Part shown: piece after piece, positions 1 to 64,000 of the stretch | How the letters are laid out: each line of letters starts with the position of its first letter | Numbering within the stretch: the stretch's first letter is position 1 | Source: a virus | Reading direction: 5' to 3' (one strand) | UHGV virus genome: UHGV-1366123 | DNA length: 64,000 nucleotides | Notes under the pieces: model-generated | What the model was told of the DNA's origin: nothing | Seen by the model: only the letters and a program-made list of their open reading frames with translations | The model's database searches: none | Made by a program: the position numbers and the translations under genes

Positions 1-65
1 GCAACAGATGCCGAAGTTCGAATCATTCACACCGAAGTCTCTTGGTGAACAATAAGGAAAACGAA

Positions 66-96
66 GAGGGTGACATCGATAGAAGATGTCACCCTC
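66..96 (+). terminator. Stem-loop gagggtgacatc...gatgtcaccctc followed by a T-run
   Basis: Perfect 12-bp inverted repeat then tttctgttt; located upstream of first ORF. Confidence 0.5.
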
Positions 97-221
97 TTTC
101 TGTTTAAAGGAAGGTACTTTCCTTGCACTCGAAGGTTTCCTATGGTACGAAACTATTCTCGAGCATTTTCAAACGCAACGAATGCGCATTTCTTAAATAA
201 GACAAAGCATTTTAAGAAATC

Positions 222-1106
222 ATGAACAAGGTCGAGAAATCTGAGAGATTAAAATCGATTTTCGAAAGCACAAATCCTGCACGTATTCGTCAGAGAATTG
301 ACGAATACGCATCACACTTTACAACAGAGCAATATGAGAAGATGGCTTTTATGTCTAATCTTCTCGCAGAAAATCCAAGTTACATTAGTCACCTCTCTGA
401 AAAGGACATCACTCTTCTTGACAGCGTTGTTGGAGATATTGAAGAAGCGGACATCATCACTGAAGATGAATTCCTCTCTCTCACTGATACTCTCCTTCAA
501 CCGATTGACATTTCATCGATTAACTATTACATCATCGACGAACACATCCTTGCGAAAATATCCGAAGCACTGTTCTCAACATTTGGAACTGTAAGCTATC
601 AAGATCTTCTTGAAGTGGAATACGCAAACCCAGGGTTTGTTGCATCGGTGATTATTGATGTTCTTCAAGAGGTCGGTGTTTATAACAAATCGATCAATGA
701 AGCTGCATTTGCGTCATATAAAAGATCGATCTATGAAAATGGAACACTTTCCAGAGAAGAAATCATCTATTGGGCAAAATCTCTCACGAAAGATGAAGCC
801 GACCACATTTATAGAACGCTTTATGGCGCAGAACCTCCAAGAAACTCTCGAGAGATAATCCTCAGAGACGTTTGTGAAAATCCAGACGGTGAAGTTTGTT
901 CAATTTTTACAGATACTTATTCGTCCGAGAAAGAGTTTAGCTTGAGAAACATAAACGAATCACTCGAGAATCTCCGATCAATTGTGAAGATCGAAGATTT
1001 CCGAAATCTTGTCTATTCAACATCCCCAGTCATGATAGCCGAAGGTATTGATGGATCTCGTTACAAGATCTGGGGATCTATTTGTGAGAATTACGAAAGG
1101 CTGTAA
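222..1106 (+). CDS. hypothetical protein (294 aa)
   Basis: Long ORF with no competing frame; followed by a strong terminator hairpin; no recognisable motifs. Confidence 0.6.
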   Translation: MNKVEKSERLKSIFESTNPARIRQRIDEYASHFTTEQYEKMAFMSNLLAENPSYISHLSEKDITLLDSVVGDIEEADIITEDEFLSLTDTLLQPIDISSINYYIIDEHILAKISEALFSTFGTVSYQDLLEVEYANPGFVASVIIDVLQEVGVYNKSINEAAFASYKRSIYENGTLSREEIIYWAKSLTKDEADHIYRTLYGAEPPRNSREIILRDVCENPDGEVCSIFTDTYSSEKEFSLRNINESLENLRSIVKIEDFRNLVYSTSPVMIAEGIDGSRYKIWGSICENYERL

Positions 1107-1137
1107 TTCTGGTTTTTTTGTTGTTGTTAATGTTGTC

Positions 1138-1186
1138 GAGTGGAGAGCGATCAATTTTTGAGATCGTTCTCCACTCGTCTTTTACG
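1138..1186 (+). terminator. Rho-independent terminator (15-bp stem gagtggagagcgatc/gatcgttctccactc then gtctttt)
   Basis: Inverted repeat plus T-run seen directly in sequence just after the stop at 1106. Confidence 0.65.
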
Positions 1187-1190
1187 GGTC

Positions 1191-1206
1191 GGTAAATAAG
1201 CAAACG
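1191..1206 (+). promoter_or_regulatory. Conserved upstream motif GGTAAATAAGCAAACG (copy 1 of 8), 32 nt before ATG 1238
   Basis: Same 14-16-nt motif recurs 10-45 nt upstream of 8 large + strand genes. Confidence 0.5.
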
Positions 1207-1237
1207 TTTTAAGAAAATATTAATCTGGATTAAGAAA

Positions 1238-2980
1238 ATGTTTAGAGAAAAAATAGCAAAGATCTTCGAACATTGCAGAAAAGAGAATCTCCCACACGTA
1301 GAGCAAGAACTCAATAAGGTGGTAGAGGACATGATTGCAGGATCGGTCAATGAATCTGTGATCGCTCGTCGTGTTCAAGACATACTCGATAAAAACGGCA
1401 TAATGTCGAATGCTCTACAGATCATCAACGAAAAGAAGTATATCCAAAAACCTGAGGATGTGAAGACTTATCTTCGCAGATACAGAAAGATTTCTTCAAA
1501 GATCTATGAATCATTCCGACAGATCGTCGAAGATAACACCCTCATGGTGGGGAATACGAGACTTTTCGATAAGAAATCTATCGGCAAGATCAATAGTGGG
1601 ATTGCCTTCATCGAAGAATCATATAAAGCAAAGATCAATGAATCACTTGAAAACTCATCTGTTAACATTGAAGAAGGTACTTATGTTTTTTCTGATTATA
1701 TCGATTTCGAGTTCTACTTCACCTACGAATACGTCGAACGAAACAAGAAAGTATTCGAACCTGTTGTAGATTTCCTCTCGAGTGGGGACAACTTCATCAC
1801 TTTCGTTGTATCCTCGGGAGACACGGAAACTGGCTATGAGGTTCACGTGGACATTCATGAAAACGAATCCACACTTGAAAACAAGCAGGAAGTTGAAGAA
1901 CTCATTAAGACCTATCACGAAACGTTCACTGACGTGTTAATCACGGAAGAAGAAGGTGAAGATGATGAACTCATCGGAGACGTTCGTCTGAGTGACGTGA
2001 AACCTGGGAAATTCATCGTTGTTGATTCTGATTCAAAGTACCTCTCAGAGTTTGACGAAATCGTCGTTTATGAAGTCACCGAAGACCACGTTCTCTGTAA
2101 ACTTGAAAATCAGAAGTCGATCAAGCTCCATATTGATGAAGCACGTAAGGTTCTTGTTATCAATGACGAAGAGCTTCAAGAAGTGTTTGAGTGTAACGAC
2201 ATCGTGACATGTGCAAAGGAAAACGGCTTCGTCACCGATATTCTTTGCTCTGAATACGATCACGAGTTCATCGAAGCACATATTCAAGACATGATCCAAC
2301 TCGGGAAAGAGTACACTCTTGCAAACGGATCTGTGTTGAAATGGGAAGATGGAAAGTTCATCCTTGAGTACATCGACGAACTTGGAGACACTGTCAAGCA
2401 GGAGAAAGATCGTGATTTCGTGATACTGATCACAATTCTCTACTTCAGATCACTTTCGACGTGCGCATCGGATGATAAGAATCCTTATGGAATTTCTGAA
2501 ATCCGTGATTTCAAGTATAACGAGAACATAATCATTGATTCCGAAGAGTTCCGAAGACTTGCTTCTGAGCATCTTGATCCTCAGCTTTACACAGATTTCC
2601 TCGCAGATCTCGACAGAATTTATAGAGAAGCCAGAATTGCACCGAACTCGGAAGTTTATCTCCAAGAAAATCTGATAGATCTTTCGTTCTGTTATGGTAT
2701 AAACCAACTCCTTGTCGATTCTTCGATTGCTCTTAATGCAAGTAAGGAGGAAGAGGGGGTTGATAGAAACCAGCTTCGAACGAGTGTTATCTACAACATC
2801 TGTCAGATAATCCCCGACGTTTATGACCAGCTTTCAGTGAATCTCACCGACGAGGATGTTGATGCGTTCTGTTCATTTACCACATCGGAATGGTTCATAG
2901 AGCAGGACGTTGATAACTACATCAACTTCGTGATATCGTTCCTTGAAGAGAGAGGTTACGATATCTCAATGTACAGATAA
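1238..2980 (+). CDS. hypothetical acidic protein (580 aa)
   Basis: Long ORF preceded by conserved upstream motif; no recognisable catalytic motifs. Confidence 0.65.
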   Translation: MFREKIAKIFEHCRKENLPHVEQELNKVVEDMIAGSVNESVIARRVQDILDKNGIMSNALQIINEKKYIQKPEDVKTYLRRYRKISSKIYESFRQIVEDNTLMVGNTRLFDKKSIGKINSGIAFIEESYKAKINESLENSSVNIEEGTYVFSDYIDFEFYFTYEYVERNKKVFEPVVDFLSSGDNFITFVVSSGDTETGYEVHVDIHENESTLENKQEVEELIKTYHETFTDVLITEEEGEDDELIGDVRLSDVKPGKFIVVDSDSKYLSEFDEIVVYEVTEDHVLCKLENQKSIKLHIDEARKVLVINDEELQEVFECNDIVTCAKENGFVTDILCSEYDHEFIEAHIQDMIQLGKEYTLANGSVLKWEDGKFILEYIDELGDTVKQEKDRDFVILITILYFRSLSTCASDDKNPYGISEIRDFKYNENIIIDSEEFRRLASEHLDPQLYTDFLADLDRIYREARIAPNSEVYLQENLIDLSFCYGINQLLVDSSIALNASKEEEGVDRNQLRTSVIYNICQIIPDVYDQLSVNLTDEDVDAFCSFTTSEWFIEQDVDNYINFVISFLEERGYDISMYR

Positions 2981-3109
2981 AAACCTCGTCTCTCACAGAT
3001 CTATAAGATTTATGAGAGAAATGGGAAATGGAACATCAGAAACTGACATCTTCTCCACCATTATAAAAAGGATGGATAAACGAAGTGTCAGCGAAAACTG
3101 ATTCTCAAA

Positions 3110-3149
3110 GGAGGTGAGGAGAATTCCTCAAAAGTTTTCCTCACCTCCA
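3110..3149 (+). terminator. Stem-loop ggaggtgaggag...ctcacctcc
   Basis: Inverted repeat between CDS end 2980 and the tRNA. Confidence 0.45.
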
Positions 3150-3155
3150 CCGAAC

Positions 3156-3228
3156 GCCCTAGTAGTTCAATGGATAGAACATCGGTCTTCTAAACCGACA
3201 ATCCAAGTTCGATTCTTGGCTGGGGTAC
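3156..3228 (+). tRNA. tRNA-Arg (anticodon TCT)
   Basis: Cloverleaf folded by hand: acceptor GCCCTAG/CTGGGGT (two GU wobbles), D arm GTTC..GAAC, anticodon stem TCGGT/ACCGA with loop CTTCTAA, T arm CCAAG-TTCGATT-CTTGG; CCA not encoded. Confidence 0.8.
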
Positions 3229-3340
3229 GATTTGTTGATTACTTTTATAAGGGTTGTTGGGCTATGGATCTCTCAAGAGTTCTGTAGCCCAATTCGTATC
3301 CGAAGAGTTACATAAAGAAATAGAAATTCACGGAAGATAA

Positions 3341-3820
3341 ATGAAACAACTAAAAATATTCGAAGACGGTGAAATAAAAACTGTCGGAGAACTCTTGGAA
3401 CAGAAGTTTGGTATGGGCAAAGAGACCAGACCTCTCGTTTATGAGTATCTTCTCTTCTATGAAGAGAAATTTGTAAATGATGCTACTGGAATAGCCGATC
3501 TCGAAGATGCTCAAAAGTTCTATAAGGAAATCATCGACGAGGTTAATCAGTCGTATGAGTGGACGTACAGAAGTTATGACGATCTTCTTTATGTTATCTC
3601 ATCTGGTCGCTATATCAGTTACATCTTGGAAATAGACCCTTCGATCGACAAGCAACAGATGGTGAACTTCTTCATCAACCACTATGTTGATATCCTCACT
3701 TACACTCACGAAGATGGTCATGAAACGAAGGATATCTTCGTTAATGTCTATCGGAAGTACCCCAATCTCGGTATCAAGGACATCTGTCGTGAAATCATTA
3801 AAGAATACTACAAAGCATAA
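3341..3820 (+). CDS. hypothetical protein (159 aa)
   Basis: ORF; its stop overlaps the next start (TAATG). Confidence 0.55.
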   Translation: MKQLKIFEDGEIKTVGELLEQKFGMGKETRPLVYEYLLFYEEKFVNDATGIADLEDAQKFYKEIIDEVNQSYEWTYRSYDDLLYVISSGRYISYILEIDPSIDKQQMVNFFINHYVDILTYTHEDGHETKDIFVNVYRKYPNLGIKDICREIIKEYYKA

Positions 3821-4341
3821 TGAAGAAATTAAGAATTTTTGAATCAGAAGCAGAACTGCTCTCAGATTTCTTGTCAATGCGTGGTGACTTCACCAAATTC
3901 AGAAGAAGTGCATTCTACACGTGGGTTTCCGTGAGATATGGTCTCGAAGTCGGAGAAGGGTCAGAAGTTGTAGATGGCAAGATTGATGGTTATGATGTGA
4001 GAGAACTCATGGAGAAGTTCAACCAGTCATTCATGGGTGTTGCTGGAAGTACCGACATGGATATGAAAAATCCCGATGAAATCTTCTATCGTATACTTGA
4101 AAAGATGCCGATCTTCAGAATGATGGTAGATGAATCGAATTACTCTCGTGAAGATATTGGAGAATACTTCTACAAGAACCTCTTTGACTTTGTAGAAGAT
4201 AAGTCTGAAGAAGGAATGATCTGGATTTTCTGTAAGTTAGATTTCTCAAAGAACATGAAGGAACTGTTTGATGAGATAACTTCCGCCATGGAAGGCAAGT
4301 ATCCGCAAGTCTCGAAGAAGTCTTACAGATACCGCTATTAA
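3820..4341 (+). CDS. hypothetical protein (173 aa)
   Basis: ORF translationally coupled to upstream gene. Confidence 0.55.
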   Translation: MKKLRIFESEAELLSDFLSMRGDFTKFRRSAFYTWVSVRYGLEVGEGSEVVDGKIDGYDVRELMEKFNQSFMGVAGSTDMDMKNPDEIFYRILEKMPIFRMMVDESNYSREDIGEYFYKNLFDFVEDKSEEGMIWIFCKLDFSKNMKELFDEITSAMEGKYPQVSKKSYRYRY

Positions 4342-4420
4342 TTAATAATCGATTCGTTGAGGGCTTTGTATATGAAATAAAAATCTGTACAAAGCCCTCG
4401 GCATATTTTAATCATAACTA

Positions 4421-5014
4421 ATGTTAATTATGAACAAGGCAGAGAAACTCATAAAAAGGATCGTCAAAGGTTACAATTCTATCGTGCAAAGCAAAGGTAT
4501 AAGACTCGAAGATTTCTTGAGACAGAGGTTTAATCCTACAGATCGAGGAATCGATATAATCTGTTCCTATATCAACAAATACTACCGACGAGTTGACAAA
4601 TCCACACTCATAGATGGAGACATTGAAGAAAGATACGTGTTTGAACTTTATAGAGAGACACGAAAATCTGTAGTTTTCTACACACGTGACAAAGAACTCG
4701 AACCCGAGGATGTGATGTTCCATCTTGAGTTTTTCAAGGAGATAGATGAACTCGTACAAGAGGATAAATCTCGTGAACTTGCGCTTTATATCCTCAAGAA
4801 CTATGTCGACAAGGTAAAACCAGAAGATAAAGATGATCACGTTTATGTCTTCTTCACTGGGTTTGTGAAGCATCCTTGGAAGACTGATTGGCAAGTTGCA
4901 GAGGAGATAGCTCTCGAATTCATGGAAAAGATATCAGTCATCAAGGAAGAGGTGAATGTGAATGTAGAAGGAGACGAGGAAGTTGTAGATCCTGTAGACG
5001 AACGACTTTTCTAA
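4421..5014 (+). CDS. hypothetical acidic protein (197 aa)
   Basis: ORF; start may be the ATG at 4430. Confidence 0.5.
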   Translation: MLIMNKAEKLIKRIVKGYNSIVQSKGIRLEDFLRQRFNPTDRGIDIICSYINKYYRRVDKSTLIDGDIEERYVFELYRETRKSVVFYTRDKELEPEDVMFHLEFFKEIDELVQEDKSRELALYILKNYVDKVKPEDKDDHVYVFFTGFVKHPWKTDWQVAEEIALEFMEKISVIKEEVNVNVEGDEEVVDPVDERLF

Positions 5015-5230
5015 TAAAAAGAAGAATGCTAACACTGTTAAGGTTTATTATTCTCGTGTTTATTGTTTTACCGATAGTTCTTATGAGAAAGTTATCTCCA
5101 AAACTAAAACGCAAGAGAAGGTACTTTCCTTGCGCTCTGAGAAGTTCTTTGGTATAAACAACCGCAGAAAAGCGAAGAAGACCAAGGAAAGTACCTTCCT
5201 TGAGTTCGGAAAGCATAGGAGAAATAAGAG

Positions 5231-5267
5231 AAAGCCCCGATCATCCATAAACAGATGATCGGGGCTT
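5231..5267. terminator. Bidirectional terminator hairpin aaagccccgatcatc...gatgatcggggcttt between convergent genes
   Basis: 15-bp perfect stem flanked by an A-run and a T-run; lies between + gene ending 5014 and - gene ending 5298. Confidence 0.65.
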
Positions 5268-5297
5268 TCTTCTGTATAACAACAGCAACAATAATTG

Positions 5298-5906
5298 TTA
5301 TTCTGGTTTAATGCTTTCCACAGAGTTGATATCTTCTACAGTGAGGAGAGTGTAACTGAAGAACTTCTGTCCTGCTTTCTTGGCTTGATTCGCCCACTGC
5401 ATGAACTTTGAGAAATCGTTAATGTTTCTCACCACTTGACAACCTGCAGAATAAAGACCAACAACTGGTACAAGCTTCTGTGAGGATGCTCGATGGAAGT
5501 TTATACCAAACACCCCAAAGTCATCCCCGACGAGATCATGCTTCGCATCTTTATTGTTGTCTCTATGGACATGAGTAGGAGATGACTGCCTGAGTGCTTC
5601 ATACTTGCCTTGATGCAGACCGATCTGCCACAGGTCTTTGTGATATCCACGCTTGAGAATAGCACAACCTTGTGGATTTAGTGGTTTCTGAAGATTGTCA
5701 ATACCTGGGTCTGTCGTGAACTCAAGAATCTCACGGATTTCTATTTCACCCTTCTCGTTAAATCTGAAATAAACACAGGTATCGTTCCATGTGTTTGGGT
5801 TCGATAAATCACGGATGCCGACAATGTTGAGAAAGACTGGTGTTCTATCGATTTCACCACCTATTTTCTCTACGGCACGGATTATGGTCATCATATCGTA
5901 TTTCAT
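5298..5906 (-). CDS. putative cell-wall hydrolase with L,D-transpeptidase (YkuD)-like catalytic motif (202 aa)
   Basis: C-terminal pattern INFHRASS...VGLYSAGCQVV resembles the His...S-x-GC-(I/V) active site of the YkuD fold; lone minus-strand gene; candidate endolysin. Confidence 0.4.
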   Translation of the reverse strand: MKYDMMTIIRAVEKIGGEIDRTPVFLNIVGIRDLSNPNTWNDTCVYFRFNEKGEIEIREILEFTTDPGIDNLQKPLNPQGCAILKRGYHKDLWQIGLHQGKYEALRQSSPTHVHRDNNKDAKHDLVGDDFGVFGINFHRASSQKLVPVVGLYSAGCQVVRNINDFSKFMQWANQAKKAGQKFFSYTLLTVEDINSVESIKPE

Positions 5907-5950
5907 AGCGGTTCTTTTTGTTTTTCTTCTTGTTTCCGTTTATATAGGTC

Positions 5951-5964
5951 GGTAAATAAGCAAA
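5951..5964 (+). promoter_or_regulatory. Conserved upstream motif GGTAAATAAGCAAA (copy 2)
   Basis: 14 nt upstream of ATG 5978. Confidence 0.5.
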
Positions 5965-5977
5965 TATCCTCCAAAAT

Positions 5978-8410
5978 ATGTCTCTGAATCGATTAAAGAA
6001 CATAACGCTATTTCAAAAAAACGGAGAAATCATAGATCTTGAGTACAATGAAGAACTTGATCTTCTTCAAGGTGATCTCGTATTTTCCAAGACAAGCGCA
6101 GGACTTATTGAAACTCAAAGCTTGTATTTCATGGAAAAAGTCAAGCTCTATGACGAGATCGAATATGACGATGTTCGTTCGTTTAGACATGTGAAGTGCA
6201 AAATGCATGAAGGAAAGTTCAAATTCTTCGATGTTGGATCTCCGTATGAATCAGAGCCAGAGATAAGAGTGTTTGATGAATTCGAGGAAGATTTTAAGGA
6301 GGATAAAACAGCAACTTTCGGAGAAGATATCGTTGAGATTCGTGACATTTTTGCAACACCAAAGTGCTTGCAGGTCATGGCAACGTCTTCCGAAGGTGGG
6401 TTCATTGAGGATATTCTTGTTATCGAACTTGACGGAGAAATAGCGATTGAACTGACCGCACAAATCTTCGTTGAAGAGGAAGATGAAAGATTTATTGACA
6501 GACTTGCCGATTTCGGAGAGTATCTTTCTAAAGATGACGCATTTCTCTTCAGAACGCATCCCACGGACGGTGATGTTGCGGACGTTTCTATTCTTAATCG
6601 CAAGCGTAAGGAATTCTTGATAGAAATGCATAACATCAAGCCATATTTCTCCTCGCATAAAGGGGTGAGAGGTATCTTGAACCTGTTCGATTTCCAAGAC
6701 CTCAAGATCAAGGAATATTGGCTAAATCCAAAAACTGGGAAGTTCGTCTATGAAGATCTCTCCGAGAAATCGATGGATTATTCTCGTCTTCAGAAAACTT
6801 CAAAGTTTGGTCTGTTCTTTGAGTATAACTCGGTCGTCGAAGATCTTTATGATGATCAAGGACTACCTGTAGTTAAAGACAACTTCTTGTTTACAGTCGA
6901 CGAAATCATCATAAAGCTGTTTGGTATCAAGAAGTGGATCGAAGACAGAGAAATCGGTGGTATTTCAGATATCGTCGATATCATAGGAGAATTCGTATTC
7001 TTTGGAAAATACAAGATCACTACTTCTTGGTCAGAGCATGAACATACGCAAAATGTAAAATCAAGAACTCACATAATAACCACGGATCGACGTATTTACT
7101 ATCTCCAAGATACACGTAACGATTCTCTGTACGTTGCAGATACAGAACTGCAAGGAAATCCAAAGTTGTCTTCAATTGGAAGTAGAAAGCTTTCATCAAT
7201 CTCGACTTCTATCATCGGTGCATCGATTGGTTATAAGGGATTCCACGACACTTTCGTAACTGGTAGCCGTAAATCAAAGATAGGTGTCGAAGTAACACTT
7301 CGAAATGACAGTTTCAATCGTCGTTATGAAGATGTTCCCACGAACTGGGAAAACTTCAAAGATGTAGGTGCAACATGGGGAGATGTTGATCACTATCAAT
7401 ATTACAGAGCAACATATGAACTGAAAGATGGTGATTTTCGAATAACTGGTGAGTTTTCTCCATCTTCAAGCGAAATCAAGATTCTCGTTAATCGAAAAGG
7501 TGTCTACGATGTGAAGATCGTCTACGAGTACTATGGTGGTGAAGAAATCTTCAAAAAGAAGAAGATGTTCGAGGTGAGACAAAAGATCCCTAACTTCCTC
7601 GCTTTCTTCAAATCTCATCCAAGCAAGGTTATCCATAAGCATCAAAGAATGAGTGACGCTCGTCTTAGATTCTTGTCTTCAAAGATTCACGAATATGAAA
7701 GACTTCACATGCTCAAAGATCCCTCGCTTGGATTCCGAAGAATGAACTATAGAAAATCAGAGTTTAAGATATCTGACTTTGGTATTCGATCTTGGGATGA
7801 CTTGAATCTGTCTGGTGTAAGATACCCTTCGATCATTATCCATTCATTCACACAAGGAAGATACTCCTTGCAATCAAAACTTTTCACTCTCAGTGGTGAA
7901 ATGCGTGAAAGACAAACGATGCGTGATTTATACGAAGACATTCGTCATCAGATCGACCTCCGAGAGTTCAACGTGATCTACCGAGAGTGGGAAACCTCGT
8001 TTATTGAGATCGTTTCGCAGAGAATGGTCTACGAAGACATAAATCTCCGTGCGGAAGGCATTCGTGTAGAATACAAGGAAAGCGTTGACTATCCTTTTAA
8101 GTGGAACAACACGAACATATACGAACAGTCATTCTTCGTTGCGCCATTCCACCCGATCTTCTTCAGTGTTGATGAATCTTACATTGATGGGATAGTAAAC
8201 GCAAATTGGAAGATAAAACAAGGAGATACCGAAGTCCTCACACTCACTAATTCTCTTGTCATGTGTTACACATTCCAAAAGATAGGGAATTACACAGTAG
8301 AATGTGAGATATTCGACAATGCTGGCAATAGTTCTCTTTGTGTGAAACACAACTTTGTGAATGTGATATCTGGTGATGATTATGACAGATACGTAAAACA
8401 CGTACAATAA
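5978..8410 (+). CDS. large hypothetical protein, probable virion component (810 aa)
   Basis: Long ORF preceded by conserved motif and followed by terminator hairpin. Confidence 0.65.
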   Translation: MSLNRLKNITLFQKNGEIIDLEYNEELDLLQGDLVFSKTSAGLIETQSLYFMEKVKLYDEIEYDDVRSFRHVKCKMHEGKFKFFDVGSPYESEPEIRVFDEFEEDFKEDKTATFGEDIVEIRDIFATPKCLQVMATSSEGGFIEDILVIELDGEIAIELTAQIFVEEEDERFIDRLADFGEYLSKDDAFLFRTHPTDGDVADVSILNRKRKEFLIEMHNIKPYFSSHKGVRGILNLFDFQDLKIKEYWLNPKTGKFVYEDLSEKSMDYSRLQKTSKFGLFFEYNSVVEDLYDDQGLPVVKDNFLFTVDEIIIKLFGIKKWIEDREIGGISDIVDIIGEFVFFGKYKITTSWSEHEHTQNVKSRTHIITTDRRIYYLQDTRNDSLYVADTELQGNPKLSSIGSRKLSSISTSIIGASIGYKGFHDTFVTGSRKSKIGVEVTLRNDSFNRRYEDVPTNWENFKDVGATWGDVDHYQYYRATYELKDGDFRITGEFSPSSSEIKILVNRKGVYDVKIVYEYYGGEEIFKKKKMFEVRQKIPNFLAFFKSHPSKVIHKHQRMSDARLRFLSSKIHEYERLHMLKDPSLGFRRMNYRKSEFKISDFGIRSWDDLNLSGVRYPSIIIHSFTQGRYSLQSKLFTLSGEMRERQTMRDLYEDIRHQIDLREFNVIYREWETSFIEIVSQRMVYEDINLRAEGIRVEYKESVDYPFKWNNTNIYEQSFFVAPFHPIFFSVDESYIDGIVNANWKIKQGDTEVLTLTNSLVMCYTFQKIGNYTVECEIFDNAGNSSLCVKHNFVNVISGDDYDRYVKHVQ

Positions 8411-8415
8411 AAGGA

Positions 8416-8450
8416 AGTCCCACCATTGGTAAAGTCCTCTGGTGGGACTT
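8416..8450 (+). terminator. Stem-loop agtcccacca...tggtgggact
   Basis: 10-bp perfect stem immediately after stop 8410. Confidence 0.55.
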
Positions 8451-8468
8451 TCCGTATATGTCCATATC

Positions 8469-8484
8469 GGTAAATAACGAAATA
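8469..8484 (+). promoter_or_regulatory. Conserved upstream motif GGTAAATAACGAAATA (copy 3)
   Basis: 10 nt upstream of ATG 8494. Confidence 0.5.
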
Positions 8485-8493
8485 TGTTGAAGA

Positions 8494-11400
8494 ATGGCAA
8501 CTCAATCAATAAAGAAAGTATCTGTAGACAACTCTCTTGAGGAATCAAGAAAGATAATAAACGAGAATTTTGGTGTAGTAGATCTTATGCTTCAGAAGAT
8601 AAACCAATACACTGGTTTATTTCTTGAAAATCTGAAACTGCCACAAGATCCACTCGGAAACGTAAAGTACGTTTTGAGATATGACGTTCAAAACGGAAGA
8701 TACGTCGTTGAGCCAGATTCTGTCGTCGGATCTACTGGTATTCTTGACATTGTTCAACAATGGTCTGGTGAACAAGGCAAGAATGTGACGTTTATGATAC
8801 TCAACAACATCTCGGAATATGAAGACCTTGATGTTGAAGTTCGTCGTACATCGATCATCTACGTTAAGGAAACTCGAGATGTCATAATCTGTGATAGAAA
8901 CCTTACAAACTTCACGAAGGAAGGGATCATCCAAGACATACAGAACTTCTTTACAGAGAAAAATAACGAGTTCGCAAAGTCGATAAAGGACTTTGAAGGA
9001 AAGCTCAAATCTTACAAGATGGGGATTCTCAGAACATTCTCCACCCTTGAAGATATGCGGTCGACCACGAACCCTGTAAGTGACAAGGGAGAACCACTCG
9101 AAGATGGGAACCTTGTCGCTATCTACAACAAGGCGAACTCTGGGTACGAACATAACGGCAAACTTTTCTCCTATAACCCAACAGCGACTGATGCTGATGA
9201 CCGATGGATCGAGGTCGGGAAGCTTTCACAGACGCTTGGGAATAGATTCACCGATGAGGAAAAACTTAAGGTTTCTATCATCAAGAATGATGGTGAACCC
9301 GATATGTTCCTTAGTGCAAACGGTTCTTATAGAAGAATCATCGTTCCGACAGCACCTATTCAAAAGATCGTTGTGAATGGTAACGAACTTACACCTTCTG
9401 AAGATGGTACTGTAAGAATTGACGCAGGTAAAGGTAGCGTCAAATCGGTACAGATCGGTACAGATCCCGAAATCCTGCCAAATGAGGATGGTGTGGTGAA
9501 AATCCCAGTCGATGTTGAACTTGACGAGAATTCACAATCTCCAATTTCCAATGCTATAGTTGCACAAGAAATCGGGAAGCTGAAGAGACATTCGATATCC
9601 TCACTCGATGCAGAACTCTCTGAAGATGGTCAATCCGTTGTTCTTTCTCTCTACGACGAGGTTCGTGGTGAGAAGTTTGGATCTGTGACTATCCCTGCAG
9701 GAGGTGGAGGTGGCGGTGGTGGCCAGATACAGAAGTCAAAGCTTATCCTTCAATCCGAACTCTCAAAGAAGCACATCCGTCTTGGTGATACTTCTGCATT
9801 CTCTTATACCTACGACTACAAGAATGCAGATGGTGAATCGACGGGTATACGTGCAAAGATTGAAGTCACGATTAAAAATGGTGCACTTACTCTGTTCTCA
9901 AAGACTTATGAAGATGTCTCCGCAGGGACTTATGGCGTGGACATTAACGATTATCTCCGAGAAGGTACGATAGACATTTACGTCAAGTGTACAATCCGAG
10001 ACGAAGAAGGAGAGACGAAGACGAAACAAACGTATCAATCTCTGAGAGTTTACGACATTCGTCTTGAGACTTCGTACAAGCTCTCGGCAAATGGACAAGG
10101 ATACGAATCCGCAGACACGATAATCATCCCTTTCCGTGTAACTGGTGCAGGTGATAAAAATGTGAAACTTCTCATGGATGGGACACAGCTTCAGTCACAA
10201 TCAGTCACAAAGAGTGGTGTCACAAATGGGTCATTCTCAATTCCAGCTGGATCGATTGTAAACGGCATCCATACGATGACCTTGACCACTGATGTATCAG
10301 TCCCAGGTACGACGATCCATTCAAACTCGATAATCTTCCACCTCCGTAGAGGTGTTGATCTTTATAAGCCATTTGCACTGTTTATGTTTGATGACAAGGT
10401 CGGCAGAACTTATGACGCAGGCGAACAGATCAAGATGGTCGTTGCACAATTTGAGGAATTCTCGTTCAACTATTACGTTTATGATCCTTCAAAGGCAAAG
10501 GCGAACATACGTCTCACGGTTGGAAATCAAGAATCATCGATCGTTGTTGATCGCATAGATCAAACGTACACGAACAGATTCATTGACCGCTCTCCAAAGA
10601 CGATCTCTATCAAAACATCCTCTGACACGTTCTCCCTCCCAGTTGTCATTGAAAGATCTTCAATGGACATTGACAAGGTTGTCGACAGTATGTCCTTGGA
10701 ACTTATGTCGGGAGGTCGCTCAAATACTGAATCGAACCCTGCAGTCTGGACTTATAAGGGAATCTCGACTGAATTCCATAACGTCAACTTCTCATCATCG
10801 GGTTGGAAGAACGGTTCACTTTCTCTTGTCAATGGTGCAAGCATAGAAATAAACCACAAGCCATTCGAAACTGACCCCACGATCACTGGCAAGACCTTCG
10901 AATTCGAATTCTCTACCAACACGATCTCTGATAAAACGTCGCCCATTATCCATTCTCTTGACAATGGCGTTGGGATTTCGATCACGCCAATCTCCGCCAG
11001 AATCCAAACATCAAGCGGTGTTTATGTCGAAACGAAGTTCTCCACTGGTAGATTCTACAAGATCACTTTCGTACTTTCGAAGAAGACAGAAACGAGAATC
11101 CTTGAAATCTACGTCGATGGTGTACGTTGTGGTGCAGTTCAGTACCCTTCCACCGATTCAATCCTCCATCAATCACCCAAGAGCATTGTTGTTGATTCAT
11201 CATCTTCGAACATTGATCTTCGAACTGTCAGAATCTATGATCGTGCTCTTCAAGATGATGAAATCCTCATGAACTACATCATCGACAGACCAAACCCCAG
11301 TGATATTGTTAGACTTTACAGAGACAACGACGTTCTTGACGATTCTGGTGCAGTCTCTATGCAGAAACTTCTCGCAAAGGGAAAATCTGTGATGAAGATG

Positions 11401-14400
11401 AAGGCAGATATCGCTCTTGTAGACAAGACCAATAACAAGAAGTTCGAAGTACCTCTTGATGTGGACTTCTTCTCAAAGTTCGGGAAAGAGTTCTCATTTG
11501 AACTCAGACATGGGCGTGTGAGAATACAGGGTACGTCATCGACGACTTATCCACGTAAAAACTATCGTCTCTACTTTGATGTCAAGAAGAAGGATGCGGA
11601 AAATACTCTTACTGTGGGTGGTGTTCTCAAGGAAAAGCGAAAGTACGCTTTCAAGCCGAATTCTCCAGAGGTTGGTCTGTTCACAATGAAAGCCGACTTT
11701 GCGGAATCATCATCTACTCACAACTCTGGTGTTGCAATTATCGTCAATGATGTCTTCAAGCAGTGTGGATTCCTCGTTCCACCTCAGAAGCAGGATATCA
11801 ATGTTCGAATAGGTGTTGATGGTCAGCCTTGTGATATGTTCGTGGATAATCTCGACGGACAAGTGAAGTACATCGGCAAGTATAACTTCAACAACGACAA
11901 GGCAAAATCGGATCACGTCTATGGATTCACGGGTGATGCTTGTACATGTTTGGAATTCCTCAACAACTCGAACGCTGTGGGGCTGTTCCAAACGGATGAT
12001 ATGAACACCCACTTCAAGAATGGTCTCGAGTTCCGATATCCCGAAGATATGACTTGGGAACAGGCAGGTGATAGACAGAGACACGTTCGTCGTTTGTGGA
12101 GCTGGATCAAGTCTTGTGTAGGTCGCCCCGATAAGTTCAAGCGTGAAGTAAGAGACTACTTCGATATCAACTTCCTCTGTGGTTGGTATGTGATGACGGA
12201 ATACTTCATGATGGTCGACCAGAGAGTCAAGAACATGATGCTCGCCACGTGGGATGGAAACCTTTGGTATTTCATCCCTTACGATAACGACACTATCCTC
12301 GGTGTTCGTAATGATGGTAAGCTCATCTACGATTATGATATCGACCAAGACACATATGACGCATCGATTCAGAACTGGGCTTATGCAGGTCATGATTCCG
12401 AACTTTGGAAACTCGTAAGACAAGCACTTCAGAACGAACTTCAAGAAACAGCACAGAAGATCAGATCTGTGATGTCGAAAGAATATGTCTTGAACGTTCT
12501 GAATGAAGAGTTCATGAACAACTGGTCGAAGAGAATCTACAACAAGGACTCTGAACATAAGTACATAAAACCACTACTGGAGAACAATCTTGACTACCTT
12601 TATTCGTTGCAGGGAAACAGAGAATCTCATCGTCAGTACATCATCAATAACCGATTCGACCTTCTTGATGCGAAGTATCTCGCAGGTACTTACAGATCAG
12701 ATAACATAAGAATCTACTTCTCTCACAACTTCTCTCAAGATAACAAGGAGATTCACATAAAAGCATCAGAACAATACAACTTTGGTTATGGATTTACCAG
12801 CGGTGCTCCAAAACAAAGCGGTATTCTTGCAAATGACAAGAACGGTTACAAGGTTTCGTTGAGATTCTTTATGGATCTTATCGTCAATGACCCTCAGTTC
12901 ATATACGGAGCTTCACGAATGCAAGAGATCGACTTCCGTGAGGTTTCGAAATACATCCTCAACAATATCGACTTCTCAAGTTGTAAGACCTTGAAGAAGC
13001 TTGATCTTTCATGTGCCGATACGAATACGACACTTCAATCTCTCACGCTTACTGGATGTCAGAATCTTGAAGAACTCAACGTACAGGGCTTGCAATCTGG
13101 CGGATTCACGTCGCTTGATCTTTCTGGAAATATTCGTCTCCGCAAGTTTGATGGTCGTCGCACGAAACTTCAGAGTATCTCATTCGCATCGGGATCACTC
13201 ATTGAAGAGCTTTATCTTCCAAGAACGTTCACATTCCTGCAACTTCGTGGTCTCAGAAATCTCCGTTGGGAAAATATCCACTTCGAAGACAAATCAAAGA
13301 TCACGAAGCTGTGGATAGAAAACTGTGACAACATACGTTGGGAAGACATCATCCAAGAATTCCCAAATCTTCAGAACATCAGAATCTATGGTGTTTCCAA
13401 GAAGGGTCGTACGGACTTCCTCGAGAAATACAAGCTGATGGGAGGGATCACGATCGATGGGTCTTTGCGCAGAGAATCTGGATTTGTTGGTAAGTATGAA
13501 CTTGAGAACTTCCTCGAGGAATCAGAACTGGATAAATGGCAACGACAATATCCCGAACTTTCTATTCTGCAACCAGAATATTCTGTAATTGCAGTTACGG
13601 AATCGATCGTAGATTCTCGTGGTCTGAAACAGAACGTACTCGATCCGCAGAGACTTTCTAATCTTGACAATGAGACTGGTTATCTTTATAACAAGCCTTA
13701 TGTGATGAGTGGTCACGTAAAGAAGATCGTCGAGAATCGTAGAAAGTACAGAGGAAAGGAAGAGGAAAGAGGAAAGATGGTCGTGTTCCCACTTCACGAC
13801 AAACACTCTGGGAAATATGACACAAATGAAAATCCCGATCTCTGTGAAGTTGCAGATATCGACGTTGCAGAATCTGGGGGTATTTGGGTTCACGAACCAC
13901 AATCTTGGAGAAAGGGTGTTTATGACTACGAAACAGACACTGACTACTTCATCTGGTCATCAAATCTCGAAGAACCACGGAGACCAGAGGGCAAGAAGTT
14001 CGACTTCGTATGGTTTAGACAGAATGCTGTAAAACAGATCTACGTACAACCAAGAAATGGTTGTGTCGGTAAGAACATAAGTCAGTACCTTTACAAGTAC
14101 AGACGATCAATATCTAATAGCGATGAAGGTGCAGACTACATCGGTCATGTAAAGATTGATGTTGGTGGATTCAAGAGAGTGAAGTTCCCAATGATGCACA
14201 GAGGTTATCACAATGAGGATAATCCAGCAATAGGTCTAACAAGTCCTGGGTCTCGGAGACAACCTGGTGGTGAATACTACTACGAGAAAGCTTGGAATGT
14301 TGGTGCTTGTTTCACAGATGCAGATGGGAAGATCATAAAGTTCATACTTCTGAACAATTCGGATTTCTCTATTATGAACCCCGATTTCGGATGTGCAGTT

Positions 14401-15516
14401 CCTGCTGATGCAAAATACCTCTACACGTCGATACTCACTGACTTCTTGCCACACGAAGTTTATGAAGTATGGTTAACAAATAGCGATTCAGTTGCAGACT
14501 GGGAGCCAGACTGGACGAAACAAGAATCGATGTGGGTTGCACACAATCCTCTCGTGTACAGTACAAACGATAAGAGAAGACAATCGTACCCAGGCATAGT
14601 GAATGCCAAAGAGCATGACGGTCATATAGACACGAGATACAACAAAAACCAATGGGTGTTCAAACAGGGAACGTCGTTGTGCTATCATCACAACCCCAAC
14701 ACTGTGGCGAACTTCATGAGAAGGCATGCGTCGTACAGATCGATCGACAGAATAGAAGCTGGCTACTTCTGGCATCTTGTGATATCGGCATATGGAAGAT
14801 TTGACTATGCTAATATAACTGGTTGTTCTTCGTCGAATATGGACAGCGGTCGTGAGAAATTCTTCACAGATCCAAGAATTGGTGTAAACGATTCAAGATG
14901 TATCGGAACTGACGGTGTGTACAACAGATCAAGATTACAGTACGTGTACGACGACGAATATGGACAGAAACAGTTCAATCCATACAGCCAATCGCAGATC
15001 ATGTGCTATGGTTGGATGCAGTCTGTAGTGTTTATGACACAGGCGAGAAACAAGGATGGGGTCGATTATTCTGGTGGTAGCAATATGAACCACTTCAAAT
15101 ATTGGAACGATAACAGATATTCGCAGTGGTACGGTATTATCGCTGTTCAGAAATCAACGACATACTCACCAGTTGGATCAAAAGACGTTTATGTGATCGA
15201 TTGGGAATCTTCCAACAATGGTCGTAACGCTCCAGTGAGAACTGTGAATAGTGGTAAGAAGTTGTCTATTGTTCCAAGGTCATACACTGGTGCAACCGAT
15301 TTCAATGGTTGCTGTCTGTATTATCATCACAATAACGCTTATGACCGTTTCGGTAATGATGAATACAACTACGTGAAATGGAAAACGTTTGGTTGGGAGA
15401 CGTACGTTCCGATCTACCTTGGAAATGTCGTGATATCAAATAACTTAGAAGAGTTTAAATCACTGAAACATTACAAATTCCTATATGATGAACGATTCGT
15501 ACCAGATGATAACTAA
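8494..15516 (+). CDS. giant virion protein (2340 aa), probable tail fibre / host-recognition protein with leucine-rich repeats
   Basis: 7-kb uninterrupted ORF; Gly8 linker (GGGGGGGG ~9700); LRR-like segment LDLSCADTNTTLQSLTLTGCQNLEELNVQGL...LDLSGN (~13000-13400); aromatic/His/Asn-rich C-terminus. Confidence 0.6.
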   Translation: MATQSIKKVSVDNSLEESRKIINENFGVVDLMLQKINQYTGLFLENLKLPQDPLGNVKYVLRYDVQNGRYVVEPDSVVGSTGILDIVQQWSGEQGKNVTFMILNNISEYEDLDVEVRRTSIIYVKETRDVIICDRNLTNFTKEGIIQDIQNFFTEKNNEFAKSIKDFEGKLKSYKMGILRTFSTLEDMRSTTNPVSDKGEPLEDGNLVAIYNKANSGYEHNGKLFSYNPTATDADDRWIEVGKLSQTLGNRFTDEEKLKVSIIKNDGEPDMFLSANGSYRRIIVPTAPIQKIVVNGNELTPSEDGTVRIDAGKGSVKSVQIGTDPEILPNEDGVVKIPVDVELDENSQSPISNAIVAQEIGKLKRHSISSLDAELSEDGQSVVLSLYDEVRGEKFGSVTIPAGGGGGGGGQIQKSKLILQSELSKKHIRLGDTSAFSYTYDYKNADGESTGIRAKIEVTIKNGALTLFSKTYEDVSAGTYGVDINDYLREGTIDIYVKCTIRDEEGETKTKQTYQSLRVYDIRLETSYKLSANGQGYESADTIIIPFRVTGAGDKNVKLLMDGTQLQSQSVTKSGVTNGSFSIPAGSIVNGIHTMTLTTDVSVPGTTIHSNSIIFHLRRGVDLYKPFALFMFDDKVGRTYDAGEQIKMVVAQFEEFSFNYYVYDPSKAKANIRLTVGNQESSIVVDRIDQTYTNRFIDRSPKTISIKTSSDTFSLPVVIERSSMDIDKVVDSMSLELMSGGRSNTESNPAVWTYKGISTEFHNVNFSSSGWKNGSLSLVNGASIEINHKPFETDPTITGKTFEFEFSTNTISDKTSPIIHSLDNGVGISITPISARIQTSSGVYVETKFSTGRFYKITFVLSKKTETRILEIYVDGVRCGAVQYPSTDSILHQSPKSIVVDSSSSNIDLRTVRIYDRALQDDEILMNYIIDRPNPSDIVRLYRDNDVLDDSGAVSMQKLLAKGKSVMKMKADIALVDKTNNKKFEVPLDVDFFSKFGKEFSFELRHGRVRIQGTSSTTYPRKNYRLYFDVKKKDAENTLTVGGVLKEKRKYAFKPNSPEVGLFTMKADFAESSSTHNSGVAIIVNDVFKQCGFLVPPQKQDINVRIGVDGQPCDMFVDNLDGQVKYIGKYNFNNDKAKSDHVYGFTGDACTCLEFLNNSNAVGLFQTDDMNTHFKNGLEFRYPEDMTWEQAGDRQRHVRRLWSWIKSCVGRPDKFKREVRDYFDINFLCGWYVMTEYFMMVDQRVKNMMLATWDGNLWYFIPYDNDTILGVRNDGKLIYDYDIDQDTYDASIQNWAYAGHDSELWKLVRQALQNELQETAQKIRSVMSKEYVLNVLNEEFMNNWSKRIYNKDSEHKYIKPLLENNLDYLYSLQGNRESHRQYIINNRFDLLDAKYLAGTYRSDNIRIYFSHNFSQDNKEIHIKASEQYNFGYGFTSGAPKQSGILANDKNGYKVSLRFFMDLIVNDPQFIYGASRMQEIDFREVSKYILNNIDFSSCKTLKKLDLSCADTNTTLQSLTLTGCQNLEELNVQGLQSGGFTSLDLSGNIRLRKFDGRRTKLQSISFASGSLIEELYLPRTFTFLQLRGLRNLRWENIHFEDKSKITKLWIENCDNIRWEDIIQEFPNLQNIRIYGVSKKGRTDFLEKYKLMGGITIDGSLRRESGFVGKYELENFLEESELDKWQRQYPELSILQPEYSVIAVTESIVDSRGLKQNVLDPQRLSNLDNETGYLYNKPYVMSGHVKKIVENRRKYRGKEEERGKMVVFPLHDKHSGKYDTNENPDLCEVADIDVAESGGIWVHEPQSWRKGVYDYETDTDYFIWSSNLEEPRRPEGKKFDFVWFRQNAVKQIYVQPRNGCVGKNISQYLYKYRRSISNSDEGADYIGHVKIDVGGFKRVKFPMMHRGYHNEDNPAIGLTSPGSRRQPGGEYYYEKAWNVGACFTDADGKIIKFILLNNSDFSIMNPDFGCAVPADAKYLYTSILTDFLPHEVYEVWLTNSDSVADWEPDWTKQESMWVAHNPLVYSTNDKRRQSYPGIVNAKEHDGHIDTRYNKNQWVFKQGTSLCYHHNPNTVANFMRRHASYRSIDRIEAGYFWHLVISAYGRFDYANITGCSSSNMDSGREKFFTDPRIGVNDSRCIGTDGVYNRSRLQYVYDDEYGQKQFNPYSQSQIMCYGWMQSVVFMTQARNKDGVDYSGGSNMNHFKYWNDNRYSQWYGIIAVQKSTTYSPVGSKDVYVIDWESSNNGRNAPVRTVNSGKKLSIVPRSYTGATDFNGCCLYYHHNNAYDRFGNDEYNYVKWKTFGWETYVPIYLGNVVISNNLEEFKSLKHYKFLYDERFVPDDN

Positions 15517-16054
15517 CAAGCAAAGTGGGAACCCCGAGGTGGATGGCAAGCTCATCCACCTCGTAGATCCACTTCACGAGAAATACACAGTCGCCTACGA
15601 CATTAAAGGTCAAGGTGACGATATGACTTATAACGTACAAGAGTATGACCACCGACCAACAACGAAAGAGATCGTGGATTTGTTATCATCAGTTTTCAAC
15701 GGAGAATGTGATGAGGAAATACTCACTGGTTCATTATACACAACACTTGAAGATGAACCAGTCACAAAGCCTTTGTACCTATCTCAAGAGAATCAGTTCA
15801 ACTGGGCAACTGGTTTCTTACTCACGAATGCTCTTGGTGGTGCAAATCTCCCAGAATACATCAAGATAGGTGATGATGATGACTTCTACATCTACAAGAT
15901 AGAAACGCTTGATCAATATAAACACTTCGTTTTACATGTTCTCACACACATAAAAACCTGTTTGAACAAGTGTTGGCAGAAGAAGGCGAATATCGATCTT
16001 TCGAAATACACTCTTGATGACGAAGAATGGGGAGATGGAGATGGGGAAGATTAA
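15485..16054 (+). CDS. hypothetical protein (189 aa)
   Basis: ORF overlapping end of giant gene by 32 nt. Confidence 0.5.
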   Translation: MMNDSYQMITNKQSGNPEVDGKLIHLVDPLHEKYTVAYDIKGQGDDMTYNVQEYDHRPTTKEIVDLLSSVFNGECDEEILTGSLYTTLEDEPVTKPLYLSQENQFNWATGFLLTNALGGANLPEYIKIGDDDDFYIYKIETLDQYKHFVLHVLTHIKTCLNKCWQKKANIDLSKYTLDDEEWGDGDGED

Positions 16055-16385
16055 TGAGGTAGACATAGACAAGACAAAGACGAATGGTTGTGGTGCTATG
16101 GGAGGAATATTCAAGTTCCTAAAACCACCACATCATGAGTTTTTCCGTGGAGAGTGTGAAGTCCACGACATGCTTTATGAAATAGGTGGAACTCGAGAAG
16201 ATAGATTGAAAGCCGATATCGAACTTTTCCAATCAATGGTGCGAAGATCAACCTCTTATTTCAGAGATAGAAGTGTTGGCTCTCAGATGTGGTTCTTCAT
16301 TCTTTCTTACATCTACTACATCGCAGTAAGAGCTTTCGCTGGTCGTAGATTCACATACAAAGAAATAAACAACAAAAACGAATAA
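16014..16385 (+). CDS. small protein with phospholipase-A2-like motifs (123 aa)
   Basis: NGCGAMGG (resembles the Ca-loop GCxxGxGG) followed by CEVHDMLY (resembles the active site HDxxY); start uncertain. Confidence 0.35.
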   Translation: MMTKNGEMEMGKINEVDIDKTKTNGCGAMGGIFKFLKPPHHEFFRGECEVHDMLYEIGGTREDRLKADIELFQSMVRRSTSYFRDRSVGSQMWFFILSYIYYIAVRAFAGRRFTYKEINNKNE

Positions 16386-16393
16386 ATCAGAAG

Positions 16394-17176
16394 ATGGACA
16401 GTTTCAAGAAACTAAGTAAAAGCGAATTCGTATCAGAACTTCCACAGTTCATAAACAACTTCCTGTCGATTATAGAATCAAAGTTTAACTCATATGACTC
16501 TATAATCGACACTGCTCGAGGTATCATAAACCTCACAGGGAATAGTACAATGTCTCTCAAGAAGGTAGTTCTCAATGCCGATATTGATGACGTACTTTCT
16601 ATTCTCGATAAGAGCAATTCACAGATCGCCAGCATTGACAACCTTGGTAATGCGAGATTTGCAAAGCTCGTTGCAGGGAAAGGAACTACAAGTGTCGCAG
16701 ATGGTGAATCTTACATTGATAGACTGTTCTGTGATTCATTCAAGACGAGATCATTCTCCTCGACATCTTTTGATATTGAACAAACACTGGTCACTCAATA
16801 CGAGGTACTGAATGTCACACAGAATAGTGGTACTGACATTCACAATAAAAAGTCTGTACTTCTGCTGAACTACAATTCGATGATATCTTCGGGGGAAAAG
16901 AAACTACTGATCAACCCAGCAACTCTGAAAAAGGGGATGCATTTCACGATGCACCTTTTCCAATGTGGTGAATCCGACATCTGTCAGATAGCTTCTTCCG
17001 ATCCCTTGAGACCAATACGACTTATGAATGGGAAATCCACTGATGTGTCGATTGTGTTCAAAGGACAAAGATCTGATGAACCACAATTTGTCGAACTGGT
17101 CTATGTTGATGAGAAGAACTATCAAGGTCTTGTGGTTTATAGACACAGTGGTGTAACGTTCAGAAACAACGCATAA
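16394..17176 (+). CDS. hypothetical protein (260 aa)
   Basis: ORF. Confidence 0.55.
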   Translation: MDSFKKLSKSEFVSELPQFINNFLSIIESKFNSYDSIIDTARGIINLTGNSTMSLKKVVLNADIDDVLSILDKSNSQIASIDNLGNARFAKLVAGKGTTSVADGESYIDRLFCDSFKTRSFSSTSFDIEQTLVTQYEVLNVTQNSGTDIHNKKSVLLLNYNSMISSGEKKLLINPATLKKGMHFTMHLFQCGESDICQIASSDPLRPIRLMNGKSTDVSIVFKGQRSDEPQFVELVYVDEKNYQGLVVYRHSGVTFRNNA

Positions 17177-17287
17177 GGCATAAGGCACATACTCAAACAC
17201 AAAAATATCTTCGAAAGCACAGAGAGGTATCTTCGTTGAACTCGGAGATACCTCTCGCTGTTTTCATATTAGAAGAAAAAGATAGGA

Positions 17288-17307
17288 CAAGGAAAGTACC
17301 TTCCTTG
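17288..17307. repeat. GTAC-centred palindrome caaggaaagtaccttccttg (dispersed family)
   Basis: 20-bp near-perfect palindrome; family member. Confidence 0.7.
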
Positions 17308-17319
17308 AATTCATGCGAC

Positions 17320-17400
17320 ACTGACAAAGGTGTCAGCATGTATGACAAATCTGTCATGACAGACACATGACAAGGATGACTTGGTACGATCTTTGTTATA
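17320..17400 (+). promoter_or_regulatory. TGACA/TGTCA half-site cluster (tgacaaaggtgtca, atgacaaatctgtcat) followed by box TGGTACGATCTTTGTTATAAT
   Basis: Palindromic operator-like sites next to an extended -10 (TGnTATAAT) / sigma54-like (TGGCAC-N5-TTGT) box about 100 nt upstream of ORF 17496. Confidence 0.45.
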
Positions 17401-17495
17401 ATTATCGTGAAAGATCCTCACGGATCAATCAGACAAGAATCGTCATTATCCATCATCAATAACCACCGAAAGGTAAAAACAAAAGAACAGAACTT

Positions 17496-17987
17496 ATGAA
17501 AATGGTAGGCAACAACACGTACTACTTCAATTCCAAAGAAGGTGTTACACCAGCAGATCATGCTGTTAAGTACGACTACGGCAAGGCAGTATCAGATACC
17601 TTCTACGGTGATTACGACATGGCTGAAGCTCGCCTTGAAATCGAGAATCCCAAATCTCTTGGTGAATACCTCGAGAATATCGAAGGTCACTATGTTGAAG
17701 GTGTAAGCAACTGGCAGGAAGCGCACAAGTACCTCATCGATCTTGTGCAAGCAATGCTCGTGGAACTGGTGAAAACAACACCATCCTTCAACAACGTCAG
17801 AGAATACTCTGCTGTCATCAACGAGAGCTATGCTGACGGCTCTTTTGTTGACTATTCAGTGTCATATTGGCCAGAAAATGAAGAGGTCAACATCTACCTT
17901 GAAGCAAGTAACAACCTCAAGGGAATAGCTTTGAGTAGAAGCGAACTCGAAAAAATGCTAATCATCGAAGCCGTTGATCTTGAATAA
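17496..17987 (+). CDS. hypothetical protein (163 aa) flanked by TGACA repeat arrays
   Basis: ORF between two operator/iteron-like arrays. Confidence 0.5.
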   Translation: MKMVGNNTYYFNSKEGVTPADHAVKYDYGKAVSDTFYGDYDMAEARLEIENPKSLGEYLENIEGHYVEGVSNWQEAHKYLIDLVQAMLVELVKTTPSFNNVREYSAVINESYADGSFVDYSVSYWPENEEVNIYLEASNNLKGIALSRSELEKMLIIEAVDLE

Positions 17988-18016
17988 TGATCAATAACTA
18001 AAAAAGATAAAGATGA

Positions 18017-18055
18017 AAGCCCACCTCGACGCTCATATGCCGAGGTGGGCTTTTT
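18017..18055 (+). terminator. Terminator aaagcccacctcg...cgaggtgggcttttt
   Basis: 13-bp stem plus T5. Confidence 0.65.
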
Positions 18056-18061
18056 GCTTTT

Positions 18062-18240
18062 CAATATAACGACAGACATGACAGACATGACAGACATGAC
18101 AGACATGACAGACATGACACGGAATATGACAGACATGACAGACATGACACGGAATATGACAACTGACATCTTTGTCATGTCAGAATATGACACGTGGCAT
18201 CTTTGTCATGTCAGAATATGACACGTGGCATGACAAAGAT
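18062..18240. repeat. Tandem array: (gacagacat)x5, gacacggaatat, (gacagacat)x2, gacacggaatat, then a 36-bp direct repeat x2 (catctttgtcatgtcagaatatgacacgtggcat)
   Basis: Counted directly from the sequence; non-coding. Confidence 0.8.
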
Positions 18241-18333
18241 GTTAAAGGATGTTATGGCATATGACACTTTGTAATACAAGATGTTACAAAGTGTTAAAGA
18301 ATATATGACAAGACATATGACAACTGACAAATC

Positions 18334-18375
18334 TGTCATGTCTTTGAAACTCTGGCACGATTTTTGTTATAATTT
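18334..18375 (+). promoter_or_regulatory. ATGACAAATCTGTCAT palindrome (second copy) plus box TGGCACGATTTTTGTTATAAT
   Basis: Near-identical duplicate of the 17354/17376 elements, upstream of ORFs 18442 and 18807. Confidence 0.45.
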
Positions 18376-18441
18376 CTATGTGAAGATTTTCACACAAGCT
18401 AATCAAATCAGTTCAACAAATCAAATCACAAATCAGTCATC

Positions 18442-18759
18442 ATGGCTAATCGCAAGTCCAATGGTTTCTTCAACAACGCAATGGAAACCATCATCAGCAC
18501 GATCAAGAAGGTAGCTTCCACGACGAACCAGTTCTTCAAGACAAAGAAGACCCTTAGAAAGTGGATGTCGATCACGTTCATCCTCCTGCTCATCCTTGAA
18601 ACGTTCTTCCCACTCGGCAAAATCGTGAAGGGTCTCGTAGGTAACTTCATAGGTGGAGCATCTGGCGTAGTGATCTTCATCCTCGGCTTCCTCGCCACGT
18701 GCTACATCGTAGTGGAAGCAACAGATCCTGCAAACGGCAAGAACAACAAGAACAAGTAA
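18442..18759 (+). CDS. small membrane protein (105 aa; two predicted TM helices)
   Basis: Hydrophobic stretches ITFILLLILETFF and GASGVVIFILGFLATCYIVV. Confidence 0.45.
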   Translation: MANRKSNGFFNNAMETIISTIKKVASTTNQFFKTKKTLRKWMSITFILLLILETFFPLGKIVKGLVGNFIGGASGVVIFILGFLATCYIVVEATDPANGKNNKNK

Positions 18760-18806
18760 CCTCCTCCCAACAAAAACTAACCCCTAATCAAAAAGATCAA
18801 CGAATC

Positions 18807-20588
18807 ATGGCAACTTACATCACCCCCGAAGGCGCACGCAAGGAAATCAACAGAGCTTTCATCATCAAAGTTCGTCGTCACATCGTAGAGGACATGGAAC
18901 GCAAGCTCTATTATTCACTTTCTCCTGCATACCGCAAGAAGTTCACTATGGAAAAGTGGGTACGTGAACAGTCCGTCGGTAGACTTTTCATGACTGGGGA
19001 CAAGGACAACTCGATCTTCTCCGAATTCTTCTCAATCTTCTACCCACAGGCAATGGAGCAATCCTTGCTTATCCTCCACGACGAGGATGAATCTCATAAC
19101 GTCGTCATTGACATGTTCGACATGTTCAGAACTCGACGAAAGTACGTCAGAAACAAGGAAGTCGCAGACATCCAAAAGAAGATCCGTGAGATCGAAAGAC
19201 TGATCGAAAACCGTGAACAGAAGGTGACAATGTCAGACTTCAAAGCGACGAAGTCATTCTCGAAGGAACTCTCCGAAATCGAGGAATTCAAGGCAGAGAT
19301 CCAGACGCTCCAAGCAAGGATCAAGGAACTCGAAACGAAGGATGATGAAGCATATGCTCGTCGTCTCGAATCATACGACGGTCTGACCTATCAAGAGATC
19401 TATGAACTCGAAAGCCGTGACTTTTCGAAGTCAGAAGACAATGAATGGTTCTCTGATGACAAGCCCATCAGCGGTTATATTGCAGTCTCCGCCAAGAATC
19501 TCTCTCTGATGAGATTCAACAGAATGCAGACCAACATCGTTATTCCTATGTCAAAGCTCACGTCAAACAGTGATGCCGACGACGAGGAAATGATCGACAT
19601 CGCTCACAAGCGCAACACCGTCAAGGAAGATGACGAGGAAATTGAAATCGTCCGATCAGAAGACATTTTCAACCCCGACGAAGATCCAGAGGATGCAAAG
19701 AACAAGAGAATGATCAAGCGTTGCCGTGAACTCTTCGAAAAGTGTCCCAACTCTGAAGTCCTTATCGACTTCATCTTCCACGATCTTACCCACGAACAGA
19801 TCCGTGATAAGTATGGATTCGAAACAAGCGGTGCAGTAAAGTCTCGTGTCTTCAGAATGCGAAACAGAGTAAAGGAAATCATCAAGCGTGAACTTGAATC
19901 AGAAGCGATCCTTGAACGTCAAATTCCAACTGGTGTCGTCACGAGATACTATGAAAATGGTGAACTCGACACGATCAAGTCGGAATCATTCTTCGAAAAC
20001 TTCCAAATGGTCAAGCGAATCGAATACTTCGAAAATGGCAAGGTAAAGCGCACTTCGAACTATGTCGACGGCTCTCTCTGTGGTGAGTATACCGAATACT
20101 ACGAAAACGGAAAGGTCTATAAGAGCGGATTCTACACGAATGGTAAGAAGTCTGGGGAATGGACTACCTACTTCGAAAATGGGAAGAAGGACGAATGGGT
20201 GAACTATCTCTCGGACACCGAGAAGATCTTCGAAGTCTATAACGAACAAGGCAAGCTCGAGCAATACGGTCATATCGTGGAAGGTGTGGCAGTAGAGTTC
20301 TTCATCGACAACGTTCACACAGAACGCTACATGAGTGGAAAGCTCAAGGTACGTGGCAACACCGACAAGAAGAACAACCCGATAGGCATCTGGGAAATGT
20401 ACGACGAAGAAGGTCGTGTTATCAAATCAAAGAAGCACGACAAGAATGGTAACGTCGTAGAACTCTCAGAATACGACTACGACCATGCACAAATCAAGAC
20501 TTATCGTTACGGTGAAGATGGTGTTATGAAGGAAATGGAAACGAAGCCTATCAAGTCCGAAGATAACGCCCACGAAGACCGCAACTAA
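18807..20588 (+). CDS. protein with sigma-70 region-4-like HTH and C-terminal MORN/YwqK-type repeats (about 594 aa from ATG 18807; ORF opens at 18699)
   Basis: LIDFIFHDLTHEQIRDKYGFETSGAVKSRVFRMRNRV resembles sigma70_r4; repeats YYENGELDT / YFENGKVKR / YYENGKVYK / YFENGKKDE. Confidence 0.45.
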   Translation: MATYITPEGARKEINRAFIIKVRRHIVEDMERKLYYSLSPAYRKKFTMEKWVREQSVGRLFMTGDKDNSIFSEFFSIFYPQAMEQSLLILHDEDESHNVVIDMFDMFRTRRKYVRNKEVADIQKKIREIERLIENREQKVTMSDFKATKSFSKELSEIEEFKAEIQTLQARIKELETKDDEAYARRLESYDGLTYQEIYELESRDFSKSEDNEWFSDDKPISGYIAVSAKNLSLMRFNRMQTNIVIPMSKLTSNSDADDEEMIDIAHKRNTVKEDDEEIEIVRSEDIFNPDEDPEDAKNKRMIKRCRELFEKCPNSEVLIDFIFHDLTHEQIRDKYGFETSGAVKSRVFRMRNRVKEIIKRELESEAILERQIPTGVVTRYYENGELDTIKSESFFENFQMVKRIEYFENGKVKRTSNYVDGSLCGEYTEYYENGKVYKSGFYTNGKKSGEWTTYFENGKKDEWVNYLSDTEKIFEVYNEQGKLEQYGHIVEGVAVEFFIDNVHTERYMSGKLKVRGNTDKKNNPIGIWEMYDEEGRVIKSKKHDKNGNVVELSEYDYDHAQIKTYRYGEDGVMKEMETKPIKSEDNAHEDRN

Positions 20589-20607
20589 GAATTCATAACA
20601 CAAGCAT

Positions 20608-20659
20608 TCATTCGGGGGTTATCTGGCAAAGTATAAGAACTTCAGATAACCCCCGAATG
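20608..20659 (+). terminator. Terminator cattcgggggttatctg...cagataacccccgaatg
   Basis: 17-bp stem after stop 20588. Confidence 0.6.
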
Positions 20660-20684
20660 ATTATTAAAAACCTCCTCAAGAAAA

Positions 20685-21881
20685 ATGGAAGCAAATCTCA
20701 AGATTTTCGCATCTGTCATTGATTCAAAGACCAAGGAACAGATCGATTCAATCGTTTCCCGAGAGCCATATTCGTCAGAAAGAGTGAGAATAATGCCAGA
20801 TGTTCATGCAGGTCGAGGATGTGTTATTGGCTTCACATCAACAACAACTCAAGGGAAGGTCAATCCTCATCTTGTCGGAAATGACATAGGCTGTGGAATG
20901 ACAATAGTCAAGCTCGGGAAGATCGATATTGACTACAAGGATCTCAATGGTTTCGTAGATTTGATCGCAAAGAAGGGTGTGCAATCTAACACCCCATTTG
21001 GCGGATTCCTACACGATTTCATGAAGTTTTATGGGATACTGATGTCATCATTACGATGCAATGTAAGTCCAGATGAACTTCAGAAGATCTTCGGCACTTT
21101 CGGCACTCTTGGAGGTGGTAATCACTTCATAGAGATCGGGAAGTCAGAATCGGGCGATCTTTATCTTGTGATACATAGCGGATCTCGTCGTCTTGGTAAT
21201 CACGTCTACAAGTACTACGTGTCCAAGAACTTTGACTATACCAAGAAGTCGAAGTCAGAGAAGATCAAGGCGATGATTTCGGAAATGAAGAAGAATGGTC
21301 TTCACGCACAAATCGAGGAACGTGTAAAGGAAATGCGATCAAGTGAAGAATCCACTGACATTCTCCACGAATCGTTACTTTATGACTATCTCCACGATAT
21401 GGGCGTTGCAGTCGAATTTGCTATTCTCAGTCGCATGTATATGGCAATGTCAATTTGTGAACACCTCGGTCTGAAAATCGACAACACGAAGATTGAGCAT
21501 TGTGTTCATAACTACATCGACGATCACGGTATCATTCGAAAGGGTGCATGTTCCGCTTACAAAGATCAACGTGTTGTAATTCCTATCAACATGCGTGACG
21601 GCATCATAATTGGTCGTGGACTTGGAAATCCAGATTGGAACTACTCTGCACCACATGGAGCAGGTCGTGTGATGTCAAGGACAGAAGCAAAGAACAAGCT
21701 TACTCTTGATGAACTCCAGAAGTCAATGGAAGGTGTAAACACATGGTCACTTTCCGAAGATGTGATAGATGAATCACCTTCTGCTTATAAGAAACTTGAA
21801 GATATTCTTCCATGGCTCTCGGAAACAGTCAATGTGGAAGGCATCTTAAAGCCAGTTTATAACTACAAAATAGCTGAATAA
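20685..21881 (+). CDS. rtcB: RtcB-family RNA ligase (398 aa)
   Basis: MPDVHAGRG, GNDIGCGM, GGGNHFIE, HSGSRRLG, NYSAPHGAGR match the RtcB metal/GTP-binding signature. Confidence 0.85.
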   Translation: MEANLKIFASVIDSKTKEQIDSIVSREPYSSERVRIMPDVHAGRGCVIGFTSTTTQGKVNPHLVGNDIGCGMTIVKLGKIDIDYKDLNGFVDLIAKKGVQSNTPFGGFLHDFMKFYGILMSSLRCNVSPDELQKIFGTFGTLGGGNHFIEIGKSESGDLYLVIHSGSRRLGNHVYKYYVSKNFDYTKKSKSEKIKAMISEMKKNGLHAQIEERVKEMRSSEESTDILHESLLYDYLHDMGVAVEFAILSRMYMAMSICEHLGLKIDNTKIEHCVHNYIDDHGIIRKGACSAYKDQRVVIPINMRDGIIIGRGLGNPDWNYSAPHGAGRVMSRTEAKNKLTLDELQKSMEGVNTWSLSEDVIDESPSAYKKLEDILPWLSETVNVEGILKPVYNYKIAE

Positions 21882-22933
21882 TGCAGATAGTTTTTGATAT
21901 GAACTACATTGCGAATAGGACAGCGTTCGCAATATCCCCTTCCGAGATTTTCTTGTCCACACAAGAGGACAGAGATGATCTCCGTCAAGCTGTCCTACAA
22001 TCGATAAACTTCGTGATCAAGAAGTACAGCAGTGTGACAAACTTTGTATTCTGCTTTGATTCTACGGAGAAGTCGTGGCGATATGGGCTTAATCGTGGCT
22101 ATGATTATAAGGCAAATCGAAAGACATCAACACCAAGATTCGATCGTCAAGGATTCTCTAAGTTCATCTCAGAGTTCAAACGATTCCTCACGGAAAACGG
22201 CTATTGTGTTCTCTCCTATCCTCATGCAGAAGGTGATGATCTCATCTACGTTTCATCGAATCTGATCTTCAAGTCCGACGAATCAGTTATCATCTGTACA
22301 GCGGATTCTGATATGAAACAACTCGTGAAGTTCAATGGAACGAGCTTCATTGCAATGTTCAACATGGATTCGTCGAAGATGATGCACTATATCGACCAGA
22401 GAACAAAGAAGAAGGAAATCTCCACGCTTGATGACTTTTTAGGGATATCTGAAAACGTCATCGAAGACAGCAACAGAACGATCATTGAACAGAGATCCGA
22501 AAAGATCATCCCAGAGAAGGCACTGTTTGTAAAGGTCTTGTCGGGGGATAAATCCGACAACATCCCTTCGGTTTACAAATATCTCAAGGGAAAATCTGAA
22601 GTATCGTTCACTGACCTCCGTGCATCGAAAGTCTTCGAGAAGTATTATGAAGAGAAGGTGGTAAATGGTGAGATGACCGTTGAAGATGTTTTCGAAGATG
22701 CAGATCTCCCAAAGCACATTATCGACGAGGTTCAAAAGTCTCCAGATTATACAGATTCTGAGAAGATTTCCGAGAACATTGGTATTAATCGCAGATATGT
22801 CGAACTCTCACATAAGAGTTATGACGACGCTTACTATGATGCGCTTGAATTGTACGTTATAGGAGAGTTGTCAAAGACACAGAATAATAGAACGTTTGAT
22901 CAGTTTATAGACTCTCAAGACATATGGCAATAA
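21881..22933 (+). CDS. 5'-3' exonuclease / flap endonuclease (FEN, T4 RNase H-like) (350 aa)
   Basis: AEGDDLI, CTADSDMKQL acidic clusters and H3TH motif LSGDKSDNIPSV. Confidence 0.7.
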   Translation: MQIVFDMNYIANRTAFAISPSEIFLSTQEDRDDLRQAVLQSINFVIKKYSSVTNFVFCFDSTEKSWRYGLNRGYDYKANRKTSTPRFDRQGFSKFISEFKRFLTENGYCVLSYPHAEGDDLIYVSSNLIFKSDESVIICTADSDMKQLVKFNGTSFIAMFNMDSSKMMHYIDQRTKKKEISTLDDFLGISENVIEDSNRTIIEQRSEKIIPEKALFVKVLSGDKSDNIPSVYKYLKGKSEVSFTDLRASKVFEKYYEEKVVNGEMTVEDVFEDADLPKHIIDEVQKSPDYTDSEKISENIGINRRYVELSHKSYDDAYYDALELYVIGELSKTQNNRTFDQFIDSQDIWQ

Positions 22934-23331
22934 AGCTGTTTGATATCATCGATTCGATGTGGGATGATACAAAATGGGAGAAGATCTCTGAATCTGATAA
23001 AAGAACTCATTACTTCATGATTCAGAGATTCATGTCGATCATGTACATTGATGAAACATCCAGAATGAACCTTGAGCAAATCAACTATGCTCGTGTGGTA
23101 GACTTTTGGAGAGAAGTGATGAAAAGGCGTTACAAGTCAAAGCCACAATTCCTCTTCACAAAGACCAAGAAACTCGAGAAAGAAAAAGAGAAGAAGATCG
23201 CAGTCGATACGGAAGTTGTCAATTTTTATATGAAGCATAACGAACTCGACAGGCGTGACTTCGATATGCTATTCAAAATGTTCCCCGATGCGCTCAATGA
23301 TGAGTTGAAAATGTACGAGAGGAACATGTAA
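22924..23331 (+). CDS. hypothetical protein (135 aa)
   Basis: ORF overlapping upstream stop. Confidence 0.5.
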   Translation: MAIKLFDIIDSMWDDTKWEKISESDKRTHYFMIQRFMSIMYIDETSRMNLEQINYARVVDFWREVMKRRYKSKPQFLFTKTKKLEKEKEKKIAVDTEVVNFYMKHNELDRRDFDMLFKMFPDALNDELKMYERNM

Positions 23332-23344
23332 AAATCCCCTCCGA

Positions 23345-23392
23345 ATAGCCCCTTGATCGGTAAATAAGCAAATCTCTACCGATCAAGGGGCT
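23345..23392 (+). promoter_or_regulatory. 15-bp-stem hairpin tagccccttgatcgg/ccgatcaaggggcta whose loop contains conserved motif GGTAAATAAGCAAA (copy 4)
   Basis: Motif 23359-23374 sits inside the loop; ATG at 23402. Confidence 0.5.
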
Positions 23393-23401
23393 ATTTCGTA
23401 T

Positions 23402-26400
23402 ATGGACATTGAACAATTTAACATACTCTACGACATCTTCGGTGAATCGTTAGATTTGCAGAGAAACTCATCTTCGAAAATCAATAGCATTTTCGATGGT
23501 GTCCAAAGCATATCGACGAATCTTGAAGAAGTTGCAAAACTTTACAAGGAAAAACTCGAAGAAGAGAAGAAGCTCTCGGAATCTGTACCTCAGATGGCTT
23601 CTATCACTTCTCCGACTTCAATGTCCGACATGGCAACTGTCTCGTTCTATATCGAACAACAGGCTATTCTCATGGACAAAGTGTTCGGACTGAATGGTCA
23701 TTTGTTCATGGATACGATGTTCTCGATAGACAAGGGAATACAACTGATCGCAAAGCAGAAAGCAGAGATATCGGCAACACAACCAGTAGGAGGTGCACAG
23801 CTTGGTGCAGATATGAGAACGCTTGATCAGATAAGCCAATCAATCAACCTTTTCGTATCTTCTATCAACACAAGTGTAAACAAGAGATACGTCAAGAATA
23901 TAGCGACATTCAATAAGTCGATAAGTGTTCTGATGAAGGGTATCAAAGATGCCGTTGAAAAACTCGACAAGCAGTCTTTGGATACTTTCTCGAAAGCATC
24001 AATGTTTGTTGTCGATTATACTCGTGGCGTTGCGGAGATAGATTCGAGAAATATCACCGATAGAAAGATAAGAGCGATCAAGAAAGCGATATCGATCTTC
24101 AACATGCAAGATCTTCGGGATGTCTCCATTGAAAACACAAAAGCGATTGCTGAATCGATGTCCGTCTTCTCTGTTCACCTCAAACCTTTCATGGATTCTC
24201 TGTCAAAGTCGAAGATGCCTTCACAGAGAAGAATCCAAAAAATAATGAACTCGCTTGGAGAATTTGTCAAGAGCTTCTCGGAGGTGATGAAGAATGGTGA
24301 TGCTTCGAAAATGAAGGCAACTGGTGATATGCTCTCGAGCATTGGTACAGGTATTCGTAAGTTTGCGTGGAGAATCTTTATTGCATCACCGCTTCTTGTT
24401 CTTGCTGTCCCAGGTATGACGATCTTCAAGTTTGTCGTCAAATTCTTGAAGAAAGAACTACAATTCATAGCGGACAATGCTGAAGGATTGAACAGGGGTG
24501 CAGTTGGTATTGCAAAGATGGGACTTTCTGTTCTTGCATTTGCAGGATCGATGGCACTTACGACGCTCATCATGCGACAGATCGATGTTCGACAGCTTGT
24601 ATGGGGTCTTGCAATAACCAGTGCTACAATGTACGGAATGTCGAGACTTTTCATATACTTTGGGAACTCTCGAAACTCTCGTAGAATTGTCGCTGGTGCA
24701 AAAGCGATCGCCTTCATGTCAGCTTCTCTTGTCATTGGTGCACTTTCTCTTTATAGTGTATCACAGGTAGGGATTGACTTTGTAAATGTTGGTATTCTTG
24801 CCTTATCACTTTCGGCACTTGCCGTCGTTTATCACTTCATCGGTAAATCTTGGGTGACAATATCGAAGGGTGCACTCGCAATGTCCGTGATGTCCTTGTC
24901 GATTTACCTTGTTAGTGCATCGATCGCCTTCTCATCTATGGTGGCAATGAAGAGTTGGAAGGGTGCACTAATCTTCATGGGACTTGCATCGGGGATCGCC
25001 ACAATCTGGGGTGTTGCAGGTATGTTCTTCGGTTATATCGCTCTTGGTGCAGGTGCTATGGCACTCGTTGGACTTTCATTGCTCACCTTTGCCCTTCCGT
25101 TGAAGATGGTCGGAGAAGCAATGGAAAAGAGCGGTGATGCACTGATAAAGCACCTCCCAGAGTTTATCAAGGAACTGGTTGTTCCAATGAGCATGCTCGG
25201 GATCGCTTCACCTCTTATTCTTCTTGGATCTGTCGCTCTTGGTGCAGTTGGTGCATCACTTCTTCCATTTACGAAGGTCTTCGAAGGTATAAGCAAATCC
25301 AAAGTTCAAGTCGATGATGTTTCGAACTTCTCAAAATCGATGACGATCCTCGCAAAGGGAGCATCGGACGCACTTTCAGAGCTTTCCTTCCTTGATACTT
25401 TCCGAATAGGATCATTGAAAGATGTCGCAAGTATTGTCGACACATTCTCCACGTCAATGGTCAAATTCTCCACGCTTGGTGACACTTCGAAGCTCATTGA
25501 TATTTCTCGCAACATTGGGGAGATGTTCAAGAACATTATGCACTCCGTCATTATCGCAACTTCCCCCGATGCCATCAAGAAGATGTATGACATTGACACG
25601 AACTGGCTCAAAATCCAAGGATCAATCACCTCGGCAAGTAGAATGTCTTCGGCAATGATCGATCTTGCAGATGGTGTCCGAAAGTGGACAGAGATGAAGA
25701 TCGACGGGGGAGATGGTCAGAAGATTGCAGACAATATAAAGTCGATTCTTGGCATCATCCCTGCATCAATCGCTCCAATGGGGAGATTCTTTGATGACGA
25801 TGACGACATGTGGAATCTTTGGGGTATTCTCAGAAAGTCAGATAAAGATGTAGAAGAAAAGAGAAAATTCGAATATCTCAATGGCCAGACTTTCTCACTT
25901 CGTGAAGTTCGTAATGGTCTAAGATTTACCGCAAAACTCGGGGATTCTCTGGGGGATCTTGCAGATGGTGTGAAGAAATGGGCAGAGATGAAGCTCTCTT
26001 CTTCTGATGTGGAACAGATCGACACGAACATAAGAACAATCCTTGGTGTTCTTCCTCGAAAGATTGCAGACTTCGGGGCAATTGACAAGGATGAGGTTAT
26101 AAACGCAGGTTTCCTTGGATTGTTCCAAAAGTCATCCGTAGAACGAGGACTTGAATATACAGGCGATCTTGGACAAGCAATAAACAGTCTCGCAGATGGT
26201 GTCCGAAAATGGAGAGATGCAAAGCTCACTTCGGCAGATGTTGAAAGAATAACTTCCAATCTCCAGACAATAATGGGTGTTCTCCCTGCTCTCGTCTCTC
26301 AATTCGGTGAACAAGACAAGGATGTGATTCCTACTGGTTTCATGGGGATGATCCTCAAGACCACAGTTCAGAGAGGTATCGACTATGTCAAGGGAATCGG

Positions 26401-27238
26401 GGAAGCACTTATTCCTCTTTATGATGGTGTCGTGAAATGGAAGACGACGAAGCTCTCCGATGAAGACAGAACAGCAATACAGAAGAATATCGAAGGAATA
26501 CTCACCACGATTCCTCAAGTGTTCATGTCTCTTGCAGAAGATGCCGATAAGGGAACTGGTATCTTTGGGATAGCAGATAGTGATCTTCAAAAGGGTGTTG
26601 ATGCAGTGAAGATGTTCAATGAACCGTTGAACATGCTTGTCAACACTATTAAAAACTACTCATCGATTAAGGATGCCGATATTTCGTCTCTGAGAATGGG
26701 TGCTACCTTGAAGAAGACACTGCAGATGATCAACGAAGGATTCTCGTTCCTCACGCCCCACAAGGTCGACACGTTCTCGAAGTTCATCAAGCCATTCTCC
26801 GAATTCACGAAGATACTCACGAAGTTCGGTAAAGATATGAAGGATGTCTCGGCAGATTGGAAGTCTATAGAATCCGTGATTGATAAGGCGAACTCGTTCG
26901 AACAGAACAGATCGAGATCTTCATACTCATTCCCTTCACTTTCAAAGCCTTCGGGAGGATCTTTCGCAAGCTATCAGTCATCCACTGGTTTCAAGATAGA
27001 GAAATCAAACAAGGAAACCATGAAAGTGGATAGAAAAGCAGGAGAAACCCCAGAACAGCTCCGAACTCGACAGATTGACAAGATCATCCAGTCGATGGGT
27101 ATGATCCTTGATGCTCTTGGTTATAGAAACTCGGATGGTGCTGTCCAACAGAACGCAGTCGCATCGATACTTTCTGACCTTAAGGATCTGTTTATGGATG
27201 GTAATGCTAAGGTGAGAGTGAATGGCAAGATTGGCTAA
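23402..27238 (+). CDS. tape-measure-like / internal virion protein with TM segments and four tandem ~45-aa repeats (1278 aa)
   Basis: Repeats LADGVRKWTEMKI.., LADGVKKWAEMKL.., LADGVRKWRDAKL.., LYDGVVKWKTTKL..; long hydrophobic central region. Confidence 0.5.
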   Translation: MDIEQFNILYDIFGESLDLQRNSSSKINSIFDGVQSISTNLEEVAKLYKEKLEEEKKLSESVPQMASITSPTSMSDMATVSFYIEQQAILMDKVFGLNGHLFMDTMFSIDKGIQLIAKQKAEISATQPVGGAQLGADMRTLDQISQSINLFVSSINTSVNKRYVKNIATFNKSISVLMKGIKDAVEKLDKQSLDTFSKASMFVVDYTRGVAEIDSRNITDRKIRAIKKAISIFNMQDLRDVSIENTKAIAESMSVFSVHLKPFMDSLSKSKMPSQRRIQKIMNSLGEFVKSFSEVMKNGDASKMKATGDMLSSIGTGIRKFAWRIFIASPLLVLAVPGMTIFKFVVKFLKKELQFIADNAEGLNRGAVGIAKMGLSVLAFAGSMALTTLIMRQIDVRQLVWGLAITSATMYGMSRLFIYFGNSRNSRRIVAGAKAIAFMSASLVIGALSLYSVSQVGIDFVNVGILALSLSALAVVYHFIGKSWVTISKGALAMSVMSLSIYLVSASIAFSSMVAMKSWKGALIFMGLASGIATIWGVAGMFFGYIALGAGAMALVGLSLLTFALPLKMVGEAMEKSGDALIKHLPEFIKELVVPMSMLGIASPLILLGSVALGAVGASLLPFTKVFEGISKSKVQVDDVSNFSKSMTILAKGASDALSELSFLDTFRIGSLKDVASIVDTFSTSMVKFSTLGDTSKLIDISRNIGEMFKNIMHSVIIATSPDAIKKMYDIDTNWLKIQGSITSASRMSSAMIDLADGVRKWTEMKIDGGDGQKIADNIKSILGIIPASIAPMGRFFDDDDDMWNLWGILRKSDKDVEEKRKFEYLNGQTFSLREVRNGLRFTAKLGDSLGDLADGVKKWAEMKLSSSDVEQIDTNIRTILGVLPRKIADFGAIDKDEVINAGFLGLFQKSSVERGLEYTGDLGQAINSLADGVRKWRDAKLTSADVERITSNLQTIMGVLPALVSQFGEQDKDVIPTGFMGMILKTTVQRGIDYVKGIGEALIPLYDGVVKWKTTKLSDEDRTAIQKNIEGILTTIPQVFMSLAEDADKGTGIFGIADSDLQKGVDAVKMFNEPLNMLVNTIKNYSSIKDADISSLRMGATLKKTLQMINEGFSFLTPHKVDTFSKFIKPFSEFTKILTKFGKDMKDVSADWKSIESVIDKANSFEQNRSRSSYSFPSLSKPSGGSFASYQSSTGFKIEKSNKETMKVDRKAGETPEQLRTRQIDKIIQSMGMILDALGYRNSDGAVQQNAVASILSDLKDLFMDGNAKVRVNGKIG

Positions 27239-27254
27239 AGTGCCCTCTTGATAC

Positions 27255-27336
27255 AAGAAGGGTACTTTCCTTGCAGTCGAAGATGCTCAAAGGTATGAAA
27301 ACAACAGAAGATGTCTTCGAGTGCAAGGAAAGTACC
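27255..27336. repeat. Palindrome-pair module (caagaagggtactttccttg ... gcaaggaaagtacc)
   Basis: Two GTAC palindromes about 50 bp apart just after the TMP stop. Confidence 0.65.
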
Positions 27337-27665
27337 ACGGAAAAACTCGAAAAGTACATAAATCAAAAATCCAAAAGAATAATGGTGGGAAATCGTTGGT
27401 TTAGACAGGTGGTTATCAATGCAACAATGTTCGTCATGTGCAGTTGCTTTATAACGTTTATGATAGTTTCAGTGATGTCATTCTTATCTTCCAAATCCAT
27501 AACTTTTTACGATAGTAGAAGCGGACAAGACACGATAACTCTGGTTGATACGATATACGTTCAAAGCCCAGACACAACAGTGGCGATGGACACTGTTGTG
27601 AGGAACATGGAAATAAACAATGACAATGTTGTAAACGATTGAAAAATTGGAAACACAAAGCAGGT

Positions 27666-27706
27666 GAGAGCCGATGATCTTGATTGATAGAAAGATCATC
27701 GGCTCT
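27666..27706 (+). terminator. Stem-loop gagagccgatgatctt...aagatcatcggctcttc
   Basis: Inverted repeat, T-rich tail. Confidence 0.55.
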
Positions 27707-27728
27707 TCCGTTTTTCCGCCTACAAAGT

Positions 27729-27745
27729 GGTTAAATAACGAAATA
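27729..27745 (+). promoter_or_regulatory. Conserved upstream motif GGTTAAATAACGAAATA (copy 5)
   Basis: 27 nt upstream of ATG 27772. Confidence 0.45.
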
Positions 27746-27771
27746 TAAATAGAAACGATAATTAAAAACAT

Positions 27772-30700
27772 ATGGCAAGAGCAACTGTTAGTCTTTCTGA
27801 TTTAAAGACAAAGTTCAAAGGTGCTGGTGTCTTTACCATGATTTCTGATGAATCGGTAACGTCATATAACGCACCTGGTAGAATCTCTGTCCTTGTACCA
27901 GGTTTTTCAAAAGTTGGATGGTTCAACAGACCATTCCTCATCGAAGCAGGTGATGTTGAGACTTTGAGAAATCTGTATGGCGCACGTGATAAGTCGCTTG
28001 AAAGGAAAGGATCATTCTTCCACAAATCAATAGAAGTACTTCTCAAGAATACACCAGTCATTGCGCTTAATCTCGTGAAGTTCAATGATACGCTAAAGGA
28101 AGATGGTACTCCTGCAGAAGATGCAGACAAGGTCGATTTCCTCTCGCTATCCACTGAACCACAGATCAAGAACATCGGCAAGACGACGAAGTTGTATTCT
28201 TCATTCTTCAAGAAGGATGACTGGTTTATTCCTTCTGCAGAGAATGTTCTCGCAAATAGACGTGATAAGTCAATTTTTAATCTTGTAAACCTTTCACAGC
28301 AAAAACTCTCATTCATCATCAAGAAGGCAGAACTTCGAGGTTATGACATGAAGCTCAAGGAATGGTATGATGGCAATGTTCCAGCGTACCTTGATCCAGA
28401 GACATCAGTCAACGACTACATCATCGAAGTTATCGCTATTGTTGGTGATTATTCTCAGATTTCTGATTTTGATGTTAGATTCAAGGGACTGTTTGAAGGA
28501 GGTCTTCTGCAGGCAGACAAGCTTGAAGATTTCCTGCGTCGTCAAGATATCGCCATCAAGTTCAGAACTGTAGGATCACTTATCCCAGACTTCCGCACGA
28601 AGAATGGTGAAAATCTCTACATTGAACAGATGATCAACTCGTCGACGATTTCTCACGGTGTCGTTTGTGCAATTGATAGAGAGCAGATCGAAGACAAGCA
28701 GTACAACATGCACGAACGACAGATTGATGTTGTTTGCTCTTCAATCATCCAGAATCCTGCCGATTCTCTGGAGATGCTTTCTCACGTGTCGAAGTCGTTT
28801 GGTCAGAGAACAGTAATCGAGCCACGTGTGTTCTCGGAAGAGATGGTCATCGACGAGATCTCACTGTCCAAGTTTGAAAAGGTAGATGATAAGACTTTCC
28901 TCTTCACCGACAAGTCAGACGATATGTACACGAAGCTTCTCCGTATTGTGAAGACTGGTACTCACCCACACGTGAAGGTAAAGCGGAAGTACACTGTACC
29001 AGAACATGACACATCGCACTCTGAAGATCGTAAGCGTGTTGATGGCATTCTCCACAAGTACACTAACGACACCGCAGTTGGATCAAAGCTGGAAATCACT
29101 GAAATGGGTGATATTCGTCTTGTGTTCGATGAAATCGTATCATTCCCTCTCGGTAAGGCAACTTTCAAGGTTGTGGAAAATGAGAACGCAGTGTTCATCG
29201 ACGGATCTCCTGCAAAGAACGCAGATGATGTCGTGGCATATGCCAAGAAGATCGGTTTCAATGCAGTGAAGACGGATGGTGGTAAGGTCGATATCATCCC
29301 CACTACCAAGAATCTCGCAGAAATAAACACCGAAGTTCTGACGACGGCACGCCACGACGTATTCGACACCTATGATAAGACCACTGGTGATATCATCAAG
29401 AATGTTGCAGGTAACACGAACGTTGCCACTCTCACGAGAGAACAGTCTGATATCAAGGACACTGACCTCAAGGCAACGATTTCGGTCTATGGTGATGGTA
29501 ACATTTACGTTGAAGATGACACCGATAAGAACAAGTGGCTGTTCCTTGAAGACATTCACATCGGTTCTATCGAAAACGGTACTGCTCGTGTATGGGCAGA
29601 AGGCTCAAGCATAAACGGTGATGTTGTCGCTGTTCAGTATGATCAGAAGTCACGTGAAATTTCTGACAGCGTTAGTGTCAACTGCTATGAGTTCTATGTC
29701 TCATCTGTAGGAAATGAAGAAGCACTCTTCCTCAATTCTGCACCGAAGGTAACGATTGGTGAACTCGACTATGGTAACAAGATCGAAAACGTTCTTGATG
29801 TTGTTGCAGATAAGTCCAACAAGCTCTCCTATCAAGATGTTGAACTTATCAAGACCTTCTACAAGACTGCTACGTTCAACATGGAGAACATTCAGAAGAT
29901 ATCGCTTGATCTCTCTTCTATTCGCACTCAGAAAACGTTCGTTGTAGAGCAGAAGGTGTTCGAAAAGAACCCTATCGAAGTCGGGGATAAGATCAAGACT
30001 ACGATGGATGTGCACAATGTGATATCGATCAAGCAGGAACTGGTTGGTGGCAAGAAGTTCTTCATCGTCGAACTCGATGGTTCGATTGGTGATGGTCGTT
30101 TCTACAGAGAGGTTTCTGTTCACGAGCTTACGAAGTTCTACAAGGTGTTCTCTCTTGATGGATTCCAGATTAATCCGAAGTCTATCCCAGATGGATCAAA
30201 CAAGTCCATTCGTGAGATTTACTCAGTGATTTCTGAAACCAACATCGGCAAGGCACTTTCTGATCCCGAAGCGATCTCGTTCCGATATATCGTTGACACT
30301 TTCAATGGTGGTATCGAACCAAAGTGCAAGAGCTACATTTCAGAAATTGCCAAGAAGCGTGATATCTGCATGGCGATCATCAACATTCCTCGTGTCGATG
30401 AGTTCAAGAAGCACAAGAATCCAAGATTCACGGCATCACCCACTTCGACCAATCCTTCTCCTTCGGTAGAAGTCAGATACATCGTTGAAGGTGGGAACAA
30501 GGCAGAATCTCCCGAATGGTTGTTCTCTCTCCCCGAAGAGGAGCAGGGTGCATCACATTCAGCATTCTTCTTCCCAAATGTTTCAGTTACGGAGACTGAC
30601 GGCTCTACGTCATCTATCCCACCTGCCAGCTATGTTGCATCTTGCTTCATGCGCAAGTTTGGGACAACGGACGAATACAAGCCTTCTGCAGGTATCATCC

Positions 30701-31197
30701 GTGGTGCAATAACTGGTGAAGGTGTTACTGGTGTTGACTTCCGTCTTGGATCTGATGATTACCGCTCTCTCATCGAGTTTGGTATCAACCCAATCATCAT
30801 CAAGAACGGCTCTCCGATAATCTACGGTAACGAAACTGGTTATCAGAGATTTACGTCTGCACTCAACAACATTCACGCTCGTGACCTTCTTATAACCATA
30901 ACTGAGGAAACGAAACGACTCATCGATCCTTACGTTTATGATTATAACGATGATACGATGAGAGCAACGATCAGAACTATTCTCAACGGTTATTATGGTT
31001 CTCTCCGTGATGCTTATCGTGCAATCGAAAGCTTTAAGATAACCATTGATAGAACCAACAACCCTGGGTGGCTGGTCGACAACGATGGTGTTCTTATTGA
31101 CGTTGAAGTCACGATTACTGGTGTTGCCAAGAAGTTCATCAACAGAATCACCCTTAAGGGAAGATCGGTGAATCAGACAGGCTTTACCATAATATAA
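27772..31197 (+). CDS. large virion/tail protein (1141 aa)
   Basis: Long ORF immediately downstream of TMP-like gene; beta-rich. Confidence 0.6.
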   Translation: MARATVSLSDLKTKFKGAGVFTMISDESVTSYNAPGRISVLVPGFSKVGWFNRPFLIEAGDVETLRNLYGARDKSLERKGSFFHKSIEVLLKNTPVIALNLVKFNDTLKEDGTPAEDADKVDFLSLSTEPQIKNIGKTTKLYSSFFKKDDWFIPSAENVLANRRDKSIFNLVNLSQQKLSFIIKKAELRGYDMKLKEWYDGNVPAYLDPETSVNDYIIEVIAIVGDYSQISDFDVRFKGLFEGGLLQADKLEDFLRRQDIAIKFRTVGSLIPDFRTKNGENLYIEQMINSSTISHGVVCAIDREQIEDKQYNMHERQIDVVCSSIIQNPADSLEMLSHVSKSFGQRTVIEPRVFSEEMVIDEISLSKFEKVDDKTFLFTDKSDDMYTKLLRIVKTGTHPHVKVKRKYTVPEHDTSHSEDRKRVDGILHKYTNDTAVGSKLEITEMGDIRLVFDEIVSFPLGKATFKVVENENAVFIDGSPAKNADDVVAYAKKIGFNAVKTDGGKVDIIPTTKNLAEINTEVLTTARHDVFDTYDKTTGDIIKNVAGNTNVATLTREQSDIKDTDLKATISVYGDGNIYVEDDTDKNKWLFLEDIHIGSIENGTARVWAEGSSINGDVVAVQYDQKSREISDSVSVNCYEFYVSSVGNEEALFLNSAPKVTIGELDYGNKIENVLDVVADKSNKLSYQDVELIKTFYKTATFNMENIQKISLDLSSIRTQKTFVVEQKVFEKNPIEVGDKIKTTMDVHNVISIKQELVGGKKFFIVELDGSIGDGRFYREVSVHELTKFYKVFSLDGFQINPKSIPDGSNKSIREIYSVISETNIGKALSDPEAISFRYIVDTFNGGIEPKCKSYISEIAKKRDICMAIINIPRVDEFKKHKNPRFTASPTSTNPSPSVEVRYIVEGGNKAESPEWLFSLPEEEQGASHSAFFFPNVSVTETDGSTSSIPPASYVASCFMRKFGTTDEYKPSAGIIRGAITGEGVTGVDFRLGSDDYRSLIEFGINPIIIKNGSPIIYGNETGYQRFTSALNNIHARDLLITITEETKRLIDPYVYDYNDDTMRATIRTILNGYYGSLRDAYRAIESFKITIDRTNNPGWLVDNDGVLIDVEVTITGVAKKFINRITLKGRSVNQTGFTII

Positions 31198-31240
31198 GAA
31201 CTTTGGGAACTGAAGACCATAGTTGTTATTGAACTTTGAG

Positions 31241-31277
31241 GATTGGGCTGTTGGGAGAAATCTCGACAGCCCAATCT
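31241..31277 (+). terminator. Stem-loop gattgggctgt...acagcccaatc
   Basis: 11-bp stem. Confidence 0.45.
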
Positions 31278-31353
31278 CTTCGTAAACCATTCTATTTCCG
31301 TGATTTATAAGAACTTTGGAAAATGTAAACATAGCTGTTGTTAAGTTGTTATG

Positions 31354-31385
31354 TCGGGGCTATCGTCGGGAGATGATAGCCCCGA
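31354..31385 (+). other. Hairpin tcggggctatc-GTCGGGAGAT-gatagccccga
   Basis: Shares GCTATCGTCGGGAGA with elements at 31491, 41839, 42283. Confidence 0.5.
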
Positions 31386-31484
31386 CTGAGTTTTTGGAGA
31401 TATTGAAGAAAACAACCACCTCTGTGAAAATATAAGATCGTTGATCTGATTTTAGTAACAAGAAGGAATTAGCTTAAAATGGAT

Positions 31485-31525
31485 GTGATGGCTGTCGTCG
31501 GGAGACGACAGCCATCACGGTTTTT
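31485..31525 (+). terminator. Hairpin gtgatggctgtcgtc-GGGAGA-cgacagccatcac followed by ggtttttt
   Basis: 14-bp stem plus T-run. Confidence 0.6.
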
Positions 31526-31550
31526 TCCCCAACGACGGTCAGACGGGTTT

Positions 31551-31565
31551 TTTAAATAACGAAAT
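31551..31565 (+). promoter_or_regulatory. Conserved upstream motif TTAAATAACGAAATA (copy 6)
   Basis: 9 nt upstream of ATG 31574. Confidence 0.45.
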
Positions 31566-31573
31566 ATTCTCTT

Positions 31574-33244
31574 ATGCAAAGAAGAAAAAGCAATGGATTC
31601 GTTGCTGGTCTCATTTCAAAGTATGCGAAATCGATATCAGATATCGGAATTGATTATTCTATAATAGCGAGAACGAAGTCAATCACAAAAGATGGTGATG
31701 ACGATGACATCTATGACGACAAACAAAGAGAAGTCCGTGATCCTTATGAAGACATGTCCTACGAAAGTAAGAGAGATGTTTATCGTAAGTTCGCATCATA
31801 TAACGAAATAGAGTACATTCTCGATAGCGTATGTGACGATTCAATAATCCCCGATGAGTTCGGGATGGCGTGTTCGATAAACATAAGAGAAGAAAAGCTA
31901 CTCGCCTATCACGTTTCTGTTATCAAGAAGAACTTCGAGCAGGTTTACAGCATGCTCAAGTTCGATCAATCTAACAACCTTTGGAAAAAGTTCAGATCTT
32001 ATCTCGTTGATGGTGCTATTGCTTATGAGATCGTGTATGAATATGAGAAGAAATCAGAGATCATATCAAAGATCGAATCCATAAAGGGGAAAATTCGATC
32101 AGTGAATGAATCGATATCTCATATGAAGAACGATGTAAAAAGATCAACACTCATAGCAGAGAGAAAGAGAGAGGAAAGAGCTTTAAGAAAGTACGAAGAA
32201 ATCTACAATCTTTCATCTTCAATGTCTATGCAGAACGGAGAAGATGGTGAAGATGTTGTACCAGTGAAAATCATCGGTTTTGTTGAATTAGACCCTGCAA
32301 AACTGGAGAAAATAGTAGATGGTGAATCTGGGAAGGTTTATTGGTTCTATGCAGAAAACGGCAGTTATCTGTCTGACAATCAAGTCATTAGAATCTCTTA
32401 TTATGATGAATCAACATCGGGAAACGTTTCCTATGTTGAAAGACTTATAAGAAACTTCAACTTGAAGAGAAAACTTGAAGATTCTACTGTTGGATGGTTT
32501 ATCATGAACTCGCAATACAAGCTCAAGATGGTAGTACCGATCGCCAACAAGACGAGAGATAAAGCAAAGGAAGCACTTCGAAAGGTAACAAACAACTACC
32601 AAGAAGATCTGTTTGTCAATGCGATGACTGGGGAAGTTACTATTAACGGAGAACCAAGAATTAACTATTCACGTAACATAGTCTTCCCAAATCGAAACGG
32701 TCAGTCTCCTCAAGTTGACGTTCTACAGAGCAGTGGGCCAGATCTTTCATCGATGAAGGTCGTGGACTATTTCAACCGAGCACTTCGAAAAGACTCTCGT
32801 ATTCCACTGAACAGATATGATAGAGACCAATCGAACTCGAGAGCGATAATCTTCAAGGCAGATAGTGTCACTTATGAGGACATGTCCTATGCAAACTTCA
32901 TAAACAGAATAAGAGCATCATTCTCCGAAGTCCTCAAGAAGCCGATTTACATCCAGTCTCTTCTTGATTGTAAAGACCTCGTGGCATTCCAATCATTGAA
33001 GTCGAGTATCGGTTTTACTTTCAACACGAACTTCCTCTTTGAAGAATCTCGACAGGCAGAGATCATGCGTGCAAGATATGAACTCGTCAAGAACTATGAA
33101 AACATAAAGGGAGAAGATGGAGGAATGCTGTTCTCACAGAAGTTCCTTTACGTGACGAAGTTCAAGGTCTTCACCGAGGAAGAATGGGAAGAGAATGAAA
33201 GAATCAAGGAAGCAGAGAAAAACAAAGAAAAACAAGAAGGTTAA
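31574..33244 (+). CDS. hypothetical virion-module protein (556 aa)
   Basis: Long ORF with conserved upstream motif. Confidence 0.6.
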   Translation: MQRRKSNGFVAGLISKYAKSISDIGIDYSIIARTKSITKDGDDDDIYDDKQREVRDPYEDMSYESKRDVYRKFASYNEIEYILDSVCDDSIIPDEFGMACSINIREEKLLAYHVSVIKKNFEQVYSMLKFDQSNNLWKKFRSYLVDGAIAYEIVYEYEKKSEIISKIESIKGKIRSVNESISHMKNDVKRSTLIAERKREERALRKYEEIYNLSSSMSMQNGEDGEDVVPVKIIGFVELDPAKLEKIVDGESGKVYWFYAENGSYLSDNQVIRISYYDESTSGNVSYVERLIRNFNLKRKLEDSTVGWFIMNSQYKLKMVVPIANKTRDKAKEALRKVTNNYQEDLFVNAMTGEVTINGEPRINYSRNIVFPNRNGQSPQVDVLQSSGPDLSSMKVVDYFNRALRKDSRIPLNRYDRDQSNSRAIIFKADSVTYEDMSYANFINRIRASFSEVLKKPIYIQSLLDCKDLVAFQSLKSSIGFTFNTNFLFEESRQAEIMRARYELVKNYENIKGEDGGMLFSQKFLYVTKFKVFTEEEWEENERIKEAEKNKEKQEG

Positions 33245-33250
33245 AGTGAA

Positions 33251-34096
33251 ATGGACTTTATAGTAAAGAAAAACAACGATGATGTTTTCATGCGAAACAT
33301 CATCGTTGCCTTATCAAAGTTTTTATATGATGTGATAAAGATCGTCGAGGTGAAAGATGGTGAAGAAATCCTCAAAACCGTCAAGATCTTCTATGGTTCT
33401 GTCGATCAGCAGTATCTTTCCGATATGTTCCTTGATCCTCATCAATATGAATGGTTACAAGACGACTTGACAGAAGATGACTACAAAAAGATAGTAGAAG
33501 GACAATATCGCAAAATTCCCTATGGTGTTTTCACTTTTGAAAGTGCTGGACTTCAACCAAACCAGATGTCGGGAGGATATGAACGTGCAGAGTTCGTGAT
33601 GGATGTCGAGAACGAGATGGGAATTTCAACAGAGACTTTCTCGGCACGTACAAACTTTGTCCCCGAACAGTTCAACGTCAACATCGAAATTAAAGCATCT
33701 TCTGAAATAGAACGAATGAAGATCTATGACGCTTTCATTGAAAAGCTCTGGAAAGCGAACATGTTCTATTTCAGATACAAAGGTTTCCAAGGTCTTCCGT
33801 GTACGGTGACTTTCCCCGAGAACGCACAGATGGAAAAGAACCTCACTTTCAAGTCCAATACAAATGACAAACTTCCAATGATGAAGCTTGCTTTGAAGCT
33901 CGACACTGTTAGACCAATTATTGATGAGACCACGATAATGATGAAGAAAAACCAAGCAAAGGTAACTTTCATCAACACGAAAGTGGTGATTGGTGGAAAT
34001 GGTACTCGGAAATATCCAATAAACATTGTCCCCTCATCCGTGGAAATAAAGACACACGAACAAACAGAAGATTTCTGGGCGGGTGAAGAAATCTAA
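33251..34096 (+). CDS. hypothetical protein (281 aa)
   Basis: ORF. Confidence 0.55.
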   Translation: MDFIVKKNNDDVFMRNIIVALSKFLYDVIKIVEVKDGEEILKTVKIFYGSVDQQYLSDMFLDPHQYEWLQDDLTEDDYKKIVEGQYRKIPYGVFTFESAGLQPNQMSGGYERAEFVMDVENEMGISTETFSARTNFVPEQFNVNIEIKASSEIERMKIYDAFIEKLWKANMFYFRYKGFQGLPCTVTFPENAQMEKNLTFKSNTNDKLPMMKLALKLDTVRPIIDETTIMMKKNQAKVTFINTKVVIGGNGTRKYPINIVPSSVEIKTHEQTEDFWAGEEI

Positions 34097-34107
34097 ATAA
34101 GCAAACG
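34093..34107 (+). promoter_or_regulatory. Conserved upstream motif CTAAATAAGCAAACG (copy 7)
   Basis: 12 nt upstream of ATG 34119. Confidence 0.45.
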
Positions 34108-34118
34108 TTTCTCTCGAT

Positions 34119-35693
34119 ATGAACAATTGGAACAAATCATACAAACACGGTAAGCTAATACTCGAGCACAAATCTAAACCAGTGAGAATTTTTGAAGATG
34201 ATGAATATTTCCTCTTCGAAAGTGGTGACACCATTGAGCAGATTGCATACAACTATGAAGATCTCGAACACGTTGTAGACATTGTCGACAAGAAATTGGA
34301 ATCCGAAGACGAGGAAAATGTGGACAAAGGAAGAGAACTCTGTGATAGAGTGATTGAGATCTGTGACAATCTTGAAACAGAATACGATTTCCAACATGTC
34401 CTTGAATTGTTCAGATCGTATAACGTGCCTTCTGTGGAAGATCTGACAATAATCGATGAGAACGGAATCCTTACAGAAGATTTCAGAAATGACGTGCTGT
34501 ATGGTGATGGTACGTCACTCAGACTTTTGAGACTTCTCAAAGAGTACTATGGTGAAGAAATTGCCACCGATGTTCTGAACACTCTCGATAGAGTGACTTT
34601 AGTAGAACCGATTTACTCTGTAGATTCTATACCACCAACTGTTGATGCGAAGGTCTATGAAGATCTCTCATTCAGAGATTACATTGGCTATGTTATAATG
34701 ACCGCCACCGATGAAAGTGACACATGGATTTGTATTATGAACTCTGACTCGGGTGATTATGCTATTGTTATTGACTATGTCGCAGGAACAGAGAACACTT
34801 TTAGAGTAACTCAAGATGTTATCGACACGATCTTTGAGTACTATGGTGTTGATGTCACACCACTTTTACAATCACCAGTTTCCGTCATGGAAGCACTTGA
34901 AGATAGAGCAAGTGGTGAAGATGATAAGCCAAAGGGTGAAGACGGTGAAGATGATGTGGAAGACATTGTTGAAGATGTCGATGCGGATCTTCAGAAGGAA
35001 ATCAGCGTTCTAAATGAACAGATTGAAAAAATCGAAAGTCTCCCCGAAGATATCCGTGAGAACGAGAGAATCATGGAAATCTACTACATTCTTCTTGGGA
35101 AACGTGAGTACATCCAGAAGAAGAGCGATGATGACAAGTCCAAGGAAATCGTCGATAACATCATAAACGAAATCGAGGACAACATAGGAGAAATCGATCA
35201 GGTATTCCTTGATGATGATCGCAACGAGATACAGGTCAATGAAGGGAGAGTGTTTGAACACGAAGGAATGACAATCAAACCTGTGATCACTGGTTTCCGA
35301 TCTCACAAGACAAAGACACTCATCGTCGAAAGTGGTGGAGAACGTAAGAGATATGACATCACGAACGGATCAAGAGATGTCCTCAAGAAGATTTTCAAGG
35401 TCAATGAAGCCGAGGATGTCGCCAACATTAGTGATGCTTTCTCCATAATAAACGTTATCAAAGATGACAGAAAGCTTGTCGATTCATTCTACAACTCACT
35501 GGTAAACATCGCTTACAAGATAGACGGTTATCGATCAACATCGGACTACAAGAAGTATATCAAGAACGTGGTCGATGATGGAGATTATGAAAACAAGTCC
35601 GACACATTGCCTTATCTTGTAAATGTCGCATCACAAGATGTGAAGAGATTCAACGCTGTGATAGAAAGAACGAAGACGAAACTCGGAATGTAA
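34119..35693 (+). CDS. hypothetical acidic protein (524 aa)
   Basis: Long ORF. Confidence 0.6.
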   Translation: MNNWNKSYKHGKLILEHKSKPVRIFEDDEYFLFESGDTIEQIAYNYEDLEHVVDIVDKKLESEDEENVDKGRELCDRVIEICDNLETEYDFQHVLELFRSYNVPSVEDLTIIDENGILTEDFRNDVLYGDGTSLRLLRLLKEYYGEEIATDVLNTLDRVTLVEPIYSVDSIPPTVDAKVYEDLSFRDYIGYVIMTATDESDTWICIMNSDSGDYAIVIDYVAGTENTFRVTQDVIDTIFEYYGVDVTPLLQSPVSVMEALEDRASGEDDKPKGEDGEDDVEDIVEDVDADLQKEISVLNEQIEKIESLPEDIRENERIMEIYYILLGKREYIQKKSDDDKSKEIVDNIINEIEDNIGEIDQVFLDDDRNEIQVNEGRVFEHEGMTIKPVITGFRSHKTKTLIVESGGERKRYDITNGSRDVLKKIFKVNEAEDVANISDAFSIINVIKDDRKLVDSFYNSLVNIAYKIDGYRSTSDYKKYIKNVVDDGDYENKSDTLPYLVNVASQDVKRFNAVIERTKTKLGM

Positions 35694-35830
35694 AAACCCG
35701 CTATTTTTTAACATCAATATAAAGAGAGAGCCTTGTGTGGACTAGTAACAAAAACTACCCATACAAGGCTCTCGAGTGTATTTCCATTGCGCTCTTTTCT
35801 TTCAAGATTATGAAAACACGATGGAACATC

Positions 35831-35965
35831 TTCGAGCGCAAGGAAAGTACCTCTCTTTGATTTAAGCTTTCGAACACACTTCCCTTGCATTCGAAACTAT
35901 TCAAGAATATGAAAATAGCGGAAAATGGGTCAGAGTTCAAGGAAAGTACCTCTCTCGAATTAGAA
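35831..35965. repeat. Composite ~110-bp module: GTAC palindrome, TTCAAGAATATGAAAATAGCGGAAA, GTAC palindrome (copy A)
   Basis: Near-identical modules at 41722-41825 and 42163-42270. Confidence 0.7.
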
Positions 35966-36051
35966 GGCGTATGTTTATAAACGGAAAGGTGGCTACCAGA
36001 GAGATCATCTCCGATAGCCACCACCTTCTCTTCTTTTTACGATTTTCTTTT

Positions 36052-36468
36052 TTATAGATACTTGATGAATGAGAAGTAGTCTCGGTTTTCTAAGTATCTC
36101 GGTTTTCCCTCATTCAGATAAGCTTCCTTTTCAAAGGATATGCTCACGTAAGCTTCGTCATGGTTCTTCTTTATAGCAAGTCTTATGAGATATTCCAAGA
36201 AATACCACACATAAAACGCACAGAATGAGAGAAGCATCGTGAGGATCGTGTACTTGACATCGATTCTACCTATGAAAGGAACATTAAGAATTGTAAACAC
36301 TGCAAACATCAGTTCTTTCCATTGTTCTACGTGTATTAGTTCGTGGTTCACGATGACACTATCGGCATCATTTTTACTTGATCTGATAAACACATGACCA
36401 AACAACATCATAGCACTATAACCCTTGGGCAGGAGAAATCGTACTAACTTACTGTTATAATGTATCAT
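36052..36468 (-). CDS. small membrane protein with HExxH motif (138 aa), possible zinc metallopeptidase-like
   Basis: VNHELIHVEQW followed by two hydrophobic helices. Confidence 0.3.
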   Translation of the reverse strand: MIHYNSKLVRFLLPKGYSAMMLFGHVFIRSSKNDADSVIVNHELIHVEQWKELMFAVFTILNVPFIGRIDVKYTILTMLLSFCAFYVWYFLEYLIRLAIKKNHDEAYVSISFEKEAYLNEGKPRYLENRDYFSFIKYL

Positions 36469-36506
36469 AAAAGCGTATTTTAGTAGTTTATATACTTTTT
36501 CGGGAA

Positions 36507-36521
36507 GGTAAATAACACAAA
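36507..36521 (+). promoter_or_regulatory. Conserved upstream motif GGTAAATAACACAAA (copy 8)
   Basis: 22 nt upstream of ATG 36543. Confidence 0.45.
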
Positions 36522-36542
36522 TTAAAAAAAGACTTCGACATT

Positions 36543-39500
36543 ATGTCAAACAGTATAGACAAGTTTTTAGAGAATGTAGCGAGACATGACATCACGTCTT
36601 TGGAGATAATCAACGCCCTCCAAAAGATGATGATCGATGAATCTGATACTGTTAGAATAGAATACATCCTTGAGAACGGCAAAGAATCGTTCGACGTACC
36701 TTCTCTGTCCCACATCATCCGAAGACTTGAAAGAATCGACAAGAACATAAGGAACATAGTGGCAGATGGTGAGATGCAGGCGTACGTTGTTACACAAGAT
36801 GGCGTTCGAAGACAACTTATAAACATCAAGAGATTTACACCAAATGAGATAACGATCACGGACGACATCATTTCGAAGTCATTATACACACATGAAAACC
36901 TCAAAGGTGAAAAATCAACGTTTATTGATATTGACATTTCGAAGCAGGTCGAAGAGTATAAGTACGATTTCACCCATGTACAGATAAAGAAGCTTTTCGT
37001 CGATGGTTATGATTTCTCTGCAGGTACGAAATACGAGAATATACTCAAACATCTTCATTCTACGGCGAAGAAATATAAAGAACAAGAATCGATCGTTTGT
37101 GTCAAACCAAGATCACGAAACATCACCCGAGATTTCAAGATATCGGACATTTCCGAGGACGGTTATCTTTTAGACAATGGATCTGGACAGAATCTCTCGT
37201 ATACAGAATCGATCGATGGTGATGTGACGATTACAAGATCAGTTTCAGTTGGATCAAAGTTTACTGTCGGTAAGAACACTCTTTGGTCAGTTTCGGAAAT
37301 TGACAAGTCCACTGGTTATGTCCGATTTAACACGGTTTATGGTCTTGAACAAGTATCCATTGGTGATACGATCAAGATCGATATCGAAGACGAGTTTGGA
37401 ACAATTGTCCCAGTAGAGCTTCATTCATCAGAGCCATTCATTCTCTTCATCAAACCGATAAATCAGCGGTGGATAGCTTCTGATGAATGGGGATCTTGTA
37501 ATGTCTATGTGAAACCCGACGTTCAAGTCGAAGAGAAAATCAACAATCTCCGAGGTTCTTCGGCGAAGAAGGATGTTTATGTGAAGCCGAACGCCCCCTC
37601 CCTTGAAGCCAAAAACCTGCAAGTGAAGCTGATCAATTCACATAGAATAAACCAGTTCGAGACGAAGGTAAGAGAGAAATATGCCGAGAAGGAAAACGTA
37701 AAGAGCCAAATCGAAATCATCGACAAATCGATAGTGAAACTCAAAGACGAGATGGGTTCGACTGTCGATAAAAACCTACGTGAGAAACTTCAGAAGTCGA
37801 TAGATGAGAATTATAAGCAGAGAAAGAATCTCGTAAGCACTTTCTATTCTCTTGTCAATGATATCCTCACGTATACTCGAGATTCTGAAGAATTCAAACC
37901 AAAGTACAGAATCAGAGGGTTCTTTGCTATACCAGATCCTACAGTTTATAACGGAATATCCTACGACATTATCAAGTTTGAATGTCAATATCGATATCTC
38001 CGAACTGATAACACTGAATCAAACGTAGAGACAATCGACTATATCTTACCCAGTGGTGAGAAACTCAAAGCATACTACTCGAATTGGAATACGCTCCCAA
38101 TGAACCAGAGAGAGAAGATCTACAACATTGCAACTGGGGCGTATGAATGGAAATCTGAAAATGAACTCGATGCCGATAGCATTAATCCAAATCAAGTAGA
38201 CATTCCAATATCCAAAAATGAGTATGTAGAAATCAGAGTACGTTCTATCTCTGAAGCTGGCTATCCGACAGTTATCAACATGTCGGAATGGTCATCACCT
38301 GTCATTGTTGAATTCCCACAACATCTCGTCGACACATCATCGAAGATTTTCGAGGGGATTGGTGATGACAACATGCTCACGATGATAGAGAAGGAACTCA
38401 CATCAATTGGTGTTTATGATCACCTTTCAGATTCCCACACATCGGGCGAGAAAATGTTCCACCATTCTTCACGTAACATATCGACGGACTACTTCACTGA
38501 TGGTGAAAACAAGCAGAAATCGGTGATGCAGGTTCTCGACGAGATGAAGAGAACGATTGATTCGATAGAATCAAGATATGGGATTAAGAACTCTCCTCTA
38601 CAAATATCCATTCTTGATAGCAATGAGGAAAAGATCATGAACATTGAGAACAATGACCATGTGAAGATCTTTGCTGGTTATTACAAGAACGAAACCGAAT
38701 CGAACTCGAAGGGATCGATTATTCAGAAGACGTATTATCTAAGCATAAGAAATCCAAAGTCGATAGATGCAGAACTCTTGTCTTATGTCCCAGGTTTCAA
38801 CACACCAGTCACTGAGGACATGAGTGGATACGTTCACGATGAGAAGACTTACGGCTATCGTCGCTATGACTTCCCTTGCATCGGCTTTAAAACCGATGGA
38901 GAAGGTGAACACCGACTTCCGTTTGGATCTCCACAGATGAAGGGACAATTTGTCTATCAGAGATCACGTGACCTTGCACTTCAAGAGAGTATAGTCGAGA
39001 AGTGGAAGAAATCGACGACTGGGATGAATGCCTCAGAAAAGAAACTGAACGAAGAAAGAAAAGAACTGAACTTTGGGGATTATGCAACGACTGGGAAACC
39101 CGAGACACAGTTCATCGCAAAGATTGTCGATGGAAAACTCGTGGATGGAAACGGTTATCTCACAGATTTCTGCTTCCACAAAGATCACCCGCTTTTCAAG
39201 AACATAAGTGGTGTGGATAGCGAACACAAATCCACGATTAAAGACATCATCACCAAAAGTGTTCAGAGTGCATCTTTCAAGTCGAACTCGGTGAAATCGA
39301 TAATCGGTGAATCATCCAAGATTGGTTTCCACCACGATGACAGATACCTCGTAGGCAAAGACACCTGTGGTGCTTATGTTTATCTTTCACCCCAAAATCC
39401 AAAATCGATAAGCACCAACACGAACATCTATAACAAAGGGATAATCATCAACAATTCAGAAATCAGAATACCGATCATCTTCGAATGTAGAATGACGGAC

Positions 39501-39662
39501 TATTATGGTGATGGTTCTCAAGGTGAAGGGCGTGTAAATGGCGAAGATGGTGTGAAGAACGTGGTCTATGAGAAAGTTATCGGCTTTGACCTCATACAAA
39601 AGTTCATCGATGATATCTTCTCATTCGACATAACGATAAAGATGAAATATCAAGAAGACTAA
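36543..39662 (+). CDS. large virion protein (1039 aa)
   Basis: Long ORF with conserved upstream motif, terminator after. Confidence 0.6.
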   Translation: MSNSIDKFLENVARHDITSLEIINALQKMMIDESDTVRIEYILENGKESFDVPSLSHIIRRLERIDKNIRNIVADGEMQAYVVTQDGVRRQLINIKRFTPNEITITDDIISKSLYTHENLKGEKSTFIDIDISKQVEEYKYDFTHVQIKKLFVDGYDFSAGTKYENILKHLHSTAKKYKEQESIVCVKPRSRNITRDFKISDISEDGYLLDNGSGQNLSYTESIDGDVTITRSVSVGSKFTVGKNTLWSVSEIDKSTGYVRFNTVYGLEQVSIGDTIKIDIEDEFGTIVPVELHSSEPFILFIKPINQRWIASDEWGSCNVYVKPDVQVEEKINNLRGSSAKKDVYVKPNAPSLEAKNLQVKLINSHRINQFETKVREKYAEKENVKSQIEIIDKSIVKLKDEMGSTVDKNLREKLQKSIDENYKQRKNLVSTFYSLVNDILTYTRDSEEFKPKYRIRGFFAIPDPTVYNGISYDIIKFECQYRYLRTDNTESNVETIDYILPSGEKLKAYYSNWNTLPMNQREKIYNIATGAYEWKSENELDADSINPNQVDIPISKNEYVEIRVRSISEAGYPTVINMSEWSSPVIVEFPQHLVDTSSKIFEGIGDDNMLTMIEKELTSIGVYDHLSDSHTSGEKMFHHSSRNISTDYFTDGENKQKSVMQVLDEMKRTIDSIESRYGIKNSPLQISILDSNEEKIMNIENNDHVKIFAGYYKNETESNSKGSIIQKTYYLSIRNPKSIDAELLSYVPGFNTPVTEDMSGYVHDEKTYGYRRYDFPCIGFKTDGEGEHRLPFGSPQMKGQFVYQRSRDLALQESIVEKWKKSTTGMNASEKKLNEERKELNFGDYATTGKPETQFIAKIVDGKLVDGNGYLTDFCFHKDHPLFKNISGVDSEHKSTIKDIITKSVQSASFKSNSVKSIIGESSKIGFHHDDRYLVGKDTCGAYVYLSPQNPKSISTNTNIYNKGIIINNSEIRIPIIFECRMTDYYGDGSQGEGRVNGEDGVKNVVYEKVIGFDLIQKFIDDIFSFDITIKMKYQED

Positions 39663-39686
39663 TCTTAAGCACCTCCGTAAAAATTG

Positions 39687-39725
39687 GAGAGGGCTGTGGT
39701 CTCGAAATTGACCACAGCCCTCTCG
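39687..39725. terminator. Bidirectional terminator gagagggctgtggtc...gaccacagccctctc
   Basis: 15-bp stem between convergent gene ends. Confidence 0.6.
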
Positions 39726-39753
39726 CTGTCTATGAATAGTATGAATAGAATCC

Positions 39754-40458
39754 TTATTTTCTCTTTCTGAAAGATATCTTCTTGTCGAACCCATGACCGA
39801 CGATCTTCTGTTCATCGGTCATCTTCACTTCAACACCGTCTTTGATTTTCGAGGAGAGGAAGTTTTGGATCTTGATGAACATCTCCTCTGGAGGAACAAT
39901 CCCACCGAAGTTGATGCACTTCAAGAGTGGATTTTTACAAGTGAAGTAACTTTCAAATCCAAATCTGGCCACCTTCGGGACTATCTCGGACGCTGATATT
40001 TCGAACAGACATCTGAACATGTCGTCGTAGTCTATACGCTCATTTCCAAAACCGTATTTTCTACCGTGAGTGATCATATAAGACATGAACATAGAGAAAA
40101 CGGTATGGGCGTTGTCAATGTTCAGTAAGAACGAGACACTGTCAGAGAGTTTCTCCTTTTCATCGATCTCCTTTGTGCAGATGAGAGAAAGAGAACGTAT
40201 GTCCTTGTGATAGAAACTCAATCTTTGGAAAGGGTGCTCCCCTCTTAAAGAATCTCTCTCGGGATCAACATCAACTCTGAGAAGATACCATGTTGTGGCA
40301 ACTTCTACAAGAAAATAGGCAAGATTATCATGACAAGAAAAACGAACATCTTCGTGCTGTAAATTGAAAGCGTGCCTATCAAACACGATCTTCCTATCTA
40401 CACCATAAACGCCTTGGATGTAGTCGTAGTAGTCTTTGTTCGTGTCAAGGATTAACAT
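39754..40458 (-). CDS. hypothetical protein (234 aa)
   Basis: ORF in minus-strand 3-gene cassette. Confidence 0.55.
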   Translation of the reverse strand: MLILDTNKDYYDYIQGVYGVDRKIVFDRHAFNLQHEDVRFSCHDNLAYFLVEVATTWYLLRVDVDPERDSLRGEHPFQRLSFYHKDIRSLSLICTKEIDEKEKLSDSVSFLLNIDNAHTVFSMFMSYMITHGRKYGFGNERIDYDDMFRCLFEISASEIVPKVARFGFESYFTCKNPLLKCINFGGIVPPEEMFIKIQNFLSSKIKDGVEVKMTDEQKIVGHGFDKKISFRKRK

Positions 40459-40985
40459 ACGTCGAAACTGTGAGCGTAGAATTTTTCGATTGTTGTTGCC
40501 GTATCGATCTTCACATGATCATAACCGAGATCTTTCATCTTCTGATCAAAGTTTTCAAAGAGCTTGTCGTCATTCTCATCTCTGGAAGTGGTATCTTGAG
40601 ATGTATCACGAATCTGTCTTCTTAGGATTGTGACTGTCTTTTCACAGACAAGTTCCGCAATTGTTATCTTTGAACGAAGATTTTGGGGGATATTCTCGAG
40701 ACCAGTTGGTGAAGTGATGAAGAAGTCACAATCTCTGAATTCTTGAAAAGTAGTTCCGTAATATTCTCCTTGGAATTCCATGAACTGGATGAACACACTA
40801 TTATTCACTAATCTCACGAATTCCTCCTTGGAAACAAAGTGATAATCTTTACCGTCTATTTCACCATCTCTTGGTTTTCTTGTAGTATGACCTATTGCTG
40901 GTTTGTATCCAAGAGTTGTAAAAACATCTAAGAAGTGATTCTTACCAACTGCAGATTTACCAACGAAAGCTATCTTCTTCATCAC
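40452..40985 (-). CDS. gmk: guanylate kinase-like nucleoside monophosphate kinase (177 aa)
   Basis: P-loop VGKSAVGKNH and signature GHTTRKPRDGEIDGKDYHFVSKEEF (TTRxPRxGExDGxDYxFVS). Confidence 0.75.
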   Translation of the reverse strand: MMKKIAFVGKSAVGKNHFLDVFTTLGYKPAIGHTTRKPRDGEIDGKDYHFVSKEEFVRLVNNSVFIQFMEFQGEYYGTTFQEFRDCDFFITSPTGLENIPQNLRSKITIAELVCEKTVTILRRQIRDTSQDTTSRDENDDKLFENFDQKMKDLGYDHVKIDTATTIEKFYAHSFDVC

Positions 40986-40995
40986 CAGTTGTTTG

Positions 40996-41661
40996 TTAGA
41001 AGTTTAAGAACCAGTGAATTGATCTTGCAGAATCGATCAGACCATCCAGATTTCTTACTGATTCTTCTGATTTTTCAATGACTTTCTCGTTTGGCATCTT
41101 ATATTCCAAAGATGGGTAAGGATTTTTATAGAAGACAGAAGGATTGAAGAATGTGTAAAGAAGAATCTCTTCACGGATCATCTTGTAAACGTTCATTATT
41201 TCCTCTGGAGATTTTGAAGAGAGATCGTGAACAACAGTTATGTCTCGCATATCAAGAATCTTCATCTTGTTCCGTGTCTTTATAGAAAACTGCTTATAGA
41301 ACACTGGATCGGATTCCACAATGTAATAGTCTTCACAAAAGAGACCGTCACGAATAAACGGAATCGTTTCCTCGTGATTCTCAGTTTTAATACCTTCGTC
41401 GTTGATTATCATATCTTGATATGAAACCACCAAATCACCCCTTCGAGAGTATAAGTCAAGATCGATATTTTCAATCCTTGCTTGTCTACCTTCGATGATT
41501 ATGAAGATATCGTGGTTCAAGACCATATTTCTGAATTGTTCTAATGATTTCATTGTCTTCTTTGTATTCTTATGGAAATCCGACGAATCTACTTCATACG
41601 TCTTATAATGAGCAGAAAGTTGTTGTTTTTGTTCAGAAGATCGGTGGAAATGGGAAGACAA
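40996..41661 (-). CDS. hypothetical protein (221 aa)
   Basis: ORF. Confidence 0.55.
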   Translation of the reverse strand: MSSHFHRSSEQKQQLSAHYKTYEVDSSDFHKNTKKTMKSLEQFRNMVLNHDIFIIIEGRQARIENIDLDLYSRRGDLVVSYQDMIINDEGIKTENHEETIPFIRDGLFCEDYYIVESDPVFYKQFSIKTRNKMKILDMRDITVVHDLSSKSPEEIMNVYKMIREEILLYTFFNPSVFYKNPYPSLEYKMPNEKVIEKSEESVRNLDGLIDSARSIHWFLNF

Positions 41662-42956
41662 TGACTAACAGTGAAGACAATCGACCATAATGAAAAACAA
41701 TGACTAAAAATGGTCGAATTAAAGGAAGGTACTTTCCTTGTCCTCGAAGTGACTCAAGAATATGAAAATAGCGGAAACTATACTCAAGCTCAAGGAAAGT
41801 ACCTTCCTGTAATCAGAAGAGGTATTCTGTAAGACTATGGGCTATCGTCGGGAGACAATGGACTATTTCGAAGGATTATGAGAGGATAATCAAAGACTAT
41901 GGAAAGACAATGGCTGATTATTGAAAGACAATGGCTGATTATTGAAAGACTATCGATCATAATCAAAGACAATGAAGGATTGTCGTCTTTGTGTCTTCCT
42001 TGTCTTCAAACTTATCAAATGGGGTGAAAGTAGCTCCAAGTATCTTCAAGTTCAAGGAAAGTACCTTCTTGTAATCAGAAGAGTACTTTTGTCCAATGAT
42101 GGGTTGATAATGAAAGACAATGATGATTATCAAAGGACTATTGAAAGACTATCGACTGTTTTCTTGGTACTTTCCTTGTCCTCGAAGCTATTCAAGAATA
42201 TGAAAATAGCGGAAAGTGTATCAGAATGCAAGGAAAGTACCTTCCTGTAATCAGAAGAGTATTTTTGAACAATTATGGGTTATTGTCGGAAGACAGTAGA
42301 TTATTTCGAATGATTATCAAAGACTATGAAAAGACGATGACTATGAAAAGACAGTCAATCATAATCGAAAGACAATGGACGATTATTGATTAATCATTGA
42401 AGACTTTGAAGGATTGTGGAATGACTATGAAGACAATGGACGATTGTTGAAAAATTCTCAAAAGACTATGAAGGATCATTGAAAGACTATGACGATTGTT
42501 GAAAATTCTCAAAGACTATGAAAAATTCTCAAAGACTTGGATTCTTGGACTAATAGTCAGACTAATTCTTGGAGATTATTCGGCTCAGTTGTCGACAAAC
42601 TGCGTGCTTATTCGTGTGTATTCCCGTGTGTATTCCCGAGTGTATACTCGTATACGCATGCGGTATTTCAAATTATCTGGAAAAGTAAATGCGAAGCATT
42701 TACAACTGGTTTGGAGAACAAACTATGCACGCTAGTGCATAGGTTTCTTCCAAACCATACATTGAGCGCAGAAATATCTTTATTTCTCAGATTAAAAATC
42801 TCCAGTTTAAACGATTGGTACCGCCAGCGTGTTAGGTGACACGCACGTAAAACTGTAGGAATTCCTGCGCTCACGTATGAAACTTTAAAAAACGTACACG
42901 TAAAACTTTAAAAAGATCCAACAATTAACATTCTTTAACATAACCTATCACCTCTC
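41662..42956. repeat. 1.3-kb non-coding repeat region: two ~450-bp tandem units, each a palindrome-pair module followed by an AAGAC(T/A)ATG(G/A) iteron array, then CGTGTGTATTCC direct repeats and palindromes ctatgcacgctagtgcatag, ggtttggagaa/ttcttccaaacc
   Basis: Iteron spacings 11, 21, 21, 20 bp counted directly; no credible ORF. Confidence 0.75.
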
Positions 42957-44273
42957 TTGATTATAGGAATTGTGAATAGACATCATCCGACATCAACTTC
43001 ATCTACTCATCTACTCATCTACTCATCAACTGATCAATTAATCAGACAACTCTACAACGAATTCCAACAAATGATCCTTGAGATAGAACTTAACCACTCA
43101 TCCTTGAAGAAGGGACAGAATGTTACGGAAGAGGACATTCTTATGGAAATATCTCGACTTGAGAGAGAAGCAAGTTATCAGTCCACAATTAACAAAGTCT
43201 CGAAAGTTGCTCTCAATTCAATCTATGGTGTTCTTGGTTATCACTCATTTATCCTTTACGACAGAGAAATTGCAAGATCGGTTTCGGAGCAATCTTCTCA
43301 CGTGATCCGTTACACCATTCTCTTCTTCAATAGGTATTTCCAACAGAGATTCCCAAATCATAGGGAACTACACGCAAAGATGGGGATTACAAAGTGTGAT
43401 CCGATCGATTTCAATGCGGTGAACTATGCTGACACTGATTCCGTGTTTATCCGTTACAAGGACATCATGGACAAGACCGATTACAAGGGGACTCTCGAGG
43501 AATTCGTCTTTGATATCGGTTCGTATGATCTCAATGATTGTGTCAAAGATATGCTCGAAGGCTATATTCGAAAGTTCAACGGATTCCAACAGAAGATCGA
43601 TGGACAACGTTCAATGAAGCTTGCTTTTGAAATGATCTGTCATAATGTCTTGTGGACATCGAAGAAGAAGTACATCAAGAATATCTCTTGGGAAGAAGGT
43701 GTTTATTTCAAGCCACTTGAAAACGTAGAAGTTAAAGGTCTCGACATTAACAAGAGTTCAACGCCAAAGTTTGTTCGAGAACTTCTCCGTGAGACAGTCC
43801 ACTACATCTTGCAACATAGAGAACTCAACCTTCGAGATTTCATCGACCACGTCAAGATGCAAAAATCAAAGTTCGAAAGTGCAAACGTGGAAGACGTTGC
43901 AATCTCTCAGAGAGTTAATGGTTATGAGAAATATGTGATAACTGCAAAAGATGGTGTCTTCGAATACGTCAAAGGTGTAACAATTCAGATCAGAGCTTCG
44001 AGTGTTTATAACGCAGAACTTGCAAAATCGAAGTACAAGCACAAATATCAACAGATCAGATCGGGGATGAAGATTCAGTACTACTATTCAACAGATCCTC
44101 GTAGTGATGTTTTCGCATTTGTCAACGGTGATCCTTGCTATGAGTTCCTTTATCCAATCGATTATTCTAAGCAGTTCGAAATGCTTTATCTTTCACCACT
44201 TAACAAGATAATCACATCGATTGGTGTACAAGCACTGCCTGTTTCATTGATCGCTTTCGATCCACTTTGGTAA
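42957..44273 (+). CDS. family B DNA polymerase, C-terminal (palm/thumb) portion only; likely start ATG 43071
   Basis: Motif B KVALNSIYGVLG, motif C YADTDSVFI, KKKY motif; no exonuclease domain or motif A in-frame upstream; 42957 is a TTG ORF-opening and the first 38 codons are a low-complexity tandem 9-bp repeat. Confidence 0.75.
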   Translation: MIIGIVNRHHPTSTSSTHLLIYSSTDQLIRQLYNEFQQMILEIELNHSSLKKGQNVTEEDILMEISRLEREASYQSTINKVSKVALNSIYGVLGYHSFILYDREIARSVSEQSSHVIRYTILFFNRYFQQRFPNHRELHAKMGITKCDPIDFNAVNYADTDSVFIRYKDIMDKTDYKGTLEEFVFDIGSYDLNDCVKDMLEGYIRKFNGFQQKIDGQRSMKLAFEMICHNVLWTSKKKYIKNISWEEGVYFKPLENVEVKGLDINKSSTPKFVRELLRETVHYILQHRELNLRDFIDHVKMQKSKFESANVEDVAISQRVNGYEKYVITAKDGVFEYVKGVTIQIRASSVYNAELAKSKYKHKYQQIRSGMKIQYYYSTDPRSDVFAFVNGDPCYEFLYPIDYSKQFEMLYLSPLNKIITSIGVQALPVSLIAFDPLW

Positions 44274-44280
44274 AAGACAA

Positions 44281-45093
44281 ATGAGAACTTTAAACTTTGT
44301 CTATGGTTGTGATGTCTTTGGAAAGAAGGAAGGGACTTGCGGAGATCCATTTGACGATTCAATCATAGTTCCCACGGAAAAGTCATCTTGTCCATATTGC
44401 TACGTCCGTTACAAGATGTTCCCAGCCCGTGGTTATGCCGATCAGTTTTTCCTACAACCAAAGATAAACGTTCGACACCTCCGAGATTTCATAAGTCCAT
44501 CAGAGGTCTCTGAAATCTACATCGGTTCGATAATGGGTGACTTTTTAAGTCCATCGATCGAAGACAAGGACATAGCTCAAGTCTTTGACACTTTCGGAGA
44601 TTTCCCACAACACGTCTTCTTTCTCTTGTCGAAGAATGCTGGAAGGTACTACAAATTCCTCCGAGACTACTATCAGAAACCGCTCCCAGATAACGTCATA
44701 ATTGGAACATCTGTGGAAAATGATGGCTTTCGTCATAGAGTGGATCTTCTGCGAGCATCTTTGAAGATTTCTCCAAACACAAGACTTTGGTTGGAAATTG
44801 AACCTCTTCTTGGATTTCATACAAAGACTGATTTCTCGGGGATTGAGTATGTTTCATGTTCTGCGCTTGGTCAAGATCAAATCTACTACCAGAATGGGAA
44901 ACGATTTCCGTGGGTCTTCCGTGAAGAATGGATGCAATCGATAATCGATAACGATACACTTGATAAAGAGAATCTGTCGATTTATCACAATATCAAAAAT
45001 CTCTGCACGTCCCCGATAATAAGAGATTGGGAGAATCCGAACCTCTATGAAAGGTTCTTCCACAAATCTCAAAAAGAAGAAACACTATGGTAA
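44281..45093 (+). CDS. hypothetical Cys-containing protein (270 aa)
   Basis: ORF; N-terminal C-x5..-SCPYC cluster. Confidence 0.5.
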   Translation: MRTLNFVYGCDVFGKKEGTCGDPFDDSIIVPTEKSSCPYCYVRYKMFPARGYADQFFLQPKINVRHLRDFISPSEVSEIYIGSIMGDFLSPSIEDKDIAQVFDTFGDFPQHVFFLLSKNAGRYYKFLRDYYQKPLPDNVIIGTSVENDGFRHRVDLLRASLKISPNTRLWLEIEPLLGFHTKTDFSGIEYVSCSALGQDQIYYQNGKRFPWVFREEWMQSIIDNDTLDKENLSIYHNIKNLCTSPIIRDWENPNLYERFFHKSQKEETLW

Positions 45094-45701
45094 AAATCGT
45101 CTACCTTTCAAGTTTGAAGTCATACGTGGCGAAGATCGGTGATAGATTCTTCACAGTCCGTATCGACATGGACAGATTCAACGACTACAACCCCTGTATC
45201 GACAAGAAGAAGTTCCTTTCATGTGCAGGATCTATCGAATATATCGGAGGTGTGGCAATTGTCGTTCCAATGATCAAACTTCTCGTAGAGAGAAGAGACG
45301 GAACAAAGACCTCTTCGAGATTTCTTTACAGATTGAGCTTTTCTGAAGAATCGTTTGACGAAATGATTGATAACTATCTTTTCACACTTCTGGAAATCTA
45401 CGTTACCGAAACAATTCCTTATTCCGATCTTTGGAAGTTCGAAGATGAGATAGTAGTCACTTCGGGAATTGGTGAAATGTTGTCAGTTATCGGCTTCAAT
45501 GAAAATGGAAAGCGGATCTCTGAAGGCTTCGTAAACTTTGAAAACCTCAGAACACCACAGATTTTCAAGTACTCTTCAGACATCATTGTTATCGACAGAC
45601 ATGGCAAAGACTTGAAAATCATCGTGAATGGTCTTCTTGTCGAAAGTACAAAGATGACAGTTTCCAGCATTTACAACAACGAATACCTCAACTTTAAGTA
45701 A
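45087..45701 (+). CDS. hypothetical protein (204 aa)
   Basis: ORF. Confidence 0.5.
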   Translation: MVKIVYLSSLKSYVAKIGDRFFTVRIDMDRFNDYNPCIDKKKFLSCAGSIEYIGGVAIVVPMIKLLVERRDGTKTSSRFLYRLSFSEESFDEMIDNYLFTLLEIYVTETIPYSDLWKFEDEIVVTSGIGEMLSVIGFNENGKRISEGFVNFENLRTPQIFKYSSDIIVIDRHGKDLKIIVNGLLVESTKMTVSSIYNNEYLNFK

Positions 45702-45712
45702 ACAGATAGACC

Positions 45713-46336
45713 ATGCCCAAACTAGTACTCGTAAAACTCAGACACGATAACAAGACCATAAGAACCTATGCTGTTTTGAAAGATGGTCAGTACTACGTTG
45801 TTGTCTTTGATGGTAAAAAGTTCAACGAGAAAAGATACTCTCTTGACGGCAAGTTCTGTTTGTTATTGGAAGATTATCTTGATGGGAATTTCGTCTTCTC
45901 AAGAACACTTGGAAGAGTGGTCTATGATGATGACAGTCGTGACATCTTCAGATCACAGAAGATCCTCGACAGAGTAGACATTTCGGAGGAAGTGTTTGAA
46001 AAAATGATAATCGATGAGATCATTTCTCTTGAAATGATTAAGAAGACTGATATCATCGACGATTCTTATTGGAAATTCCAAAAATCAGTCATTCTCAAAG
46101 CTGTTACAGGTAAACATTACCTCTTAGTGGAATACAAGGATGAAACAGATGGTTATTCATCATCCAAGCTTCACTACCACTATGGCAAGAACGTGGAAAT
46201 GGTCTCCGAAGGTAGAAATATTTCGATCGAACTTGACTATGCTTGTATCAAAAACATGCTTGTCGACGGAAATATAAAAGAGGAGGTTGAGGTGTCGACT
46301 TCAACCATTCTTTCAACCAGTGATTTTTTAATTTAG
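45713..46336 (+). CDS. hypothetical protein (207 aa)
   Basis: ORF. Confidence 0.5.
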   Translation: MPKLVLVKLRHDNKTIRTYAVLKDGQYYVVVFDGKKFNEKRYSLDGKFCLLLEDYLDGNFVFSRTLGRVVYDDDSRDIFRSQKILDRVDISEEVFEKMIIDEIISLEMIKKTDIIDDSYWKFQKSVILKAVTGKHYLLVEYKDETDGYSSSKLHYHYGKNVEMVSEGRNISIELDYACIKNMLVDGNIKEEVEVSTSTILSTSDFLI

Positions 46337-46349
46337 AATCTGTGAAAAT

Positions 46350-46682
46350 ATGACTACACTGCTGGATGACTACTTCTCTGTGAAAGACTACACTCGGAGA
46401 ATGTTCAAGATCCATAACAAGATTCCAATGTCATACTTCTCAAAGAAGAAGACTGATGAGGAATTCGAACTGATAATCGAAATCTATAACAGACTAAAGG
46501 AACTACCAACTTACATCTACAACGACATGGAAGATGGTGAAAATGTCGACATTGCGATTGATGACAGATTCGGAGATCTTTTAGAAATTGTAGAAGAAGA
46601 TCCAATGAACCTTAAAAACATCGATCATTACAGGGAAATGTTGACACTTCTTGACACCTTGGAAGATCAGATCATAGCTTAA
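46350..46682 (+). CDS. hypothetical acidic protein (110 aa)
   Basis: ORF. Confidence 0.45.
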   Translation: MTTLLDDYFSVKDYTRRMFKIHNKIPMSYFSKKKTDEEFELIIEIYNRLKELPTYIYNDMEDGENVDIAIDDRFGDLLEIVEEDPMNLKNIDHYREMLTLLDTLEDQIIA

Positions 46683-46708
46683 AGAAGAAGGGAAAACAAA
46701 AGAAGAAA

Positions 46709-46739
46709 CGGTCATCTTGTCGTAAAGATAAGATGACCG
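46709..46739 (+). terminator. Stem-loop cggtcatcttgtc...gataagatgaccg
   Basis: Inverted repeat after stop 46682. Confidence 0.45.
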
Positions 46740-46809
46740 AAACATTACTAAGTAATCAATCGCAAACAATCACAAACAACAAATAAAGATCAATCTCAAT
46801 TAAACGATT

Positions 46810-48213
46810 ATGAACATCTTCGAAGCATTCAACGAAACGAGAACGACGAATGGCGACAGAGCTTATAAGAGGTACATCGGAAATCCTTATGTCGATTTCT
46901 TGTTCAGACTTCAAAAGATCCGTGAAATCGCAAAGTACAAGGGACTTGCAGAAGTGGAGAAACTGATAATAGTCGATTATCCCGAGTTCCTTGAGAAGAG
47001 TGAGTTCAACCGCTTCTTCTCAATGTACATCAGAGATCCTCGTATGGGGATTGGTGAAAGAGAAATCGGTCGTGTTCTCTTGAAAATTCAGAACATTTCG
47101 ATCGATGATGTCATCGAAATCGGTCGTGCCGACGATATTCTCTTCACTCATTCCCCAAAAGAAGTCGTGGGTTATATCAAGGAAGCTATGGACAACGATT
47201 CCATTCGTGGCAACTATGAACTTCTGAAAAAGTGGCTTCCACGTGAGAGATCCAAGAAGTTCAAGATCATCAGAAACGAACTTCGTAGACAGAAGATTTC
47301 GAAGACAATCTACAGAGGATGGTGCGCATCACCCATGACTGTTGAAGCAGTCAGATCACGTGGTGAATTCCCAGATGATTACTCACATGTTCCTTCACTT
47401 TCTATGCTTCGACATAAGAAGGAATTCTTCAAGGATGAAAACTTCAAGAAGTATCTCGAGGAACTCAAGTCTGGGAAAACCAAGATCAATCAGTCCGTTT
47501 CTACACCATACGACATCTTGAGATCATATCGAAACACCGCCTTCAGTGGCTTTGATTATCGTTATACTGCATATGACGGAAAGGTGAATCCCAGTGAGAA
47601 GGGAATGGAACACGACACGTTCTATACAGAAGCTTTCAAGGCTTTGGGTTCGATGAACTTCGGCAAGATCATCCCAATCATCGATGGTTCTGGATCAATG
47701 TTCGACAGATACGACTCGATAGGTAAGGCTCGTTCAATTGGTCACTACGTTGCTCGCCATTCAGATTATCTTCCAAATCACTTCATCGTCTTCTCGGACG
47801 ATTCTCGGATTATGAAGTTGACTAAGGATGAAGACTTCTCCTATGTTCGGGATATGGCGATCATGGAATCGTTTGGTGACTGTACTAACACGAACTTTGA
47901 AGCAGTTTTACGTAATCTGAACAACGTGACAGCAGATCTTCCCGATTATGTCCTTGTTCTCAGTGATATGCAGTTTGACGATTCTTATGATAGAAACGAA
48001 ACACATCTTGATACGCTCAATCAGAAGGGTGTGAAGATGATCTGGTGGAATCTCTCAGTGGACAACGTCACATTACCGACTGTAAGCAAAGATGGGAACG
48101 TCTTCGTCAGTGGTTATTCACCTCAGATTCTGTCGATGCTTTCTGGAGAGTTCGATGCGGAATCCTACGTAACAAAGCTCATCGAAGACTATAAGAAAAA
48201 GAGAAGTAGATAG
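46810..48213 (+). CDS. vWA-domain protein with N-terminal TROVE/DUF2828-like region (467 aa); Ro60-like architecture
   Basis: MIDAS motif IIPIIDGSGSM, downstream TNTNFEAVL and VLVLSDMQFDD typical of vWA. Confidence 0.6.
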   Translation: MNIFEAFNETRTTNGDRAYKRYIGNPYVDFLFRLQKIREIAKYKGLAEVEKLIIVDYPEFLEKSEFNRFFSMYIRDPRMGIGEREIGRVLLKIQNISIDDVIEIGRADDILFTHSPKEVVGYIKEAMDNDSIRGNYELLKKWLPRERSKKFKIIRNELRRQKISKTIYRGWCASPMTVEAVRSRGEFPDDYSHVPSLSMLRHKKEFFKDENFKKYLEELKSGKTKINQSVSTPYDILRSYRNTAFSGFDYRYTAYDGKVNPSEKGMEHDTFYTEAFKALGSMNFGKIIPIIDGSGSMFDRYDSIGKARSIGHYVARHSDYLPNHFIVFSDDSRIMKLTKDEDFSYVRDMAIMESFGDCTNTNFEAVLRNLNNVTADLPDYVLVLSDMQFDDSYDRNETHLDTLNQKGVKMIWWNLSVDNVTLPTVSKDGNVFVSGYSPQILSMLSGEFDAESYVTKLIEDYKKKRSR

Positions 48214-48242
48214 TTGCTATTCTTTATTTTAGTTTGTGCCCG

Positions 48243-48277
48243 AGACCTCACCTTCGATATAAGAAAGGTGAGGTCTT
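48243..48277 (+). terminator. Stem-loop agacctcacctt...aaggtgaggtct
   Basis: 12-bp stem. Confidence 0.5.
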
Positions 48278-48339
48278 AACATATAAGAACAATAACAATC
48301 ATCAACAATAACAATCAAAGACAATAACAATCAAAGACA

Positions 48340-49125
48340 ATGCAAACTTATCTCGATTTGCTCAAGTACGTTCTTGAAAATGGAACAGAAAGAACTGACA
48401 GAACTGGAACTGGAACAATCTCCGTGTTTGGTCATCAAGTGGAATATGACGTAAGTGAAAAGTTCCCAATACTCACCACGAAGAGAATCCACATGAGAAG
48501 TGTCATTATGGAACTTGCTTGGATGCTCAAAGGTGATACCAACGTGAAGTTCTTAAGAGACAATGGTGTGACGATCTGGGATGAATGGGCAGATGAAAAC
48601 GGAGATCTCGGAAAGATCTACGGAAAGCAATGGAGAGATTTCGGAGGGATTGATCAAATCAAGGATATCATCGACCAAATCAAGAACAACCCAGATTCAC
48701 GAAGAATAATCGTCTCGGCTTGGAATCCTGCAGAACTCTCGGAAATGGCACTTCCTCCTTGTCATTGCTTCTTCCAGTTCTACGTCGAAGGTGACCGACT
48801 ATCCTTGAAGCTTTATCAAAGATCTGCTGATCTCTTCTTGGGTGTTCCATTTAACCTTGCACAATACTCACTCTTGCTTTACATTGTTGCAAAGATCTGT
48901 GGAAAGAAACCTCATCGTTTTATCCACTCGTTTGGAGATCTTCATATCTACAAGAATCACTTGGATCAAGTAAAGCTCCAACTATCGAGAAAACCATACG
49001 AACTCGCAGAGGTAAAAATCGTGGGAGATATCGACATTGATAATATCTCCGCAAATCTCATCGATCAAATCGAAATCAAGAACTACGTTCATCATCCCAC
49101 AATCAAGGCGGATGTGAGTGTTTAA
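48340..49125 (+). CDS. thyA: thymidylate synthase
   Basis: Near full-length identity pattern to ThyA: DRTGTGT, catalytic [22 protein letters not shown]. Confidence 0.95.
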
Positions 49126-49140
49126 AAACTCAAGCAAGCT

Positions 49141-50136
49141 ATGCAGAAAAACTCGGAACAATGCAGAACAATGCAGAAAAAATTCGGAGCAATGTGGAAA
49201 AAACTGAAGGTGGAATTCGTCGCATATGTCGGCAAGTCCTTGTGTGTCAACGATTATACGAATCCGTTCACAGATGAGAAGTACAGAGAATCACTGAGAA
49301 AGTTGATAAATGACACTCGTGAAGGTGCGATTATTCTTATGGACGGAGAGTACTTCGAAATGATGGAAAGATCAAACTTTAGAGTTCCGTCGATTGTTCT
49401 CTTTGATTTTCAACACAAAGACACCAAAGATACGAAGTTCATCTGTTCATACAGTCAACTTTGTGATTTCCTTCGTGGGAGAAACGAGAAGGTCTTCGTT
49501 ATAGGTGGATACGACACATGGGCATCGCTTGTTCAGTACGTCTCCAAAATCCACTTCCTCGTCACTGATGAGAAATGGAACGAGGAAATGACAAGACCAT
49601 TCTTGGATGATGTTCATAAAGTGTGTAAGATAACAAACTACTCAGAATTCCCTAACGGAATAATCCACCAAGAACGTGAATTTGCAGACAATGTTGTGAT
49701 TTGCAACAGTTATGTTTCTAAAGACAAAGGATGTGAACTTTACTGTTGGGATGTTCTTTCACATGTGAATTCTGAAGGTGAACCTGTAAACAGAATACTT
49801 TCGAATGGTGTATCGACAATCGTCGGAGGAGGTGATACGATTTCGATCGTTACAGATTTCAAGATGTACAGAATACCGCCCACAACTGATATCCGTGTTG
49901 TGGAAAATCCTCGTTTCCGTTCGCTTGGTGTTGTTATGCAGTCGTGTAAAATCTCTGGTGGCGACATTATCATTTCTTTTACCAACAACTCACCACACCG
50001 TGTTATGTTGGACTATAAGAAAGTGGTTGCTAATATTCACATAATCGGAGACTACAAACTCATAGGTTGTAATAACGATTTCTCAGAGAATATGGAAACC
50101 AGCAAATGGGGAACTAAACTGATCAAACACTCATAA
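49141..50136 (+). CDS. degenerate DHFR-like domain fused to dUTPase-like beta-barrel domain (paralog 1, 331 aa)
   Basis: GAIILMDGEYFE...VPSIVLF and KVFVIGGYDTWASL resemble DHFR; C-terminal VTDFKMYRIPPTT...SGGDIIISF..VMLDYKKVVANIHII aligns with paralogs. Confidence 0.55.
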   Translation: MQKNSEQCRTMQKKFGAMWKKLKVEFVAYVGKSLCVNDYTNPFTDEKYRESLRKLINDTREGAIILMDGEYFEMMERSNFRVPSIVLFDFQHKDTKDTKFICSYSQLCDFLRGRNEKVFVIGGYDTWASLVQYVSKIHFLVTDEKWNEEMTRPFLDDVHKVCKITNYSEFPNGIIHQEREFADNVVICNSYVSKDKGCELYCWDVLSHVNSEGEPVNRILSNGVSTIVGGGDTISIVTDFKMYRIPPTTDIRVVENPRFRSLGVVMQSCKISGGDIIISFTNNSPHRVMLDYKKVVANIHIIGDYKLIGCNNDFSENMETSKWGTKLIKHS

Positions 50137-50155
50137 GAACAATCACAAACAAAAG

Positions 50156-51214
50156 ATGAAGAAGAACAAGACCGAAATCGAAATGATCCTATTTGTCAAT
50201 GACAAAGGCAAGACAGTCAACGCCCAGAAGTTGTTATCTTCACCCTCCGAAAGTGATCTTCGAGACTATATCGGAAAGATTACAACTGGGAACATCATCG
50301 TCTTTGATGAGGACACGTGTTCTACACTTATCGCTCCATTACCAAACAGAATCTGTGTTGTAATTACCCAGAACAAGGACTTCAATCGTGAAGGGTTTGT
50401 TCGTGTAGAATCTATCCGAGATTTCATCGACATGCTCGGTACGAAGTTCGACAGATATCGTGATGTTTACGTAATGGTCGACAACATTCACATCGCAAGA
50501 AGCTTCATGGGTCATGTCGATAGAGTGAAGATGGTGGAAGTCAAAGGATCAAAGAACCACGACAGATACGAACTCTCTGATGTTCCTTACAAGACAATCA
50601 CTGATATTCGTCGATCTTCGAACGTTGTCGGTGAATACTCTCTCAATGATCTCGTAAAAATCATTGATTATGAGTTTAAAGACAACGTCTTCATGTGCAC
50701 AGCAAGTGTTGATGGCTTTGGATGTTGTGGTGTCTGTGCACGAGAACCAAGAATCCATGTCGACAGCTTTGGTGAAACTGTGAGAAGAAAGTCGGACTGT
50801 CGTGAATCCATAGTCCTTCACAAAGGTGATAGAGTTTTCATGAAGACTGATATCGAGATTTACAGAATTCCCAAGAACGTTTATGTCGATATCAAGACAA
50901 TCTTACATGGCTTTATCTGTAACGGAATCTCTGTGGAATCGTCGAGTATCGCTGACGGTGTCGTCTGTGTTGGACTGATAAACATGGGATCGAAGCCTGT
51001 CACCATTCACAAGGATCAAACAATTGCCATAATGGCGGTCAGAGGTGATCATGAGTTCTTGAAAGTAGAGCATAAAGACTTCCCACGTGAAAAAGTCGAT
51101 GGGTGGAATAACTTCGAACGTGAAGACGAAGATGAAAATCGTCGACCACTAAAGGATGAGTGTTGTGTGGGTAGTATAATGGAACGTTGTGAAGACAGCG
51201 ATTATGACTTTTAA
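50156..51214 (+). CDS. degenerate DHFR-like domain fused to dUTPase-like domain (paralog 2, 352 aa)
   Basis: GNIIVFDEDTCSTLIAPLPNRICVVITQN resembles DHFR; C-terminal KTDIEIYRIPKN...IADGVVCVGLINMGSKPVTIHKDQTIAIMAV resembles dUTPase motifs III-IV. Confidence 0.55.
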   Translation: MKKNKTEIEMILFVNDKGKTVNAQKLLSSPSESDLRDYIGKITTGNIIVFDEDTCSTLIAPLPNRICVVITQNKDFNREGFVRVESIRDFIDMLGTKFDRYRDVYVMVDNIHIARSFMGHVDRVKMVEVKGSKNHDRYELSDVPYKTITDIRRSSNVVGEYSLNDLVKIIDYEFKDNVFMCTASVDGFGCCGVCAREPRIHVDSFGETVRRKSDCRESIVLHKGDRVFMKTDIEIYRIPKNVYVDIKTILHGFICNGISVESSSIADGVVCVGLINMGSKPVTIHKDQTIAIMAVRGDHEFLKVEHKDFPREKVDGWNNFEREDEDENRRPLKDECCVGSIMERCEDSDYDF

Positions 51215-51227
51215 AGAATAATCGATT

Positions 51228-52097
51228 ATGCCAGTAAAGTTTATAGCTTGTACAGATAAGAACTTCGCTGTTGGAAACGATAGCAAACTTCTGTTCAGAA
51301 TTCGAGAAGATATGAAGCTGTTCCGTGAGCTGACGATGGGAAGCATTGTCGTCATGGGCAGGAAGACCTTCGAAGAGATCGGAAAGCCACTTGAAGGTAG
51401 AATAAACATTGTTCTATCAAGATCGGACATTTCTATTGGAGGTGTTCACGTTTTCCGATCGATGGAAGAATTGAAAGCTTTCTGCATGACATCTGAAAAT
51501 CGACAGAAAGATGTCTTTGTGATTGGTGGTGCAGAAATGTGGGAACTCTTTAGAAGATATGTTTCACAGATCCACCTCACGAAAGTCCCAGATGACTGTC
51601 CCGAATACGACACCGTCTTCCCTCATGATCTCTTGACGGCTTTCACACTCGTTCATAAGAATCAGATCGGCATCTATGAAAAGAACTATCAACCGATTGT
51701 CCATGAAGTCTATGACAGACAGAAGGATGTGACGGTTATGAACCGCAAGAATGATAAGCTCGTACCTTTGAGATTTGTCGATGTTCTTGAATATGTCGGT
51801 GATAAACCATCAACGATTCTTAAAGACGATTCAGTGAAGATACTTGCAAATGACAGAATCGCTGTAAAAACTGATCTTCGTGTTTATGAACTTCCTTTAG
51901 ACACGCTTGTCAGTGTGGATGTCGTTCCATCAGTTTTTATGGACAACGGACTGATGATTGCAGGTTGGGATATCTTTGATGATGACTTTATCGTTTACAT
52001 GACACTGATTGGAAAGAAGTCGATTTCACTGAAACGTGGTGATATCATAGCAGACGTTAATTTCTATTCTCGTCATCCTCTGATTTACGCCCCATAA
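51228..52097 (+). CDS. folA: dihydrofolate reductase fused to C-terminal dUTPase-like domain (paralog 3, 289 aa)
   Basis: IVVMGRKTFEEIGKPLEGRINIVLSR and DVFVIGGAEMWELF...IHLTKVPDDCPEYDTVFP are canonical DHFR; C-terminal KTDLRVYELPLDT...GWDIFDDDFIVYMTLIGKKSISLKRGDIIADV. Confidence 0.85.
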   Translation: MPVKFIACTDKNFAVGNDSKLLFRIREDMKLFRELTMGSIVVMGRKTFEEIGKPLEGRINIVLSRSDISIGGVHVFRSMEELKAFCMTSENRQKDVFVIGGAEMWELFRRYVSQIHLTKVPDDCPEYDTVFPHDLLTAFTLVHKNQIGIYEKNYQPIVHEVYDRQKDVTVMNRKNDKLVPLRFVDVLEYVGDKPSTILKDDSVKILANDRIAVKTDLRVYELPLDTLVSVDVVPSVFMDNGLMIAGWDIFDDDFIVYMTLIGKKSISLKRGDIIADVNFYSRHPLIYAP

Positions 52098-52108
52098 AAA
52101 ACCGAACA

Positions 52109-52327
52109 ATGAATATGGACAAGAAGTACAGCGGTTATATCGTGATGAGTGATGGACTTCTATCACCGAATGACCAAATCTCGTACAATGGTTCTGTTTT
52201 CACATATCTTGGGAAATCACAGAGTTCAAGTGGTGAGCTTTGTGGTGTCTTCAAGAATGGTGAAGTAGAATGCTTTATCCCAGTCAGAATCGTAAGATCA
52301 ATGAAGGACAAGAAACTCGTGTACTAA
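52109..52327 (+). CDS. small hypothetical protein (72 aa)
   Basis: Short ORF in operon context. Confidence 0.35.
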   Translation: MNMDKKYSGYIVMSDGLLSPNDQISYNGSVFTYLGKSQSSSGELCGVFKNGEVECFIPVRIVRSMKDKKLVY

Positions 52328-52573
52328 GGAAGATACTCTCCTTGGCTCTCCTTGGTATTTCCCTTGATTTCTGAATCCATTGGAGGTGTGAAAGCCTTCA
52401 GAAATGGTTTCGAGGTCAAGGGAAATACGTCTCTGAAAATCTCTGAATATCCGTGAACCACTCCCCATTTCCGTATGATAGGAAATATGGCAGGTCGATT
52501 GTAAGACAAACCAACCAATAAACAATAATCAACATCAACATTCGACAGACAACAATCAATCAATCAAGCAAAA

Positions 52574-53302
52574 ATGGACATTATCAAAAACCTCGGTTAT
52601 AACCAACATGGGATACTGGACAACATCCAGAAGCTGTATCTCGACGGAAAGCCGATCGATTGTGACATCACTTATTCCAAAGGTGCTTTCTATGGAAAGT
52701 TCAAAGTGAAGGAAGCAGATGGAGAAACTCGTGAAATCACAATCGAACAACCTCGACTAAAGTTTGATGTTTTCCCACTTTCGGAAGATGTTCAGAAGAT
52801 AGAACCCTTAAAGCCACTTCCACTCGAAGATCAATCGATCGAATCAATGATGATCGACCTACCGTTTATCGTCAGACCAACAAAGCCAGACACGTCGGTG
52901 ACTGATGAAACTGGGTCGAAGATGTTCAACCGATTCCAAGGTTTTCACACTCCAGACGACATGTATGAAACGTACTGGTTCTGGATCAACGAAGCTTATC
53001 GTGTGCTGAAGGTCGGTGGTACGCTTCTCTTCAAGACACAGAACACGATTTATGGCGGTATCAACCACAATACTGAGTTTTTCTCGTTCATGTGTGCCGA
53101 GAGAGCAGGGTTTGTCACCGAAGACACCTTCGTTCTTGGTGCAAAGTCGAGAATGATCTCACCATTTATGACCAAGCAGTTGCACGCTCGAAAGTTCACA
53201 TCGACTTTCTTCATCTTCAAGAAGCACAAATCCACAAAACATAAGAAGTTCAACTATTGGTCATTAATCCCAAAGCTTGAAGAATCTCATCATCATCAAT
53301 AA
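52574..53302 (+). CDS. possible truncated amino-methyltransferase-like protein (242 aa)
   Basis: IDLPFIV then YWFWINEAYRVLKVGGTLLFKTQ resembles the DPPY...RVLKpgG region of N6/N4 MTases; no AdoMet FxGxG motif seen. Confidence 0.3.
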   Translation: MDIIKNLGYNQHGILDNIQKLYLDGKPIDCDITYSKGAFYGKFKVKEADGETREITIEQPRLKFDVFPLSEDVQKIEPLKPLPLEDQSIESMMIDLPFIVRPTKPDTSVTDETGSKMFNRFQGFHTPDDMYETYWFWINEAYRVLKVGGTLLFKTQNTIYGGINHNTEFFSFMCAERAGFVTEDTFVLGAKSRMISPFMTKQLHARKFTSTFFIFKKHKSTKHKKFNYWSLIPKLEESHHHQ

Positions 53303-53322
53303 TTAATACAAAACTAAACCGT

Positions 53323-55365
53323 ATGTCAAAATCAGAAATCGCTAACGAGTTCTTGAGTGATCTCGTCGTGCATTCGAAGTATGCGAACATTGTCCCAGAG
53401 GAACATAGAAAGCAGACTTGGGAAGAATGTGTGGCAGAACTGGAGAAGATGTTCATCAATGACTATCCTCATCTTGAGGGAGAGATCCGTGAGAACATGA
53501 AGATGGTGTACTCAAAGAAGGTGTTCCCATCAATGAGATCGATCCAGTTCGGTGGTCTCCCAATCTCGTATAATCCAACACGAATATACAACTGTTCTGC
53601 ACTTCTTCTTAATGATACAAAGTGCTTCTCAGAGATCATGCACATTCTCTTGAGTGGGACAGGAATCGGTGTTTCTATCCAAAAGCGACACATCGACAAT
53701 CTCCCAGAAGTCAAGAAACCAACCAAGAAGAAGCGTTTCCTCATCTCAGATTCTATCGAAGGTTGGGCAGATGCCGTTCGTATGCTCTGTTACTCTTATC
53801 TTCGTGGGAATCCTTACCCAGAGTTCGACTATCGTGACATCCGCCCAAAGGGATCAATCATCAAGAAGTTGAACTGCTATGCACCAGGTCATGAAAGACT
53901 CAAGAAGTCAATCGAACAGATCGACAAGGTCTTCAAGACAGCAGTTGGTCGAAAGCTCACACCTCTTGAATGTCTTGATATTTCTTGCTTCATCGGTGAT
54001 GCTGTGGTCAGTGGTGGTGTGAGAATGGCTGCAATGATCATGTTCTTCGATAAGGATGATGAAGCAATTATGACTGCAAAGTCAAATGTTCCACTTCGAA
54101 GTGCAACAGTAGAATCTGAGGACGATAAGAACTGGTACATCAAGGTAGAACCGAAGAACATCGACGACTTCTATGGTGATGAATCACGAGTTATCACTGT
54201 TCGCAAGAAGTTCGGTGACTTTGACAATTCTTGGGACTTTGACAACATCTGCAAGAATCTCTCTGCAAGTTGGTACTACGTGCATCCTCAGAGAGCAATG
54301 AGTAACAACTCTGCAGTACTTCATCGTGATGATACCACACGTGAAGAACTCGAGAAGTTGATGAGAATCGCAGATTCGAACAAGTCTGGAGAACCAGGTC
54401 TTTTCTGGACGAATGACTATGACATGATCTCGAACCCATGTGGCGAGATTGCGCTCAACGACTGTCAGTTCTGTAATCTTTCAACGATCGTTGCCTACGA
54501 TATTCGTACGCAGGAAGAGTTTAACCATCGTGCACGAGTGGCATCATTCCTTGGAACTCTCCAAGCAGGTTACACGAACTTTCACTACCTCCGCCCAAAG
54601 TGGAAGGAACAGACCGAAAAGGAAGCACTTCTGGGGGTATCTTTGACAGGTATTGCATCGGGAACTATCCTTTCTCTCAATGAAACCGAAGCTGCATTGT
54701 GTGCAGTAGAAGAAAACAAGAGAGTGGCAAAACTCATCGGTGTAAATGAAGCACAAAGAGTAACGACGATCAAGCCCGAAGGGACATCAACGATCGTTGC
54801 TGGTGTGTTCGGAAGTGGGATTCACTCTGCTCATGCTGAATACTACGTTCGCAACATTCGCATTCTGAAGTCTGACCCAGTTTACACTTATCTGAAGATC
54901 AACGCTCCAGATTTCCTTGATGATGAATATTCCGATAAGGACAAAGCCGTGTTCTCTGTTCCTATGCGAGCAAATCACGACTGCATCTTCAGAACGGAAT
55001 CCACCTTCGACCTTCTTGAGAGAATCAAGAGATTCAACGAGAACTGGATAGCACCAGGTCATATCTCTGGAGCAAACAAGCACAACGTCTCCTCGACTGT
55101 CTACGTCAAAGATGGTGAAATCGATAAGGTCATCGAGTGGATGTGGGATAATCGTAATTCCTATTCTGGTCTCACGATTCTTCCTTTCGATGGTGGTACT
55201 TACAAACAAGCACCTTTCCAAGATATCACGAAGGAAGAATATGAACAGATGCTTGAGAAGTTCCCGACGAATCTCGACCTTTCTAAGGTTTATATCGAAG
55301 ACATCAAGACTACTCAATTCGAATACGCTTGCGCAGGTGGGGCTTGTGAAGTGAAGTCCGTTTAG
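53323..55365 (+). CDS. nrdJ: ribonucleotide reductase, class II (B12-dependent)-like monomeric type (680 aa)
   Basis: Active-site NPCGEIAL...CQFCNLSTIV, SGTGIGVS; size typical of monomeric class II. Confidence 0.65.
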   Translation: MSKSEIANEFLSDLVVHSKYANIVPEEHRKQTWEECVAELEKMFINDYPHLEGEIRENMKMVYSKKVFPSMRSIQFGGLPISYNPTRIYNCSALLLNDTKCFSEIMHILLSGTGIGVSIQKRHIDNLPEVKKPTKKKRFLISDSIEGWADAVRMLCYSYLRGNPYPEFDYRDIRPKGSIIKKLNCYAPGHERLKKSIEQIDKVFKTAVGRKLTPLECLDISCFIGDAVVSGGVRMAAMIMFFDKDDEAIMTAKSNVPLRSATVESEDDKNWYIKVEPKNIDDFYGDESRVITVRKKFGDFDNSWDFDNICKNLSASWYYVHPQRAMSNNSAVLHRDDTTREELEKLMRIADSNKSGEPGLFWTNDYDMISNPCGEIALNDCQFCNLSTIVAYDIRTQEEFNHRARVASFLGTLQAGYTNFHYLRPKWKEQTEKEALLGVSLTGIASGTILSLNETEAALCAVEENKRVAKLIGVNEAQRVTTIKPEGTSTIVAGVFGSGIHSAHAEYYVRNIRILKSDPVYTYLKINAPDFLDDEYSDKDKAVFSVPMRANHDCIFRTESTFDLLERIKRFNENWIAPGHISGANKHNVSSTVYVKDGEIDKVIEWMWDNRNSYSGLTILPFDGGTYKQAPFQDITKEEYEQMLEKFPTNLDLSKVYIEDIKTTQFEYACAGGACEVKSV

Positions 55366-55389
55366 TATTGATTGATTATTGATTGTGTC

Positions 55390-55430
55390 GTCGACCTCCG
55401 TGGGATAAAAACCACGGAGGTCGATTTTTA
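55390..55430 (+). terminator. Terminator tcgacctccgtgg...ccacggaggtcga plus T5
   Basis: 13-bp stem with T-run. Confidence 0.65.
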
Positions 55431-55454
55431 TAAGATAATAAAAAACCTGTAAGA

Positions 55455-55940
55455 ATGATTATCACGTTTCTCATCATAATCGTCTCTTTCATCCTCTTGT
55501 TCTATAAGACGATCAAACTCTACAAGTACACTTCAGATTGTTTCACAAACATCGTCGAAAATGAAACGATTCAACTAAGGTACAGGATGAAAATCGATGG
55601 ACAAGACGTAAAGAATGTCAGAAAGACAATGTTCAACGTGCTTTATGTTTTTGTGGTTATACCAGATGAAGTGAGAAAGGCAGATCATATGAGCTACATC
55701 ATAAGCCACTTACAGCTGATCGAAGAATCATTACAAGTTCAGAATCTTTATGGTCTTGTAAGTTCTTCACGTGAACAGTTTGTAAGTGAAGAAAATGATA
55801 AAGAAAGAACGATTTATCTCGTAAAGTTCAAGCCGATCATTTATGGTCTTGATCTTTGGAGAATCCTTGTCTTCATTTTCTCTATAATCGTCGCAATTTA
55901 TAATAAAGAAATAGCAGAACTGATATGGCTAATGTTTTAA
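55455..55940 (+). CDS. membrane protein (161 aa; N- and C-terminal TM helices)
   Basis: MIITFLIIIVSFILLF and LWRILVFIFSIIVAIY. Confidence 0.45.
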   Translation: MIITFLIIIVSFILLFYKTIKLYKYTSDCFTNIVENETIQLRYRMKIDGQDVKNVRKTMFNVLYVFVVIPDEVRKADHMSYIISHLQLIEESLQVQNLYGLVSSSREQFVSEENDKERTIYLVKFKPIIYGLDLWRILVFIFSIIVAIYNKEIAELIWLMF

Positions 55941-57016
55941 GTGGGAACGATCCTTCCTACATCCTTAACCCAAAGATAAGAACAAGAGAGCGGTCTATCG
56001 TTTTCTCGAATAACCAGTTTATGGACAGTTTTGGAAGAACTTTCCTTGACATGTCCGAGTTCTCTGTAAAGTGTGAAAGATCGTCATCGACGATAATCAC
56101 GATTGATCCATACGAAGAGGTTCAGATCCCTTCATTCAAGAACGTGATCTTCACATGTTTCGGTGGATCTGTTGCACATATGAACGATGCACAGATTCGA
56201 TCGAAGCAGACTTTACACTTCGGTATGAATGTGGAAGTCGAGAATCCGAAAGATGCACTGTCGTGGAATTCCAAAACTACTCATCTGAACATAAGTTTTG
56301 TGTTCCCACCTTTAATGAGTGAAGGTATCGACGGAATAGCTAACCTCCAAACACAGCGTATAAACATTCAAAGATACCTCTCGAAATCTGGGAAATATGT
56401 CGGAGATGTTGAAGATATCACTTTTGAGCATCTTCATACGCATGTAAAGTTCAACATCCACTACGAATATGACGAGATTTTGAATGAACATGATCTGAAG
56501 ATAAGCGACTTCAAAGTAGGTGGTAAGTTCAGTGGAGGTGGAGAAATCGACACTGAGTGCAACGTCACGAAAAAGTCACGAGTTTTTATGCTCTCACCAA
56601 ACATAGACTATCAGTTGGATGGTGTTGAATCTGTTCGATTCCTTTATAGTCGGGAAACATGGGAGAAACTATGTGACAACGGAGCTATTCTGAGAAAGTA
56701 CACTGCTCTTGGAAGTGAAGAAGATGTCCGATTAGAGCACGACATGTTCCAATCAAAGTTCTCTGTCGCAGAGTTCCGTGGGATTTCGATCATTCTTGAA
56801 AACAACTCAGAAACCGAAGGTCTTCTTCAAGAGGTCTCTGTAGAAAAGATCTACAAGAAGTATGATGAATCGTTCAGTTGTTCGATCACGTGTGGTAGTC
56901 TCCGAGAACACGACGTTTATCACAGCTTCGGTTTTGTGAGACCCCAAGGAAACAACGTATCTTTCAGAAATATAACAAGAAAAAAGATCGATTTACAAGT
57001 TTTATCTTATGAATAA
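55925..57016 (+). CDS. hypothetical protein (363 aa)
   Basis: ORF. Confidence 0.55.
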   Translation: MANVLSGNDPSYILNPKIRTRERSIVFSNNQFMDSFGRTFLDMSEFSVKCERSSSTIITIDPYEEVQIPSFKNVIFTCFGGSVAHMNDAQIRSKQTLHFGMNVEVENPKDALSWNSKTTHLNISFVFPPLMSEGIDGIANLQTQRINIQRYLSKSGKYVGDVEDITFEHLHTHVKFNIHYEYDEILNEHDLKISDFKVGGKFSGGGEIDTECNVTKKSRVFMLSPNIDYQLDGVESVRFLYSRETWEKLCDNGAILRKYTALGSEEDVRLEHDMFQSKFSVAEFRGISIILENNSETEGLLQEVSVEKIYKKYDESFSCSITCGSLREHDVYHSFGFVRPQGNNVSFRNITRKKIDLQVLSYE

Positions 57017-57296
57017 ACTCAACCTTTTATCAATCCTTAAGGTGTTGGTAAAGCAGGAACTGGGAAATGTCACAGTCAATGGCAATCTCCTCAGTTACAA
57101 CAGTGGTGTGGTGTCCAATAATGTCACAGGTCGTACATACAACGTAGTGGCAAACTACAATTCACTGAATCCAAATGTTGTATCTTGTATGTTCTCTACT
57201 TCACAGGGTACGAGCCACATGGTCTTCGTAAGAGGTCAAGAACGATTTGATCTTCTTCTGAAGCTCATGGAAGTATGTCAAGACAAGCAAATGTAA
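57009..57296 (+). CDS. hypothetical protein (95 aa)
   Basis: ORF. Confidence 0.4.
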   Translation: MNKLNLLSILKVLVKQELGNVTVNGNLLSYNSGVVSNNVTGRTYNVVANYNSLNPNVVSCMFSTSQGTSHMVFVRGQERFDLLLKLMEVCQDKQM

Positions 57297-57317
57297 CTTT
57301 TTAATTTCAATCCAAAT

Positions 57318-57581
57318 ATGACTAAGAAAGAATTCATCACAGCTCTCGCAGAGCAGACTGGTGCAACTAAGACGCAGGTAGAAGCCATCATCGGTGCTTA
57401 TCACAAGACTATCATCGAAAGTCTTAAGAAGGATGAGCCAGTGACCTTCGTTGGCTTCGGTACGTACTCATCCAGAGTTCGCCCAGAGCGTGAAGCCTTC
57501 AAGCCTGGTACTAAGGAAAAGATGACAGTACCTGCAAAGAAGGTCGGTAAGTTCAAGATGTCAAAGTCTGTAGAACTTTAG
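57318..57581 (+). CDS. hup: HU/IHF-family DNA-binding protein (87 aa)
   Basis: MTKKEFITALAEQTGATKTQVEAII...VTFVGFGTYSSRVRPEREAFKPGTKEKMTVPAKKVGKFKMSK matches the HU fold signature. Confidence 0.85.
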   Translation: MTKKEFITALAEQTGATKTQVEAIIGAYHKTIIESLKKDEPVTFVGFGTYSSRVRPEREAFKPGTKEKMTVPAKKVGKFKMSKSVEL

Positions 57582-57615
57582 TAGAAAAAGGAGATAAACG
57601 AATTCGCAATGAACG

Positions 57616-57654
57616 GATGGGCTGGTCTTTGGAAACATAGACCAGCCCATTTCG
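57616..57654 (+). terminator. Stem-loop atgggctggtct...agaccagcccat
   Basis: 12-bp stem then ttcg. Confidence 0.5.
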
Positions 57655-57774
57655 TATAAAAATACTGAAAATATCGAAAATGACGACGGAATCGACACCG
57701 ACGAACACTGACGAGTATCTTCGATATAAAAATGGAAAGAACGAATTAGTCAAATCAAACTTAATAAAGAACAA

Positions 57775-59205
57775 ATGAAAGCCAAGAAGCATCACGTGGG
57801 CATGTTTGACCACATGTTCCAAAAGGGAAAGATCACATTCTTGCTGGATGGTTACTCCGCAGGTTCATCTGGGAAGGGCAAATGTGAATCTCTGATCGTA
57901 AAGAACACGTCGTTTGGATCTAAAGACAGTGATAAGCGTCTTGCAGTCTGTACCACAAACTCTGCAAATGCGTCACATTGGGTTTATGATGACGGCAAGA
58001 AGATGATGTTCGAAGTCCTCCCTTCATCGGCTTACCTGTACGAAAAGCTCGAGTTCGTGGCTATCGGTCACGGTGCGTCGTTCTCCGTTGAACGTCTCTT
58101 CGAAGAAATCAAGATGAGCGGTCTTCCCCTCGATAAGCTCTTCATCCACCCCAAGGCAGGGATCATCACCAAGATCGACGAAGACTACGAAAAGGGTCTT
58201 TGTGATATCGACGGCAACTATTCGTCACAAGACCACGACGGCACAATTGCAGGTGGTTCAACTTGCTCTGGATCTGGTGCAGTTCGTGCAAAGAAGGTCG
58301 TTCGAAACAAGACGGTGACTTATGCTTACCAAGTCCCAGAACTCAAGCAGTTCATCTGTGATGTCGAAAAGCGTCTTATGACGTTTATGATCAATGGAGG
58401 ATCAGTCCTTCTGCAGATTGGTCAAGGTTTCCCACTTTCGTATGGTCTCGGCTATAACAAGCAGAACTCAACAAGTCGAAATGTGACAATCAGTGCAGCT
58501 TTGGATGATATGAATCTTCCTCCATTCTTCGCAGGTGACGTTATCTTGAATGGTAGAACTTATCCGATCAAGATCAACAACAAGAAGTATCGCCTTATTG
58601 GTGGGAAGCCAGTTGTCCGACTTCACAAGAACTCGGAATCGACGCTCAAGTACTACGCTCATAAGCATCTGTTCGACTTCATCGAAGGAGATGATCACGT
58701 TTCTATCGTCACACGTAAGGAATTCATCAACTTCTACGAAATGCGTGAGTTCCCCTACCTTGAATACGAAGTCATCGAATCGTTCAGTGGTACTGGTTAT
58801 TCTCCAATCTGGAACGAAGAAAGTCACCAGCGAGAAATCACGTGGGAAGATGTCGAAAAGAACTATGGGAAGACAATCCCAGATGATGTAAAATGCACGT
58901 CACTTACCAAGCTCCCCCGAAGAGTCTTTGAGTTCGATAAGAGCCTTCTGCACGACGGTATTCTCTACAATCTCTCTCCAAATGGCAAAACTCATATTGT
59001 CATCAACTTCGTCAACTGGGTAGATGGTGAAATGGACGGAGAACGTGAGAAGATCACCGAAAAGGTCGAAGATTGGCTCTCCAAGAACATGTTCGGCGAA
59101 ATCGACACTATCAACAAGCTCGTAGGTGGTAATGATGAAAAGGTCGTGCTTTCTGTACTCGGGACTGGTCGTGAATCCGACGACTTTGTCGCTGTAGAAC
59201 AGTAA
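57775..59205 (+). CDS. adenylosuccinate synthetase-family enzyme, divergent (PurA/PurZ-like, 476 aa)
   Basis: P-loop GSSGKGK aligns with [30 protein letters not shown] aligns with [32 protein letters not shown] with [18 protein letters not shown] with GAQGTLLDIDHG. Confidence 0.55.
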   Translation: [476 protein letters not shown]

Positions 59206-59230
59206 TTTCCTCTCTTCAAAGGAACAATCC

Positions 59231-59280
59231 GCAAGAATGGGGTCATTGTGACAATAAGCACACAATGACCCCATTCTTGT
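59231..59280 (+). terminator. Stem-loop acaagaatggggtcattgtg...cacaatgaccccattcttgt
   Basis: 20-bp perfect stem. Confidence 0.55.
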
Positions 59281-59336
59281 TATAAGATTAATAAAAAACG
59301 TAGCAACCCCCCCCACACCATTTCAAAATCTTCATT

Positions 59337-59738
59337 ATGACAAAAGACGACTGCACAAGCATTAAGAAGATACTACGGATTTCTACGATAGTTTTCTTCG
59401 TTATCACTACGATTTACTTCATTGTCGCAATTATGCGTATTGCAAACATAGGAAGTGAAAACAAACCTCACGAGATAATCGATTCGTTGAAATACACAAA
59501 CTCTGTCTATGAACACGATGTTCGAAAGTTGAAGGCGCAGATCGATTCACTTTCCCTACAAAACGAGATATCTTCAAAAAAGATCGATTCACTTGAAAAT
59601 GTCGTCGACACGAAGACATCTTCACTAAGGAAAGCAGAGAGCGCAATGCGAGCAAAGAAGCTGAATTTCTCCAAAGACGTGTTCGAAGTCGAACAAGAAC
59701 TAAGACAAAACATCCAAGAATATGAAAAGAATAATTAG
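59337..59738 (+). CDS. small TM plus coiled-coil protein (133 aa)
   Basis: N-terminal hydrophobic helix, heptad-rich C-terminus. Confidence 0.45.
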   Translation: MTKDDCTSIKKILRISTIVFFVITTIYFIVAIMRIANIGSENKPHEIIDSLKYTNSVYEHDVRKLKAQIDSLSLQNEISSKKIDSLENVVDTKTSSLRKAESAMRAKKLNFSKDVFEVEQELRQNIQEYEKNN

Positions 59739-60120
59739 TCTCTCGCTCTTGATGCTCATCTATGGTGTAACAGTGTCACATGCGCAGAACATAGAAATCT
59801 CGAAGAAAGATGCTGTCATAATCAACCACATGTTTGATCAACACAAGCAACTTCTTGAAATCTCCACAATGAAGGATTCGATCATGCAGTCGTTGAGGGA
59901 AGTCGTGGACAACAAGACACTTATCATTGAAAACCAACTTGAACAGCTTCGCAAGTATGACGAAATGATGATGAAGAATGACACGATCATTAATAACCAT
60001 AAGAAGATGGCGGAGATCTATGAGAAATCTCTGAAAAAGGAAAGACAAAAGTCAGTATTTTGGAAATATGTTGGACTTCTTTCCTCTGCAGTGGCTATCA
60101 CCGCATTCATCATAAAATAG
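59722..60120 (+). CDS. small secreted/coiled-coil protein with C-terminal TM (132 aa)
   Basis: Signal-like N-terminus, C-terminal hydrophobic helix. Confidence 0.45.
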   Translation: MKRIISLSLLMLIYGVTVSHAQNIEISKKDAVIINHMFDQHKQLLEISTMKDSIMQSLREVVDNKTLIIENQLEQLRKYDEMMMKNDTIINNHKKMAEIYEKSLKKERQKSVFWKYVGLLSSAVAITAFIIK

Positions 60121-60130
60121 GCTCTCCGAG

Positions 60131-60152
60131 CTTAAGGAAGGTATTTTCCTTG
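60131..60152. repeat. GTAC palindrome cttaaggaaggtattttccttg
   Basis: Family member directly upstream of purB. Confidence 0.6.
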
Positions 60153-60198
60153 CGCTCTGGAATATCGACGAATATTTTCACCCCAATCAAATCAAGAA

Positions 60199-61470
60199 AT
60201 GTCAAGGAACGTATCTCCTCTCGATCACAGGTATGCCGATGTCATACAGAACATGTCACACATCTTCAATTCTGAAAGATACTATAAGACGATGTGGAAT
60301 GTCGAAGTCGAATATCTTCTTTACTTCTTAAAAGAGATAGCAAACATAGAAGTAAACGAAGACATCATCAGAAAAAACTGCAAGTTCGACAGTTCTGTCT
60401 ACAACGAGATTCTTGAAGAGGAAAATGTAACCAAGCACGATGTCAAGGCAGTTATCAATGTCCTACAGAGAAAAACGTCGGGTTCGGTTTATGTCCATTT
60501 CGGACTGACTTCACAAGACATAGTTTCTCTGTCAATGTCTATTCTCATGCAAGAAGCAATGGAAGTCATTGATCGTTCGGTAAACTATGTCGAAGGAATC
60601 CTTGAAAATCTTCATAGAGAGACAAGGGGCATTTGGTCTCTATCAAAGACTCATGGACAATCTGCAGTTCCTCATCTTTTGAAAGATGACGTTTATAAAT
60701 GGCGGTATGATGTCTTGAAGTTTAGACAACGTACAAACAACTATTCAGTTGTCAAATTCTCTGGTGCTGTCGGTAACAACTTCGCAATTTCGAGACTTTT
60801 CGACATAGATGTTCGGAGAGTTGCAGAACTTATGGATTCGTTCGTCAAGAAATTCGGACGGTTCACTGTTAGTGGAGAAGAAGCGACACAAACCGACAGA
60901 TGGGAATCGTTCTGTGAAAGATTCTCTGATTGGAATCTGGCCATTTCAAGAATCATTAGCGACATTCAACAGATTTGGCAAATGTGCTCGGATGGTTATT
61001 TCAAACTGAAGGTAGACGAAGGTTATTGTGGATCTTCCGCTATGCCCCACAAGGTCAACCCCATCAAGTTTGAAAATGCGGAAGGATGCTTCTGTAGATG
61101 TCAGAAAGACTTCGAGTTTTACATTAATAAGTTATCGAAATCAAGAATGCATCGTGATCTTTCAGATTCAGTGGTCATAAGAATGATCCCCGAGACGTTG
61201 TCTTATCTTTATCTCGGATTCTCTTCGTTTGCAAATGGCTTGAAGTCGCTCGAGGTGAACGAGGAGAAGATAAAAGATGATCTCGAGGAGAACTATCAAG
61301 TGTTCTCTGAAATCGTACAGCTCTATCTAAAGATGAAGGGAGATGAGGACGCATATGAAGAATCAAAGCGTGTGTTTAGAGGAAGCCAGATGACACTCTA
61401 CGACTTCAAGAAAGCTCTTAAAGCTCTGAACATTGAGTATGATGAAATCAAGAAGTTCATAGAACTTTAG
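60199..61470 (+). CDS. purB: adenylosuccinate lyase
   Basis: N-terminal SPLDHRY signature and superfamily motif GSSAMPHKVNP. Confidence 0.8.
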   Translation: MSRNVSPLDHRYADVIQNMSHIFNSERYYKTMWNVEVEYLLYFLKEIANIEVNEDIIRKNCKFDSSVYNEILEEENVTKHDVKAVINVLQRKTSGSVYVHFGLTSQDIVSLSMSILMQEAMEVIDRSVNYVEGILENLHRETRGIWSLSKTHGQSAVPHLLKDDVYKWRYDVLKFRQRTNNYSVVKFSGAVGNNFAISRLFDIDVRRVAELMDSFVKKFGRFTVSGEEATQTDRWESFCERFSDWNLAISRIISDIQQIWQMCSDGYFKLKVDEGYCGSSAMPHKVNPIKFENAEGCFCRCQKDFEFYINKLSKSRMHRDLSDSVVIRMIPETLSYLYLGFSSFANGLKSLEVNEEKIKDDLEENYQVFSEIVQLYLKMKGDEDAYEESKRVFRGSQMTLYDFKKALKALNIEYDEIKKFIEL

Positions 61471-61481
61471 AGACAAATAGA

Positions 61482-61542
61482 AAATCGTCGGTGAGATCCT
61501 TTTGTTGGTAGTTACATAACAAAAGGATCTCACCGATTTTTG
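61482..61542 (+). terminator. Terminator atcgtcggtgagatccttttgtt...aacaaaaggatctcaccgatttttg
   Basis: Long perfect stem plus T-run. Confidence 0.65.
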
Positions 61543-62181
61543 TATATGGACTACCAGCTCGTAATACCTTCACTAAAGCCGATATCTTACCAGTCATTGG
61601 AAGCAAAGCAGACGATAAAGATTGATGATGAGGAAATTGTCGATCTTTGTTCTGAATCGTTTTCAAAGACTGTTCCTATGGACTATACGTTGCAGATATC
61701 GACGATTTCTGAAGATTTGAGCGGTAGACCTCATCTTGTATCGAGGATTCTTATGGGATCAGAGGACGATGCTGATATCTTGATGCATTACAACCACGTC
61801 TCGAATCCTTATTCGATGGATGGGACTTTCACGTTTATAACACCAAACAGACAGACAGCAGTCGAAGCTATAAAGAAGTCGGCTTCATCTTCACAGAAGG
61901 AGAACGAATCTCAAGTAGAACTCAATCGAAGTGTTGCAGAGAAGGATAAGAAGAGGATAATGGAACTTATACGACAGTCCAATCCTCAGATGGTTTCGGA
62001 ATCCACAACACCAATCAGAACAACGAACATGACTACACAGCCACAGACAGAAGAAAAGGATGGTGAGATCGTGTTTGGTACAAACGTTGTGTCGAAGAGA
62101 TGTTCTGGTGACCTCTCTTCGACACAATCAAGAACGGAGATGATAAGAAGAACTATCCGTTCAATGGCTATTAAATCATAG
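61540..62181 (+). CDS. hypothetical protein (213 aa)
   Basis: ORF. Confidence 0.5.
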   Translation: MYMDYQLVIPSLKPISYQSLEAKQTIKIDDEEIVDLCSESFSKTVPMDYTLQISTISEDLSGRPHLVSRILMGSEDDADILMHYNHVSNPYSMDGTFTFITPNRQTAVEAIKKSASSSQKENESQVELNRSVAEKDKKRIMELIRQSNPQMVSESTTPIRTTNMTTQPQTEEKDGEIVFGTNVVSKRCSGDLSSTQSRTEMIRRTIRSMAIKS

Positions 62182-62184
62182 CCT

Positions 62185-62652
62185 TTATTCTTTCCAGAGT
62201 TCCTTTATTATCCCTTCGGAGAGGATCTTTTTTGCATCATCTTCATCAAAAGAAAGTTCAACGATGTCTTTCACAACATCCTCTTTCGGTATGTTGTAAG
62301 ATTGGGATAAAAAGTCGATGATGCTCTCGGGGATCATGTCGATTTCGACCATAATGTTGAAAGAAATAGTGGACTTCACACCATTCTTCACAATTCCTAT
62401 GACCTCATTTGGGAGGTTTAACTTTCTTGGTGGTAGCTTTATAGCGTGAGACTTATCATTGTCTTCATAGATCATCATTTTCTGATCATTATCTTCCTCT
62501 TTGATCTCGTTTCTATGAAGCATTATCGTCTGACGAGGTTCTTCGTTGATAACCTCTCTGACATTATCAGAAGGTGTCGTGATTGGTATTCCGTTTTCAT
62601 CAACTTCTAACGTGCTAAAGACATCCCACGCTTTGCTATTATTCTCTTCCAT
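62185..62652 (-). CDS. hypothetical acidic protein (155 aa)
   Basis: Minus-strand ORF with no overlapping + ORF. Confidence 0.5.
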   Translation of the reverse strand: MEENNSKAWDVFSTLEVDENGIPITTPSDNVREVINEEPRQTIMLHRNEIKEEDNDQKMMIYEDNDKSHAIKLPPRKLNLPNEVIGIVKNGVKSTISFNIMVEIDMIPESIIDFLSQSYNIPKEDVVKDIVELSFDEDDAKKILSEGIIKELWKE

Positions 62653-62730
62653 ACCTGTTGATCTTTCTGATTGGTTTTTCTTCTTATACTTTTAAATAAT
62701 GAGAATTTTTGATCAAAAAAGAAACGAAAC

Positions 62731-63258
62731 ATGTTTGAACTTAGTAATATCAAGATCACAAAGTCTAAGGTCGATGAGAAAAGCATCGAATCTAACGGCT
62801 TTTGGTTTACACCTGTCAATGGTGAATTCAACACCGATGGTGTTGTAGAGTTTATAACGAGTGAACTTGAAAGCCCTAAGTGGCTTGATGGTAAGACATT
62901 CCCATCTCTTAATCATCTCTTCGTCACGGAATCACAGACGAATCTCTTCATGGCTCTGTGTCCGTCTGTAGTCATCGATGGTTATTCGTTCGAACTGAAG
63001 TATAACCGCATCCTCGGTGGTCACCAGCTCCACGCCATAAAGGTGGAAGGTGAAGATGCAGAAGAAGAACAGACCGAAACCGAAACGGAAAAGGTAGAAG
63101 AAACTACGGAAACCGCAGAAGAAACTACGGAAAAGGCTGAAGACGATTCTAAGGAAGAAAAGACCGAAGACACAAAGGAAGTAGAAGAAAAGACTGAAGA
63201 AAAGGTAGAAGAACCAAAGGAAAAGAAGACTACCGCACGCAAATCGACGAAGAAGTAA
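62731..63258 (+). CDS. hypothetical protein with highly acidic E/K/T-rich tail (175 aa)
   Basis: ORF. Confidence 0.5.
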   Translation: MFELSNIKITKSKVDEKSIESNGFWFTPVNGEFNTDGVVEFITSELESPKWLDGKTFPSLNHLFVTESQTNLFMALCPSVVIDGYSFELKYNRILGGHQLHAIKVEGEDAEEEQTETETEKVEETTETAEETTEKAEDDSKEEKTEDTKEVEEKTEEKVEEPKEKKTTARKSTKK

Positions 63259-63298
63259 AGATCTCGTCGGTTTTGTTGATTGATTTGATTGATTAGTT

Positions 63299-63336
63299 TG
63301 AGGTCGCTATGTCGAGAAGATATGGCGACCTCGTCA
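63299..63336 (+). terminator. Stem-loop gaggtcgctat...atggcgacctc
   Basis: Inverted repeat after stop. Confidence 0.45.
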
Positions 63337-63364
63337 TATATAAGAATACCACAAATCAGTCATA

Positions 63365-63835
63365 TTGATAACAATAAAAATGGATGAAAAAGTAAAAGAA
63401 TACGAGCAATTTGTCGTTTCTTGCTTCAACGAGAATCCTACAAATAACAAGGTTCTCGACTTCATTCACATGACAATGGCACTTATGTCAGAATCTGGTG
63501 AATTCGCTGATATAGTCAAGAAGGCGGTGTTCCATTCTAAGGAGATCTCGAAGGTTGATCTCGTAGACGAACTCGGTGATGTTCTGTTCTACTTCATGAA
63601 CATTTGTCATTTCCTTGGTGTCACGATTGATGATGTCATGGAAGCAAATCTCATAAAAATCCGTGAAAGATACCCCGAAGGTCGTGGCAAGAACTACAAC
63701 TTCGGTACACGTAATAAGGCAGAAGAAAAGAAGAGAATAGAACAATTCTTGATGAAGATAAAGCAGGATGTTTCAATCGATATCAACATCAGCCAAATCA
63801 ATCCTCATCATCAGTCTCAACACATAGGAAAGTAA
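63365..63835 (+). CDS. MazG-like nucleoside triphosphate pyrophosphohydrolase (156 aa)
   Basis: ALMSESGEFADIVKK (EExGE) and ELGDVLFYFMNICHFLGVTIDDVMEANLIKIRERY match the all-alpha MazG signature. Confidence 0.8.
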   Translation: MITIKMDEKVKEYEQFVVSCFNENPTNNKVLDFIHMTMALMSESGEFADIVKKAVFHSKEISKVDLVDELGDVLFYFMNICHFLGVTIDDVMEANLIKIRERYPEGRGKNYNFGTRNKAEEKKRIEQFLMKIKQDVSIDINISQINPHHQSQHIGK

Positions 63836-63837
63836 CC

Positions 63838-64000
63838 ATGATCATTGTAACAATTCGGAACATCAACATAGAAGCATTTATCAGCTTCTTCAACGACATC
63901 GACATAAAGTCGAAGCAGGTGATTGATATCTACAAAACAGAAGATGGGAAGCATGAGATCGTCTCTCGTGGTCATACAATCACACGTGACTTCGTGAAAG
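63838..64000 (+). CDS. partial ORF running off window end
   Basis: ATG 63838 overlapping upstream stop; truncated. Confidence 0.3.
   Translation, partial: MIIVTIRNINIEAFISFFNDIDIKSKQVIDIYKTEDGKHEIVSRGHTITRDFVK

Follow-up and report, generated by a model that had tools for sequence, protein, structure and literature searches.

The closest described relatives of the enzyme considered here are the PurZ proteins of Z-genome phages. PurZ is a dGMP-specific succino-2-aminodeoxyadenylate synthetase that performs the first step towards 2-aminoadenine (Z), and a serine in place of Asp13 of PurA is its published hallmark. The aspartate is found in 99% of the PurA clade, while among 147 phage sequences of the PurZ group 100% have serine at the position (Poubanne et al., PMC12884076). 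In S-2L PurZ this is the conserved S23 described by Czernecki et al., and the use of dGMP and of dATP or ATP is established for that enzyme. In phiVC8 PurZ the 2-amino group is accommodated by S14, F12 and T262, and an S14D mutant loses its substrate selectivity (metaGPA preprint). The aromatic residue immediately before the Gly-Ser (phiVC8 F12, S-2L Y21) has been reported to help in accommodating the 2-amino group.

The known Z-genome phages are small siphoviruses, podoviruses or actinophages with a tight purZ–datZ–mazZ cluster, in which host enzymes are held to provide PurB and GMP kinase for the synthesis of dZTP. In S-2L (PurZ of 359 aa, PDB 7ODX) the cluster is a compact datZ–mazZ–purZ triad, and in phiVC8 (PurZ of 343 aa, PDB 6FM1, 6FKO and 6TNH) PurZ is found beside DatZ and the polymerase used is DpoZ. 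PurZ0 from Gordonia phage Archimedes (PDB 7VF6) is a Ser-type PurA homolog of Z-genome phages; the phages with PurZ0 carry DutZ and DmtZ as its partners. The archaeal short-type PurA, represented by that of Pyrococcus horikoshii (PDB 5K7X / 2D7U), is the proposed ancestor type of PurZ. Contigs with dZ have been reported to be GC-richer.

The DNA analysed, referred to below as the window, is a stretch of 64,000 nt from a human oral phage of the T4-like type, with a genome of ~150 kb as judged from IMG/VR UViGs at 96–98% identity. The phage has a T4-type portal, RtcB, a 5′-3′ exonuclease and a family-B polymerase, and a megablast search revealed no close DNA relatives among deposited phages. The synthetase is located in a nucleotide-metabolism module comprising ThyA, three DHFR-like genes, a DNA methyltransferase, a class II RNR, HU, the synthetase itself, a PurB-like lyase and MazG. 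The positions of the relevant features are collected in Table 1.

Table 1. Positions of the synthetase, its motifs and the candidate partner genes. Window coordinates are used except for the last entry.
Feature	Position	Strand	Basis or remark
Guanylate-kinase-like protein, 177 aa	40452..40985	-	Pfam Guanylate_kin E 6e-18
HU-type DNA-binding protein, directly upstream of the synthetase	57318..57581	+	Pfam Bac_DNA_binding E 2e-25
Long-form PurZ-like (PurA-superfamily) synthetase, 476 aa	57775..59205	+	PF00709, phrog_1211, phiVC8 PurZ match, AF2
P-loop G30-S-S-G-K-G-K36; PurA Asp13 replaced by S31, Glu14 by S32	57862..57882	+	Alignment
N65-A-S-H68, counterpart of PurA/PurZ NAGH; catalytic His kept, Gly40 position Ser	57967..57978	+	Alignment
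Family-specific insertion, ~80 aa (roughly aa 271–351), after the PI(K/R)I strand bearing gatekeeper I267	58585..58827	+	Alignment break
Aspartate-loop motif T375-S-L-T-K-L-P-R-R383	58897..58923	+	Alignment; PurZ TTVTKLPRR, PurA GATTGRRRR
N411-F-V-N414, PurZ-type adenine-nucleotide donor motif replacing the PurA guanine-binding TKLD	59005..59016	+	Alignment
Adenylosuccinate-lyase (PurB)-like protein, 423 aa	60199..61470	+	Pfam Lyase_1 + ASL_C
MazG-family nucleotide pyrophosphohydrolase	63365..63835	+	Pfam MazG E 2.9e-10; ExxE and ExxD motifs
HD-domain hydrolase, distant DatZ/YfbR-like; between PIF1/Dda-type helicase and clamp loader	L135:13068-13823, ~21 kb past the 3′ end of the window		

The initial annotation had noted that the P-loop of this PurA-like protein reads GSSGKGK in place of GDEGKGK, with both the Asp and the Glu replaced by serine, and this is correct. 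The sequence ggt tca tct ggg aag ggc aaa is in frame as codons 30–36 of the open reading frame, and when the protein is aligned with PurA of E. coli, S31 falls at Asp13 and S32 at Glu14. As G30, S31 and K34 are 100% conserved in 115 synthetase homologs of 35–97% identity (S32 is 96% conserved), the motif arises neither by chance nor as an oddity of sequencing. It had been taken to be an anomaly unless PurZ homologs should trivially share the substitution. They do so, both in the reference PurZ proteins (GSTGKG in 3/3) and throughout the phage PurZ group cited above. The non-canonical P-loop is a known signature of PurZ, and the change itself is nothing new. The proposal that the Asp-to-Ser change alters the substrate, with dGMP as an option, is supported in part: it agrees with the published role of this serine in PurZ, but the change is not the surprise that it was presented to be.

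By sequence, profile and fold the nearest characterised protein is phiVC8 PurZ. It is the best PDB match in both sequence and profile searches (single-sequence E = 2e-15), with S-2L PurZ next. A profile of the family constructed from 94 members scores 180 bits with phiVC8 PurZ and 139 bits with S-2L PurZ, compared with 115 for Pyrococcus PurA, 60 for PurZ0 and ~46 for PurA of E. coli. In its C-terminal block the profile is aligned significantly with the two PurZ structures only; the 115 bits of Pyrococcus PurA derive from its N-terminal half, with the C-terminal half unaligned (3 bits). The synthetase also matches phrog_1211, ‘2-aminooxy adenylosuccinate synthetase’, with E = 3.7e-23. The AF2 model (pLDDT 95, pTM 0.92) superimposes in Foldseek on phiVC8 PurZ (6FM1) with TM 0.85 and an RMSD of 3.0 Å. 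Pyrococcus PurA is an equally good fold match (TM 0.86), yet it keeps GDEGKG with the catalytic Asp, the GRRRR motif and a guanine-type donor motif, while PurZ0 gives TM 0.78. Comparison with the PurZ family model, NCBIfam NF038379 (amino_Aden_PurZ), gives 85.7 bits against a cut-off of 300, covering only the N-terminal 240 residues, and the archaeal-type PurA model gives 81.9 bits against a cut-off of 368.

The synthetase and phiVC8 PurZ have in common the serine at the Asp13 position, the TxxTK..RR loop, the N-F-x-N donor motif, an SGxxY.DQxExxWE block and a core of the short type, in which the long helical insertions of PurA are absent. The residues diagnostic of PurZ are conserved in the family. 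In the aspartate loop T375 (phiVC8 T262, S-2L T273) is 98% conserved, and T378, R382 and R383 100%, so that the PurZ motif TxxTK..RR is present. In the donor site N411, F412 and N414 (phiVC8 N294, F295 and N297) are 97, 99 and 97% conserved, corresponding to the N/F/N of PurZ. S-2L PurZ also has the hallmark residues S23, the T273–T276 loop and N305/F306, with Gln308 rather than the second Asn. Residue numbering in this comparison agrees with the published papers. The initial annotation had stated that the downstream determinants are retained, and N65, H68, G161-S-T163 and Q217-G218 are indeed present. The exception is the glycine of NAGH, which is a serine here (NASH). Within this motif A66 and H68 are 100% conserved and S67 77%, and the asparagine is found in only 53% of the family, the remainder having Q.

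Despite this agreement the alignment with phiVC8 PurZ (~21–30% identity) mainly comprises the N-terminal half, and GSTGKGL, Phe12 and NAGH of phiVC8 correspond to GSSGKGK, Ala29 and NASH. In tblastn against a phage database (30 of the 56 matching records listed) classical PurZ proteins align over the N-terminal half alone with 26–30% identity. One listed match, ORF141 of Flavobacterium phage MaF61 (PQ858689), annotated as a putative adenosuccinate synthetase, has 39.5% identity over 97% of the length; among these matches no cultured phage other than MaF61 has a relative that aligns in full, the others being PurZ-type phages or annotated adenylosuccinate synthetase/PurZ. A large protein collection contains 217 homologs, mostly of 400–480 aa and many on contigs of 100–280 kb. 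The motifs of 79 IMG/VR loci form a graded series. At one end is classical PurZ, about 340–360 aa in length with (F/Y)GSTGKGL, NAGH and TTVTKLPRR. This is followed by an intermediate group of about 393 aa with WGSSGKGK and NAGH on 240–436-kb contigs, and then by a long form of 400–480 aa with NA(S/A)H and two insertions.

The same division is seen in a rough neighbor-joining tree (200 bootstraps over 334 columns, built without PurZ0 or the archaeal Ser/Gly sequences). The split of all Ser-type sequences from the PurA of E. coli and of Pyrococcus is found in 200/200 replicates, classical PurZ is monophyletic in 200/200, the long-form core that includes the 476-aa synthetase is recovered in 184/200, and the long form together with the intermediates is the sister of classical PurZ in 188/200. 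The synthetase is therefore a divergent long form in a separate, well-supported clade and not a classical PurZ; in addition to lying outside the classical clade it falls far below the cut-off of the PurZ model and has no adjoining datZ/mazZ cluster. MaF61 ORF141 is a true member of the same long-form clade, which is found in phage genomes of 100–340 kb. As judged from its sequences, the clade is an uncharacterised PurZ variant of large phages that differs in architecture and in its partner genes. We have found no published description of it in the literature, and the existence of such a clade was not visible in the initial annotation.

The candidate partner genes are encoded by the phage itself. 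The PurB-like lyase scores 215–269 bits with the NCBIfam PurB models, under their cut-offs, matches PDB 3BHG with E = 1e-52, and keeps the catalytic THGQ and GSSAMPHKVNP sequences. The guanylate-kinase-like protein matches PDB guanylate kinases with E about 5e-15; it has the GMP-binding TTR..YHF..YGT core and a P-loop reading GKSAVGKN, and is homologous to MaF61 ORF95 (E = 2e-19). As the literature gives the PurB and GMP-kinase steps to the host, a phage encoding both would be unusual for a dZTP pathway. The MazG-like protein has no detectable similarity to S-2L MazZ or PMBT28 MazZ-2, and since a PDB search gave no usable match no specificity is assigned to it. The genome was followed beyond the window by six further viral-contig scans, covering all but about 11 kb of UViG 3300045988_111166, and this led to the HD-domain hydrolase. 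It barely passes the Pfam HD threshold and its similarity to YfbR is weak, but it is aligned with a DatZ homolog in a pairwise comparison (E = 2e-6) with the HD..E....D.P core in common, and is homologous to MaF61 ORF97 (E = 2e-23). Both the MazG and the HD protein have diverged too far for specificity to be assigned. MaF61 has the same five genes, i.e. synthetase (ORF141), lyase (ORF149), GMK (ORF95), MazG (ORF62) and HD (ORF97).

The classical cluster is not a feature of the long-form loci. DatZ or MazZ-1/2 was present within 10 kb in 0 of ~60 long-form loci of IMG/VR, whereas at classical PurZ loci MazZ and/or MazZ-2 was found within this distance in 13/15 and DatZ in 11/15. No DatZ, MazZ-1 or MazZ-2 homologs were detected by phmmer in the window and the homolog loci, nor did the window or the genome walked beyond it reveal an NDT-like or DatZ/MazZ-type partner. 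Neither DutZ nor DmtZ, the partners of PurZ0, turned up in these searches, which were not aimed specifically at a dUTPase-type DutZ. A manual scan of the unannotated open reading frames of the window for HD motifs gave nothing convincing, and PHROGs searches with ten unannotated neighbours returned nothing beyond a DNA methyltransferase and one family whose function is unknown. In contrast to phiVC8, the oral phage has no DatZ beside its synthetase; no DpoZ-type PolA was seen, and the polymerase is of family B. The GC content is 41%. Of the small genes conserved upstream of the synthetase, the second (cluster A3, seen in 14 lineages) was considered as DeoC-like, but this was rejected, having no support from Pfam or the PDB.

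We consider it probable, at roughly 60%, that the synthetase is a PurZ-type enzyme of a divergent long form and that it feeds a dZTP pathway which is self-contained. The analysis shows the homology and fold of the proteins, the state of their motifs, the structure of the clade and which genes are present; all substrates and products, and Z in the virion DNA, are inferred. The enzyme would bind dGMP, with ATP or dATP phosphorylating O6, and L-aspartate would then displace the phosphate to give N6-succino-2-amino-2′-deoxyadenylate. Ser31, at the position of the catalytic base Asp13, should leave room for the guanine 2-amino group as in PurZ. The phage PurB-like lyase would release fumarate to generate dZMP, which the GMK-like kinase could convert to dZDP and host NDP kinase to dZTP, and the phage family-B polymerase would place Z opposite T. 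The MazG-like enzyme is a candidate supplier of dGMP from dGTP, and the distant DatZ/YfbR-like HD hydrolase a candidate for the removal of dATP or dAMP.

The PurZ-type assignment of the synthetase is supported by its nearest characterised relatives being PurZ proteins in both the sequence and profile comparisons, by the retained diagnostic residues, by the superposition of the AF2 model on 6FM1 and by the complete bootstrap separation of the Ser-type sequences. Set against it are the failure to reach the cut-off of the PurZ model, the nearly equal score with the archaeal-type PurA model, the separate clade, Ala29, the serine at Gly40 and an unconserved stacking proline. The pathway is suggested by the PurB-like, GMK-like and MazG-like proteins of the window, which would correspond to the steps that PurB and GMP kinase of the host, and MazZ, are said to perform. 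It is further suggested by the remote DatZ relative in the same phage and by the recurrence of the five genes in MaF61. ThyA, DHFR and RNR in the same module would suit a phage building its own dNTP pools. Counted against the pathway are the lack of DatZ/MazZ at the long-form loci and of a DpoZ-type PolA, the divergence of the MazG and HD proteins and the GC content. Moreover large phages commonly encode MazG, HD hydrolases and GMK-like kinases, irrespective of the chemistry of their DNA.

An alternative is that the same PurA/PurZ chemistry is performed on another 6-oxopurine nucleotide (GMP, dIMP or (d)XMP), so that the product is not dZTP, is a ribonucleotide, or gives rise to a minor or partial DNA modification. 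The departures from PurZ around the active site bear upon this. No aromatic residue precedes the Gly-Ser; Ala29 is found where PurZ has Phe or Tyr and PurA has Trp (Ala in 78% and Phe in 10% of the family). Ser67 replaces the Gly40 that PurA and PurZ both have, Lys266 of this synthetase replaces an Arg, and the long-form family lacks a conserved proline for stacking on the ATP adenine. Two clade-specific insertions lie beside an active-site strand. PurZ alignments stop at aa 268–270 of the query and restart at 352, and the intervening ~80 aa are confidently folded in the AF2 model (block pLDDT 92–97); the second insertion is of ~14 aa, and there is also a C-terminal extension. Ala29, Ser67, Lys266 and the insertions would favor a different substrate, as would the low score with the PurZ model and the lack of a DatZ/MazZ cluster nearby. 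Yet the residues to which recognition of the 2-amino group and deoxyribose is ascribed in the literature are 98–100% conserved (S31, T375 and I267, the last being at the V236 2′-gatekeeper position and 98% conserved). Furthermore, the presence of GMK-like and PurB-like partners agrees with a guanine-like and an adenylosuccinate-like intermediate, and nothing points to a specific alternative substrate. We therefore regard this explanation as unlikely.

PurA and PurB together constitute the canonical branch from IMP to AMP, and the synthetase and lyase might be an auxiliary purine pair that converts IMP or dIMP to AMP or dAMP and so raises the supply of adenine nucleotides during infection, with no modified base. 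The match to PF00709, a broad Pfam superfamily model, is just above threshold (32.8 bits against a cut-off of 27), and an AT-rich genome with a DNA methyltransferase and no adjoining classical Z cluster would be consistent with such a function. The synthetase is rejected as a canonical PurA (EC 6.3.4.4), however, because three defining features are lacking: Asp13, the TKLD-type guanine donor site with Asp333, where the aligned stretch reads I-N-F-V-N-W, and an adequate score with NCBIfam TIGR00184 purA (44.1 bits against a cut-off of 395.55). Serine is found in 100% of the long-form family at the position where the true PurA clade has Asp, the GTP-binding TKLD is replaced by the NFxN of PurZ, and the family profile strongly prefers PurZ to E. 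coli PurA. Supply of adenine nucleotides is thus quite improbable as the role of this pair. The loss of activity for which the initial annotation had allowed, i.e. a catalytically dead PurA-fold protein in a structural or regulatory role, has in its favor the missing catalytic-base Asp, but active PurZ enzymes are without the same Asp, K34, H68, T163, R177, Q217, T233, R382 and R383 (E. coli K16, H41, T129, R143, Q224, T239, R305 and R306) are each 100% conserved among the 115 homologs and the other catalytic and ligand-binding residues 97–100%, and the AF2 model is compact and confident, so that a pseudoenzyme was rejected as hardly credible.

If the long-form clade acts on dGMP, large T4-like phages that infect human-associated and freshwater bacteria would join those with Z-DNA, the Z pathway could be made independent of the host, and a family-B polymerase could copy Z-DNA. 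What is new here is the context of the long form in large phages, to which Z-DNA would be new, the P-loop feature being already known. A broader proposal, to which we give slightly less than an even chance, is that a widespread lineage of T4-like phages of roughly 100–340 kb, including human oral phages and MaF61, makes 2-aminoadenine DNA with a divergent version of every enzyme. These would be a long-form PurZ, their own PurB, a GMP-kinase-like protein, and MazG and HD proteins unrelated in sequence to MazZ and DatZ, and the DNA would be replicated by a polymerase of family B rather than by DpoZ or PrimPol; or else the long form, with a pocket opened by Ala29 and an inserted domain, may make a purine other than Z. 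Neither the synthetase nor modified DNA is mentioned in the MaF61 paper or in the literature concerning two groups of large aquatic phages. Since MaF61 is a cultured member of the clade, the question of Z is directly testable.

The adjacency of the HU and synthetase genes recurs in a clade from the Human Microbiome Project and in several IMG/VR loci. PurZ homology has already led to over 2000 viruses being listed as possible carriers of dZ. A result for the long form would help to calibrate these predictions, which rest on that homology alone, and some long-form members may be included among them.

Directly upstream of the synthetase, 13 of the 36 long-form lineages encode a protein of ~200 aa. 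Its N-terminus reads vYLAGPVE and the Glu of the motif GTxEE..GKPV is invariant (alignment A2). Matches to the nucleoside 2-deoxyribosyltransferase (NDT) superfamily, including PDB entries 4JEN, 2A0K and 4JEM, are sub-threshold (Pfam E 1e-3). The A2 profile also matches a gene adjoining a different Ser-type PurZ-like lineage (E 9e-8). Because dAMP is cleared in PurZ0 phages by the partner DmtZ, an NDT-family protein, the ~200-aa protein may be a partner of analogous role. It was not found in the window or in the cultured Flavobacterium phage MaF61.

Beyond the window the same phage encodes an HD-domain phosphohydrolase that is conserved with ORF97 of MaF61 and has remote similarity to DatZ/YfbR. 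The gene is located within a replication module, preceded in the listed order by those for a PIF1-like helicase and a DUF4494 protein and followed by that for a gp44-like clamp loader. A further arrangement is seen in L007, a 262-kb NCBI MAG contig carrying the long-form homolog P0030. Here the genes for a histidine kinase and a response regulator form a pair that immediately adjoins the synthetase, and ~8 kb upstream of the synthetase lies a gene of the adenosine/AMP-deaminase family, which could provide an alternative route for the removal of adenine nucleotide.

In the window the synthetase is preceded by a gene for an HU-type DNA-binding protein. This adjacency is common to the oral phage and a clade of Human Microbiome Project phages; the synthetase of that clade is only 39% identical to that of the window, yet the adjacency is conserved. 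Of the three consecutive DHFR-like genes in the window, the first two are far longer than a normal DHFR, and their match to the DHFR model is weak. The nucleotide-metabolism module also contains a DNA methyltransferase gene; if this is an N6-adenine enzyme, that would be relevant to the question of A being retained in the genome.

Coordinates of the features discussed (L-numbers are loci or contigs of relatives, except L135 and L006, from the same phage beyond the window)
Feature	Location	Remarks
~200-aa NDT-like protein	L033:8266-8901	alignment A2; also in L039, L043, L045, L049, L052, L053, L055, L059, L064, L065, L066, L072
Further location listed with the A2 loci	L081/L082:11838-13055	
HD-domain phosphohydrolase	L135:13068-13823	~21 kb past window 3′ end
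Adenosine/AMP-deaminase-family gene; histidine kinase + response regulator	L007:1206-2159 and L007:8386-9955	
HU-type gene	window 57318-57581; L009:9604-9888; L026-L038	immediately upstream of synthetase
Three DHFR-like genes	window 49141-52097	331, 352, 289 aa; downstream of ThyA
DNA methyltransferase	window 52574-53302	phrog_24333, E 3e-32; weak Pfam N6_N4_Mtase match
Family-B DNA polymerase, apparently in two pieces	window 42957-44273; L006:19611-21107	second beyond window end
2340-aa protein	window 8494-15516	CotH kinase-like, LamG/concanavalin-like and LRR regions
RtcB RNA ligase	window 20685-21881	

Some synthetase homologs are split by an intein or homing-endonuclease insertion (P0073, 790 aa, and L067:3509-5890), with the Pfam domains PF14890 Intein_splicing and PF03161 LAGLIDADG; P0025, P0068, P0098, P0104 and P0119 are likewise oversized (550-670 aa). 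An intermediate Ser-type group of ~393 aa (L070, L071 and L073; IMG/VR contigs of 240-436 kb) branches between the long form and classical PurZ. Its motifs are WGSSGKGK, NAGH, TTVTKRIRR and LNFxQY, the PurA-like Trp before Gly-Ser being kept.

Two separate genes ~25 kb apart appear to share the coding of the family-B DNA polymerase; the second is followed by genes for the chaperonins Cpn10 and Cpn60 and for a gp32-like SSB. For the 2340-aa protein, a role in the virion or in interaction with the host is probable.
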